34,669 bases of DNA. Source: a virus. Position numbers and translations under genes: made by a program. Below are positions 1-34,669 of this stretch, one piece after another. Numbering within the stretch: position 1 is the first letter of the stretch; every line of letters starts with the position of its first letter. The DNA is taken from UHGV virus genome UHGV-0090561; one strand, written 5' to 3'. The notes below the pieces were generated by a model. That model did not search any database and was not told where the DNA came from. It saw only the letters and a list, made by a program, of their open reading frames with translations.

Positions 1-343
1 CATCCAGAAAACGGGCGTAAACCTTACGCCTGACCACCGTTCCGCCGACCAGACTCTGCAGATCTTCCGCCATCCCGGTGACCATGCCGTACAGGTTAGA
101 AACCGTCAGCGTGGGGCGCGTACTGGTGCCTTTGCCATTCAGTTCAAAACCACTCCCCTGAATGGGATACGCCTGATACTGCCGCCCCTGCCAGGTGACC
201 GGCTCACCTTTTTCGTTCTGCTCATTACAGAAAAAATAACGTTCACCACCGACCTCTGTCAGATCGATTTCCCAGAGCACCACGCTGGCCGACTGCTCCG
301 CACGGGTGCATTCATTCAGTGTTTCCTGTCGGATATCCTGCAT
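1..343 (-). CDS. L: Minor tail protein L, 5' portion (gene continues beyond window start)
   Basis: Reverse-strand translation from the ATG at 341-343 begins MQDIRQETLNECTRAEQSASVVLWEIDLTEVGGERYF, which I recognise as lambda gpL; ATGA overlap with the M stop codon. Confidence 0.9.
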   Translation of the reverse strand, partial: MQDIRQETLNECTRAEQSASVVLWEIDLTEVGGERYFFCNEQNEKGEPVTWQGRQYQAYPIQGSGFELNGKGTSTRPTLTVSNLYGMVTGMAEDLQSLVGGTVVRRKVYARFLD

Positions 344-672
344 CAGTTCACCACCTGTTCAAACTCTGCGCTGAACTCAACACGCAACATACTGACCCGC
401 GACGACCATTTTGCGCAGGTCACCTTTATCTGCCGGTAGCCATAAGGCGGCGTCCACAGAAAGGCCTTCCAGCCCCCGTGCTCAGCCAGAAACGACTCCA
501 GCGCCGCGGCCTCCCAACGGGGAACAGAAAGCGTCACGCTGTACGTTTTCAGGTCAGTGTTCAGCCCGGCAGGCGCTCGCAGGGAATAGCCATCACCAAA
601 GCGCACCTTTCTTACGGAAGGGGCCGAAGCCACATCCATACCCGGTTTCACTTTCCAGCGGAAGGTTTTCAT
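343..672 (-). CDS. M: Minor tail protein M
   Basis: 109-aa ORF MKTFRWKVKPGMDVAS...SAEFEQVVN is near-identical to recalled lambda gpM; sits between H and L as in lambda. Confidence 0.95.
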   Translation of the reverse strand: MKTFRWKVKPGMDVASAPSVRKVRFGDGYSLRAPAGLNTDLKTYSVTLSVPRWEAAALESFLAEHGGWKAFLWTPPYGYRQIKVTCAKWSSRVSMLRVEFSAEFEQVVN

Positions 673-3230
673 CGTCCACCTCCGGAGAACAGACCACCAT
701 CGCGCATCTGCCCGGTCACAACATCCATTGCCGCCTTACGGGCTACGTCATAAACAGCCTTCAGCGCCTGTGGCCCTATCTGACCGTTCGTGCCGTCGTT
801 GTTAATCACCACATGGTTATTCTGCTCAAACTTCCCGGACGCCTGCGACCGGCTGTCCGCCATGCTGCCCGGTGTACCGACATAACCACCGGTGGCATAG
901 CCGCGCATCAGCCGGTAGAGATTCCCCACGCCAATCCGGCTGGTTGCCTCCTTCGTGAAGACAAATTCACCGCGGTGAACAATCCCCGCAGGCTCATATT
1001 TGCCGCCGGTTCCCGTAAATCCCCCGGTCGCAAAATGGAATTTCGCCGCAGCTGCCTGAATGGCTGTACCGCCTGACGCTGATGCGTCACCACCGACAGC
1101 ACCGCCAATGACACTGCCGACACTCCCGACAATCCCCACCATTGCCTGCTTAAGCAGAATTTCTGTCATCATGGACAGCACGGAACGGGTGAAGCTGCGC
1201 CAGTTCTGCTCACTGCCGGTCAGCATCGCCGCCATATTCTGCGCAATACCATCAAAGGTCTGCGTGGCAGCACTTTTAACCTGCGACATACTGTCCGTGG
1301 CACTCTCTTTCCACTCGCTCCAGCCGGACTTCAGGCCAGCCATCCAGCTCCCGCGAAGCAGGTCTTCAGCTGCCCAGGTCTTTTTCTGCTCTGACATGAC
1401 GTTATTCAGCGCCAGCGGATTATCGCCATACTGCTCCTTCAGACGCTGTTCCGTGGCGTCCCGCGCTGCCTGCCGGTCAGTAAGCCCCCGGTTTTTCGCC
1501 TCAATGGCTGCCCGTTTTGCCCGTTGTTGCTGTGCGAACTTATCCGCCTGCTGCGCCAGCGCGTTCAGGTGCTCCTGATACGTGACCTTATCGCCAAGTA
1601 CAGCCAGCTGGCGTTTGTACTCCAGCGTCTCATCTTTATGCGCCAGCAGGGATTTCTCCTGTGCGGATAGCTGGCGACGTTGTGCCGCCTCCTCCAGTAC
1701 CGCGAACTGATTTTCCGCCTTCCACAAATCCCGGCGCTGCTGGCTGATTTTCTCATTCGCTCCGGCATGCTTCTCCAGCGTCCGGAGTTCTGCCTGAAGC
1801 GTCAGCAGGGCAGCATGAGCACTGTCTTCCTGACGATCGCCCGCAGACACCTTCACGCCGGACTGTTTCGGCTTTTTCAGCGTCGCTTCATAATCCTTTT
1901 TCGCCGCCGCCATCAGCGTGTTGTAATCTGCCTGCAGGATTTTCCCGTCTTTCAGTGCCTTGTTCAGTTCTTCCTGACGGGCGGTATATTTCTCCAGCGG
2001 TGTCTGCAGCCGTTCGTAAGCCTTCTGCGCCTCTTCGGTATATTTCAGCCGTGATGCTTCGGTATCGCTCTGCTGCTGCGCATTTTTGTCCTGTTGACTC
2101 TGCTGTTCAGCCTTCTTTCGGGCGGCTTCAAGCGCAAGACGGGCCTTTTCACGATCATCCCAGTAACGCGCCCGCGCTTCATCGTTAACAAAATAATCAT
2201 CCTTGCGCAGATTCCAGATGTCGTCCGCTTTCTTAAACGCAGCCTCTGCCTTAATCAGCATCTCCTGAGCGGTATCAGGGCGACCAATATCCAGCACCGC
2301 ATCCCACATGGATTTGAATGCCCGCGCTGTCCTGTCTGCCCAGGTCTCCAGCGTACCCATGTTCTCTTTCAGGCGGCGGGTCTGGTCATCAAACCCTTTC
2401 GTCGCGGCCTCGTTCGCCGCCTGCAATGCCCCGGCTTCATCGCCGGAACGCTGCAACTGAGCAACATACGCAATCTGCTCCGCCGTCACGTTATGGAACT
2501 GGCGTGCCATCGCCGTCAGCCCCGACGTCGGGTCTGTGGTCAGCTTCCCGAAGGCTTCAGCGACCTTGTCCACCTCCACGCCGGATGCAGAGGAGAAACG
2601 CGCCACACTCTGGCTGATGGATGCAATCTGAGCCTCACCGCTTACTCCCGCCTTAACCAGTGCGCTGAGTGACTCGCTGGTCTGGTTAAACGTCAGCCCT
2701 GCCGCCTGCCCGGCTCTGGACAGGACCAGCATGCGATCTGCCGTCAGACCCGACTGATTGCCGGAAAGGACCAGCGTTTTGTTGAAATCGGACAGGGTTG
2801 AGTTGCCCTGATACCAGGCATACGCCAGCGCACCGGTCGCCACCGCCAGCGAGGTGGCCCCCACCATCGGCAGGGTGATCGCACCGGCAAGCCCCCTGAA
2901 CATGGGGATCATCCCGCCGAAGGAGTCCTTAACCTGCCCCCCCTGTTGCAGCAGGATCAGCCACGGACTTTGCCCGCCTGCAAGCTGCGTGGCCACGTCG
3001 GTGAACTGTGCAGGAAGCATACGCATGGCGGCTTTATACTGTCCGACGGAAATCCCCGCTTTCTGTGCAGCCAGCGCCTGCCGGTTCATTGACTGTTCAA
3101 CGACTGCCGCTGTTTTTTTCGCATCACTTTCCGTACCGGAAAAATGACGCCTGACTCTGGCCATCTGCTCGTCAAATCTGGCCGCATCCAGACTCAAATC
3201 AACGACCAGATCGCCTACCGGTTCAGCCAT
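669..3230 (-). CDS. H: Tail tape measure protein H
   Basis: 853-aa ORF, the length of lambda gpH, with recognisable N-terminus MAEPVGDLVVDLSLDAARFDEQMARVRRHF and long coiled-coil repeats. Confidence 0.95.
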   Translation of the reverse strand: MAEPVGDLVVDLSLDAARFDEQMARVRRHFSGTESDAKKTAAVVEQSMNRQALAAQKAGISVGQYKAAMRMLPAQFTDVATQLAGGQSPWLILLQQGGQVKDSFGGMIPMFRGLAGAITLPMVGATSLAVATGALAYAWYQGNSTLSDFNKTLVLSGNQSGLTADRMLVLSRAGQAAGLTFNQTSESLSALVKAGVSGEAQIASISQSVARFSSASGVEVDKVAEAFGKLTTDPTSGLTAMARQFHNVTAEQIAYVAQLQRSGDEAGALQAANEAATKGFDDQTRRLKENMGTLETWADRTARAFKSMWDAVLDIGRPDTAQEMLIKAEAAFKKADDIWNLRKDDYFVNDEARARYWDDREKARLALEAARKKAEQQSQQDKNAQQQSDTEASRLKYTEEAQKAYERLQTPLEKYTARQEELNKALKDGKILQADYNTLMAAAKKDYEATLKKPKQSGVKVSAGDRQEDSAHAALLTLQAELRTLEKHAGANEKISQQRRDLWKAENQFAVLEEAAQRRQLSAQEKSLLAHKDETLEYKRQLAVLGDKVTYQEHLNALAQQADKFAQQQRAKRAAIEAKNRGLTDRQAARDATEQRLKEQYGDNPLALNNVMSEQKKTWAAEDLLRGSWMAGLKSGWSEWKESATDSMSQVKSAATQTFDGIAQNMAAMLTGSEQNWRSFTRSVLSMMTEILLKQAMVGIVGSVGSVIGGAVGGDASASGGTAIQAAAAKFHFATGGFTGTGGKYEPAGIVHRGEFVFTKEATSRIGVGNLYRLMRGYATGGYVGTPGSMADSRSQASGKFEQNNHVVINNDGTNGQIGPQALKAVYDVARKAAMDVVTGQMRDGGLFSGGGR

Positions 3231-3657
3231 ACCGGACTCCTCCTGCGATCCCTTCTGATACTGTCATCAGCATTACGTCATCCTCCGTCATGTCCGCCAC
3301 ATCCGGGGAAGCGGGGATAACTTCATTCCCGTCCGGGCCAAAGCGGACACCTCCGGCAAGCCCTGCCGCTTTCTGCATCAGCACATCATCTTCAGGCTCT
3401 TCGTCAGCCTCGCGCCGGTTCAGCAGACTGAAATCCAGCGGATGCATATCCGGATCGCTGAAAAACAGGCTGAGTACGGTGTACGTCAGCCCGGAAAAGT
3501 GCATATCCAGCAGAACATCATGAAAATAATGGGTACTGTAAAAGCGGTGCCAGTCGGCATACTCCGTGGATGACATCCCGGCAAGCATGGCACGCCAGTC
3601 GGGTCGCCCCATCTCGCGCGCCAGTTTCAGGGCAAAACTCAGCTCACCGTCGAACAC
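3223..3657 (-). CDS. T: T frame of the G-T tail assembly chaperone (expressed by -1 frameshift from G)
   Basis: ORF overlapping the 3' end of G in the -1 frame and directly upstream of H, as in lambda; slippery heptamer present. Confidence 0.85.
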   Translation of the reverse strand: MFDGELSFALKLAREMGRPDWRAMLAGMSSTEYADWHRFYSTHYFHDVLLDMHFSGLTYTVLSLFFSDPDMHPLDFSLLNRREADEEPEDDVLMQKAAGLAGGVRFGPDGNEVIPASPDVADMTEDDVMLMTVSEGIAGGVRYG

Positions 3658-4061
3658 TTTCCCGCAGAAACAGGCTCTGCGGGCCCGGCGTCCTCTGTCT
3701 GTTCAGGGGCATTATTCACCACAAACTCATACATACCAGACAGCCGGTACACCACGTTTTCAGCATGAGAAATTGCCTCCGTGGGCCAGGTGGTAAGCAC
3801 TTCCTGCTCAATCTGTTTAACGGCTTCATTCATGGACGGCATCTGCGTCTTCTGCGGATGGTTATGCCACAGGGACATCGCCACCAGAAACGCGCCGGTT
3901 CTGATGGCGTCTTCCACAGTAAACTTCCGGTTGCTGTCTGACTCCGCCTGTTCTGCCTGCCGTTTCATCAGGGCGAGATGCTCAATGCGCTGCAGGGCTG
4001 ACAGTTCAGAAAGCGTGACGGTCACGCCGTTATATTCAAATGATTCGGTTTTCAGGAACAT
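3639..4061 (-). CDS. G: Tail assembly chaperone G
   Basis: 140-aa ORF MFLKTESFEYNGVTVTLSELSALQRIEHLALMKRQAEQ matches recalled lambda gpG. Confidence 0.93.
   Translation of the reverse strand: MFLKTESFEYNGVTVTLSELSALQRIEHLALMKRQAEQAESDSNRKFTVEDAIRTGAFLVAMSLWHNHPQKTQMPSMNEAVKQIEQEVLTTWPTEAISHAENVVYRLSGMYEFVVNNAPEQTEDAGPAEPVSAGKCSTVS
3657..3663 (-). promoter_or_regulatory. Programmed -1 ribosomal frameshift slippery site GGGAAAG (G to G-T)
   Basis: Reverse complement of ctttccc near the 3' end of G reads GGGAAAG, the lambda G-T slippery heptamer; position hand-counted. Confidence 0.8.
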
Positions 4062-4076
4062 CGCTGACTCTCCGGA

Positions 4077-4817
4077 TTAACTGGCGGTGACGGTGATTTC
4101 TGCAACCGCAGCAAACTCACCATTACTGGATACAACCGGAATGTTGACCTTGCCTGCAGCAACGCCGTTCACGGTGATGGTCATACCACTGACCGACACG
4201 GTGGCTTTTGTTTTATCCGCAGACACCGCACGGAAGCTCTTGTCGGTTACACCTTCCGGCTGGAATGCCACGGTCAGCGTGGTGCTCTGCCCTTTCACTA
4301 CGGAAGCACTGGCTGGCGTTACCGTCATGCCGGTTGCTGCCGTCACCGTACTGCGATCTTCAGCCATCGACGGGCGTCCCACATTGGTGACCTTCACCGT
4401 GCGGGTGATCACTTCCTTCGCCGTCACTGCTTTACCGATACTGCTGACCCAGCCACGGAACACATCGACCGTGCCGTTCGGGAAGCGGATTTTATAGGCA
4501 CGGGTATCACCTTCATTAAACCACGCCAGCAGCGCCTGCTGCCCCTGCTCTCCGGGCATCCACGCCAGCGTGAAGCTGGTATCTCCGGCAGATTTCTGCC
4601 CCTGCCCGGTCGCAGTCCAGTCCGCATCTTCATCATCGAGATAGCTGTCGTCATAGGACTCAGCGGTCAGTTCGCCGGGTGTCAGGTCTTTAACTTTTGC
4701 CAGACGCGACCAGTCAACGTCTGAAAGCGGGTTCGCATAAGGGTCACCGTTCCCCTTATAAACCCACAGTGTGGTCCCGGCACCTTTCACCGGCATTGTT
4801 GGATTTGGTACAGGCAT
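4077..4817 (-). CDS. V: Major tail protein V
   Basis: From the internal ATG the ORF reads [22 protein letters not shown]..., matching lambda gpV including the C-terminal Ig-like region ending ITVTAS. Confidence 0.95.
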
Positions 4818-4824
4818 AGCGTCC

Positions 4825-5220
4825 TCACATTTCATAGGTAATGACATACGTCAGATCGGCTGAACTCCACAGGCCCGCATCATCGTCGCGCCGGTAGTCA
4901 TAGCCACTGGCCACCATACTGGTGATCAAATCTGACAGTGCCGGGATATCGCTCATCACCGGATAAATCCGGGACTCCATCCACGAATCCAGCTCTGAAT
5001 CCGGCACCTGAGCAGGCAGGAAAACTTCAATATGCAGCTCCGCCTGCCAGGTATCGCTGTCCAGCTCTTCGCCCGTGTATTCAGCGCCGGTGAGATAAAC
5101 GGCAATTGCCGGAAAATCCGCCTCATCAAAAACAGCGGGGCGACCATCAAAAAGCGTCGCCCCGGTGTCATGCTTCTCCAGTGCATCCAGTACGGCTGCT
5201 CGGAGTTCAGTATGTTTCAT
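4825..5220 (-). CDS. U: Tail terminator protein U
   Basis: 131-aa [55 protein letters not shown] matches lambda gpU; position between Z and V. Confidence 0.95.
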
Positions 5221-5795
5221 CGCTTTATTACCATTCTCAGTTGATGCTGCAGCGCATAGCCCAGCTCTTTCGGAAGACGCTCACGCCGTATCCGCTCAAT
5301 ATTCTGTTTAAACGCCGTGGTCAGCGGCACCGCCATCGGGATTTTCACCACATCAATGGGGTAACGGTTTTTCCCGGCCACACGCTGCATGACATGCCAC
5401 CGGCCATTTTTCAGTTGCTGAATAAACGCGCCGGGAATACGACGGTTTCCCACCACAAGCACGCTGCCGCCACCTTTCAGGGATGAACGCTGCCCCTTTT
5501 TACGACGCCTGCGGCGGGACAGGACAACCCGCGCGTTACCCAGCTTGATTACGGGCAAATCCCCCCGGTTAACCTTGATTCTGGCCTGCGGATTTTTGAC
5601 CGTGGCCCTTTTCAGCCTGGCCCTTTCCTTTACCAGTTTCCGGCGTACCTTTGTCTCACGGGCAACCTGTGACGCAGACTGCGATATCGCGGATGAAGCA
5701 ACGCGGTTAATGGCCATTGCGGTGGCACCAGGCACCGCCGTTTTGCTGATACGGCTGAGGTTTTCAACGGCCTGCTCAAGACCTTTTATGGCCAT
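5217..5795 (-). CDS. Z: Tail completion protein Z
   Basis: 192-aa ORF MAIKGLEQAVENLSRISKTAVPGATAMAINRVASS matches lambda gpZ. Confidence 0.95.
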   Translation of the reverse strand: MAIKGLEQAVENLSRISKTAVPGATAMAINRVASSAISQSASQVARETKVRRKLVKERARLKRATVKNPQARIKVNRGDLPVIKLGNARVVLSRRRRRKKGQRSSLKGGGSVLVVGNRRIPGAFIQQLKNGRWHVMQRVAGKNRYPIDVVKIPMAVPLTTAFKQNIERIRRERLPKELGYALQHQLRMVIKR

Positions 5796-5806
5796 ACATC
5801 CCCCTT

Positions 5807-6160
5807 TCAGCGGCGACGGTTAACGGCAGGCGGTACGCCCCGCCCAAGCCAGAGATGACAGCTTCCGCCATCATCCGGCGAAACCCGATCTACCCAGAAG
5901 TTTTCCTCACCGATGGTCAGAGTGTCTCCACGCCGCAGCTGCCGCACATCATCAGTCCGGACAAACAGGGACGGGCTGGAGCCTTCAACGCGCACGCCCT
6001 GTCCGGCATAGCTGATATTTTCAGGGTCATCAAAAACACCACGTATTACTGCGCCGGACTGCTCACCGGATGTAATGGTGGCTGACGTTCCCATGTACCC
6101 GCGTATCGTTTCATCGGCGCGGGCAATGGCAGCATCGAACAGGTTATCGAAATCAGCCAC
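5807..6160 (-). CDS. FII: Head-tail joining protein FII
   Basis: 117-aa ORF MADFDNLFDAAIARADETIRGYMGTSATITSGEQSG matches lambda gpFII. Confidence 0.95.
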   Translation of the reverse strand: MADFDNLFDAAIARADETIRGYMGTSATITSGEQSGAVIRGVFDDPENISYAGQGVRVEGSSPSLFVRTDDVRQLRRGDTLTIGEENFWVDRVSPDDGGSCHLWLGRGVPPAVNRRR

Positions 6161-6171
6161 AGCGCCTCCCG

Positions 6172-6570
6172 TTATTGCATTCTGGCCAGGCCACGTTCTG
6201 TCATTTCGGCTGCCACACCGGCAGAGACACGAAACGCCGTTCCCGGCAGCACAAATGCCACAGGTTCATCCCGCGTGGCGTGAAGTGCATCGGTATGCAG
6301 CGTCACCAGTGCCACGACCGTGACCAGTTCAGCCGTATCCTGAATCACGGTATCCGGCTGCGCTGATACCACCTCATTTTCATGTCCGGTCAGCGCATTT
6401 TCCGGGCTCAGAGGTGTGTCCTGACCGGCAGTGTCGCCCGTGTCATCAAGCTCCTCTTCCAGCTCTGCCACACGGAGCGCCAGTTCTTCTTTCGTCCCCG
6501 TCAGGCTGACATCACGGTTCAGTTGTTCTCCCAGCGAGCGGAGACGGGCAATCAGTTCATCTTTCGTCAT
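6172..6570 (-). CDS. FI: DNA packaging protein FI
   Basis: From the internal ATG (GGAGGA Shine-Dalgarno upstream) reads MTKDELIARLRSLGEQLNRDVSLTGTKEEL as in lambda gpFI; the ORF-track N-terminal extension is ignored. Confidence 0.93.
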   Translation of the reverse strand: MTKDELIARLRSLGEQLNRDVSLTGTKEELALRVAELEEELDDTGDTAGQDTPLSPENALTGHENEVVSAQPDTVIQDTAELVTVVALVTLHTDALHATRDEPVAFVLPGTAFRVSAGVAAEMTERGLARMQ

Positions 6571-6611
6571 GGACTCCTCCACAGTGAAACAATGGCCCCG
6601 AAGGGCCACGA

Positions 6612-7402
6612 TTACGCCAGTTGTACGGACACGAACTCATCAGGGTCAGCCAGCAGCATCAGCGGTGCTGACTGAATCATGGTGAACTCACGCGCAGGAT
6701 CGCCGGTGGTCACCCAGTTTTTCGGGTAACGGGCAGAGGCGTTAATGCCTTCGCGCTGTGCGTCCGCATCCTGAATGCAGCCATAGGTGCGCAGACCGCG
6801 TGCCTGAGTGTTCCCCAGCACCATCGTGTTGTCCGGCAGGAAGTTCTTTTTGACGCCGTTTTCCACGTACTGCCCGGAATACACGACGATGGCCACATCG
6901 CCATACATCCCCTTATAGGACACCGCTTTACCCAGGTCTTTCACCGCTGTCTCCAGCTCGGAATGAGAGCCGCGACGGGTATCCAGCTTCTCCTTGACGG
7001 CTTTGAAGGAACGGAACAGCGCCCAGCCTTTCGGATCAAACACGATGATATTCACTACACCGCTGGCGTTCAGCGCGTAGGCTTCGATATCGTCGGTCGG
7101 GTCATACGTGGACTTGTCACGCTTGCTCCACTCCGTGCCACCGGACTGTGTGATGTTGTTCGCCGCACTGCGGCCCATATCCACCTCAACCGGATCGAAG
7201 GCTTCACCGGTCATGGTGTATTTGCCCTTAAGCACGGCAGAAACTGCCTGCATCTCTTCGACCTGGGCAATGGCCAGCTCTTCGTCACGCATGTTCTGCA
7301 TGATGATGCGACGGCGACGGTAAGCCGGGTCCGCCAGATTCTGTGGATCTTCATCCGGCAGGCGACGCAGGGTCATCTGCGGATTCACCTCATGCTTGGG
7401 CT
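6612..7402 (-). pseudogene. E: Major capsid protein E, 3' fragment (codons from PKHEVNPQ to end), separated from its 5' part by the insertion
   Basis: Translation ...PKHEVNPQMTLRRLPDEDPQNLADPAYRRRR...VSVQLA matches the C-terminal ~260 aa of lambda gpE; no start codon, and a TAG lies immediately upstream at the junction. Confidence 0.93.
7393..7402. repeat. Left copy of 10-bp direct repeat TGCTTGGGCT (putative att core / target duplication)
   Basis: Identical 10-mer at 18591-18600; both copies lie inside E coding sequence (AAG CCC AAG CA on the coding strand). Confidence 0.8.
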
Positions 7403-8440
7403 ACATGAGTCAATGACGTAAGTATGTGAATGATATAAGAGGAAAAATAGAGCATAATCTCTACCAGAATGACTATGTTGCAATACATGCTGCAATACAC
7501 AGAAATGAATTTACATGCTGTTCGATTATTAAGTTTCATAGCCGAGTTGCAGATCAGCAACTCACCCACCAGCCCAGATAATTTCATTTTCACACTGGAG
7601 GACTCCTTGAAATCAAGGAATCATAATCCTGCCATGTCATCATTCCGGCCTTCTCAGATTTGAGGTGTGCGGAAAAAATAAACGCTATTAAGCAGCTATG
7701 TGGGTACTGCACTTTTTGGGTAGTGCAACTATCCAGCTTCCTCAAATTAAGGATTGTGGAAAAATCAATGAGTCAGGTTTATTCCCCCGTTCTCCCCCAA
7801 TGGGGGTTTTCGAAAGAATCAATGGGTTAGGCCATCGTGCAAATTTGCACTCTGCCAGCCAACGCAATTTTGCGTTATCAGTCCTCAGATGTGAGGGATG
7901 TAGCCAGCTTTTCCCCCAGTGGGGATTATCCAGTTACCGACGGTTTAACCGCCTGTGCCAGCACAACGAAAGAATTTGCGGGTAGCTTTAAACTACTCAC
8001 AACATCCCATCTTACAGGCCGTGCCTTTCTAACTTTTTACAATGCAATAAGTCAGGTAACGCTATGCGTTCCACCGTGTACACCGCGCCAGTAAAACCCC
8101 CGGATTCGTGGTTTTCCTGAATATCAGGAATCTACCGCCGTAACCGCTCCTGCTTCTTCCACTGGTAAGTGTTTTTCGCGCTCTCCCTTCGCTACATGGA
8201 ACGGCGACGATATGGCAACAACTCCAGAACTCTGGTGCGTATGTTGCACATATCCACGCCGTTAAGCTCGATACCGTCACGGCGCATAACCTCAAGCACC
8301 ACACGCGCGTAATTTTCAGCGGTCGTGCTGTCCGACTGCGTTGTCTCCTGTTTGCCTGCTGCCTGATAGATATCACTGGAAACGTGCCGGATAAGTTCCA
8401 GCAGCAGAAAGGCGAGTTGCTACCGCGCAATTGTTGAACA

Positions 8441-8647
8441 AAAAACGAGAAAGGAAACGACACTGTCCAAAAAACACGTTTTCAGCACCTGCTGTTTCCT
8501 TTCTTTTTAGGGGGTATTTATAATAAAAACATTAAGTTACGGCAAAGAAGAACGGAAACGCCTTAAACCGGAAAATTTTCATAAATAGCGAAAACCCGCG
8601 CGCCTTCCGCCCCGTAACGCTCCGGATCACCGGAAAGGACCCGCTCA
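8441..8647. other. cos site of the satellite (cosN/cosB-like), near-identical to the prophage cos
   Basis: About 200 bp aligns almost base-for-base with 24798-25000, including the inverted GAAAGGAAACGAC / CGTTTCCTTTC terminase R-site-like repeats and the segment GCGAAAACCCGCGCGCCTTCCGCCCCGTAACG. Confidence 0.75.
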
Positions 8648-8730
8648 AAAAAAGCGGCCACTGACGTGATTGTTTATGTTCCATGAGCGACAAAACCGCC
8701 CGGAGGCGGTTTCACATAAAACATTTTGCA

Positions 8731-9378
8731 TCAGCGACCAATCACCACAACCTGACCACCATCACCTTCATCTGCCGTGCTGATCTCCTGAGATACCACT
8801 CGCGACCCCACACGCATTTCACCGTACAGAACGGGCAGAACATTGCCCTGGGCAACCATGTTATCCAGTGACGAGAAATACGTGTTCTGCTTACCGTTAT
8901 CCGTTGTCTGTGTGCGGGGAGTTCTGGCTTTCGGTGCCAGCATCTGCGCCACACCACCGAGCACCATACTGGCACCCGCACTATACATTCCTGTAATTGC
9001 TGCCGCTCCTAGCCAACCAGCGGGGTTCCACCACGCCACCGCAATCAGCGCCGCCCCCAGCACGGTCTGAAACACACCGCCACTTTTAGCGCCAGCAAGA
9101 CGCGGTACGATGTGGATCACAGCACCATTCGCCAGCGGCTCATTAAGACGGGCTGATAATTCATTTTCGCCTGCATCCCGCCCGGCAATCCGTACCTGAT
9201 ACCAACCGTCGCTCAGTTTCTGACGAAACGACGGTAGCTGTGTGGACAGAGCTCGGATGGCTTCAGCCCCCGTTTTTACACGAAGGTCGATGCGGTGGCC
9301 GAATCGTTGCAAATCCCCGTAAAGGCAGATTCGTGCCATGCCCGATGACGCCAGAGGGAGTGTGTGCGTCGTTGCCAT
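8731..9378 (-). CDS. Tail assembly protein I-like protein (lambda gpI family)
   Basis: 215-aa ORF MATTHTLPLASSGMARICLYGDLQRFG...QGNVLPVLYGEMRVGSRVVSQEISTADEGDGGQVVVIGR resembles lambda gpI as I recall it (N and C termini conserved, middle divergent); Shine-Dalgarno upstream. Confidence 0.65.
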   Translation of the reverse strand: MATTHTLPLASSGMARICLYGDLQRFGHRIDLRVKTGAEAIRALSTQLPSFRQKLSDGWYQVRIAGRDAGENELSARLNEPLANGAVIHIVPRLAGAKSGGVFQTVLGAALIAVAWWNPAGWLGAAAITGMYSAGASMVLGGVAQMLAPKARTPRTQTTDNGKQNTYFSSLDNMVAQGNVLPVLYGEMRVGSRVVSQEISTADEGDGGQVVVIGR

Positions 9379-9418
9379 TTGTCGGTATACCTCTCTCGTT
9401 TGCTCTGTTGTTCAGAAA

Positions 9419-9802
9419 TTAGCAGATCAACTTATAGCGTCCATTCCGAGCATTGCGGCGTACACGTTCAATCTTGAGGCATAGCGCCGCATCTGGCTTT
9501 TTTGGGACTGGTACACGGCAATATTCAGAAGCGCGAGGAATATTATTTATCCAGTCAATCACTTCGCTTAAATACCAGGCCTTACGCCCTTCCGTAACCT
9601 GCACACGCTCCGGGAACTCTCCACGGGCCTCAAGGTTTAGCAGTGTACGACGACTCAGGGTTGTAAGTTCCATTACCTGATTCATATCAACAAGACGCTC
9701 GCTTAAACGCATTTTGTCAGCGATAGCTTTTAATTCCTCTACAGCTGGATTTGGGTACATAATTTCGGCAATTGGCTTAAGGTCATTGTAATGATTCTGC
9801 AT
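9419..9802 (-). CDS. AlpA-like helix-turn-helix protein with N-terminal extension
   Basis: 127-aa ORF with GGGGGA Shine-Dalgarno; C-terminal half TTLSRRTLLNLEARGEFPERVQVTEGRKAWYLSEVIDWI resembles the AlpA/excisionase-type HTH. Confidence 0.6.
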   Translation of the reverse strand: MQNHYNDLKPIAEIMYPNPAVEELKAIADKMRLSERLVDMNQVMELTTLSRRTLLNLEARGEFPERVQVTEGRKAWYLSEVIDWINNIPRASEYCRVPVPKKPDAALCLKIERVRRNARNGRYKLIC

Positions 9803-9813
9803 TGTATCCCCCT

Positions 9814-10155
9814 TTACACACGAGCCAGCGGCTGAACAGAAATACCTGAGCCAACAAACGCTGCAACCTTTACTGACAGTTCTTTTACAGACTCAGGCCA
9901 GTTCAGAGCATCAACATTTAAGACACCTGTCTTATAGACCTGAGCCTGTGTTTTTTTCGCGGTGTCGATTTGTACAGCGGATACATAAACCGCTTTACCT
10001 ACGCTCGTACCATCCCATACCACCAGTGCACCTGTTGCATCTTCCTGCATCAGTGGCGTAAATGCAGGAATTACCCCTTTATTAGCTGAAAATATCCCCA
10101 GCGTAGTAACCAGTGCTTCAGTGCCAGCCATGAGTTCAGTGTAATGAGTAGCCAT
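9814..10155 (-). CDS. Head decoration protein, lambda gpD family (divergent)
   Basis: 113 aa; aligns by eye with lambda gpD (FTPLMQEDATGALVVWDGTSVG vs [22 protein letters not shown]; AFVGSGISV vs [10 protein letters not shown]); strong Shine-Dalgarno AAGGGGGAG. Confidence 0.7.
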   Translation of the reverse strand: MATHYTELMAGTEALVTTLGIFSANKGVIPAFTPLMQEDATGALVVWDGTSVGKAVYVSAVQIDTAKKTQAQVYKTGVLNVDALNWPESVKELSVKVAAFVGSGISVQPLARV

Positions 10156-10164
10156 TGCTCCCCC

Positions 10165-11205
10165 TTAGCCAATGCGAACGGTAACAAAACGATTGATGCG
10201 AGCCGGTATTGGCTGTGGTGCTGAATGTGTCTGCACATATTCAATAGCCGGATCACCAGGCACAATATAGTTTTTCGGTGCAAGTTCGGCTTTAGTCAGC
10301 CCCATTCGGATTAGCTCCGGGTCCTGAATACCGCCATAGGCGACAATCCCCTGAAGAGCCGTATTGCCAAGCACCATCAAATCAGGATCAAGGAAATGTT
10401 TTTCAGTTCCGTCCTCGTCGGTATAACGCCCGCTGTAAACAACAATCGCAACATCGCCCATATACCCTTTAAAACTCACCGAATCACCAAGGTCTTTAAG
10501 GGCCGTTTCCAGTTCGGAATTAGAACCACGACGGGTATCCAGAGCCTCTTTTATCGCTCTGAATGAACGGTATTTCTTCCATACATTACCGCCCATAATG
10601 ATGATATTAGTGACGCCCTCACTAAATTCTGCGTAGTTCTCAATATCATCATTTGGATCAAAAGTTTCTTTATCCTTACCTGACCACTCAGCACCGCCAG
10701 ACTGAGTGATGATATTTTGTGGTTTAATATTCCAGTCCAGCTCATAACGTTCAATACCATCGCCCTCAATGATATTTTTCCCCGTTGTGATTGCCTGAAC
10801 GGCAAGCCATTCAATACGTGCACGAATAGCTTTAGCTTGATTTACAATCGCCTGTTTAACTTTAATATTACGCGCCCCAAAAGCATTGTATTGCTCAGGT
10901 GATACACCAGCAGGGCGCACAGCTAACTTATTTGGATCAATGCTGCTTTTCGGCTTCATATAGCCTGGACGAATTGTTTTTGATTCGTACCCTTCGTCAC
11001 GTGAAACTTTACTACCCACCATAGGAGAACAAAACGCTGCAATTGGGATATTTGGATCGTCGATTGTATCAAGAATAATATCGCGCGATTCAAACATTAC
11101 CGAGCGAGTAAAAAACAAACGGGTAAACAACGCATTTAGTTGTTTTTGTACATCTACAGCATTAACCACCTGTACAAGCTGGGTAGGCGAATATAAATCA
11201 ACCAT
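10165..11205 (-). CDS. Major capsid protein, lambda gpE family (divergent satellite copy)
   Basis: About 346 aa from the ATG with AAGAGG Shine-Dalgarno; central block NIITQSGGAEWSGKDKETFDPNDDIENYA...AIKEALDTRRGSNSELETALKDLG...GDVAIVVYSG is clearly homologous to lambda gpE but far more diverged than the prophage copy. Confidence 0.85.
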   Translation of the reverse strand: MVDLYSPTQLVQVVNAVDVQKQLNALFTRLFFTRSVMFESRDIILDTIDDPNIPIAAFCSPMVGSKVSRDEGYESKTIRPGYMKPKSSIDPNKLAVRPAGVSPEQYNAFGARNIKVKQAIVNQAKAIRARIEWLAVQAITTGKNIIEGDGIERYELDWNIKPQNIITQSGGAEWSGKDKETFDPNDDIENYAEFSEGVTNIIIMGGNVWKKYRSFRAIKEALDTRRGSNSELETALKDLGDSVSFKGYMGDVAIVVYSGRYTDEDGTEKHFLDPDLMVLGNTALQGIVAYGGIQDPELIRMGLTKAELAPKNYIVPGDPAIEYVQTHSAPQPIPARINRFVTVRIG

Positions 11206-11422
11206 ACGCATCCTCTTTGCATTCATTAAAAATAATTGTGGATATATGCTATCACCGATATTTGTCATGCGAATACATGCAACCGAGTGCAATGTTGTAT
11301 AAAGTTTTGGGATGACAACTTCAGCGCGGATAATTAGTGTTAATATCTTCACTCCCTTTGGTCGGGATTTATGTAGCATGCCGGAAAATTTATTTTTTTC
11401 CGGCCTTTTTTATTGGCAATAT

Positions 11423-11872
11423 TTAAAACGGAATATCATCTCCCCATTGCTCATTATCTCCCACTGGTGGATGGCTTCCTTGCTGATCTGCCTGTTGTTT
11501 TGCTCTGTTCAGTGCGTCAGTAGCCTGCCCCTGTTGGCCTTTTTTGCCGCCCGGTCGCACCGTTCGCGCACTGATTACGCTGTCTGCGATAACCTGCCAG
11601 CCCTGCCGCGTTTCACCGTTCTGTCCAGTCCACTGACTCACCTGCATGTTACCCGCCACGCTCAGGAGTTCGCCTTTGTGATGCTTTGCCAGCGCGTCGG
11701 CTTGTCTGCCAAACGCCAGAACAGATAACCACATCGTCGCCTGACCGTCATCCGACTGGCTGCAGGGCAGTGATACCGCCATACGCGCCAGCGTCATGGG
11801 GGTGCCCTTGCTGGTCTGTTTTGTCTGCGGGGCGTCCACCAGCCGCCCGTAAGCTGCTATTTGCGCCGTCAT
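11423..11872 (-). CDS. ssb: Single-stranded DNA-binding protein
   Basis: 149-aa ORF with OB-fold-like N-terminus, Gly/Gln-rich linker and the characteristic acidic tail ending DDIPF. Confidence 0.85.
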   Translation of the reverse strand: MTAQIAAYGRLVDAPQTKQTSKGTPMTLARMAVSLPCSQSDDGQATMWLSVLAFGRQADALAKHHKGELLSVAGNMQVSQWTGQNGETRQGWQVIADSVISARTVRPGGKKGQQGQATDALNRAKQQADQQGSHPPVGDNEQWGDDIPF

Positions 11873-12126
11873 GCTGCCTGCTCTCCGGACTTAATATTGA
11901 TGGTTGTCACTTCCTCCGCTTCGGCAATCTCCCGTTCGGTCAGCGTGGCAAAGTTTGCAGCCGCCGTTGTCATGAATGCGCTTATCAGTTCGGGATGTGC
12001 TTTCGCGTATCCTTCCCCGGCGTTGCGGTCTATTGCCTTAATCGCCACCCTTAGCCAGTGTTCAGCCATATCAAGGGCGCGGTAATGTGGCTTTATATGT
12101 TTGTTCAGTTTTCCTGATGTGTGCAT
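11869..12126 (-). CDS. Hypothetical protein (satellite, between ori and ssb)
   Basis: 85-aa ORF whose stop overlaps the ssb start (operon-like); no recognisable family. Confidence 0.45.
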   Translation of the reverse strand: MHTSGKLNKHIKPHYRALDMAEHWLRVAIKAIDRNAGEGYAKAHPELISAFMTTAAANFATLTEREIAEAEEVTTINIKSGEQAA

Positions 12127-12169
12127 TTTTATTTTTACCCCCTCGTTTAAAAAGTTTTTTGTGCACCAC

Positions 12170-12404
12170 CACCTTGTCTACCTTGTCTACCTGATTAGTT
12201 ATCAGGCCAGTAATGGCGCGGGTTTCAGGGAGGTAGACAGCCCCAAATAGCTGTCTACCTCATCTCTACCCGTATCCTTACCTGTCTACAAAAATGGGTA
12301 GATAAGGTAGATAACAGGTAGACAGTGAAAAATAGTTATCTACCTGCATTAATACATTGAAATAAAAGTATTTTCTTTCAGTCAGGTAGACAAGGTAGAT
12401 AACC
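12170..12404. repeat. Iteron array (putative satellite replication origin)
   Basis: About 10 copies of GGTAGA(C/T)A / its reverse complement TGTCTACC in both orientations, immediately downstream of the primase-helicase gene. Confidence 0.8.
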
Positions 12405-12415
12405 ATTGCCATTTT

Positions 12416-14167
12416 TTATAAAAACGCATCGCAATCATCAGTAGTCGTTGCGTTGGTCTGCGTGACTCCCTTAACTTTTCGCGTAATATATTCATATCCG
12501 TAAACTTTCGCCGCTGACCTCATAGCCTTTCCGAACTCATTCACGCTCAAACATTTCCCCTTTCCTGTGTATGCCATGAAGGCCATATAGACACGGTAAA
12601 GGCTGTTTCTGGTCGTGTACTTCACGGAGTCACCACCACCGCCCATCATTAGCCCACGAGCTTCCTCCAGAAACTCAAGCGCCGCGCAAAGCTCAACAAC
12701 TGGATCCGTTTGCTGCTTTATTGCCAGAGCTTCATCACCGTCACGCTGTTCCAGTAGTAAAGCCCTTGCCTTTTCAGGGTCAGCAAAGTTAGCCAGCAAG
12801 CGGCGGATAATTACGGGGATTTCTGCCGCTATCTTTTCCGGTAATTCCTTGTCTTTTTCGTCCTCCCTTACAATGTTGTCGAACCGGAAAATCACCCGAC
12901 GGCGTGACACACCTCCGGCCCGTTCGGTAAAGATCATCGGGTCGTTATTGGTTGCCAGTACCACCGCCCTTATTATCGTCGTGAATCGCTTCTCATATTT
13001 CGGATTGATTTCAACGGGATCGCCTCCCGTGATTTTCTTGATGCCCGTGCCTTCCCCCGTATATTTCGGCTGATCGGCAAGGACGATAAGACGACTCCCG
13101 ACAACCTGCGCGCGCCCTCCTGCATCATCGAGTGATGTCATCTCTGCGCTTACGGTGTTCTGTTTGCCTGCAAGCAGGGTGGCAATATGGGTAAATGTAC
13201 TCTTACCGCTTCCCCCGTCTCCGGTGGCCTCAATGAACATCTGCCAGTCGTAGCGGTTCGCCATAATCATGTATAACGCGGCACATATACGCATCATCTT
13301 GCGCGGGTCTTTTCCTGCAGCATGTTCAAGCCATTTATGGAAATTTGGCGCATTATCGCGGATGTTTTCCCCTGCTACTGGTGGCGTGTACTCAATACCA
13401 TTGTGCGTGGTGCTCCAGTGCTCCGGCGAGTGCGGAGAAAATTCCCCCGTTTTCAGATTAAGCACACCATTAGTGAACGGTAGCAAATCACCGGACGGCT
13501 CCCCCATGGGGGCTGCAATAACTTTTAACGCTTCCACGGCGTTATTGATTACACGTTTGCTGAACGTGGCCCTGTGCTCTGAATAGATCGCCACCATTTC
13601 GCGGCTCAGCTCCATTGTGCTGACCGGACACCATACCCCGCCGCGCCATACGTGGACGATTTCACTTTCTGCATGAACACACACACCATCAAAGCGATCG
13701 GCAAGTAGTTGTGCACGTTCACTGTCTGCCATCTGTGAAAGTTGCGCCTTTTGCTTCGTCGGAAGATTAAGCACCAGACTTTCCCCACGCTCGCATTCCT
13801 CTTTGAGTCGCGGCAACTGGTCGGATAAATCCACTGGGCTGGTGTCAGTAATCCCCGCGTATTCGTGTACGGTCTTCACTCCAGCCACAGCCAGTAACGT
13901 AACAATCTGCGTCATGCTGTGCTCTGTGATATGTCCTGCGCGGTAAACACGCACACACTGACGATCTTCATCAATGATCCGGTAATCGGTGATATTTTTC
14001 AGTTGCTCATCAGCCAGCACGACAGGCGGCACATCGTCGGCGGCAATATGTTTACCCGCCCATTCCTGCCACTCTTTCGCATGGCTCCACGCATCACTAC
14101 CTGCAAAGATGATTACCTCTGTCAGTCTGTCGCGTGGCTGTTTTTTTAAGTTCGGTGCCAGTTTCAT
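12416..14167 (-). CDS. Primase-helicase (P4-family primase C-terminal / SF3 helicase-like replication initiator)
   Basis: 583-aa ORF with Walker A GDGGSGKST and downstream NTPase-like motifs typical of P4 alpha-type / PICI Pri-Rep proteins; followed by iterons. Confidence 0.8.
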   Translation of the reverse strand: MKLAPNLKKQPRDRLTEVIIFAGSDAWSHAKEWQEWAGKHIAADDVPPVVLADEQLKNITDYRIIDEDRQCVRVYRAGHITEHSMTQIVTLLAVAGVKTVHEYAGITDTSPVDLSDQLPRLKEECERGESLVLNLPTKQKAQLSQMADSERAQLLADRFDGVCVHAESEIVHVWRGGVWCPVSTMELSREMVAIYSEHRATFSKRVINNAVEALKVIAAPMGEPSGDLLPFTNGVLNLKTGEFSPHSPEHWSTTHNGIEYTPPVAGENIRDNAPNFHKWLEHAAGKDPRKMMRICAALYMIMANRYDWQMFIEATGDGGSGKSTFTHIATLLAGKQNTVSAEMTSLDDAGGRAQVVGSRLIVLADQPKYTGEGTGIKKITGGDPVEINPKYEKRFTTIIRAVVLATNNDPMIFTERAGGVSRRRVIFRFDNIVREDEKDKELPEKIAAEIPVIIRRLLANFADPEKARALLLEQRDGDEALAIKQQTDPVVELCAALEFLEEARGLMMGGGGDSVKYTTRNSLYRVYMAFMAYTGKGKCLSVNEFGKAMRSAAKVYGYEYITRKVKGVTQTNATTTDDCDAFL

Positions 14168-14463
14168 TTTTTGCCCCTGAATGCGTTAATCATGCTTTTC
14201 ATTTTCTGGATGTTTCCCCGCGCTTTTTCCCTGCTGGTGGGCTTACTGCGGGGTGCGGCATATACCAGGGAAAAATCACGCCGGAACTGATAAACAGGCA
14301 TCACACAGTCATAGCTATACCCCTCACGGCGGTAAGTGATGCGCCGTTCTGCCACGCCTTTAATCGTTACCGTGCCGCCGTATTTATCGCGGTAAATATC
14401 GCCGTTCATAAATTCAGGCCGAGCGGGGCCGCTGGCAATAAAGCCAGAATTTTTCATTTCCAT
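14164..14463 (-). CDS. Hypothetical protein (upstream of primase, ATGA overlap)
   Basis: 99-aa ORF translationally coupled to the primase start; no recognised family. Confidence 0.5.
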   Translation of the reverse strand: MEMKNSGFIASGPARPEFMNGDIYRDKYGGTVTIKGVAERRITYRREGYSYDCVMPVYQFRRDFSLVYAAPRSKPTSREKARGNIQKMKSMINAFRGKK

Positions 14464-14480
14464 ATTATTTATTCTTCGAC

Positions 14481-14702
14481 TTAACTCGACTTATTTGATA
14501 GCAGGGCACTATTTATTGCGTCATTGAGTTTTTCTGCTGCTTCATCAATAAGTGACAACAGGCCATAAGCAATATTTGCATCTTCATTGTCATTTATGCA
14601 ATCAAGCCACATATTTAATATTGCTTTTGCTGAATTATTTAAAGTTAATGAACTCTCTGCACATGCTAACAATTTAAAAAAGACTTCCCGTTCTGTATTC
14701 AT
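14481..14702 (-). CDS. Hypothetical small protein
   Basis: 73-aa ORF in a tightly packed co-directional array; AT-rich. Confidence 0.4.
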   Translation of the reverse strand: MNTEREVFFKLLACAESSLTLNNSAKAILNMWLDCINDNEDANIAYGLLSLIDEAAEKLNDAINSALLSNKSS

Positions 14703-14894
14703 TTAATCCCCCACCAGCTTACTTTCTTCCTCAATCAGGAAACTAGCGACACTTCCCGAAAGGCGCGCCAGTAGGCTCGCCAGCGCGGATATATCAGCAT
14801 CTGTAATTTTGTTCGGGTATACCTCAAGAAGGCGGCAAATAATTTCTGTTTGGTGCGCACGTTCAGCGGCTTCGTGTAATGTGATTTCCTGCAT
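14703..14894 (-). CDS. Hypothetical small protein
   Basis: 63-aa ORF abutting its neighbours without gaps. Confidence 0.4.
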   Translation of the reverse strand: MQEITLHEAAERAHQTEIICRLLEVYPNKITDADISALASLLARLSGSVASFLIEEESKLVGD

Positions 14895-15079
14895 TAATGC
14901 ACCTCTTTTAATTCATACACTGCTGAAATAATGACTTGTGATAAGCCATATTCTGATGATTCGCTTCTCACCGCAGCAATAGCCGTCTGAACATTAACAG
15001 CCTTCACGTTCTGAGTGATACCAATTGTGTGGCCTCGTGGGTTAACAGCTCGGGCAAATACACGGAAGGTTTTAAGCAC
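14894..15079 (-). CDS. Hypothetical small protein
   Basis: 61-aa ORF overlapping its neighbours by a few nt. Confidence 0.4.
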   Translation of the reverse strand: MLKTFRVFARAVNPRGHTIGITQNVKAVNVQTAIAAVRSESSEYGLSQVIISAVYELKEVH

Positions 15080-15275
15080 GGCACACCTCCTGACGAATAC
15101 GGGCAGCGAATACCATCACGCAGCCAGTTGGGGATTGCTGGCGGGCTTCCTGTTCGCTGATGGCCTCGATGGTAATCATGCGCGGTTGTGCCGTACTCAA
15201 GGCGATAAAACGCCAGATGTATTTATTCAGGTTGTGCGAGTTCCGCCCTTGCGGGTGTGTGGTATGATTTCTCAT
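15072..15275 (-). CDS. Hypothetical small protein (first gene of the leftward satellite operon)
   Basis: About 67 aa from the internal ATG preceded by a GAGG Shine-Dalgarno; the upstream part of the track ORF is not supported. Confidence 0.4.
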   Translation of the reverse strand: MRNHTTHPQGRNSHNLNKYIWRFIALSTAQPRMITIEAISEQEARQQSPTGCVMVFAARIRQEVCRA

Positions 15276-15474
15276 AGCTACCTCGATACTGTTGCTATCG
15301 TTGGTGGTTAGAAGCCCGTTGGTGTTCCTAGCACCTTCGGGCTTTGCTTTTTTAAGTGCCCCCGTGTTAAGGTGGTCACCTAACAATGAAAAGGCTAATT
15401 CAATAGGTGGTCACTTGTCAACGATCAAACGCGATAAAAGTCCTAAGGGTGATGGGCAATCTCCACAATTCAGA

Positions 15475-15606
15475 ATGCGAATTTCTCCAGAGCTAAAAGA
15501 GCAATTCGACAAAGAAGCGCAGAGCGACGGCATAAGCCTAGCCAACTGGCTTAAAGAATTAGGGCGCAAAGAGCTGCTACGGCGCGGTATTGAACCAAAA
15601 GGATAA
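15475..15606 (+). CDS. Ribbon-helix-helix (Arc/CopG-like) DNA-binding protein, putative
   Basis: 43-aa product MRISPELKEQFDKEAQSDGISLANWLKELGRKELLRRGIEPKG fits the RHH pattern; weak Shine-Dalgarno, so the start is uncertain. Confidence 0.45.
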   Translation: MRISPELKEQFDKEAQSDGISLANWLKELGRKELLRRGIEPKG

Positions 15607-15633
15607 GAATAATTGAAGTCAAGGAGCTAACAC

Positions 15634-15990
15634 ATGAAATACGAATTCTTCGCAACAAGTAGCAGTAGTTTGGATGTATACATAGTCACTGTATCAAACG
15701 ATTCTGGCTCGCTAATCATGACTTGTAATTGTCCAGCAGGAAGTAAAGGTATTCTATGTAGACACCGTAAAGCTTTAATTACCGGAAAAATCCGCGGTAT
15801 ATTCACTCCCCCAAGAAGGAATAATCCTGAAAAATTACAAGAAGCTATAAATTTAATAGCCACATATGGCATAGATAAAACATTAAAGTTGTACACTGAT
15901 GAGTTAGAACGAGCAGAACAGACTTGGATAAGTGTTCGCGATAATTTGAGAGCAATGATAAACGCTCTTGTTGAACCACCTAAATATTGA
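15634..15990 (+). CDS. SWIM zinc-finger protein, small
   Basis: 118-aa ORF with AAGGAG Shine-Dalgarno; motif CNCPAGSKGILCRH matches the SWIM CxCxnCxH signature; followed by an intrinsic terminator. Confidence 0.7.
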   Translation: MKYEFFATSSSSLDVYIVTVSNDSGSLIMTCNCPAGSKGILCRHRKALITGKIRGIFTPPRRNNPEKLQEAINLIATYGIDKTLKLYTDELERAEQTWISVRDNLRAMINALVEPPKY

Positions 15991-16056
15991 ACTGTTCACA
16001 TTGCCTATCAGGCGATAACCTCGTATTCTGATTAAGGCTAACTATATACTCACATT

Positions 16057-16080
16057 GGCGACCAATTCTGGTCGCCTTTA
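16057..16080 (+). terminator. Rho-independent terminator after the SWIM gene
   Basis: GGCGACCA-attc-TGGTCGCC hairpin followed by TTTA; position hand-counted. Confidence 0.6.
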
Positions 16081-16121
16081 TCCACCATTTTTATAATATC
16101 ATAGATTAAAAGTGTTAATCC

Positions 16122-16952
16122 TTACCCCCTGAATGGAATTGATGAGGATTTAATTTCCACAGAACTAAATCCTCTTGAATCCAAGAACATTTTTATACCA
16201 GCCTCAATAAAATCATAATCGTTTGTCGGGCCAATTGTAATGCTTTTAATTGGTAACTTTCTATTATCTTTATTATCAATGATGATATAAGGGATGATCC
16301 CATTATTATTTATTCTGAAGTGCACATCTGGCATTTGCATCCACGGAGTAAATACCAATCTAAATTCATTCTCTTCGATAAAACTAGGATGTTTAAAAAA
16401 TGGGATGTATTTAGATATAAATTGATACGTAGAGACCATTGTTACAAAATGATCATTCATTTCTTTAATATTAATACCATTACAAGAAAAAAACTCCCCC
16501 AACTCCTTACTCATCTTAGTAATATCGTTATTATTTGAATATATAACATCATGTGCAACACAATTTAAATAAATATTTTGAGAAAAGCTCACAAGTTCAT
16601 CCGCATCAAACTCAATGCAAACACCCTGTTTATTTCCGTAACCTCTCCACTGACTTAACTTATCGTTTTCCTTACAAAAAGAGATGCTATAAACATGTTT
16701 ATCAATCCCTTTTTCTTTTTGTAACCTCCCTTTCTCATACATGTCAAGAGACTTGAGCAAAATAGTTTTCTTATCTTTTGGAATGATATTATCATCAACT
16801 ATTTTAATTGTATTTCGAAAGCATTCACATCCATGGTTAGACTCCTCTTTATCATTTAAGAAATATATGTTTGTAGCCCATAAAGAATTAGAGTCTAATA
16901 TACCTTTCAAACCAAAAAGATCTGTATAATGAAATATAGCCACAATGCCCAC
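16122..16952 (-). CDS. DUF2971-like protein (satellite cargo, function unknown)
   Basis: 276-aa ORF, markedly AT-rich versus its neighbours; N-terminal FHYTD...YFLNDKEE resembles the DUF2971 motif as I recall it (not verified by HMM); GTG start 7 nt after the alpA stop. Confidence 0.55.
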   Translation of the reverse strand: MGIVAIFHYTDLFGLKGILDSNSLWATNIYFLNDKEESNHGCECFRNTIKIVDDNIIPKDKKTILLKSLDMYEKGRLQKEKGIDKHVYSISFCKENDKLSQWRGYGNKQGVCIEFDADELVSFSQNIYLNCVAHDVIYSNNNDITKMSKELGEFFSCNGINIKEMNDHFVTMVSTYQFISKYIPFFKHPSFIEENEFRLVFTPWMQMPDVHFRINNNGIIPYIIIDNKDNRKLPIKSITIGPTNDYDFIEAGIKMFLDSRGFSSVEIKSSSIPFRG

Positions 16953-16959
16953 CTAATAG

Positions 16960-17190
16960 TTAAGTTGTTTCCCACTCACCTCGAATCCATGCCTGCACTT
17001 CTGAAAGACGATATGCAACAGCAGTGGAACCAATCTTGATCCGCTTAGGAAATTTTCCTTCCTTCTCCAGCTTCCAGCGTGTGCTGTTCGCAAGAGTGGT
17101 TAGCTCCCGACATTCTTTCTCACGGATCATTCGGTCAATGTTAGGAATGTACTCCAGACCCTTTTTATCAACAATTGCCATTTTTTTCAT
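16960..17190 (-). CDS. alpA: AlpA-family transcriptional regulator / excisionase-like protein
   Basis: 76-aa ORF immediately downstream of int; ...RELTTLANSTRWKLEKEGKFPKRIKIGSTAVAYRLSEVQAWI is the AlpA HTH pattern. Confidence 0.8.
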   Translation of the reverse strand: MKKMAIVDKKGLEYIPNIDRMIREKECRELTTLANSTRWKLEKEGKFPKRIKIGSTAVAYRLSEVQAWIRGEWETT

Positions 17191-17191
17191 G

Positions 17192-18427
17192 CTAACCAGC
17201 CTTTTGTTTGAGGATTGTCACTTTTGAATCAGCAGCTGCGATGCTATTGAGATATGTAGTCCAGAGTTCCAGAGCATCCAGTTTTTTAGCCATAAACTTA
17301 CTCCGGTTGTAAACACCTGCCACGCCAGGTAGCGCATGGCCTAACAGTTGTTCTACTACATAAAATTCAACACCGAGATCACTTAGATGAGTAGATAGCG
17401 TTCTTCTAAGGTCGTGTAGTGACCATTGTTTTTCATGGCCCAAACGTTTACCGATTTTCCCCCCAATCTTGCTTACGCTTTCTCTAATTCGCAGACTTCC
17501 CAGCACATAACCAGTATGTTTTGTCTCTTCGTGAACATCCGTTACCCACTGTCGTAGAATTTCAGGTACTGGTCTGACGATTTCAACACCAGTTTTTGAG
17601 TGATCTTTTGGCACAGTCCAAACCCAACTTTCGAGATCCCATTCGCTCCATTCTGATAATCGGGCTTCACTCATTCGACATCCAAATACTGTACAAAGCA
17701 CAAACATTTTTCGCGTGTATTCAGACATTAGTTTTAAATCAGGCTCGACAAAAATTGCCTTCCAGAGCTGGCCCAGTTCGGCTTCATCCAGAACCCGATC
17801 CCGCTTACCTGCAATCTGCCCCACATCACTCATGCGCAAATCCTTTAAAGCATCACACGTCGCGTACTGGCGTACCCGACAAAAACGAAGAGCTAATTTA
17901 GTGTCAGAAAAAACATACGCCGCCATAACTGGTGCATTACGTTTAATTCGGTCAAAACAGTCCAGCCATTCATATAGGTGAGTGTCATTTACGGGCAAAT
18001 GACCGATATAGGGAAAGATATGCTTTCGAAATCTGCCAAGCGTTACAGCATGAGTTTTACGACGCACCTTACAGTAATTTTCATACCAGTAATTTAGTGC
18101 ATCCTCCACTGTGACCGGCTTTAAGCGTTCTTCAGCCTGAATCTTAATCTGGATACGCGGATCACGTTTGTCAGCCAACCAAGCACGGCACTCGTCGCGC
18201 TTTTCCCTTGCCTGTTTGAGTGACATATCAGGATATTTACCCAACGTTAGCCAGACCGGAGCAGCCCGGCCACCTGCTAACCTGTAGAAGAAAACAAAGC
18301 TCACAGCCCCCTTGGTACTCACACGAATAGAAAGCCCCTTTCCATCAGCAATGGTGATCTGCTTTTCTCTGGGTTTCCCCAGATATCCTTTAAGTGCTTT
18401 GTCGCTCAGTTTGTTCTCGCCAGCCAT
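17192..18427 (-). CDS. int: Tyrosine recombinase (phage integrase family)
   Basis: About 411 aa from the internal ATG (MAGENKLSDK...); C-terminal catalytic region with HDLRRT...LLGH...Y-type motifs; adjacent to the right junction and direct repeat. Confidence 0.88.
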   Translation of the reverse strand: MAGENKLSDKALKGYLGKPREKQITIADGKGLSIRVSTKGAVSFVFFYRLAGGRAAPVWLTLGKYPDMSLKQAREKRDECRAWLADKRDPRIQIKIQAEERLKPVTVEDALNYWYENYCKVRRKTHAVTLGRFRKHIFPYIGHLPVNDTHLYEWLDCFDRIKRNAPVMAAYVFSDTKLALRFCRVRQYATCDALKDLRMSDVGQIAGKRDRVLDEAELGQLWKAIFVEPDLKLMSEYTRKMFVLCTVFGCRMSEARLSEWSEWDLESWVWTVPKDHSKTGVEIVRPVPEILRQWVTDVHEETKHTGYVLGSLRIRESVSKIGGKIGKRLGHEKQWSLHDLRRTLSTHLSDLGVEFYVVEQLLGHALPGVAGVYNRSKFMAKKLDALELWTTYLNSIAAADSKVTILKQKAG

Positions 18428-18589
18428 TTTTAGCCCCAAAAAGCAATACAAGCTGCAATACAGAGATGATTGCAACACACAGATAACGAGGAAAATCCAG
18501 TGAAAGCGCCAGATAAACTTATTCTTTATTATCAAAAGATTAAGTGTAAAAACCAGCAACTACACGAAAGCCTCAGAAAGCCATGCTAA

Positions 18590-18835
18590 GTGCTTGGGCT
18601 TGACATATCCCGGTGTAAATTCAGAGGTGGAGCCGCCACGGGAGCGGATAACCTCACCGGAAACAATCGGCGAAACGTACAGCGCCATGTTTACCAGTCC
18701 CGGAATTTGTGAGAGATAGACTTTCTCCGTGGTGAAGGGATAGCTCTCACGGAAAAAGAGACGCAGAAACAGCGGATCAAACTTAAATTTCTTCTCATTT
18801 GCCGCCAGCAGCTGGGCGGTTGTGTACATCGACAT
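18590..18835 (-). pseudogene. E: Major capsid protein E, 5' fragment (first ~81 codons), reading into the insertion
   Basis: MSMYTTAQLLAANEKKFKFDPLFLRLFFRESYPFTTEKVYLSQIPGLVNMALYVSPIVSGEVIRSRGGSTSEFTPGYVKPKH matches the lambda gpE N-terminus, then diverges (LAWLSEAFV, stop) at the junction. Confidence 0.93.
18591..18600. repeat. Right copy of 10-bp direct repeat TGCTTGGGCT
   Basis: Identical to 7393-7402; lies at the codons KPKH of E. Confidence 0.8.
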
Positions 18836-18890
18836 AAAAAAATCCCGTAAAAAAAGCCGCACAGGCGGCCTTTAGTGATGAAGGGTAAGG

Positions 18891-19223
18891 TTAAACGATG
18901 CTGATTGCCGTTCCGGCAAACGCGGTCCGTTTTTTCGTCTCGTCGCTGGCAGCCTCCGGCCAGAGCACATCCTCATAACGGAACGTGCCGGACTTGTAGA
19001 ACGTCAGCGTGGTGCTGGTCTGGTCAGCATCAACCGCAAGAATGCCAATGGCAGCACCGTCGGTGGTGCCATCCCACGCAACCAGCTTACGGGTGGAGGT
19101 ATCCAGCATCAGCGGGGTCATTGCAGGCGCTTTCGCACTCAATCCGCCGGGCGCGGTTGCCGTATGTGCCGGGTCACTGTTGCCCAGCGGCTGGTAATGG
19201 GTAAAGGTTTCTTTGCTCGTCAT
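18891..19223 (-). CDS. D: Head decoration protein D
   Basis: From the ATG after a TAAGGGA Shine-Dalgarno: [41 protein letters not shown]... matches lambda gpD. Confidence 0.95.
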
Positions 19224-19232
19224 AAACATCCC

Positions 19233-19838
19233 TTACACTGGTGTGTTCAACAAATCGTTAACGGCATCAGATGCCGGGTTACCTGCAGCCAGCGGTGCCG
19301 GTGCCCCCTGCATCAAACGATCCAGCGCAGTGTCACTGCGCGCCTGTGCACTCTGTGGTGCAGCTGCCAAAATGCGGCGGGCCGTTTCCACGGTCATACC
19401 GGGGGTTTCGGCCAGCACGCGTGCCTGTTCTTCGCGTCCGTGAGCCTCCTCACAGTTGAGGATCCCCATAATGCGACTGTTTTCTGCCGCAACCGCTGCG
19501 GTGATCTGCGCGTTCACGTCCGGCTGCGCAGCGCTGGCGTTCTCGCCCTCCGTCGCTTGCACCACGCCAGTAACGTCAGCCTGCGAAGCAGTGGCTGAAA
19601 CAGTTGTTGATTGAGTCTCTTTGGTCATTCGCCCTCCTGAGAGACGGGATTTACGTGCATCCAGTGCATCACGCATAACGGTGATCGCATCGGTGCTGTT
19701 AACAAGTTCATCAGCCAGTCCGGCATCAATGGCCTCCTGACCGCTGTACACTGCAGCCTCGGTATCCAGCACAGCCTGCACGGACAGGCCGGTATATGCC
19801 GACACTTTCTGCGCAAACATCTGGCGGGTTGCATCCAT
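19233..19838 (-). CDS. Nu3: Scaffolding protein Nu3 (in-frame internal start within C)
   Basis: Internal ATG (MDATRQMFAQKVSAYTG...) gives the C-terminal 201 codons of C, the lambda Nu3 arrangement. Confidence 0.8.
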   Translation of the reverse strand: MDATRQMFAQKVSAYTGLSVQAVLDTEAAVYSGQEAIDAGLADELVNSTDAITVMRDALDARKSRLSGGRMTKETQSTTVSATASQADVTGVVQATEGENASAAQPDVNAQITAAVAAENSRIMGILNCEEAHGREEQARVLAETPGMTVETARRILAAAPQSAQARSDTALDRLMQGAPAPLAAGNPASDAVNDLLNTPV

Positions 19839-20532
19839 CCGGGACTGCAGTGTTTCCCGGACGTCATCCGGAAGATGGCTGTAGGGGTTGCCATCCACCT
19901 TATGGCTGCCGCTGTAAATCAGCGTGATTTCCACACCCTGTTTCTCCAGCGCAGCACCGTAATTACTGTGAGCCATCATGACGCCGATGGAGCCTGTCCG
20001 GGCGGTCTGCGTGACCAGACGTCGGGAGGCGGCGCTGGCAAGCAGTTGACCTGCACTGCAGTTCATGTCGTTGGCCAGCGCCCATACCGGCTTTATGTCA
20101 CGCACACGGGCGATGATGTCAGCGCAGTCAAATGCTCCCGCCACCATTCCGCCTGGCGTGTCCATATCGAGCAGAATGCCGTCCACCATCGGGTCGCTGG
20201 CAGCCTGTTGCAGACGGGCGATAATGCCGTTGTAACCGGTCATCCCCGAGTACGGCTGCAGCGCCCGCGTCCGGCTGACCAGCGTGCCGGACACCGGCAG
20301 CACGGCGATGCCGTTCATGACCTGATAACTGCGGGCCTGTCGTGGTCCGTCATCATCACCGGATAATGCCAGCGTCGCGAGTGCCTCCTGGGCAGTCAGG
20401 CTGTCGCCGGACACCGCATCCGTCAGGCGGCTGATCCCAAGCTGGCCTGCAAGCGCACAAAAGAAAACCCGCGCATAGGCGGGTTCAAGCATCAGCGGCT
20501 CATTAAAGGCCATGCTGGCAATATGCGGGAGA

Positions 20533-20552
<20 letters not shown>
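19233..20552 (-). CDS. C: Head maturation protease / scaffold C
   Basis: From a GTG start with AGGAGGA Shine-Dalgarno: (V)TAELRNLPHIASMAFNEPLMLEPAYARVFF... matches lambda gpC. Confidence 0.92.
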
Positions 20553-24233
<3,681 letters not shown>

Positions 24234-24259
<26 letters not shown>

Positions 24260-24779
24260 TCAGCAACCCCGGTATCAGTTCATCCAGCGCGGCTGCTTTG
24301 TTCATGGCTTTGATGATATCCCGTTTCAGGAAATCAACATGTCGGTTTTCCAGTTCCGGAAAACGCCGCTGCACCGACAGGGGGATCCCGTCGAGAATAC
24401 TGGCAATTTCACCTGCGATCCGCGACAGCACGAAAGTACAGAATGCGGTTTCCACCACTTCAGCGGAGTCTCTGGCATTCTTCAGCTCCTGTGCGTCGGC
24501 CTGCGCACGCGTAAGTCGATGGCGTTCGTACTCAATAGTCCCTGGCTGCAGATCTGTCTCGCTGGCCTGCCGCAGTTCTTCAACCTCCCGGCGCAGCTTT
24601 TCGTTCTCAATTTCAGCATCCCTTTCGGCATACCATTTTATGACGGTGGCAGAGTCATAAAGCACCTCATTACCCTTCCCACCGCCTCGCAGAACGGGCA
24701 TTCCCTGCTCCTGCCAGTTCTGAATGGTACGGATACTCGCACCGAAAATGTCAGCCAGCTGCTTTTTGTTGACTTCCAT
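24234..24779 (-). CDS. Nu1: Terminase small subunit Nu1
   Basis: 181-aa ORF MEVNKKQLADIFGASIRTIQNWQEQGMPVLRGGGKGNEVLYDSA... matches lambda gpNu1; adjacent to cos. Confidence 0.96.
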
Positions 24780-24797
24780 TGTTCATTCCACGGACAA

Positions 24798-25000
24798 AAA
24801 CAGAGAAAGGAAACGACAGAGGCCAAAAAGCCCGTTTTCAGCACCTGTCGTTTCCTTTCTTTTCAGAGGGTGTTTTAAATAAAAACATTAAGTTACGGCG
24901 AAGAAGAACGGAAACGCCTTAAACCGGAAAATTTTCATAAATAGCGAAAACCCGCGCGCCTTCCGCCCCGTAACGTTCTGGATCGCCGGAAAGGACCCGA
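24798..25000. other. Prophage cos region (cosB R-site-like repeats and cosN-like segment)
   Basis: Reverse complement resembles the lambda left-end region (AAACGACAGGTG.../CGTTTCCTTTCT... R sites, IHF-like AT-rich stretch), but the cosN-equivalent differs from lambda GGGCGGCGACCT; duplicated at 8441-8647. Confidence 0.75.
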
Positions 25001-25148
25001 AAATGATAATACATATCAATTACACTTAAAGGGGGGGGGGTTAATTTGTTCACATCAACACTCCGGACCCCAATGGCCTTCTACTCTGGTTTTGCCATAA
25101 AATAGTCCTGATACATATTCATATCAGTTAGTCATATACGGAAAAAAT

Positions 25149-25475
25149 ATGGGCATTACTATTTTCAGCAGTGAAATACAGGATGTTGATAGCGAAGCGA
25201 TGTACAAGAGTTGGCTAGCGACCCATTCCGATGGATTCGTTATTAATCTGCTTAAGTCGGCCAGCGGGAAAGGCAGAAAAAATGATGCCAGATTTACGCG
25301 GATTCATCGAGCCTCATGCAAATCAATCAACCCGTTAATCAGCCCAAAAAATCACGCCGGCTTTACTACTGGCCGATACCAAAAAGTATGTGTTCTTACG
25401 CTTGACGAGGCCGAGTCCACCGCAGGCCAACTAACAGGACTGCCAACCATCCAGAGATGTCATTGGTGTATATAA
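25149..25475 (+). CDS. Hypothetical protein (accessory gene between cos and lysis cassette, opposite strand)
   Basis: 108-aa ORF in an AT-rich stretch, followed by a terminator hairpin; no recognised family. Confidence 0.45.
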   Translation: MGITIFSSEIQDVDSEAMYKSWLATHSDGFVINLLKSASGKGRKNDARFTRIHRASCKSINPLISPKNHAGFTTGRYQKVCVLTLDEAESTAGQLTGLPTIQRCHWCI

Positions 25476-25516
25476 GATACTGCAGTTACGATGGGCCTGC
25501 CCATGATGACGGAATA

Positions 25517-25540
25517 ATAAACCGCCAAAAAGGCGGTTAT
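25517..25540. terminator. Bidirectional intrinsic terminator hairpin
   Basis: AACCGCC-aaaaa-GGCGGTT hairpin flanked by A/T runs, between the convergent 108-aa and 95-aa ORFs; position hand-counted. Confidence 0.6.
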
Positions 25541-25827
25541 TAAATTTGACCTCTTGACTTTTCTATTTCATAAAGACCCACTCCATCTCCTGCATCAAGC
25601 AATGCATAATATTCAGGGTCTTTAATTCGATCTATCTGATTTGAAATTTCAAGTAACTCGTCCTTTAAAGAATCTACTTCAGAGGCTAATCTTTCATTTT
25701 CATCCCTCAGCTCCCTAACTTCTTGCTGTAAAGACAGTAAGCTCTTCCCGGTTGCTGGAAATCGGTTTATCTCATGCCAGATTGCAACTATTAAAGCTAA
25801 TAGCGCAACGGTTAAAGATGTCATCAT
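25540..25827 (-). CDS. Hypothetical membrane-anchored coiled-coil protein
   Basis: 95-aa ORF with N-terminal hydrophobic helix (LTVALLALIVAIW) then a heptad-like charged region. Confidence 0.5.
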   Translation of the reverse strand: MMTSLTVALLALIVAIWHEINRFPATGKSLLSLQQEVRELRDENERLASEVDSLKDELLEISNQIDRIKDPEYYALLDAGDGVGLYEIEKSRGQI

Positions 25828-25934
25828 TGGTCTCCCTTTACTTTACGGGATATAGCACCATCACAGACACTCTACGAGATCCTGTGATGGTGAGATTAGA
25901 ATGGAGGCTGTCTATGGTGATGCACCTGTGGATG

Positions 25935-26474
25935 TTATGATTTTTCGATCATTTTTATTACATTTTTGGCTGGCTTAATTTTCATCGTATCGCCGGTAGC
26001 AAGGTGCACAAGCAACATTAATTTGCGAACGTTGCCGCCCTGTTTCCATATCTTATTTTTCATATCTCTGGCCCAGTCGCCATTAGTATCATTTTGAATA
26101 AAGAAAAATGCATATTCGCCATGCTCAATTTTTTTTGGTAAATCGTCACCAAACCCACCCCCCAGAATCTGAAGTAGTGAGTTTTTTGTACCGAACGTCC
26201 ATGTTACTGAAGTTATAGTTGCGGTTTGAATGCCAACATTTGCAATGTTGATCGTAACTCCAAACGTGCTCACATTTTGGCCTGTGATGCCCCCAAGCGA
26301 TACTGTTCCTCTTAACTTCGGTCGAGGTCGACGGTTAGAAATATATAAAGTCAGGCATACTGCCATAAAGGTTGCAATGCCTGAAAACCACGTTCCTACC
26401 ATTGACCAAAAAGCCCATTCTGCTGTATTTCTAGTGGCAACCAATGATTCGTAAGCTATATAATCTGCGTTCAT
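25935..26474 (-). CDS. Hypothetical membrane protein (accessory gene)
   Basis: About 179 aa from the ATG with GAGGTG Shine-Dalgarno; predicted TM helix (WAFWSMVGTWFSGIATFMAVCLTLYI); AT-rich; upstream extension in the ORF track not supported. Confidence 0.55.
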   Translation of the reverse strand: MNADYIAYESLVATRNTAEWAFWSMVGTWFSGIATFMAVCLTLYISNRRPRPKLRGTVSLGGITGQNVSTFGVTINIANVGIQTATITSVTWTFGTKNSLLQILGGGFGDDLPKKIEHGEYAFFFIQNDTNGDWARDMKNKIWKQGGNVRKLMLLVHLATGDTMKIKPAKNVIKMIEKS

Positions 26475-26792
26475 CTTCACCTCATTTATCGATGAAGTGA
26501 TTGTAACTAAAAGCATTATCGCAAGCACTAAGTGAATGCCAACCACACTCTCGCAGTAGCTGCGCTCATTCCCTTGAGGCCATGTGTCAGGGGTATCTCG
26601 TGAATCCCTCACCACTAACCGGAAGCTGACTGGCGACCAGCCTGGAGTACCGGTGCGCTTCTTCCCGTTACCCCTCACCAGTACGCCCTCAGCTTTTTAC
26701 CTGAGACTGGCTACCCGCAACTTTGGGTATTCGGGGCAGCATCATGACTGCTGCATTGGCGCCACTTGCCACGGTCCGTCTGCTTTACTGCT

Positions 26793-27050
26793 TCATAGCT
26801 TGATCCTCTCTGCTTCAATTTTTCGAATATCAGCTTTATCTCGGTTACAGGTCGCCAGCGCGGAAAGCAGACTGACATTCAAATCCAGACTGCCCCCATA
26901 GGTCAGCGGATCAGGAATAACTGGTTGTGGGGTCTCAGTGGTCAGATTCGCCGGTAGCGGTACCGCTGGAACTGGTACGTAAACTGTCCGCGTACCGGCG
27001 CAGCCATTCAGCTGCACGAGCAGGAACAGGACGGGCAGCGCAATCATCAT
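26793..27050 (-). CDS. Rz1: Putative o-spanin (Rz1-like lipoprotein), overlapping the 3' end of Rz
   Basis: Starts in the +1 frame inside Rz; signal-like MMIALPVLFLLVQLNGC with a lipobox-like cysteine, then a proline-rich segment; extends past the Rz stop. Confidence 0.45.
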   Translation of the reverse strand: MMIALPVLFLLVQLNGCAGTRTVYVPVPAVPLPANLTTETPQPVIPDPLTYGGSLDLNVSLLSALATCNRDKADIRKIEAERIKL

Positions 27051-27327
27051 TCGCAACAGCCGTTTTGATATCTGTCTGGGTTCTCTGTGACTCCAGTGCA
27101 ATCTGCTGTTTTGCATGCTGGCTAGCCTCCAGAACTGTATTGACGATTTGCAGTGATTGCAGGACGTTATTGGTAATGACAGTTGCCGATTTGGCATTTT
27201 GTACAGCCTCATCAGCACGTTTCTTTTCGTGCTGATATTTGCTGTAGTAGTGGTTGGCAGACCAGATGAAAGAACCGATGACAGTAACGAGGAAAGCAGC
27301 GATAACCAGCTTATAGCTCAACTTCAT
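26935..27327 (-). CDS. Rz: i-spanin (Rz-like)
   Basis: 130-aa ORF with N-terminal TM helix and periplasmic coiled coil, immediately downstream of and overlapping the endolysin gene. Confidence 0.7.
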   Translation of the reverse strand: MKLSYKLVIAAFLVTVIGSFIWSANHYYSKYQHEKKRADEAVQNAKSATVITNNVLQSLQIVNTVLEASQHAKQQIALESQRTQTDIKTAVANDDCAARPVPARAAEWLRRYADSLRTSSSGTATGESDH

Positions 27328-27787
27328 TTACCACCCCACCAGCCTCTTTAAATCGGGAAATCAGGTCACCGATTTTATGTTCATACTGACCGTAACCTGC
27401 TCCGGGTAACGAAGCCCAGATATTGCTGCAACAGTCGATTGCCTGACGGATGTCACCGCGATCAATCATTAGTAAAGCACCACGCTCCTTAATCTGCTGC
27501 AATGCAACAGCATCCTGGCTTTTAGGAGAGAAGTCTGTCAGCCCTAACTGCTTGCGGTAAGCATCCCACCAGCGTGAAAGAAGTTGATAACGGCCTGCGG
27601 CTGTTGATTTGAGTTTCGGGTTTAGCGTGACAAGTTTTCGAGGGTGATCGGAGTAATCAGTGAAGAGTTCGCCACCGACAATAACGTCATAACCGCGGTT
27701 ACGTGTCGGTTGTCGCCCGTTATCCGTTCCTTCTGACCACGCCAACATATCGAGGAAAGCTTTACGCTGAGGATTAAGATTTTGCAT
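27311..27787 (-). CDS. R: Endolysin (lambda R-type lytic transglycosylase)
   Basis: 158-aa ORF ...NPQRKAFLDMLAWSEGTDNGRQPTRNRGYDVIVGGELFTDYSDHPRKLV... closely matches recalled lambda R. Confidence 0.93.
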   Translation of the reverse strand: MQNLNPQRKAFLDMLAWSEGTDNGRQPTRNRGYDVIVGGELFTDYSDHPRKLVTLNPKLKSTAAGRYQLLSRWWDAYRKQLGLTDFSPKSQDAVALQQIKERGALLMIDRGDIRQAIDCCSNIWASLPGAGYGQYEHKIGDLISRFKEAGGVVNEVEL

Positions 27788-28091
27788 TTTTCACCCCTGT
27801 CAGTCGTTCCCAGAAGTACGTCAGTGCAACCGAGCCCATCGCACCACTAATCCCCGCTGTCGCGAGAATCATGTAAATACTGAATCCACTTTCGATACTG
27901 ATCAGGCCACCAATAACACCGGTGAATCCCGATACCACTATCTGAGCCAGAGCATTTATCCAGCTCCACGTTGCTTTACTTTGCTTCACATCTATCAGAT
28001 AGCGGACCAGACCGCCCCAACCTGCGATGATCAGCAAAACGAGCCAGAACGCTCCGGCAAGGCTCTCTTTTTCGTGCATATGAATAGCCAA
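27774..28091 (-). CDS. S: Holin (three predicted TM helices; not lambda S-like in sequence)
   Basis: 105-aa ORF directly upstream of and overlapping R; three hydrophobic segments; possible dual-start MAIHM. Confidence 0.75.
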   Translation of the reverse strand: MAIHMHEKESLAGAFWLVLLIIAGWGGLVRYLIDVKQSKATWSWINALAQIVVSGFTGVIGGLISIESGFSIYMILATAGISGAMGSVALTYFWERLTGVKNAKS

Positions 28092-28307
28092 TGTTTCGCC
28101 GCCGACGAAAGGCCGGGACGCTAATGATTAAAAACTTACATGGGAAATATTGTTATAAACAGTCAACTCAAAATAACTAAAAAATCTTATAACTAAGCGA
28201 ATGGCCTTCAAAAGCCGATCCATGCAACTTGCATAAAACGATCTTTATCAATGAGTTACATGTGTGGTTAAATACCATGCTTTAAGGACTAAGAGCATTA
28301 CCAGCAG

Positions 28308-29111
28308 ATGACAGAAAAAGATAACATTGGTAAGTTAATTTGGCATATTGCTTGCGATGAATCTGGCATTGATGGGCAACGTTTCTACGGCTTTGGCAGT
28401 CTGTGGATGAAGTACCAACGCCGTGGGGATTTCTGTCAACTAATCAGAGAACTACGCAGCAAACATGGTTTTTTTGAAGAAATAAAATGGCAAAAAGCCC
28501 ATTCAAAAAGATACTCTGAATTTTATCTTGAGCTGATCGACTTATTCTTTAGAGTTCCTTGGCTAGCTTTTCATTGTATCGTGGTTGAAAAATCAATAGT
28601 AAACAAGGCATTTCATAATGGGGATTATGACCTGGCAAGGAGAAAGCACTTCACAAATCTCATTACCACAAAAATTAGCTCTGTAATTTCTGCACACCCT
28701 GAAAGAGACAGTTACTTCAGGATTGAAGTTGATCCTATCGCATCTCGTTATAAAAAGGCCGATGAAGAACTAAATGTTATTGCCAATAACATATTGAATA
28801 GAAAATTTGGTCGTAAAGGGATAATCAGCAGTGTAGTGACAAAAGACTCTAAAGCATCTGAAAACATTCAGCTAGCCGATTTTTTCTTAGGTGCGGTTAT
28901 GTGCGCATATCAAGGAAAAGCTTCATCTGAAGCCAAAATAAGAGTATCAAACTATGTTGCTTCATATTTAGGCTGGGATCATTTGCAATATGATACATGG
29001 CACACTGAGAGAAAATTTAATATCTGGTATTTTTATGATAAAACTCGAGGGCCACGAGATATAGAAACTCAAAATGTTAGCTTAAAGTATCCACTTCCCC
29101 AAAAGAAATAG
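28308..29111 (+). CDS. DUF3800-like protein (accessory gene between Q and S, antisense to late transcription)
   Basis: 267-aa ORF in a markedly AT-rich island; N-terminal HIACDESG and C-terminal IQLADFFLGAV resemble the DUF3800 motifs as I recall them (not HMM-verified). Confidence 0.55.
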   Translation: MTEKDNIGKLIWHIACDESGIDGQRFYGFGSLWMKYQRRGDFCQLIRELRSKHGFFEEIKWQKAHSKRYSEFYLELIDLFFRVPWLAFHCIVVEKSIVNKAFHNGDYDLARRKHFTNLITTKISSVISAHPERDSYFRIEVDPIASRYKKADEELNVIANNILNRKFGRKGIISSVVTKDSKASENIQLADFFLGAVMCAYQGKASSEAKIRVSNYVASYLGWDHLQYDTWHTERKFNIWYFYDKTRGPRDIETQNVSLKYPLPQKK

Positions 29112-29332
29112 ACGTCGACCTCTCAGCCGACACGGTTGGAGTCCCAGACCAATTATCGAGTCGAAGTTACCAACTTGGCGGTTATCTTTTGGGAGCCGCC
29201 CCTTCATTCCCAAAACCTTTATTGCAGAAAAATCTATATCCTGGAAATTGGATAGTCAACCCTTACGACACCTACGAACAGTTGCACATACAACATTGGC
29301 AAAATATCAGATTTACACGGAATATATGCCTT

Positions 29333-30022
29333 TCAATCCAGTTTTGCAATACTTTGCTGTGAAAATGTCGTCTTTTGTTTTGAACGTGTTCTCGTTACAA
29401 GCAATAAAGCTTCGCTATCAAGCTGTAGAAAAATGTGCTTCATTGCAACCCAGCGTTCAGTAAATGTCTCAGACCAGTTTTTTGATGTCACTCCCACCAG
29501 TGATGCCAGCTCCTGGTATTCATAGGTCTTACGCCCTGCCAGCTCGTTCTTCACATCCTGTGCCGCCAGCCAGATCAACTTCTTCAAACGTTCCAGTGTC
29601 TTACCTGCAATTTTTCTGGTACCCAACAGAGTCTTAAACTCGCTCCATGCCCACTGAGTTATGGCAACCTGATGCTCCCAGCGAACACTTTCGCTGTAAC
29701 TCCACAGCAACCACGCTTTCTGATGTTCATCAAGAGACAGAACCGCGCGGCGCCATGAAGAGGTTGAGAACTCAACCTGGCTGACCAGTGCAATGGATGA
29801 ACCTTTTGCGTACGACTGCTTACCGGAAATCGGCGGATTATCCAGCGTAATCATCCTGCCAGTTACCTCATCCAGAATGCTCGGCTTCTTTCGTTTGTAT
29901 GTACCAGTATCAAATTGAGCATGCTCCAGCCAGGCTTCAAGCTGGCCTTTCGTTACTCCGCTCAAATCAGCGGTAGCCACCATGAGTTGCTCGCGAACAT
30001 ACTGTAAATATTGGGTATTCAT
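29333..30022 (-). CDS. Putative late-gene antiterminator Q (non-lambda Q family)
   Basis: 229-aa ORF between rusA and the lysis cassette, where Q sits in lambdoid phages; resembles phage-82-type Q proteins as I recall them; not lambda Q. Confidence 0.5.
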   Translation of the reverse strand: MNTQYLQYVREQLMVATADLSGVTKGQLEAWLEHAQFDTGTYKRKKPSILDEVTGRMITLDNPPISGKQSYAKGSSIALVSQVEFSTSSWRRAVLSLDEHQKAWLLWSYSESVRWEHQVAITQWAWSEFKTLLGTRKIAGKTLERLKKLIWLAAQDVKNELAGRKTYEYQELASLVGVTSKNWSETFTERWVAMKHIFLQLDSEALLLVTRTRSKQKTTFSQQSIAKLD

Positions 30023-30155
30023 GCGGCAGCTCCTTTCAGTGTTTTGGCGTAATTCTTCAGTATTCGGTAATCGGTCAAAACAGAACCGGGAAAACGATAT
30101 AAGCGCAGGCGCACCCAGCGGCGGCGAAGACGTTCTACCATATAAGACTCAAACA

Positions 30156-30518
30156 TCATTCATCTCCCAGTTCAGTGATGGTCAGCTCCAGCTTTCCACC
30201 TTTGGTAACGGGCATCTTCACAACGCGGTAATCAACGACCTGAGCATCATCCAACCAGAAACCTGCTTTGGTGAGTGCGTCAAAAGCGGCCTTTTGTAGA
30301 TTATCCAGGTCACGGCGACGGCGATCCGGCATGTGGCACTCAATACGGATTTTCACTGGCATAGCCAGGCCGATATCCAGCATGGAGCCTTTGATGATTC
30401 GGGCGACGTTATCGCGGTATGCCTGCCCTTCTGCGCTGATGTGTGTGCGCCCGCGATTATGGCGGTAGTAGCGGTTATTGCTCGGCGGCCAGGGTAGTGT
30501 GATGTGGTAAGTATTCAC
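30156..30518 (-). CDS. rusA: Holliday junction resolvase RusA
   Basis: 120-aa [40 protein letters not shown]... matches the RusA family; GTG start. Confidence 0.9.
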
Positions 30519-30805
30519 GCCTTAATTACCCCCTCTTTCAGCCAGATAACCTGCGTTCTCGCCATACCTTCCAGCGCGCATTCTTTTGCATATCCAGCGT
30601 CAACAAAATTCGTGCGACGGTCGATCTCATCGTGACAGGCAGAACATGCAATGGTGGCAATCAGGTCTGGCGGTTTAATACCGGTGCCGCACAATCCAGC
30701 CAGCCGGATATGTGCCAGTACAGACGTTTCAGGGTTGCCATTACATATGCCAGGGATTCTTACCTGGCATTCCCGACCACGCGCTGCTTTTCTCAAATCA
30801 GCCAT
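30515..30805 (-). CDS. ybcO: YbcO-like (DUF1364) nin-region protein
   Basis: From the internal ATG: [42 protein letters not shown]... matches E. coli DLP12 YbcO as I recall it. Confidence 0.8.
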
Positions 30806-30968
30806 GATTCCTCCTTGCTGCCAGTCGCAACCATTTTTTATCAACCAGGCTGGCGGTATATCCGAGCAGTGTTGGTATTTCGGAAGGCTTCAGCTCAGGT
30901 TTACGCTTACGGCGATTTGGTACTCTGTAGATGTGTCCGTTCATGACACGAATAAGCGGTGTAGCCAT
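30798..30968 (-). CDS. ninE: NinE-like protein
   Basis: 56-aa product [53 protein letters not shown] matches the NinE family. Confidence 0.8.
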   Translation of the reverse strand: MATPLIRVMNGHIYRVPNRRKRKPELKPSEIPTLLGYTASLVDKKWLRLAARRNHG

Positions 30969-31423
30969 TACGCCTCCTGCTTGTCGCGCAGCAGCTGGAA
31001 CTCGCAGCTCTGCGGAATAGTCAGGTGGCAACCAATATTCATTGCCCAGGTTTCAATCTTACACAGGAAGACATACATCTCTCCGGTATCAAGATCGGAG
31101 GTATGGCGTAACGACTGGATAGTAGTGATTTCGCCGGTTACGACATCAACCAGGTCCTTGGTTTCATAACCGAGGTATGTGTGTTTGAGAGCATCTTTTA
31201 CCCATGCTGCGGTAGCGAACGATTTCCCCCTGTTGATGAGGTATTCACTGATTTCGCTGTACCACATGTGGCTGAGTGCATTCTGGGAAAGACTGCGTTT
31301 CTCACGCCACGGTTTAAGCACCATGCGAAAGCATTTTCCGTCCTCCAGATAAGGCTGGATCTGCTGGCCGATAGCGGTGAAGTTACCGCGATGCAGTTTG
31401 ATGCCATCTTGTGGTAGGTTCAC
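30968..31423 (-). CDS. ybcN: YbcN-like nin-region protein
   Basis: 151-aa [60 protein letters not shown] matches DLP12 YbcN as I recall it. Confidence 0.8.
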
Positions 31424-31620
31424 GCTTCACCTCCGCAGAGGTCAGACGCTGGATGCAAAAAATCGCAGGTGCATTTCTGCATCTGTGAAGGGAGAAGAGA
31501 GTTTGGATTGTATGTGCGCATAAACGTCCCCGTTTAGCGCAGAAGTCACCGGAGTTGTTCAGGCCCCGATGAGATGATTATGGCGGGTTGATAGCTGGAA
31601 ATCAAATTGCTTTCATGTCT

Positions 31621-31824
31621 TCAAATAACCTTCAATTTTTCGATTTGGCTTTCTCGATAGGCTATCTCTTTTTGTATTTCATCCAGACGACCTTGATTGT
31701 ATTCACCTTCAAGAGCGTCCTCGCATATAGCAGTTTCTTCTTCCAAAAGTTCTCTAATTTTTCGCTGATGATGTGTCATTCCCTGCCTTGCCCCTTCTGG
31801 GGTAGATTCAAATTCTATCGTCAC
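31621..31824 (-). CDS. Hypothetical small acidic protein
   Basis: About 67 aa; AGGAGG Shine-Dalgarno with GTG/TTG start; glutamate-rich, coiled-coil-like C-terminus. Confidence 0.45.
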   Translation of the reverse strand: MTIEFESTPEGARQGMTHHQRKIRELLEEETAICEDALEGEYNQGRLDEIQKEIAYRESQIEKLKVI

Positions 31825-32038
31825 TTTCAACCCTCCTGTTTTCAGATAAACCGGATCGCTACCGATCGCTACCTTTAGGTAAAGTTATCGACTTCTCGGA
31901 ATAAAACTTCAGGCACTCATTGTACGCTTTACTAGATGCCACCAAGTTAATGTTTACCTTGTCGCCTTCGTACTAGATTTTAGCTGCTATGTTAAAGTCT
32001 GACATATCGGTATCAAGTCAATAAGTTGCATAATTTCT

Positions 32039-32058
32039 AAAAAACCCGCCAAAGCGGG
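32039..32058 (-). terminator. Rho-independent terminator downstream of the NADAR-like gene
   Basis: Minus-strand hairpin CCCGC-tttg-GCGGG followed by a U-run (plus strand aaaaaaCCCGCCAAAGCGGGtt); position hand-counted. Confidence 0.6.
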
Positions 32059-32099
32059 TTTGCAGATCTGTCACGACAGTGAAAGGAACAACAGCCACA

Positions 32100-32717
32100 T
32101 TAAAAAAGCGATAAGCTTTGCCCCGAATTCATCGGTAGTGGAGAGAAAGTAACATCACGTATTTGCTCCCCGAGCAGAAGAAACCTATCCAAGGGTAGCG
32201 GCGGTATCGTAGCAAACCCTGAAAGCCCCTTCTTTCTTGCAACATCTCTCGCATCCATAAGGATACGACCTAACACGTTCATACCATAAAAGTTACCTTC
32301 GGAGTCTTTACTAGCCCCCCAAAATTGGTCCTTCTCTGAGTGCTCAACAATGTCATGCTCTCCTGTGCTATCCAGGAGCGCGAAAAACGATTCCCAGTTC
32401 TGGCAAAGCTTAACGCAGACACACCATTTCATTACCGAAACTCGATTTTTTTCCCAACCTGCACGGGTTTTGGCTTCGAAAGATCTGGCAGTTTGTTTAG
32501 CTTCATAAGGGTTGCCTTGGGTAATAATAGCCTTTTGGATATCTGGATAGTCTGGATATCGGCATGCTTGGTAAAGAATTTCACTCGATTGAATGGGTAT
32601 ACCATTAACTAAGAGCGGATATCCTTTGGCCATGTTGGAAAGCCCCCCCCATTTCTCGGTGGTTTTCCTGAAAGAAACTGTGTTGTGAAACAGGTATAGT
32701 CTATAGCTCATGATCAC
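32100..32717 (-). CDS. NADAR-domain (YbiA-like, DUF1768) protein, putative
   Basis: 205-aa ORF; N-terminal FRKTTEKWGGLSNMAKGYP...SSEILYQACRY fits the NADAR N-terminal pattern as I recall it; ATGA overlap with the upstream gene. Confidence 0.55.
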   Translation of the reverse strand: MIMSYRLYLFHNTVSFRKTTEKWGGLSNMAKGYPLLVNGIPIQSSEILYQACRYPDYPDIQKAIITQGNPYEAKQTARSFEAKTRAGWEKNRVSVMKWCVCVKLCQNWESFFALLDSTGEHDIVEHSEKDQFWGASKDSEGNFYGMNVLGRILMDARDVARKKGLSGFATIPPLPLDRFLLLGEQIRDVTFSPLPMNSGQSLSLF

Positions 32718-33733
32718 CGATTATACACATTACGCTTCATAAGTGGATACCAACAATCCAGAGCTCTATTTCCCGTTCGAAGATAAGTTCCCCACCAGTA
32801 CGCTAGAGGGGTATTATTGGGGCAGTTTCTGAAAGTAAAGATAGTTCCACCAAACCCAACACCATTGAAAGTTGAAAAGCCTAAAGGTTTTATAACATCA
32901 GAAGGATTTTGACTCTGACTAAGGATATCAAACCCAACTTTTGTCATAATTGCTTCAAAACGATCTCGTCTCTGCTCATTAGGGAAAAATTTATTCGCGA
33001 CGTAACCGTCACGATATGTTCCTAAATAATGTACTTGACCGTCAGCCCATTCAGGTATTGATACACTTTGCGCTTTTGGCCAAAAAACCTCAGAACTCGA
33101 ACTGTTTCGGCGTTGATTTTCAACAACTGCAAACTCACCAACACCAACGCAAACTGAAATATTCCTATCAGCAAATTTTCGTTCAAGTTGGTTTTTTATC
33201 TTCCATGCTGAATACGTGTGCCCGCCTAAAAAGTACACCAATATTGTAATATTTTGGAGTTCAAAGTGCTCAATAAACCAAGTTAAATCATTGATTGCCT
33301 TAGCTCCTGAGAATGAAACATCGTCAAAGTAAATAAATTCACGGAATGAACTAACTCTTTGACGTTGTGACAGTCTGGTCACAACGTTGAATTCTTCCAC
33401 ACAATCTTCTCGAAGCAAATCCAAAAACTCAGATTGACTGGTGCCTTGGTTCTGGATATCGAGAAACGCTGCGGTTTGAAAGAACCTTTCATTTTGCTCA
33501 TCATTGGCGATACTACTAATAACTCTGCGATAGTCGCTCTCAGAGAAGTATCCAATCCCCATTAATCGGTCCGTTTCCTCTAAGACAAATCGCCTATCGG
33601 TTAACTCAAATTGATTAATCCATCGATTAACATGATCAATGCTCATGCCACCTTGAGGAGGGTTTCGATAGTCATTTAGTTTAGTAGCAATTTGCCCCAT
33701 AAGATCACGATCTGTAACATTGCTATAACACAT
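32714..33733 (-). CDS. Phosphoribosyltransferase-like protein (type I PRTase PRPP-binding motif), function unknown
   Basis: 339-aa ORF, AT-rich; motif FIYFDDVSFSGAKAI resembles the PRPP-binding loop (hydrophobic x4, DD, then small residues and G); flanking domains unrecognised. Confidence 0.5.
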   Translation of the reverse strand: MCYSNVTDRDLMGQIATKLNDYRNPPQGGMSIDHVNRWINQFELTDRRFVLEETDRLMGIGYFSESDYRRVISSIANDEQNERFFQTAAFLDIQNQGTSQSEFLDLLREDCVEEFNVVTRLSQRQRVSSFREFIYFDDVSFSGAKAINDLTWFIEHFELQNITILVYFLGGHTYSAWKIKNQLERKFADRNISVCVGVGEFAVVENQRRNSSSSEVFWPKAQSVSIPEWADGQVHYLGTYRDGYVANKFFPNEQRRDRFEAIMTKVGFDILSQSQNPSDVIKPLGFSTFNGVGFGGTIFTFRNCPNNTPLAYWWGTYLRTGNRALDCWYPLMKRNVYNR

Positions 33734-33936
33734 ATAGATTCCTGTTCATGCATTGATACGAAAGGATCAGAATACTCTTAAAATAATTTAGTGAAAGCCT
33801 TAAAAGTCATAATGTTAACATGTATCACAAATTGTGATTTTTCTCAGTATCTGAGACGTAAACTGAATCCAAGACCACTAATCTGGCTCAAAAAATTTAG
33901 AAAGTTTCTCATAATGAATAATTGCCTCTTTGCCCG

Positions 33937-34638
33937 TCATACACTTGCTCCTTTCAGTCCGAACTTAGCTTTGATTTCTGCGATCTTCGCCAAAGCCTGT
34001 GCACGATTTAGAGGTCTACCGCCCATGACAGGAAGTTGTTTTACTGGTTCAGGTATCGCCTCACCACGGTTAATTCGCGCGGTCATACAGGACAGTTCAT
34101 CGGCAGCCTTGCGCCGCAATTCCGCGTCAGTCAACGCATTGGCCCGCATGTTCTGGTACAGGTTGGTAACCAGCCAGTAGTGCGCGTTTGATTTCCACGG
34201 ATAAGACTCTGCATCCGGATACAGGCCACGCTTCCGGCAATACTCGTAAACCATATCAACCAGCTCGCTGACGTTTGGCAGCCCGGCGTTAACGGATGCT
34301 TCTTCCCGGCACCAGGCGACAAACTGTCCGGGTGATGGCAGGAATGGTCTATTCTGCCGACGGGCGACACGCATTCCGGCGCTCACCTGTTCCATCGTGG
34401 TGATCCCGTTTTCCCGGAAAGCCAGAACCCACTGGCGGCGGATTTCGTTCAGTTCGTTCTGGTCACGGTTAGCCAGGCTCGCCGGGAAAGTTGCCAGTAA
34501 CTGGCTGAATACACCGTTGATTATCTGCGCTACCTGCTGTACCTGCGGCTTTTCGTCGTACTGTTCCGGCATGTTGTTGGCGATCCGGCGCATCTGCTCA
34601 CGGTCAAAATTAATCATCTGTGCGGCGATGTTTTTCAT
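33937..34638 (-). CDS. P: Replication protein P (DnaB helicase loader)
   Basis: 233-aa ORF MKNIAAQMINFDREQMRRIANNMPEQYDEKPQVQQVAQIINGVFSQLL... matches lambda P. Confidence 0.95.
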   Translation of the reverse strand: MKNIAAQMINFDREQMRRIANNMPEQYDEKPQVQQVAQIINGVFSQLLATFPASLANRDQNELNEIRRQWVLAFRENGITTMEQVSAGMRVARRQNRPFLPSPGQFVAWCREEASVNAGLPNVSELVDMVYEYCRKRGLYPDAESYPWKSNAHYWLVTNLYQNMRANALTDAELRRKAADELSCMTARINRGEAIPEPVKQLPVMGGRPLNRAQALAKIAEIKAKFGLKGASV

Positions 34639-34669
34639 AAATCCACCCCGTAAATCCAGTCAGTGTTTG
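34635..34669 (-). CDS. O: Replication initiator O, extreme 3' end (gene continues beyond window end)
   Basis: Reverse complement of the last 35 nt reads ...DWIYGVDL, stop, with ATGA overlap onto the P start, the lambda O-P arrangement. Confidence 0.6.
   Translation of the reverse strand, partial: NTDWIYGVDL

What the first reader, a model, noticed from the sequence alone, without database searches (positions are those of the whole stretch)
25149..26678. Accessory gene cluster between Rz1 and cos: two membrane proteins and a convergent 108-aa ORF
The interval where lambda carries bor-type lysogenic-conversion genes contains an AT-rich ~179-aa single-pass membrane protein with a strong Shine-Dalgarno, a 95-aa TM plus coiled-coil protein, and a plus-strand 108-aa ORF with its own terminator. 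About 300 bp of GC-richer non-coding sequence (around 26480-26790) lies upstream. These are candidate superinfection-exclusion or abortive-infection factors; I recognise no families.
Basis: inference. Interest (0 to 1): 0.45.

Follow-up and report, generated by a model that had tools for sequence, protein, structure and literature searches.

The report
Prophage cargo genes between lysis and cos
The gap between the lysis genes and the DNA-packaging site of this lambda-like prophage holds three real, conserved but uncharacterised accessory genes, two of them carried as small cassettes behind a hairpin element that I could not find described; what they do remains untested.

Summary
The Rz1-cos interval holds a 108-aa plus-strand gene (A, 25149-25475) and two minus-strand genes: B (95 aa, 25540-25827) and C (179 aa, 25935-26474). 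All three have conserved homologues.

They are three separate cargo modules, not one system:
- A stands without B or C in 47 of 51 viral loci.
- B stands without C in 11 of 15.
- C relatives lack A and B in all but the near-identical loci and one Raoultella locus, which has A.

What each looks like:
- C belongs to a large family with no Pfam match (977 cluster representatives). It has a single membrane helix and a predicted cytoplasmic Ig-like domain. Its N-terminal anchor also occurs on proteins with unrelated C-termini.
- B has a membrane helix, a coiled coil and an acidic tail. It resembles FtsB/DivIC only below threshold.
- A is a small basic protein with invariant His/Cys residues and no structural relative. 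It always points against the late genes, next to the terminase gene.

None matches Pfam, NCBIfam, PADLOC or phi80 Tai/Ati.

Cargo genes of this slot are preceded by a conserved ~44-nt hairpin with compensatory changes. It occurs in 410 of 5426 E. coli genomes and is absent from Rfam. Both window copies are diverged.

An exclusion or defence role is plausible from location only.

The parts
24957..24968 (.). cosN, the 12-nt cohesive-end site and left boundary landmark. It reads GGGCGGAAGGCG on the minus strand.
   Evidence: Read against lambda cos as I recall it. The 24780-25030 stretch is 91-94% identical to the cos regions of many lambdoid phages.
25092..25119 (+). Promoter-like site for gene A (TTGCCA-16-CATATT). 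It lies next to a leftover of a pac-type terS start codon (reverse complement of ATGGCAAAACC).
   Evidence: Consensus scan. The stretch upstream of A is conserved in 25 loci, with an extended -10 (TGTTATAAT or TGTTATATA) and the ribosome-binding sequence GGAGA. The window copy is slightly degenerate.
25149..25475 (+). Gene A: 108 aa, basic (pI 9.05), no membrane segment, invariant H53, C57, C81, C104 and C107. It points against the late genes.
25485..25510 (.). Conserved inverted repeat (GTTACGATGGGCCTGCCCATGATGAC) between the stop codon of A and the terminator.
   Evidence: Folded. The same motif follows A, and also follows B, in other loci. Function unknown.
25520..25538 (.). Bidirectional intrinsic terminator shared by A and by the C-B unit.
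   Evidence: The AACCGCC..GGCGGTT terminator is conserved after B in nearly all B loci.
25540..25827 (-). Gene B: 95 aa. N-terminal membrane helix, coiled coil (about residues 30-68), conserved acidic C-terminus DPEYYALLDAGDG.GLYE, pI 4.5.
   Evidence: Pfam DivIC scores 23.5 bits, below the 28.9-bit cut-off, yet it is the top family for 20 of 21 members.
25848..25894 (-). Hairpin between C and B (arms 25856-25866 and 25882-25892). I read it as a diverged copy of the cassette hairpin element.
   Evidence: Perfect 11-nt inverted repeat. It folds at -26.9 kcal/mol, z = -3.8. The match to covariance model R1 is weak: 11.2 bits, E = 2.4.
25935..26474 (-). Gene C: 179 aa. Short N-terminal tail, one membrane helix, then an Ig-like beta-sandwich predicted to face the cytoplasm. 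pI 9.75.
26477..26500 (-). 9-bp hairpin in the C leader that pairs with the ribosome-binding sequence (UCACUUCAU with AUGAGGUGA).
   Evidence: Fold. The CACCTCA..TGAGGTG pairing recurs upstream of C-family and sister genes in other loci.
26506..26543 (-). Decayed copy of the cassette hairpin element. It lacks 12 nt of the 5' arm. It contains a promoter-like site, TTGGCA-16-GATAAT preceded by TG (26542-26515).
   Evidence: 12.1 bits, E = 1.4. About 90% identical to the right half of the element consensus. Homology with the flank of E. coli C3728 ends exactly at its 5' edge.
26544..26792 (.). Conserved GC-richer spacer after Rz1. It is flank, not part of the cassette.
   Evidence: No significant folding and no Rfam match.

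Best explanation
The Rz1-cos interval of this lambda-like prophage is a cargo slot. It has been filled piecemeal by three independent accessory genes.

Shown here:
1. Each gene belongs to its own conserved family found in Enterobacterales prophages.
2. The families mostly occur without one another.
3. The joints between modules lie at regulatory elements: the 5' edge of a hairpin element at about 26543, the bidirectional terminator at about 25526, and a G-run next to cos at about 25030.
4. C and B are co-oriented with the late operon. Each is headed by a copy of a ~44-nt hairpin element. Elsewhere this element precedes at least 12 unrelated cargo gene families, about 38 nt before the start codon.
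5. A is a reverse-oriented gene that sits directly beside the small-terminase gene in many phage types and has a conserved upstream region.

Inferred:
- C and B form one transcription unit. It would run from the TTGGCA-16-TGcGATAAT promoter, which the 12-nt deletion in the element created, to the terminator after B. It would be expressed at a low level in the lysogen and, through Q-dependent read-through, late in lytic growth. A hairpin that pairs with the ribosome-binding sequence would damp C translation.
- A would be transcribed from its own extended -10 promoter in the lysogen. Converging late transcription would oppose it after induction, as shown for taiEcA of phi80.

Most likely functions (inference only):
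- C and B are inner-membrane proteins that act at the membrane against incoming or competing phages, in the manner of superinfection exclusion. C is anchored with its N-terminus outside and its Ig-like domain in the cytoplasm.
- A is a cytoplasmic zinc-binding protein expressed from the prophage.
For: Reality and independence of the families:
- Families.
- A occurs without B or C in 47 of 51 viral loci, and B without C in 11 of 15. C relatives occur without A or B in all but the near-identical loci.

Position:
- C relatives are always co-oriented with late genes. They lie either after the lysis cassette and before the terminase, or between the tail tube gene and the tail chaperone/tape-measure genes.
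- A is always reversed and abuts terS or an HNH gene. Its other neighbour varies: DUF2513, CHAP, trypsin-like peptidase, Abi_alpha, DUF6236 or an insertion sequence.

Moron traits:
- Rarity (5 of 5426 genomes).
- Low GC.
- Flanks shared with phages that carry other cargo.
- Promoter-like and terminator-like sites.

Topology of C: 63 of 65 family members have more Lys/Arg after the membrane helix than before it (means 3.6 and 0.6).

Modular anchor: residues 1-45 of C match proteins whose C-termini are unrelated and helical.

Hairpin element:
- 93% of cells paired, 8 of 17 pairs with changes on both sides, and none of 500 shuffles reaching the observed values.
- The consensus folds at -25.3 kcal/mol, z = -6.4.
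- About 55 sites in 0.9 Mb of loci, all on the late-gene strand.
- 28 of 34 distinct copies are followed by a ribosome-binding site and ORF at a median of 38 nt. The downstream proteins fall into 12 clusters.

Precedent for the slot: phi80 taiEcA is reversed and constitutive, atiEcA is late, and both sit in the same Rz-to-cos interval (PMC11364771, sections read).
Against: - No expression or phenotype data exist.
- The promoter scan found no more sites than shuffled sequence gives (3 found, 3.7 expected).
- In most other loci C follows the upstream gene by fewer than 110 nt and lies inside late operons. It may therefore be a late (lytic-cycle) protein rather than a lysogen-expressed one.
- A cytoplasmic Ig-like domain is not what is known for classical exclusion proteins.
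- No match to any PADLOC model.
- Both window copies of the hairpin element are weak matches to the model (E = 1.4 and 2.4).
Confidence: 0.55

Rival explanations
1. C and/or B are late-expressed helpers of the phage's own lytic cycle. They might be lysis-timing or spanin/holin modulators, or might block re-infection of the lysing cell. In this reading they are not lysogen-expressed morons.
For: - Both are co-oriented with, and directly follow, the S-R-Rz/Rz1 cassette.
- C relatives usually begin within about 110 nt of the upstream spanin or tail tube gene.
- The upstream neighbours of C are holins, lysozymes and Rz-type proteins.
- B has the membrane-helix plus coiled-coil build of an Rz-type inner-membrane spanin, with weak PHROG spanin matches (E = 0.03-0.09).
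Against: - The window already has a complete holin, endolysin and Rz/Rz1 set.
- C and B are absent from nearly all related prophages (5 of 5426 genomes).
- C also sits in the tail module of other phages.
- The slot holds unrelated cargo elsewhere.
- The spanin matches are at noise level.
Confidence: 0.2
2. B is an FtsB/DivIC mimic. It would insert into the inner membrane and, through its leucine-zipper coiled coil, pair with FtsL or FtsB to block cell division. This would resemble SPO1 gp56 in Bacillus (my recollection; not checked here).
For: - Pfam DivIC is the top family for 20 of 21 B-family members (best E = 1.9e-6). The match covers the membrane helix and the zipper.
- Pseudomonas FtsB is among the PDB sequence matches, aligned over residues 30-90 (E = 0.007).
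Against: - All scores lie below the Pfam cut-off (23.5 against 28.9 bits).
- The same region matches many unrelated coiled coils equally well.
- The profile comparison with E. coli FtsB gives only 31% probability.
- The conserved C-terminus of B has no counterpart shown in FtsB.
Confidence: 0.1
3. A with C/B forms a defence plus counter-defence pair arranged as a non-contiguous operon, like taiEcA and atiEcA of phi80. The reversed gene A would be made in the lysogen as the effector. The late-strand genes would neutralise it during the prophage's own lytic growth.
For: - The gene order and orientation match phi80, in the same interval (PMC11364771, read).
- A second, distant locus (Raoultella, L005) has a C relative converging on an A relative.
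Against: - A occurs without B or C in 47 of 51 viral loci, with a variable neighbour.
- There is no homology to Tai or Ati.
- Adjacency of A and C follows by default from their two fixed positions, A beside terS and C after the lysis genes, whenever no other cargo lies between.
Confidence: 0.1

Closest known systems
Morons of lambdoid phages as defined by Hendrix and co-workers (my recollection of Juhala et al. 2000). HK97 gp15 is an example annotated 'moron product'.
   Same: - Extra genes inserted between genes that are adjacent in related phages.
- Deviating base composition.
- Flanked by promoter-like and terminator sites.
- Co-oriented with late genes (C, B) or reversed (A).
- HK97 gp15 is an N-terminal membrane helix followed by a short helical tail, the same build as B.
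   Different: - No sequence relation: gp15 scores 5.2 bits or less against the B and C profiles.
- gp15 is 62 aa and lies in the tail module.
- Its exclusion activity is known from experiments (my recollection of Cumby et al. 2012). Nothing is known for A, B or C.
Tai/Ati of phage phi80 (orf63/orf64; PMC11364771)
   Same: - The same interval, between Rz/Rz1 and cos and upstream of the packaging genes.
- A reversed gene embedded in the Q-dependent late operon, next to late-strand small genes.
- phi80 also carries a full copy of the hairpin element, just after rha.
   Different: - No homology between A, B or C and Tai, Ati, orf65, orf66 or Rha.
- Tai is a 204-aa soluble protein. A is 108 aa with a Cys/His cluster.
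FtsB/DivIC family (Pfam PF04977)
   Same: B has an N-terminal membrane helix followed by a leucine-zipper coiled coil, and is of similar size. DivIC is the best Pfam family for 20 of 21 B members.
   Different: - Below the curated cut-off.
- Prophage cargo, not a divisome gene.
- The conserved acidic C-terminus is specific to the B family.
lambda bor
   Same: It is a reversed, lysogen-expressed gene, like A.
   Different: Bor is a lipoprotein. None of A, B or C has a signal peptide with a lipobox cysteine, as read from the translations.

Membership tests
Moron (Hendrix definition) | Inserted between genes that are adjacent in related phages | tested here: met
   The flanks (cos side up to about 25030, and the spacer after Rz1 from about 26543) are conserved in phages and prophages that lack the cluster or carry other cargo.
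Moron (Hendrix definition) | Own promoter upstream | tested here: inconclusive
   Promoter-like sites lie at 26542-26515 (10 of 12 matches, with TG) and at 25092-25119. The count is no higher than in shuffled sequence. The upstream region of A is conserved across 25 loci. No transcript data.
Moron (Hendrix definition) | Own terminator downstream | tested here: met
   A bidirectional terminator lies at 25520-25538. It is conserved after B in other loci. This rests on prediction only.
Moron (Hendrix definition) | Base composition differs from the neighbouring genes | tested here: met
   GC is 37.5-46.2% in A, B and C. It is 48-54% in the lysis and terminase genes.
FtsB/DivIC (PF04977), for B | Score at or above the Pfam gathering cut-off | tested here: not met
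   23.5 bits against a cut-off of 28.9. 20 of 21 members match at E <= 1e-3, best 1.9e-6.
FtsB/DivIC (PF04977), for B | N-terminal membrane helix followed by a leucine-zipper coiled coil | tested here: met
   The match covers residues 7-57 of B and positions 3-54 of the profile. See also the alignment.
FtsB/DivIC (PF04977), for B | C-terminal segment that binds FtsQ | not testable with these tools
   The only evidence is a weak alignment to Pseudomonas FtsB over residues 30-90 (E = 0.007) among many coiled-coil matches, and 31% probability by hhalign against E. coli FtsB.
Rz-type inner-membrane spanin, for B | Sequence match to spanin families and a partner outer-membrane lipoprotein gene | tested here: not met
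   PHROG spanin matches have E = 0.03-0.09 only. The window has its own Rz (26935-27327) and an Rz1-type ORF. I saw no lipoprotein ORF embedded in or next to B.
Tai/Ati (phi80) | Homology to TaiEcA or AtiEcA | tested here: not met
   Profiles of A, B and C scored against phi80 orf62-66 give at most 2.9 bits.
Tai/Ati (phi80) | Reversed gene inside the Q-dependent late operon, upstream of the packaging genes | tested here: met
   A is on the plus strand, and S, R, Rz, Nu1 and gpA are on the minus strand. The phi80 layout is shown.
Known anti-phage defence systems (PADLOC-DB 2.0) | Match to any model | tested here: not met
   No match for A or C. B has only a coiled-coil-type match to LmuB at E = 0.005. 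Sister proteins that share the C anchor also have none.
Bor-type lipoprotein | Signal peptide with a lipobox cysteine | tested here: not met
   Read from the translations. A has no hydrophobic N-terminus, B has no cysteine, and the membrane helix of C is not followed by a lipobox.
HK97 gp15 / YebO-type exclusion proteins | Sequence similarity of the N-terminal membrane segment | tested here: not met
   gp15 scores 0.4, 5.2 and -0.6 bits against the C, B and wider C profiles. Similarity to YebO itself was not tested.

The most novel reading that the evidence does not exclude
Two linked claims.
1. C-type proteins form a polymorphic family of phage inner-membrane proteins. They share a conserved N-terminal tail and membrane helix, and carry interchangeable cytoplasmic domains: an Ig-like sandwich in some, helical domains in others.
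2. Together with B and at least ten other gene families, they travel as cassettes headed by a dedicated ~44-nt structured element.

The element would be a previously undescribed regulatory unit, either a terminator-promoter module or an RNA processing site. Its conserved sequence would also serve as the recombination joint that shuffles cargo between late-operon slots of Enterobacterales temperate phages. The proteins would be a new class of exclusion or defence factors.
Probability: 0.2. Interest if true: 0.75.

Novelty: new variant of a known kind. Interest (0 to 1): 0.5.

Why it matters
Prophage cargo slots have repeatedly yielded new anti-phage systems, and this very interval gave Tai/Ati in phi80.

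- C represents a family of about a thousand sequence clusters. It has no Pfam entry and no known function, and it sits in two classic cargo slots.
- A is a confidently predicted small protein with no structural relative.
- The hairpin element could work as a sequence tag for finding cargo genes in temperate phages of Enterobacterales. It may also explain how they are insulated, expressed and exchanged.

All of this can be tested with simple cloning and plaque assays.

Tried and rejected
- **Family scans.** Pfam, NCBIfam, PHROGs and PADLOC scans of A, B and C gave nothing above threshold. Scanning 65 diverse C-family members and 8 sister proteins also gave nothing.
- **Unavailable or failed tools.** The AlphaFold-database fold library was unavailable. 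A genome-collection scan with the wide C alignment failed because it has no conserved stretch long enough.
- **PDB sequence searches.** They gave coiled-coil noise for B and nothing for A.
- **Known systems tested by homology.** phi80 Tai/Ati/Rha/orf65/orf66 and HK97 gp15 are not related.
- **The GC-richer spacer as an RNA gene.** Rejected: no Rfam match and no unusual folding.
- **The 247-aa reading of C.** Rejected: homologues start at the internal ATG, and the promoter-like element lies inside the extension.
- **Obligate A-C or B-C pairing.** Rejected on co-occurrence counts.
- **Literature.** Searches by accession number and by the element's sequence found no paper. HepS of Gifsy-1 (PMC13043305) is an unrelated HEPN protein.
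Full report
**Setting.** The window is a lambda-like prophage read on the minus strand.
- Large terminase gpA is 22334-24259 and Nu1 is 24234-24779.
- The holin is 27774-28091, the lambda-R-type lysozyme 27311-27787, and Rz 26935-27327.
- The Rz1-type ORF ends at 26793.
- I place cosN at about 24957-24968 by reading against lambda cos as I remember it. The 24780-25030 stretch is 91-94% identical to the cos regions of many lambdoid phages.

Three ORFs are present: A at 25149-25475 (+, 108 aa), B at 25540-25827 (-, 95 aa) and C at 25935-26474 (-, 179 aa).
- The C reading frame stays open up to a GTG at 26678. All homologues nevertheless begin at the ATG, which is preceded by GAGGTGA, and they are 177-190 aa long. 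PGAP calls the 179-aa form.
- A bidirectional terminator at 25520-25538 serves both A and B.
- The genes are AT-rich: 37.5-46.2% GC, against 53-54% in the terminase genes.
- The 318-bp spacer upstream of C has 53.5% GC. It is not part of the cassette. It is a flank after Rz1, shared at 87-93% identity with other E. coli prophages that carry different cargo, for example an S1 peptidase in strain C3728. It does not fold unusually (z = -1.2) and matches no Rfam family.

**The genes are real but unnamed.**
- Each has a conserved family in Enterobacterales: 10 clusters for C, 18 for A and 23 for B. The alignments have many invariant columns.
- None reaches threshold in Pfam, NCBIfam, PHROGs or PADLOC.
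- The whole cluster is rare. It occurs in 5 of 5426 complete E. coli genomes, and megablast finds it in no cultured phage.

**Three modules, not one system.** I fetched 47 viral loci with relatives of C, 15 with B and 51 with A, and scored all their ORFs with the three profiles.
- A stands without B or C in 47 of 51 loci.
- B stands without C in 11 of 15.
- C relatives lack A and B in all but the near-identical loci and one Raoultella locus, which has A.
- One locus (L066) has B followed by a distant relative of the C anchor.
- Three further E. coli genomes share only the A segment, 25030-25526.

Module joints thus lie at about 25030 (a G-run), at about 25526 (the terminator) and at about 26543.

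**Gene C.** A profile search of 1.84 billion cluster representatives found 977 relatives at E <= 0.001 and 233 at E <= 1e-10. Nearly all are 165-230 aa. Of 65 diverse members, none matches a Pfam family, and 58 match PHROG 16957, which has no known function.
- In 63 of 65 members there are more Lys/Arg residues after the membrane helix than before it (means 3.6 and 0.6). By the positive-inside rule the short N-tail faces the periplasm and the sandwich faces the cytoplasm.
- The first ~45 residues are the best conserved part: 69% against 53% mean identity. They recur on proteins whose C-termini are unrelated and helical. These sister proteins also match no Pfam or PADLOC model.
- C relatives are always co-oriented with late genes. 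They sit in one of two slots. One is after the holin/lysozyme/spanin genes and before the terminase. The other is between the tail tube gene and the tail chaperone/tape-measure genes.

**Gene B.** B has a membrane helix (residues 2-17), a coiled coil (about 30-68) and a conserved acidic end, DPEYYALLDAGDG.GLYE. Its pI is 4.5.
- Pfam DivIC is the best family for 20 of 21 members, but below the cut-off (23.5 against 28.9 bits).
- Pseudomonas FtsB appears among many coiled-coil matches in the PDB (E = 0.007).
- Membership is therefore not shown.
- HK97 gp15, a known moron product, has the same helix-plus-helix build but no sequence relation.

**Gene A.** A is basic (pI 9.05) and has no membrane segment.
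- Residues H53, C57, C81, C104 and C107 are invariant, as is the motif RFTRIHRAxCKxINP. A metal site is a reasonable inference.
- In 47 loci A is always reversed relative to the late genes and abuts the small-terminase or HNH gene. Its other neighbour varies: DUF2513, CHAP, trypsin-like peptidase, Abi_alpha, DUF6236 or an insertion sequence.
- Its upstream region is conserved, with an extended -10 (TGTTATAAT or TGTTATATA) and GGAGA. The window copy is slightly degenerate. It still carries the first codons of a pac-type terS on the other strand, which marks where the module came from.

**A hairpin element heads the cassettes.** Comparing the sequences upstream of B and C across loci revealed a ~44-nt element. 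Its core reads GGCATTACAGCAGGCATTCACTGAGTGCCTGTGATAATGC.
- The consensus folds into a 17-pair hairpin at -25.3 kcal/mol (z = -6.4).
- On 29 distinct copies, 93% of cells pair. Eight of 17 pairs show changes on both sides, and none of 500 shuffles reaches the observed values.
- Several positions alternate between G-C and G-U. This fits pairing on the late-gene sense strand.
- A covariance model finds about 55 sites in 0.9 Mb of fetched loci, always best on the late-gene strand. Some loci have 2-4 copies.
- Of 34 distinct strongly folding copies, 28 are followed by a ribosome-binding site and an ORF at a median of 38 nt. The downstream proteins fall into 12 unrelated clusters. The element often starts at the stop codon of the upstream gene.
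- It occurs in 47 phage records, including phi80, mEp390, phiP27, ST64B, Fels-1 and ZF40, and in 410 of 5426 E. coli genomes.
- Rfam has no match, and no paper contains the sequence.
- The 3' arm carries an extended -10 (TGTGATAAT), and about half the copies are followed by a T-run. A combined terminator-promoter module is therefore one reading. An RNA processing or protein-binding hairpin is another. The invariant loop positions (ATTC...GAGTG) suggest sequence-specific recognition.

**The element in the window.**
- The copy before C (26506-26543) matches the right half of the consensus at about 90%. It lacks 12 nt, consistent with slippage between the two GCATT repeats, so it no longer folds (-8.6 kcal/mol). 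The deletion leaves TTGGCA-16-GATAAT with an upstream TG. Homology with the C3728 flank ends exactly at the 5' edge of this copy.
- The hairpin between C and B (25848-25894, -26.9 kcal/mol) looks like a second, diverged copy.
- Both are weak matches to the model (E = 1.4 and 2.4). I rest the first on direct sequence comparison and treat the second as probable only.
- The C leader also has a 9-bp hairpin that pairs with the ribosome-binding sequence. The same pairing is conserved in other C-type loci.

**Comparison with what is known.** phi80 carries, in the same interval, the experimentally shown defence gene taiEcA (reversed, constitutive) and its late-expressed antidote atiEcA (PMC11364771). 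That paper states that Tai homologues lie mostly upstream of the packaging module. A, B and C are not homologous to any phi80 protein of that interval. The kind of locus is therefore known, but the genes are not.

**Verdict.** The interpretation as accessory cargo is supported. The proposed exclusion or abortive-infection role is plausible by location and architecture but untested, and a lytic-cycle role for B and C is not excluded. The most interesting results are:
- the size and modular anchor of the C family;
- the orphan fold of A;
- the hairpin element that heads the cargo cassettes.

Noticed in passing
Window 26506-26543 (-) and 25848-25894 (-). Full copies at e.g. L010 4920-4969, L123 (phi80) 3296-3345 and L078 5829-5878 (-).: A conserved ~44-nt hairpin element (core GGCATTACAGCAGGCATTCACTGAGTGCCTGTGATAATGC) precedes cargo genes of at least 12 unrelated families in late-operon slots of Enterobacterales temperate phages. 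It shows compensatory base changes. It occurs in 410 of 5426 E. coli genomes and 47 phage records. It has no Rfam match and I found no paper containing it.
   Followed up: yes
L041-L053, L066 2782-3261, and possibly L122 3024-3581 (-): Proteins in the same slot share the first ~45 residues of C (N-tail plus membrane helix) but have unrelated helical C-terminal domains. The anchor therefore looks like a module that is reused. The 184-aa L122 protein has a similar build but no significant profile match.
   Followed up: partly
Window 28308-29111 (+): A reversed, AT-rich (36.8% GC) 267-aa DUF3800 gene lies between Q and the holin. It matches the PADLOC candidate defence model PDC-M04A (E = 8e-35) and PHROG 3732. 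It is a second cargo slot in the same prophage.
   Followed up: partly
Window 25485-25510. Also downstream of A or B in L058, L064, L067, L073, L084, L104, L109 and L116.: A second conserved inverted repeat (about CCATTACGATGGGCCTGCCCATGGTGATGG) sits next to the shared terminator. It is present after B even in loci that lack A. Function unknown.
   Followed up: partly
Window 24957-24968: The 12-nt cohesive-end sequence reads GGGCGGAAGGCG.
   Followed up: no
Window about 25020-25033: A run of about eleven G residues lies at the point where homology to other lambdoid cos regions ends. This is the left joint of the cargo insertion.
   Followed up: no
Window 25473-25475, compared with L001 4117-4485: In E. 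coli SCU-301 the stop codon of A is lost and the protein is 122 aa. Homologues end at the C-x-C motif, so the 108-aa form is the usual one. In three other genomes that hold the A segment (E28, E300082, C4), PGAP annotates no gene there.
   Followed up: partly
Window about 25095-25110 (+): The sequence GGTTTTGCCAT upstream of A is the reverse complement of the start of a pac-type small-terminase gene (ATGGCAAAACC, encoding MAKP). It is a leftover carried along with the A module into a cos-type phage.
   Followed up: partly

Follow-up and report, generated by a model that had tools for sequence, protein, structure and literature searches.

The interval between the antiterminator gene Q and the holin gene of virus genome UHGV-0090561 is occupied by a self-contained accessory insert made of two units, not by a lone gene. 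A DUF3800 gene, encoding a predicted nuclease, lies tail-to-tail with a gene for a structured RNA, which is by sequence homology a relative of the body of the lambda "6S" late-leader RNA. The analysed stretch, referred to as the window, spans 34,669 nt, and the host replicon is a DLP12-type lambdoid prophage of E. coli. Features of the region, in window coordinates, are as follows:

27774–28091, − strand: LydA-type holin, first gene of the lysis cassette (Pfam Phage_holin_3_3, 77.6 bits; phrog_785)
28126–29284, no strand assigned: cassette, found in place of the ~250 nt that separate Q from the holin gene in the related phage PhiR47_2
28245–28273, + strand: putative DUF3800-gene promoter (−35 TTATCA at 28245–28250, 17-nt spacer, TG at 28265–28266, −10 TTAAAT at 28268–28273)
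28308–29111, + strand: DUF3800 gene, 267 aa, predicted RNase H2-like nuclease (profile search, structure model)
29102–29133, − strand: terminator-like site, P1 hairpin plus T-run, overlapping the DUF3800 stop codon and last Lys codons (terminator scan)
29108–29223, − strand: structured RNA of the lambda 6S (late-leader) family, ~110 nt (covariance model match, 105.6 bits)
29231–29259, − strand: promoter-like site, TTGACT-17-TAGATT, immediately preceding the RNA element (promoter scan 9/12)
29321–29349, − strand: candidate resident 82-type late promoter, overlapping the end of Q (TTGCAA-17-TATATT, promoter scan 9/12)
29333–30022, − strand: antiterminator Q (Pfam Phage_antiter_Q, 313 bits; phrog_304)

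The ORF listing shows that the interval contains, besides short chance ORFs, only the 267-aa ORF, which is found where the original prediction had placed it. Q and the lysis genes, in which the holin is followed by a GH24 lysozyme and then Rz, all map to the − strand, and the DUF3800 gene is antisense to late transcription, as had been claimed. At its 3' end, Q shares 97.6% identity with the Q of phage 82. Alignment with PhiR47_2, which has the 82-type Q and the holin in common with the window, revealed that homology ends at ~29284 and restarts at ~28125. The insert is missing from PhiR47_2 despite the identical Q type and holin, in agreement with the view that it is accessory cargo. The late promoter candidate lies in the stretch conserved with PhiR47_2 (through ~29284), a phage which has no RNA element. 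The Q-to-lysis interval of lambdoid phages is a known site of accessory genes, such as stx and nmpC.

The interval 28100–29250 had been described as an AT-rich island carrying a DUF3800-like gene. GC content is indeed low in the gene (0.368) and in the cassette as a whole (0.378), compared with 0.501 in the window, 0.474 in Q and 0.492 in the holin-lysozyme region. In contrast, the RNA element, the convergent − strand unit at 29108–29223 that had been overlooked, has a GC content of 0.50. The holin gene starts at 28091 according to the ORF listing and at 28079 according to the RefSeq annotation (27774–28079). No tRNA genes were found in the window; in the Salmonella version of the cassette, three tRNA genes are located between the cassette and the holin. 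The DUF3800 gene adjoins the nin recombination genes and the late region. The prophage annotation includes zero immunity or replication genes, and several tail genes are frameshifted in a near-identical genome.

The DUF3800 assignment was confirmed by profile search. Residues 16–197 match PF12686 (E = 1.2e-10, 42.7 bits; the curated gathering cut-off is 21 bits), and the identical RefSeq protein, WP_024223832.1, is labelled "DUF3800 domain-containing protein". Homologues numbered 500, and PF12686 is present in all 120 of those listed. An N-terminal DE and a C-terminal QxxD are DUF3800 motifs (PMC7736814); in 40 homologues with identities as low as 52%, neither D17-E18 (CDESG) nor Q188-x-x-D191 (QLAD) varies. 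Structure prediction yielded a confident model in which the protein has an RNase H-like fold, the top structural matches being RNase HII/H2A. A PDB sequence search with the protein returned no match. Synonymous change is saturated and non-synonymous change low, with pN far below pS. The gene was found in 44 of 5426 complete E. coli genomes, full-length and 98–100% conserved, and a second lineage in another 44.

The prediction that the gene has a promoter of its own is favoured by a putative extended −10 site. The sequence TTATCA-N17-TGnTTAAAT is kept upstream of the gene in 10 enterobacterial loci set in different phage backbones, including Chuche, while the flanks vary; in the window the site scores 8/12, below the threshold of a simple promoter scan. 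The Shine-Dalgarno sequence preceding the ATG is poor. The small ORFs located directly upstream of the gene in Chuche and in PHL101 share no homology with each other and match no PADLOC model, and were ruled out as partners of the gene. Across 14 chromosomal loci, no recurring protein partner was found; the neighbours vary, and several are of defence type.

The RNA unit is present in a single copy in the window. The covariance model R1 gave 105.6 bits for the window and 99.1 bits for lambda. The RNA is homologous to positions 44606–44719 of lambda (J02459), within the Q-S interval to which the 6S RNA has been mapped, and the commonest version of the element corresponds to lambda 44594–44743. 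Five helices are predicted, all on the − strand element and given in + numbering:

29114–29119/29126–29131: helix P1
29135–29139/29170–29174: helix P2
29147–29149/29160–29162: helix P3
29177–29181/29196–29200: helix P4, candidate pseudoknot
29187–29194/29208–29215: helix P5

In the alignment, 93.6% of helix cells are paired, against 25–52% when the helices are slid, and 15 base pairs show changes on both sides. P1 and P3 together include 101 G-U and 0 A-C combinations, which fixes the strand as −, i.e., the late strand. The alternative placement of the element on the DUF3800 strand, as a 3' UTR or partner RNA, was dropped following the lambda match and the G-U/A-C count. In the main alignment, P2 and P4 show no variation, half of each having been fixed by the search pattern; P2 covaries in the Pasteurellaceae copies, and no covariation was found for the P4 pseudoknot in the alignments examined. 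Single-sequence folding gave z-scores near 0 for both strands. Thermodynamic stability thus gives no backing, and the case for the RNA is a comparative one. Rfam 15, searched with the window at gathering scores and with the lambda Q-S region, has no family for the RNA. With E values up to 10, region 27900–29500 gave only chance matches to snoRNA and lncRNA models. An Rfam scan of 18 loci with distant or RNA-less DUF3800 genes retrieved only one tmRNA and one tRNA.

The RNA sits downstream of Q and of late-type promoter candidates, on the late strand. At the position of the site at 29231–29259, 40 DUF3800-linked copies feature TTGAC(T/A/G)-N16-18-TAnnnT, with variable spacers and a mean score of 8.78/12 versus 7.19 in shuffled sequences, and lambda-type copies feature TTGACT-17-TAAATT. 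The putative promoter of the element is lambda-PR'-like.

Gene and RNA meet in a compact junction. The P1 hairpin (~−10 kcal/mol) includes a G-U pair, and the T-run following it averages 5.2/10 in DUF3800-linked copies versus 2.0 in others. A separate hairpin-plus-T-run is lacking in DUF3800-linked copies and follows most other copies, as judged by eye on printed sequences (the automated terminator detector flagged 24 of 53 unlinked copies). Accordingly, the window RNA has no separate tR'-type hairpin, and its P1 hairpin plus T-run is terminator-like, but weak. Because this hairpin is weak and the T-run is absent in about one-third of the DUF3800-linked copies, termination at P1 is uncertain. 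Moreover, lambda possesses both the RNA and a strong tR' hairpin, so the conserved fold must act beyond termination.

Gene and RNA are found as a pair behind four types of Q, at the P2-like gpA-portal hotspot, and also in phages of Pasteurellaceae, where the RNA overlaps ~30 nt of coding sequence. Some of the cassette-bearing phages, in the gpA-portal and Pasteurellaceae groups, have no Q or late-leader context. The two units co-diverge (rho 0.78, Mantel 0/2000). Each also occurs alone. The RNA lacks a DUF3800 gene in 154 of 209 copies, lambda included, and was not found beside close protein homologues in Vibrio, Alteromonas, Kangiella and Myxococcota. In gpA-portal copies devoid of DUF3800, an ogr-like gene is placed tail-to-tail with the RNA in the same way. 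Two loci (L204 and L226) have the DUF3800-type P5 and a normal terminator hairpin, but no gene. In PHL101, the DUF3800 gene is co-directional with the CI repressor gene.

The suggested role in defence or exclusion is sustained by association only, and in four ways: a PDC-M04A match, the gpA-portal hotspot, defence-type neighbours and a homologue within a restriction-modification (R-M) operon. The protein matches the PADLOC PDC-M04A model PDLC04353 (E = 7.7e-35, 118 bits), and canonical members score 239–299 bits. PDC-M04 consists of a DUF3800 protein (A) and a small protein (B). The window protein has the fold and motifs of A, but is longer (267 versus ~230 aa) and only 27% identical. In canonical loci, B is encoded directly downstream of A (L286, 210 bits, and L288, 104 bits; also L282 and L285). 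In the window, tblastn searches for PDC-M04B gave only chance matches (E at least 0.2), no PDC-M04B was found in 28 loci of the window protein's subfamily, and the position of B is taken by the convergent RNA gene. The gene is a distant relative of PDC-M04 without the partner. PDC-M04 and the window subfamily keep similar company, in mobile elements and defence islands. A distant homologue, a canonical example of PDC-M04 A, is contained in a type I R-M operon, and chromosomal homologues have PDC-S15/FRG, DitA-like and NYN nuclease genes as neighbours. The P2-like gpA-portal (old/tin) interval, in which the gene is also found, is a documented accessory hotspot (PMC9122126). PDC-M04 is a candidate system only, and the literature search found no paper mentioning it. 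In the part of the DUF3800 literature covered, no phenotype was found for a stand-alone DUF3800 gene. The gene probably has an anti-phage function.

We favour, with moderate confidence, a mechanism in which the RNA unit would protect a lysogen-expressed nuclease gene from late transcription, and read-through under Q would silence it. The DUF3800 gene would be transcribed from its own promoter on the strand opposite the late operon, and would therefore be available in the lysogen. Its product would most probably be a nuclease effector directed against incoming phages or foreign nucleic acid, possibly RNA-DNA hybrids. The RNA unit would start at its own lambda-PR'-like promoter and end at the P1 hairpin and U-tract, capturing constitutive late-promoter transcription and ending it just before the gene, so that the gene would undergo no antisense transcription in the lysogen. 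With Q available, polymerase starting at the 82-type late promoter and rendered terminator-resistant would pass the RNA unit, cross the whole DUF3800 gene antisense and continue into the holin gene. Such read-through would turn off the nuclease while the phage itself grows lytically. The tail-to-tail arrangement of the ogr-like gene fits a general role of the element as a bumper or terminator. As the prophage has no annotated immunity or replication genes, Q read-through may never happen in this particular element. The absence of partner B and the candidate status of PDC-M04 were counted against the mechanism.

The RNA could instead be a working partner of the nuclease replacing the PDC-M04B protein, a reading that we consider unlikely. 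It might be an antitoxin-like inhibitor under constitutive synthesis, which would disappear once transcription in the host is shut down by an infecting phage. Alternatively, it might regulate the 3' end of the mRNA as a cis-antisense RNA, or serve the RNase H/PIWI-like fold as scaffold or guide. DUF3800 genes accompany 11 structured RNAs, on either strand or side (PMC5737381). Here, the RNA holds the PDC-M04B position, reaches into coding sequence in Pasteurellaceae and is preceded by a promoter-like site of its own in every setting of the cassette. Linkage is kept across four Q types, the gpA-portal and Pasteurellaceae, with compensatory changes in the RNA, and the two units co-diverge despite saturated synonymous sites. 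Physical linkage by itself, however, would give co-divergence. Moreover, neither unit needs the other, since most RNA copies lack the gene and the close homologues in Vibrio, Alteromonas, Kangiella and Myxococcota lack the RNA, and an ogr-like gene shares the identical layout. A wider version of this idea is similarly tentative. According to it, the nuclease and the 6S-like RNA may form a two-component system, with the RNA replacing PDC-M04B as inhibitor, sensor or guide; DUF3800-associated RNA motifs in general may be short, constitutive, terminator-bounded phage RNAs; and lambda 6S may be the founder of a widespread pseudoknot-containing class with a conserved function. It is likewise unlikely that the two units are mere neighbours: a DUF3800 moron would have inserted where a lambda-type late leader has its terminator, and the pair would have spread by recombination, each acting alone and the RNA keeping its own 6S-type function. 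The separate occurrence of gene and RNA, the gene-less loci with a DUF3800-type P5 and the use of the Q-to-lysis interval by other accessory genes are consistent with this account. In contrast, the compact junction, devoid of a separate terminator and with a T-run supplied by the last codons of the gene, is kept over saturating divergence, and gene and RNA have stayed together in phages of the gpA-portal and Pasteurellaceae groups, which lack a Q/late-leader context.

Two other readings concern the protein. It might serve the phage instead of protecting the lysogen, for example by supplying RNase H activity in replication or recombination, or by acting in counter-defence. Such a role would suit the RNase H-like fold of the model and the proximity of the nin recombination genes and late region, but is improbable: the gene opposes both early and late transcription, has a putative promoter of its own, is absent from closely related phages and is co-directional with the repressor gene in PHL101, and homologues lie among defence-type genes on chromosomes and within an R-M operon. 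Hardly credible is the notion that the ORF is a decaying, functionless remnant, for which one could cite the apparently defective prophage, with no annotated immunity or replication genes and with frameshifted tail genes in a near-identical genome, and the poor Shine-Dalgarno sequence. This reading is already contradicted by the selection data. The gene is full-length and nearly invariant in 44 genomes, has hundreds of homologues in which PF12686 is found throughout the listed set, and shows pN far below pS and invariant catalytic-type residues.

For DUF3800, the locus amounts to a very simple E. coli-based test case, of ~1.2 kb, one protein, one RNA and two putative promoters, in which all neighbouring elements (Q, late promoter and lysis genes) are well understood. 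To our knowledge, the alignment provides the first comparative evidence for a conserved covarying fold in the lambda 6S RNA body, and the 6S-type fold is common to lambdoid phages with different Q types, gpA-portal phages and Pasteurellaceae phages. Lambda 6S, an orphan since 1971, thereby becomes part of a defined RNA family open to designed mutation. DUF3800, a widespread predicted nuclease, recurs in retrons, CRISPR accessory modules and defence islands, and beside eleven orphan structured RNAs. If the RNA and the nuclease did cooperate, this would account for the association of DUF3800 genes with RNAs.

Short late-promoter RNAs include StxS and lambda 6S, the PR'-to-tR' transcript. Like the window RNA, lambda 6S lies downstream of Q and of a PR'-type promoter. 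It is reported to be made in lysogens, associated with Hfq and processed, with no function assigned (PMC7547250; bioRxiv 10.1101/2024.10.31.621285). Lambda 6S has the tR' hairpin; in contrast, the window RNA has no separate hairpin and a protein gene abuts it tail-to-tail. The window element is located behind an 82-type Q, and relatives are also found in phages without Q, unlike the lambda 6S setting. No description of a conserved covarying fold was found in the lambda 6S literature covered.

The DUF3800-I to -XI motifs are found oriented either way and to either side of the gene, several being followed by terminators, and their function is unknown (Weinberg et al. 2017, PMC5737381). At least DUF3800-I and -IX are present in Rfam (PMC11701678). 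As in the window, a structured RNA lies beside a DUF3800 gene; the window RNA is encoded on the opposite strand and has a terminator-like end. The Rfam models, curated DUF3800 motifs included, gave no match to 27900–29500 beyond the chance ones, even at E up to 10. Unlike these motifs, the window RNA mostly occurs without DUF3800 and is identifiable as a phage late-leader RNA, an identity that may hint at the nature of the motifs.

DUF3800 has been linked to type VII retrons and CRISPR accessory modules (PMC7736814, PMC10910872, PMC12669027). The latter feature TPR-DUF3800 proteins with Cas12a2/a3 or Csx32 with Cas13, and retron and CRISPR proteins share with the window protein the domain, the predicted RNase H fold and the DE motif (PMC7736814, PMC10910872, PMC12669027, PMC13594972). 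These modules belong to anti-phage systems with a dedicated nucleic-acid component (PMC7736814, PMC10910872, PMC12669027, PMC13594972), in which the function of DUF3800 is reported as unknown (10.64898/2026.08.25.746378). In type VII retrons, a reverse transcriptase and msr/msd lie beside or are fused to DUF3800, whereas the window has no reverse transcriptase. ORFs and annotation revealed no Cas gene, TPR domain or kinase near the window gene. Retron DUF3800 proteins are reported to lack the Q; the window protein, in contrast, is stand-alone with an intact QxxD.

In type III toxin-antitoxin systems (ToxIN-like), tandem RNA repeats lie upstream of an endoribonuclease toxin gene and are co-transcribed with it. 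The window RNA is instead single-copy and convergent, and no ToxN-type protein is among the top structural matches of the window protein. With the moron genes of the lambdoid Q-to-lysis interval and the P2-like old/tin hotspot, the cassette shares a putative promoter of its own, a terminator-like end, deviating GC content, presence/absence variation and the hotspot location (PMC9122126). Unlike usual morons, its cargo is a predicted DUF3800 nuclease travelling with an RNA gene.

The DUF3800 gene is preceded by the sequence TTATCA-N17-TG-n-TTAAAT, which is common to ten loci of enterobacteria whose phage backbones differ; the flanks vary. This putative promoter, the gene and its neighbours are located as follows:

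28245–28250 (TTATCA) and 28268–28273 (TTAAAT), + strand: putative DUF3800 promoter, from conservation in ten loci
28308–29111, + strand: DUF3800 open reading frame (ORF), 267 aa
29333–30022, − strand: antiterminator Q (Phage_antiter_Q, 313 bits)
27774–28091, − strand: LydA-type holin
27311–27787, − strand: lysozyme
26935–27327, − strand: Rz

The original prediction of an AT-rich ORF between Q and the holin, antisense to its surroundings, is confirmed: all neighbours lie on the opposite (−) strand, and the GC content of the gene is 0.368, lower than that of the window (0.501), Q (0.474) and holin-lysozyme (0.492). Its DUF3800 assignment was borne out by a profile search (PF12686, 42.7 bits; cut-off, 21), and an identical RefSeq protein is named "DUF3800 domain-containing protein". 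The 500 homologues found at E ≤ 1e-5 include 120 listed ones, all of which (120/120) contain PF12686. Invariant residues, among them D17, E18, S19, G20, D142, E153, Q188 and D191, take in both motifs of the DUF3800 family, DE and QxxD (PMC7736814). The AlphaFold model has a pLDDT of 90.3 and a pTM of 0.89; a PDB sequence search with the protein retrieved no relative.

Phage PhiR47_2 shares the 82-type Q and the holin with the window, but there they are separated by ~250 unrelated bases. Homology between the window and PhiR47_2 is lost at ~29284 and resumes at ~28125, which delimits a cassette of ~1.16 kb. In the Salmonella cassette of L005, the late strand carries three tRNA genes (Thr, Leu, Met; 4655–4884) in the stretch from the DUF3800 promoter to the holin, whereas the window contains no tRNA genes.

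A near-identical stretch lies within a DLP12-type prophage of E. coli SCU-301, in the order sitABCD, lambda-like structural genes, lysis genes, DUF3800, Q, ylcG, rusA, ybcO, ninE, ybcN, alpha/beta hydrolase and ybcK; its annotation includes neither immunity nor replication genes. The whole 1.8-kb arrangement is present in 44 of 5426 complete E. coli genomes. At the usual lambdoid immunity/replication position (window 31420–34669), the annotation has just the alpha/beta hydrolase (31871–32914, opposite strand) and ybcK, a serine recombinase (from 33264 onwards). The prophage resembles a DLP12-type remnant, in which expression of Q from an early operon may be impossible. The sitABCD iron/manganese transporter operon (1–3257) directly abuts the tail-fibre end. 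A second AT-rich patch (25100–26700, GC 0.39–0.42), between Rz and the small terminase, carries three small hypothetical ORFs on both strands (25149–25517, +; 25540–25827, −; 25935–26474/26678, −), the last with weak PHROG matches only and a predicted membrane-like segment; it may be another accessory-gene slot.

The gene occurs behind four antiterminator types in viral, metagenome and genome loci. One Salmonella prophage has a copy (72% identical) that also lies between antiterminator and holin, on the strand opposite to them; its antiterminator, holin and endolysin are assigned in the annotation to families other than those of the window. In phage Chuche and a second lineage (44 E. coli genomes), the gene is flanked by the portal gene on one side and parB/ParM/replication endonuclease on the other, an interval known as the gpA-gpQ hotspot, which in P2 harbours old and tin (PMC9122126). 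In Mannheimia phage PHL101, the gene comes after the CI operon and has its orientation; part of the RNA element described below is annotated in that record as a terminator. Chromosomal homologues adjoin PDC-S15/FRG, DitA-like and NYN-OST-HTH genes, and a distant one sits inside a type I R-M operon. These settings bear on function by association.

In the E. coli and Salmonella cassettes, ~105 nt past the stop codon appear much better conserved than the gene itself. This element (29108–29223, − strand) recurs beside the gene in Enterobacterales and Chuche and, in diverged form, in Pasteurellaceae. Scanning viral and metagenome collections with a 19-nt core yielded at least 240 loci; the matches listed include 209 true instances, only 55 of which adjoin DUF3800. 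The commonest version among them is phage lambda J02459 44594–44743, on the strand opposite to the query, between Q (43886–44509) and S (45186–45509), the interval that on the lambda map is occupied by the 6S RNA, running from PR' to tR'. Members of the family lie behind several Q types and also occur in gpA-portal phages and phages of Pasteurellaceae. Lambda 6S RNA is reported to be produced in lysogens, to be associated with Hfq, to be processed from ~194 to ~121 nt and to have no known function (PMC7547250; bioRxiv 10.1101/2024.10.31.621285).

The fold was analysed in 53 representatives (<93% identity) aligned in the late sense, i.e., the window − strand. In a model of five helices (P5, P4, P2 enclosing P3, and P1), 93.6% of cells are paired, versus 25–52% when the partners are slid, and in fifteen pairs both partners vary. 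For covariation the model scores 0.316, versus ≤0.10 for slid versions, a value reached in 0 of 500 shuffles. In this sense, P1 and P3 contain 101 G-U and no A-C pairs, which places the RNA on the window − strand, antisense to DUF3800. Invariant loop sequences include GCUGAGAGGU. P2 and P4 are also invariant across the 53 representatives, half of each having been fixed by the search pattern. A covariance model (R1) recovered full-length copies (52–57 bits) at four Pasteurellaceae loci outside the training set, in which P2 reads GUGAG/CUCAC instead of GUUGG/CCAAC and P5, though wholly different, stays paired. P4, formed by GGCGG in the P5 loop and a downstream CCGCC, is invariant on both sides in these copies too and shows no covariation; it is a plausible candidate for an H-type pseudoknot. 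Single-sequence folding is unremarkable (z about 0.3). On this comparative evidence, the lambda 6S late-leader body (L280 807–920, J02459 44606–44719) belongs to a conserved structured-RNA family. Rfam 15 has no family for the window or the lambda region, and no description of the fold was found in the lambda 6S literature (PMC7547250; bioRxiv 10.1101/2024.10.31.621285).

Three candidate late-strand signals surround the element in the window:

29349–29321, − strand: resident 82-type late promoter candidate
29259–29231, − strand: cassette promoter-like site TTGACT-17-TAGATT (promoter scan)
29133–29112, − strand: terminator-like site (terminator scan)

The resident and cassette sites make two tandem late-strand promoter candidates. 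The motif TTGAC(T/A/G)-N16–18-TAnnnT lies at a fixed position just upstream of the element in 40 copies linked to DUF3800, with variable spacers and a mean score of 8.78 of 12, versus 7.19 when shuffled; the equivalent site of lambda-type copies is TTGACT-17-TAAATT. By eye, unlinked copies are usually followed by a separate hairpin and T-run of diverse sequence resembling an intrinsic terminator; a crude automatic detector flagged such a hairpin in 24 of 53 copies. In linked copies, no separate hairpin is visible and the T-run directly follows P1 (mean of 5.2 T in 10 nt, versus 2.0 in unlinked copies). This run corresponds, on the opposite strand, to the DUF3800 stop codon and C-terminal lysine codons; roughly one in three linked copies lacks it. 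In two Pasteurellaceae loci (L004, 5762–5889; L028, 3274–3385), the P1 3' hairpin falls within the final ~30 nt of the DUF3800 ORF, where RNA and mRNA would be complementary.

The best-supported reading, to which we give roughly even credence, is that the cassette encodes a lysogen-expressed accessory nuclease, probably anti-phage, whose RNA unit would capture late-strand transcription and end it just short of the gene; Q-dependent read-through would then run antisense across the gene and on into the holin. For the cassette, activity of the promoters, termination, expression, cleavage by the nuclease and any phenotype are all inferred. That the protein serves the phage itself seems quite improbable, and that the gene is in decay scarcely credible: pS is saturated (0.79–0.90) and pN low (0.08–0.24) among homologues of 87–63% identity, indicating strong purifying selection.

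Two further alternatives are each rather unlikely: that gene and RNA are mere neighbours, and that they form a true protein-RNA partnership, with the RNA standing in for the small B protein of PDC-M04. Across 40 distinct pairs, gene and element distances are correlated (Spearman 0.775; Mantel, 0/2000). Among the matches listed, the element never occurs behind an 82-type Q unless the gene is there too, and it is missing from PhiR47_2; the RNA thus arrived with the gene. The RNA occurs without the gene in lambda and most other phages, and no such RNA was found beside 61–67% identical homologues in Vibrio, Alteromonas, Kangiella, Colwellia and Rheinheimera or more distant ones in Myxococcota and one Serratia locus; thus, neither unit requires the other. 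Where gpA-portal copies lack DUF3800, the element faces an ogr-like gene tail-to-tail, ~20 nt off, so the RNA can hold the same positional role for another gene. Such prophages include L038 (element, 2991–3105; ogr/delta-like zinc-finger gene in the same place, 2713–2970), L105 and L239. Metagenome contigs L204 and L226 have the DUF3800-type P5 (UUUUGGGA/UCCCAAAA) and an ordinary terminator hairpin after P1 but lack the gene; they could represent the state before gene gain or after gene loss.

The gene was already annotated, and DUF3800 is a known but uncharacterised family. The fixed tail-to-tail coupling of gene and 6S-type RNA with its own putative promoter is new, as is the comparative evidence for the lambda 6S body as a conserved structured RNA. 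The window protein matches the PADLOC candidate model PDC-M04A (E = 7.7e-35). In contrast, canonical PDC-M04A proteins, to which it is 27% identical, have ~230 aa, score 239–299 bits and are directly followed by a small B protein (210 and 104 bits). Neither the window nor any of 28 loci of this protein subfamily contains a B-like sequence; the protein is therefore a partner-less relative rather than a complete PDC-M04, and this lineage is new. Unannotated PDC-M04B homologues directly follow DUF3800 in Methylobacterium (L285, 2306–2659; tblastn E = 8e-18) and Bifidobacterium phage Bbif-1 (L282, 2319–2675; E = 3e-8), which makes the Bbif-1 "RlfA phagic protein" component A of a candidate PDC-M04 system of two genes.

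Follow-up and report, generated by a model that had tools for sequence, protein, structure and literature searches.

The 2.3 kb, AT-rich mosaic block that adjoins replication gene P on the minus strand of UHGV-0090561, a lambda-like E. coli prophage, is best explained (probability roughly 0.6) as a cargo gene cassette, or 'moron', that occupies the slot between P and ninB in a lambdoid prophage, carrying a defence pair in which a PRPP-using, PRTase-like effector is combined with a NADAR hydrolase. Judged by its sequence, the pair is a member of the DS-32 family. The window, by which we mean the whole stretch of 34,669 nucleotides that was analysed, holds the following features in this region:

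33937 to 34638, minus strand: replication gene P (Pfam Phage_lambda_P, 1e-61), given as context and as the left border of the cargo slot
33734 to 33936, minus strand: AT-rich cassette leader of 203 bp (alignment of five allele upstream regions)
32714 to 33733, minus strand: DS-32A-type PRTase-like protein of 339 aa (Pfam PF24390, NCBIfam NF053875)
32100 to 32711, minus strand: DS-32B-type, YbiA-like NADAR of 203 aa, a predicted N-glycosidase (Pfam NADAR, NF053876)
32039 to 32061, minus strand: intrinsic terminator closing the two-gene operon (sequence and hairpin folding)
about 31859 to 32005, minus strand: decayed theta (HolE/Hot)-like gene remnant (translation with an in-frame stop)
31621 to 31824, minus strand: acidic, coiled-coil-like ORF of 67 aa (own AGGAGG site; phrog_19187)

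An earlier note on this DNA had described the block as AT-rich, and the GC content was indeed 0.33-0.47, whereas P has 0.50-0.58 and the nin genes 0.48-0.55. Homology to lambda P/ren broke at about 33912, some 25 nt beyond the P stop codon, and in isolated phage genomes (megablast) only the flanks were matched, with lambdoid homology lost at that same point and regained at about 31611. The block had also been proposed to replace the usual ren-nin genes; it does follow P and ren is absent from the prophage, but the ninB-like ybcN, ninE, rusA and Q still follow in their usual order, and only the loss of ren stood. The DS-32 cassette shares its genomic position and the early right operon with lambda ren, although ren has no sequence relation to the cassette genes. 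The neighbouring cargo ORFs gave no NCBIfam matches. Searching the block against Rfam and for repeats gave nothing meaningful and no retron ncRNA, the sole Rfam near-match in the region being the terminator hairpin, below threshold.

The PRTase and NADAR genes lie adjacent on the same strand in one transcription unit ended by the terminator. The NADAR ATG (32711) is placed two bases beyond the PRTase TGA, an alternative GTG start (32717) overlaps that TGA and the gene ends at 32100, which bears out the translational coupling that had been claimed. Because a sigma-70 consensus scan of the minus strand upstream of the PRTase gene gave no strong site, and a simple terminator scan missed the hairpin at 32061-32039, we used allele alignment and folding instead. 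Folding recovered the claimed terminator as AAACCCGC-TTTG-GCGGGTTT followed by T's (dG -14.8 kcal/mol). When five allele upstream regions were aligned, the only leader blocks conserved among diverged alleles were TTGTGAT, which sits inside the palindrome ATCACAATTTGTGAT (33838-33824), the -10-like GTATTCT (33775-33769) and the Shine-Dalgarno sequence AGGAAT (33743-33738). The three-gene block envisaged earlier thus held as a two-gene operon with its terminator, but a theta remnant lies between this operon and the acidic ORF, which is separate and has its own AGGAGG ribosome-binding site.

The PRTase-like protein matched Pfam PRTase-CE (PF24390) at 1e-39, far above chance, and NF053875 (DS32_1) at 313 bits against an equivalog cut-off of 250, with residues 12-334 covered; it also matched the PADLOC retron model PRTase_III-A (1.9e-10, residues 34-334) and phrog_8525. 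An N-terminal helical domain (~1-87) is followed by a type I PRTase core and an aromatic-rich C-terminal region (~256-339). The type I phosphoribosyltransferase motif that had been noticed from the letters was upheld as a PRPP loop, FIYFDDVSFSGAKAI, at residues 133-147. Within it, F133-IYFDDVSFSGAK-A146 extends from the last part of strand 132-140 into the beginning of helix 144-157, presenting a hydrophobic strand, two acidic residues and a small-residue turn at the helix N-terminus. Y135, D138 and R302-N307 are invariant and D137 is at least 90% conserved. The C-terminal region (...PLGFSTF.G.GFGG..FT.RNCPNN.PLA.WW) is highly conserved, and its RNCPNN motif is common to the retron PRTase effectors. 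Since the sequence had no match in the PDB, structure prediction was needed, and the resulting model showed a Rossmann-like core with a predicted type I PRTase fold. The effector probably performs PRPP-dependent catalysis. A plasmid search gave 7 weak-to-moderate matches to the PRTase (21.6-36.1% identity), which were of no diagnostic value.

The assignment of the second protein as NADAR/YbiA-like was confirmed by Pfam NADAR (5.7e-23, again far above chance; 82.4 bits against a gathering score of 35.1) and NF053876 (DS32_2; 259.8 bits against an equivalog cut-off of 240), and its closest solved structure was E. coli YbiA (2B3W, 3e-12); the profile searches rejected neither domain assignment. 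NADAR subfamilies are told apart by the last strand, which carries Glu in YbiA, Asp in BC4488 and His in phage gp30.3 (PMC11125620, PMC11543638), and the residue roles and catalytic positions have been defined (PMC11543638). The residues at these positions, E44, R51 and E123, do not vary among 79 sequences, and E44 (SE motif) and E123 (last strand) align to the YbiA positions, as in the YbiA subfamily. Most NADARs bind phosphate and adenine through a Lys (K50 in P. nicotianae and K95 in E. coli C7; PMC11543638); throughout the PRTase-linked NADAR clade an invariant Arg (R51) takes its place. YbiA-type NADARs act on phosphoribosylamino compounds and on ADP-ribosyl-guanine, in each case cutting the N-glycosidic bond. 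YbiA itself is a riboflavin-intermediate N-glycosidase that has its Glu/Glu catalytic arrangement in common with the window NADAR, and its substrate class, ribose-5-phosphate N-glycosides, is the kind of product expected from a PRTase; unlike the window NADAR, it is a housekeeping protein of 160 aa without the conserved C-terminal extension (~45 aa) beyond the NADAR domain. A metabolic, riboflavin-damage role for the window NADAR was rejected both on TIGR02464 (71 against a cut-off of 73.7) and on the strict linkage to PRTase in mobile and defence contexts. Because the catalytic residues are invariant in the 79 NADARs, catalysis is predicted to be required, and we would argue that the NADAR is an enzyme and not merely a binding partner.

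DS-32 (clone 'NADR') is a two-gene anti-phage system described by DeWeirdt et al. using DefensePredictor (bioRxiv 10.1101/2025.01.08.631726; Science 2026, PMC13092281). The tested pair, from NZ_QOXQ01000027.1 (Table S7, PMC13092281), lowered phage plating in E. coli MG1655 when present alone under its native promoter, with -log10 EOP values of 3.7 for Bas26 (T5-like), 1.6 for RB69, 0.9 for SECphi18 and 0.6 for T5, protection being strong against one phage only (PMC13092281). In the accessible portions of the two versions we found no report of mutants, toxicity tests or single-gene deletions; these portions do record, as we do here, that no DarT1-type ART lies beside the NADAR (PMC13092281). 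The window pair has gene identity, order and tight coupling in common with the tested one, passed both curated cut-offs and lies adjacent, in the same order and in a single unit, and some RefSeq records label matching loci as anti-phage proteins. It differs from the tested pair in sequence, more so in the PRTase (52% identity to DS-32A WP_000097610.1, 338 aa) than in the NADAR (85% identity to DS-32B WP_032260665.1, 203 aa), and the window block adds the theta-like remnant and the 67-aa ORF. A second E. coli allele, DS-32A-like with a 343-aa PRTase, occupies the same slot between P and ybcN in lambdoid prophages. A defence role for the window allele is, on this analysis, very probable, and a prophage-borne defence cassette is favoured over counter-defence because both DS32 cut-offs were passed and DS-32 has been validated. 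As an annotation, this places the pair in a known, validated defence family, which NCBIfam and some RefSeq records already name, and in a typical prophage cargo slot.

Across many phyla, NADAR lies directly downstream of PRTase on the same strand (79 of 80 related PRTase-CE loci). Fusions of NADAR were found in 36 of 78 relatives: to HsdS in 26, inside type I restriction-modification (R-M) operons with the recurrent order hsdM-PRTase-NADAR::hsdS-hsdR and with the fusion as sole specificity subunit; to a DUF1156 DNA methylase in 6, beside a SNF2/NOV_C helicase; and to helix-hairpin-helix (HhH) DNA-binding domains in 4. Diverged pairs were also present in an integrase/primase island, a T4SS cluster and a P2-like prophage. 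The searchable literature yielded no description of the R-M-embedded architecture, and none of 'PRTase-CE' by that name. NADAR always diverges less than PRTase (85% versus 52%, 57% versus 36%), which fits action on a product and not allele-specific binding. IS elements interrupt PRTase and leave NADAR intact, in three genomes only (two events). At one locus (L007), a PRTase with a remnant of its own NADAR persists beside a second, complete pair, and there two diverged PRTases seem to share a single NADAR. The IS pattern and the surviving orphan PRTase would resemble toxin-antitoxin genetics.

Three known systems resemble the pair in part. Type III-A retrons (Retron-Eco11, PMC12746101) have a homologous effector, with the PRPP loop and the G...PNNxP C-terminal motif of the window PRTase, and their phage range overlaps the published DS-32 range (T5-like and T-even-like phages); the partner of the effector is RT-msDNA in the retron and NADAR in the window, and the block, with no RT ORF, RT Pfam match or RNA family match, is not such a retron. 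DarTG1 (PMC11543638) is likewise a two-gene defence that joins a NADAR N-glycosidase to a transferase making an N-ribosyl linkage, and non-cognate NADARs can cross-neutralise. Its donor is NAD, whereas the predicted donor of the window pair is PRPP, and the window NADAR is of the YbiA type (last-strand Glu) and not the BC4488 type (Asp), is without the N-terminal extension and has Arg in place of the key Lys; the block encodes no ART domain, the NADAR's neighbour being the PRTase-CE protein, and is thus not DarTG1. ShosTA (PMC11961720), too, defends by a toxin whose type I PRTase domain binds PRPP, but it has a pyrophosphatase fused in ShosT, a DprA-like DNA-binding antitoxin, no NADAR and a PRTase of a different clade. 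Only PRTase-CE and NADAR matched the block above curated Pfam cut-offs, and the PADLOC matches included no ShosTA model, which separates it from ShosTA.

In the reading that we prefer, the cassette would most likely protect the lysogen, and with it the prophage, against unrelated phages. The PRTase-like protein would be the effector, homologous to the type III-A retron effectors whose activation lowers PRPP, and would use PRPP to put ribose-5-phosphate on a conserved nitrogen acceptor. The NADAR, translated together with it, would be an active N-glycosidase that hydrolyses the N-ribosyl product of the PRTase and keeps the effector harmless, or cycling, without infection; infection would upset the balance between the two, and phage replication would be blocked. 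We give even odds to the NADAR reversing the effector's product. The acceptor may be a DNA base, because the NADARs of relatives are fused to HsdS, DNA methylases and HhH domains, and we regard a DNA target as possible at somewhat less than even odds; against it, the HsdS and methylase fusions could be a tethering to the R-M complex in a guard arrangement. To our knowledge, none of the defence PRTases has a known acceptor. Further points weigh against the preferred reading: the window PRTase shares only 52% identity with the validated DS-32A, the cassette is without a consensus sigma-70 promoter upstream, the phosphate-binding Lys of the NADAR is replaced by Arg and the corresponding K95R change in DarT1-NADAR kept in vitro hydrolysis and lost rescue (PMC11543638), ShosT bound PRPP and no tested purine (PMC11961720), and the Retron-Eco11 effector alone was non-toxic, with a PRPP drop of only ~50% (PMC12746101). 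Being in the pR early operon, the cassette may also be expressed in lytic growth and benefit the phage itself.

Strict pairing, invariant NADAR residues, fusions of the NADAR to HsdS, DUF1156 methylase or HhH domains and a recurrent R-M operon narrow the hypotheses to testable ones. The candidate models are three: N-phosphoribosylation that is reversible and may act on DNA, a sink for PRPP, and a guard of R-M. A speculative extension of the first, which we consider unlikely, takes PRTase-CE/NADAR as the PRPP-dependent counterpart of DarT-NADAR, embedded in R-M in many bacteria, with phosphoribosylation of DNA bases written by the transferase and erased by the NADAR. The writer/eraser pair would then be built into type I R-M (NADAR::HsdS) and SNF2-helicase/DUF1156-methylase systems, with the cassette of the E. 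coli prophage as its minimal free-standing form. If true, DNA phosphoribosylation would add to the known nucleic-acid modifications and would connect restriction-modification in a new way with immunity of the abortive-infection type.

A purely metabolic alternative is also doubtful. Here PRTase and NADAR would jointly be the effector, with the product hydrolysed at once, the acceptor regenerated and PRPP converted to ribose-5-phosphate, such that the phage is starved of nucleotides upon infection. The tight coupling of the two genes, their strict pairing and the invariance of both active sites are consistent with such a sink; the homologous retron effector reportedly depletes PRPP (PMC12746101), and in ShosT a second hydrolase, coupled to the PRTase, drives the reaction onward (PMC11961720). 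However, retron effectors of the same family function without a NADAR, the fusions to HsdS, DNA methylase and HhH are hard to fit to a purely metabolic cycle, and IS insertion into PRTase and not NADAR (again, two events in three genomes) is more typical of toxin-antitoxin pairs.

Less probable still is that the NADAR is mainly regulatory, a guard or decoy that binds and silences the PRTase until freed by a phage factor, its enzymology being secondary; for the relatives, this factor would be an anti-restriction protein attacking the R-M complex that bears the NADAR. The PrrC-EcoprrI arrangement is a precedent for this logic, and both the conserved C-terminal extension of the NADAR and its position in the only specificity subunit of 26 type I R-M operons are in keeping with it. 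Yet the catalytic residues are invariant in the 79 NADARs, the NADAR diverges far less than the PRTase, the opposite of what is usual for co-evolving binding partners, and in L007 two diverged PRTases seem to rely on one NADAR.

The earlier note had favoured counter-defence or modification of the phage's own nucleotides, under which the NADAR, expressed early from pR, would strip DarT1-type ADP-ribose from phage DNA or degrade ADPr-derived signals while the PRTase restores NAD or nucleotides. The cassette does lie directly after P in the early right operon, every NADAR subtype assayed hydrolysed ADPr-guanine in vitro (PMC11125620) and orphan NADARs of T4-like phages reportedly neutralise DarTG1 (PMC11257639). 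We nevertheless hold this to be very improbable, given that the homologous DS-32 pair alone defends a phage-free host (PMC13092281), that pairs are kept across phyla in such settings as R-M operons, integrative islands and a T4SS element, that a tblastn search of 50,697 isolated phage genomes recovered no homologue of the PRTase, that NADAR alone would suffice against DarT and yet PRTase is kept in 79 of 80 loci, that YbiA-type and phage NADARs failed to rescue DarT1 toxicity in vivo (PMC11125620), that the PRTase is of the retron-effector and not the NadV-type salvage kind, and that the NADAR's partner is a PRPP-type transferase and not an ADP-ribosyltransferase. What survives of that proposal is a role in phage-host conflict; the direction it gave to that role is the less well supported one. 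Within the preferred defence reading, the NADAR may still bring a secondary anti-DarT1 benefit.

Downstream of the terminator, the remnant translates as MSDFNIAAKI*YEGDKVNINLVASSKAYNECLKFY..., resembling DNA polymerase III theta (HolE/Hot), and RefSeq lists a partial pseudogene of theta at the corresponding site of related prophages; the remnant is outside the DS-32 system. The small acidic protein reported from the sequence was also found (67 aa from GTG, 69 aa from TTG; pI 4.7). It gave no Pfam, PADLOC or NCBIfam match, and tblastn of isolated phages found nothing. As a third component it was rejected, being absent beside the second E. coli allele and beside all distant pairs examined. The ORF matches phrog_19187 (3e-49) and accompanies the block of the window allele in E. 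coli, its DNA being present in only 40 complete genomes, versus 41 with at least 99% identity to the window PRTase-NADAR DNA.

Profile searches bore out the earlier assignment of the two main proteins as PRTase-like and NADAR-like, the first matching Pfam PF24390 (PRTase-CE; 1e-39) and the second Pfam NADAR (5.7e-23). Both also scored above the equivalog cut-offs of the NCBIfam models 'DS32_1 phosphoribosyltransferase-like anti-phage protein' (313 bits; cut-off 250) and 'DS32_2 NADAR family anti-phage protein' (259.8 bits; cut-off 240). DS-32 is the PRTase and NADAR pair of an E. coli strain validated by DeWeirdt et al. (DefensePredictor; bioRxiv 2025, Science 2026; PMC13092281), who put it, together with the promoter predicted to be its native one, on a low-copy plasmid in MG1655 and tested it against 24 phages. 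In their Table S7, the 'NADR' clone (DS-32) gave -log10 EOP values of 3.7 for Bas26 (a T5-like phage), 1.6 for RB69, 0.9 for SECphi18 and 0.6 for T5; smaller plaques were scored throughout, Bas67 included, although EOP was unchanged there (PMC13092281). Over their full length, the window's PRTase and NADAR are 52% and 85% identical, respectively, to the validated pair. Since both cut-offs are exceeded, a homologous pair has been validated and some recent RefSeq records already carry 'anti-phage protein' names, the block's gene pair is, judged by sequence, an already known system, DS-32, and nothing unusual in a prophage cargo slot. What merits attention is the chemistry of the pair and its relatives embedded in restriction-modification (R-M) operons. 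Because the homologous pair defends on its own, we read the window allele as probably serving defence rather than counter-defence (probability roughly 0.85-0.9).

Features of the block and the adjoining gene P, in the direction of minus-strand reading
33937-34638, minus strand: replication gene P (Pfam Phage_lambda_P, 1e-61)
between P and the PRTase ORF, minus-strand reading: AT-rich leader/spacer, 203 bp
32714-33733, minus strand: PRTase-like ORF, 339 aa (Pfam PRTase-CE)
ATG at 32711, minus strand: NADAR ORF, 203 aa, starting two bases past the TGA of the PRTase ORF
32061-32039, minus strand: intrinsic terminator (dG -14.8 kcal/mol)
about 32005-31859, minus strand: decayed theta (HolE/Hot)-like DNA polymerase III gene remnant with an in-frame stop (translation; RefSeq annotation in relatives)
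31621-31824, minus strand: acidic ORF, 67 aa, pI 4.7, phrog_19187, with its own AGGAGG ribosome-binding site

GC content is 0.33-0.47 in the block versus 0.50-0.58 in P, and homology to lambda and lambdoid phages is lost near 33912 and returns near 31611, which makes the block a mosaic insertion of 2.3 kb at lambda's ren position. The coupling of PRTase and NADAR and the terminator behind them, both described in the earlier note, are confirmed by the two-base spacing and the hairpin. Its proposal that ren and the nin genes had been replaced holds for the ren position but not for nin, as ybcN (ninB-like), ninE, rusA and Q follow the block in the order of other lambdoid prophages. Similarly, the small acidic ORF of the supposed three-gene block is present but forms a separate unit, with its own AGGAGG and a pseudogene remnant in between. 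This theta-like remnant follows the NADAR terminator and precedes the 67-aa ORF; two promoter-like matches (32016-31977) lie just upstream of the remnant.

An alignment of the regions upstream of five alleles had only TTGTGAT, GTATTCT (resembling a -10 element and placed some 35 nt ahead of the PRTase start) and the ribosome-binding site common to all, and the retention of these three short blocks suggests that the cassette brings its own expression signals. The leader also holds two short perfect palindromes (33824-33856, minus strand), TCTCAGATACTGAGA (33856-33842) and ATCACAATTTGTGAT (33838-33824). The leader palindrome with a TTGTGAT half may be an operator, since that half is kept upstream of diverged alleles.

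A DS-32 allele was found in 63 of 5,426 complete E. coli genomes, with identity to the window of at least 99% (n = 41), 94.6% (n = 3) or 78% (n = 19). The sole 78% allele examined (E. coli locus L091) encodes a PRTase of 343 aa, the same length as the validated DS-32A. This second allele likewise occupies the slot between P and ybcN of a lambdoid prophage, beside an MT-A70 methylase pseudogene. Just 40 complete E. coli genomes contain DNA of the 67-aa ORF, and 41 have the PRTase-NADAR DNA of the window at 99% identity or above; the ORF was not found beside the second E. coli allele and had no match in isolated phages.

An AlphaFold2 model of the PRTase built from 34 homologues was confident (pLDDT 89.9). 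In it, the motif noted earlier as PRPP-binding-like runs from the last residues of strand 132-140 into the first of helix 144-157, just where a PRPP loop belongs; among homologues D138 never varies and D137 hardly does, in agreement with that earlier reading. The N-terminus is a helical domain, and the C-terminal third is rich in aromatic residues (PLGFSTF.G.GFGG..FT.RNCPNN.PLA.WW). A G...PNNxP signature, the hallmark of type III-A retron PRTase effectors, is present, and the PADLOC retron PRTase model aligns to residues 34-334. Between the two E. coli alleles, identity is 71% in the C-terminal third versus about 44% in the remainder. We infer that this strongly conserved C-terminal pocket accommodates a universal acceptor, for instance a base or a nucleotide, and that sensing may fall to the regions that evolve faster.

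The closest solved structure to the window NADAR was E. coli YbiA (2B3W; 3e-12), and the NADAR carries the YbiA-subfamily signature (PMC11125620, PMC11543638) of one Glu in the SE motif (E44) and another in the last strand (E123), with an Arg (R51) at the position of the phosphate-binding Lys of other NADARs. When 79 PRTase-linked NADARs, drawn from many phyla, were aligned, E44, R51 and E123 were invariant, which argues for selection on NADAR catalysis and not on binding alone. In each of seven loci compared, the NADAR was better conserved than its own PRTase (85 vs 52, 67 vs 50, 57 vs 36, 50 vs 31 and 44 vs 30% identity). NADARs hydrolyse N-glycosidic bonds, in phosphoribosylamino compounds (YbiA) and in ADP-ribosyl-guanine in DNA, and such bonds are of the type that a PRTase would create.

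We propose that the PRTase would phosphoribosylate a conserved acceptor from PRPP, that the NADAR would strip the adduct in uninfected cells, or cycle it, and that infection would unbalance the pair and thereby block phage replication. PRPP-dependent catalysis by the PRTase is the step we hold to be somewhat probable, while reversal of its product by the NADAR stands at about even odds. A base in DNA is one candidate for the acceptor, and DNA as the target is a tentative suggestion that falls a little short of even odds. Among related effectors, activation of Retron-Eco11 by the T4 UvsW or T5 D10 helicase lowers PRPP by about half (PMC12746101), and the PRTase domain of ShosT bound PRPP but its acceptor was not found (PMC11961720). 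That the two enzymes would together act as a PRPP sink is an unlikely alternative.

Three natural accidents have befallen the pair. In two ETEC strains (ETEC1732/1734; genome matches H34 and H35), ISKpn26 (IS5-family) splits the PRTase and leaves the NADAR intact. In E. coli isolate 58 (L092, 4001-5171), IS1 truncates the PRTase; neither the NADAR nor the downstream prophage genes are there, and cusS comes next. Enterobacterial loci from sequencing-run assemblies (L007-L010) carry two PRTase-CE genes in tandem (about 7001-10159 in L007): the first is intact, shares 76% identity with DS-32A and has behind it no more than the C-terminal remnant of a NADAR gene; a complete PRTase-NADAR pair comes next. 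These few cases are compatible with a toxin-antitoxin-like logic.

A GTDB scan (one genome per species) with the family's most conserved peptide gave 277 loci. Among the best 80, which were analysed, a same-strand NADAR ORF directly followed the PRTase in 79, and the remaining locus runs into the edge of its contig. In 78 of these best 80 loci, the NADAR ORFs were scanned against Pfam, which revealed fusion to type I R-M specificity domains (Methylase_S; 26/78), to a DUF1156 DNA methylase (6/78) or to ComEA-like helix-hairpin-helix domains (4/78); the other 42 had no detected DNA-related fusion domain and were mostly stand-alone, as in E. coli. At the HsdS-fused loci of this set, hsdM lay upstream in 26 of 26 and hsdR within the 4-kb flank in 19 of 26, no separate hsdS was found in the 4-kb flanks, and the operon order was hsdM-PRTase-NADAR::hsdS-hsdR. 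A GmrSD-like nuclease or Schlafen/AlbA-HATPase gene is often inserted, either between hsdM and PRTase or after hsdS (loci L018, L026, L065, L073, L076 (about 2150-3950); L021, L025, L044, L047). An SNF2/NOV_C helicase was directly upstream in five of the six DUF1156-fused loci from the best 80; the arrangement also occurs on one further metagenomic contig. We found no published description of such R-M- or methylase-embedded PRTase-NADAR architecture in the searchable literature.

As read from the domain architecture, the fusions put the NADAR physically on DNA-reading enzymes; this favours defence as the role of the whole family and makes it plausible that the NADAR acts on a substrate in DNA. 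They could also represent tethering to the R-M complex in a guard arrangement, with the NADAR acting mainly by binding; PrrC-EcoprrI is a precedent for a guard so tethered. The invariant catalytic residues argue instead for catalysis and make a guard improbable. On metagenomic contig L004 (2943-6323), a PRTase ORF continues in frame out of a broken-up NAD-dependent DNA ligase gene, from its BRCT end; this is more likely an artefact of gene calling or of a pseudogene than a true fusion.

Diverged homologues (25-50% identity) always had a NADAR immediately downstream in quite different mobile contexts: an integrase/primase island (Klebsiella), the interior of a T4SS cluster (Sodalis) and, in a P2-like prophage, the position that separates repressor from integrase. 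The earlier note was right about a phage-conflict theme, but its counter-defence direction is probably wrong. Counter-defence, with the pair serving the phage itself, is very improbable because tblastn found no PRTase homologue in 50,697 isolated phage genomes, the pairing persists across varied mobile contexts, the second allele shares the slot, the cassette seems to have upstream signals of its own, and YbiA-type and phage NADARs did not rescue DarT1 toxicity in vivo. An additional anti-DarT1 benefit of the window NADAR may nonetheless exist.

Beside the prophage repressor, one relative carries a HipA-family kinase and a DUF3037 protein and another a SIR2-family protein (L001 3868-5594; L093 1-370; both outside the window), in what looks like a second defence-cargo slot of the same prophage family. 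An AT-rich (35-40% GC) ORF of 267 aa (28308-29111, plus strand) separates Q from the lysis genes and is read from the opposite strand; an NCBIfam search gave no match, and near-identical prophages annotate it as a DUF3800 protein, so it is taken to be another cargo gene.
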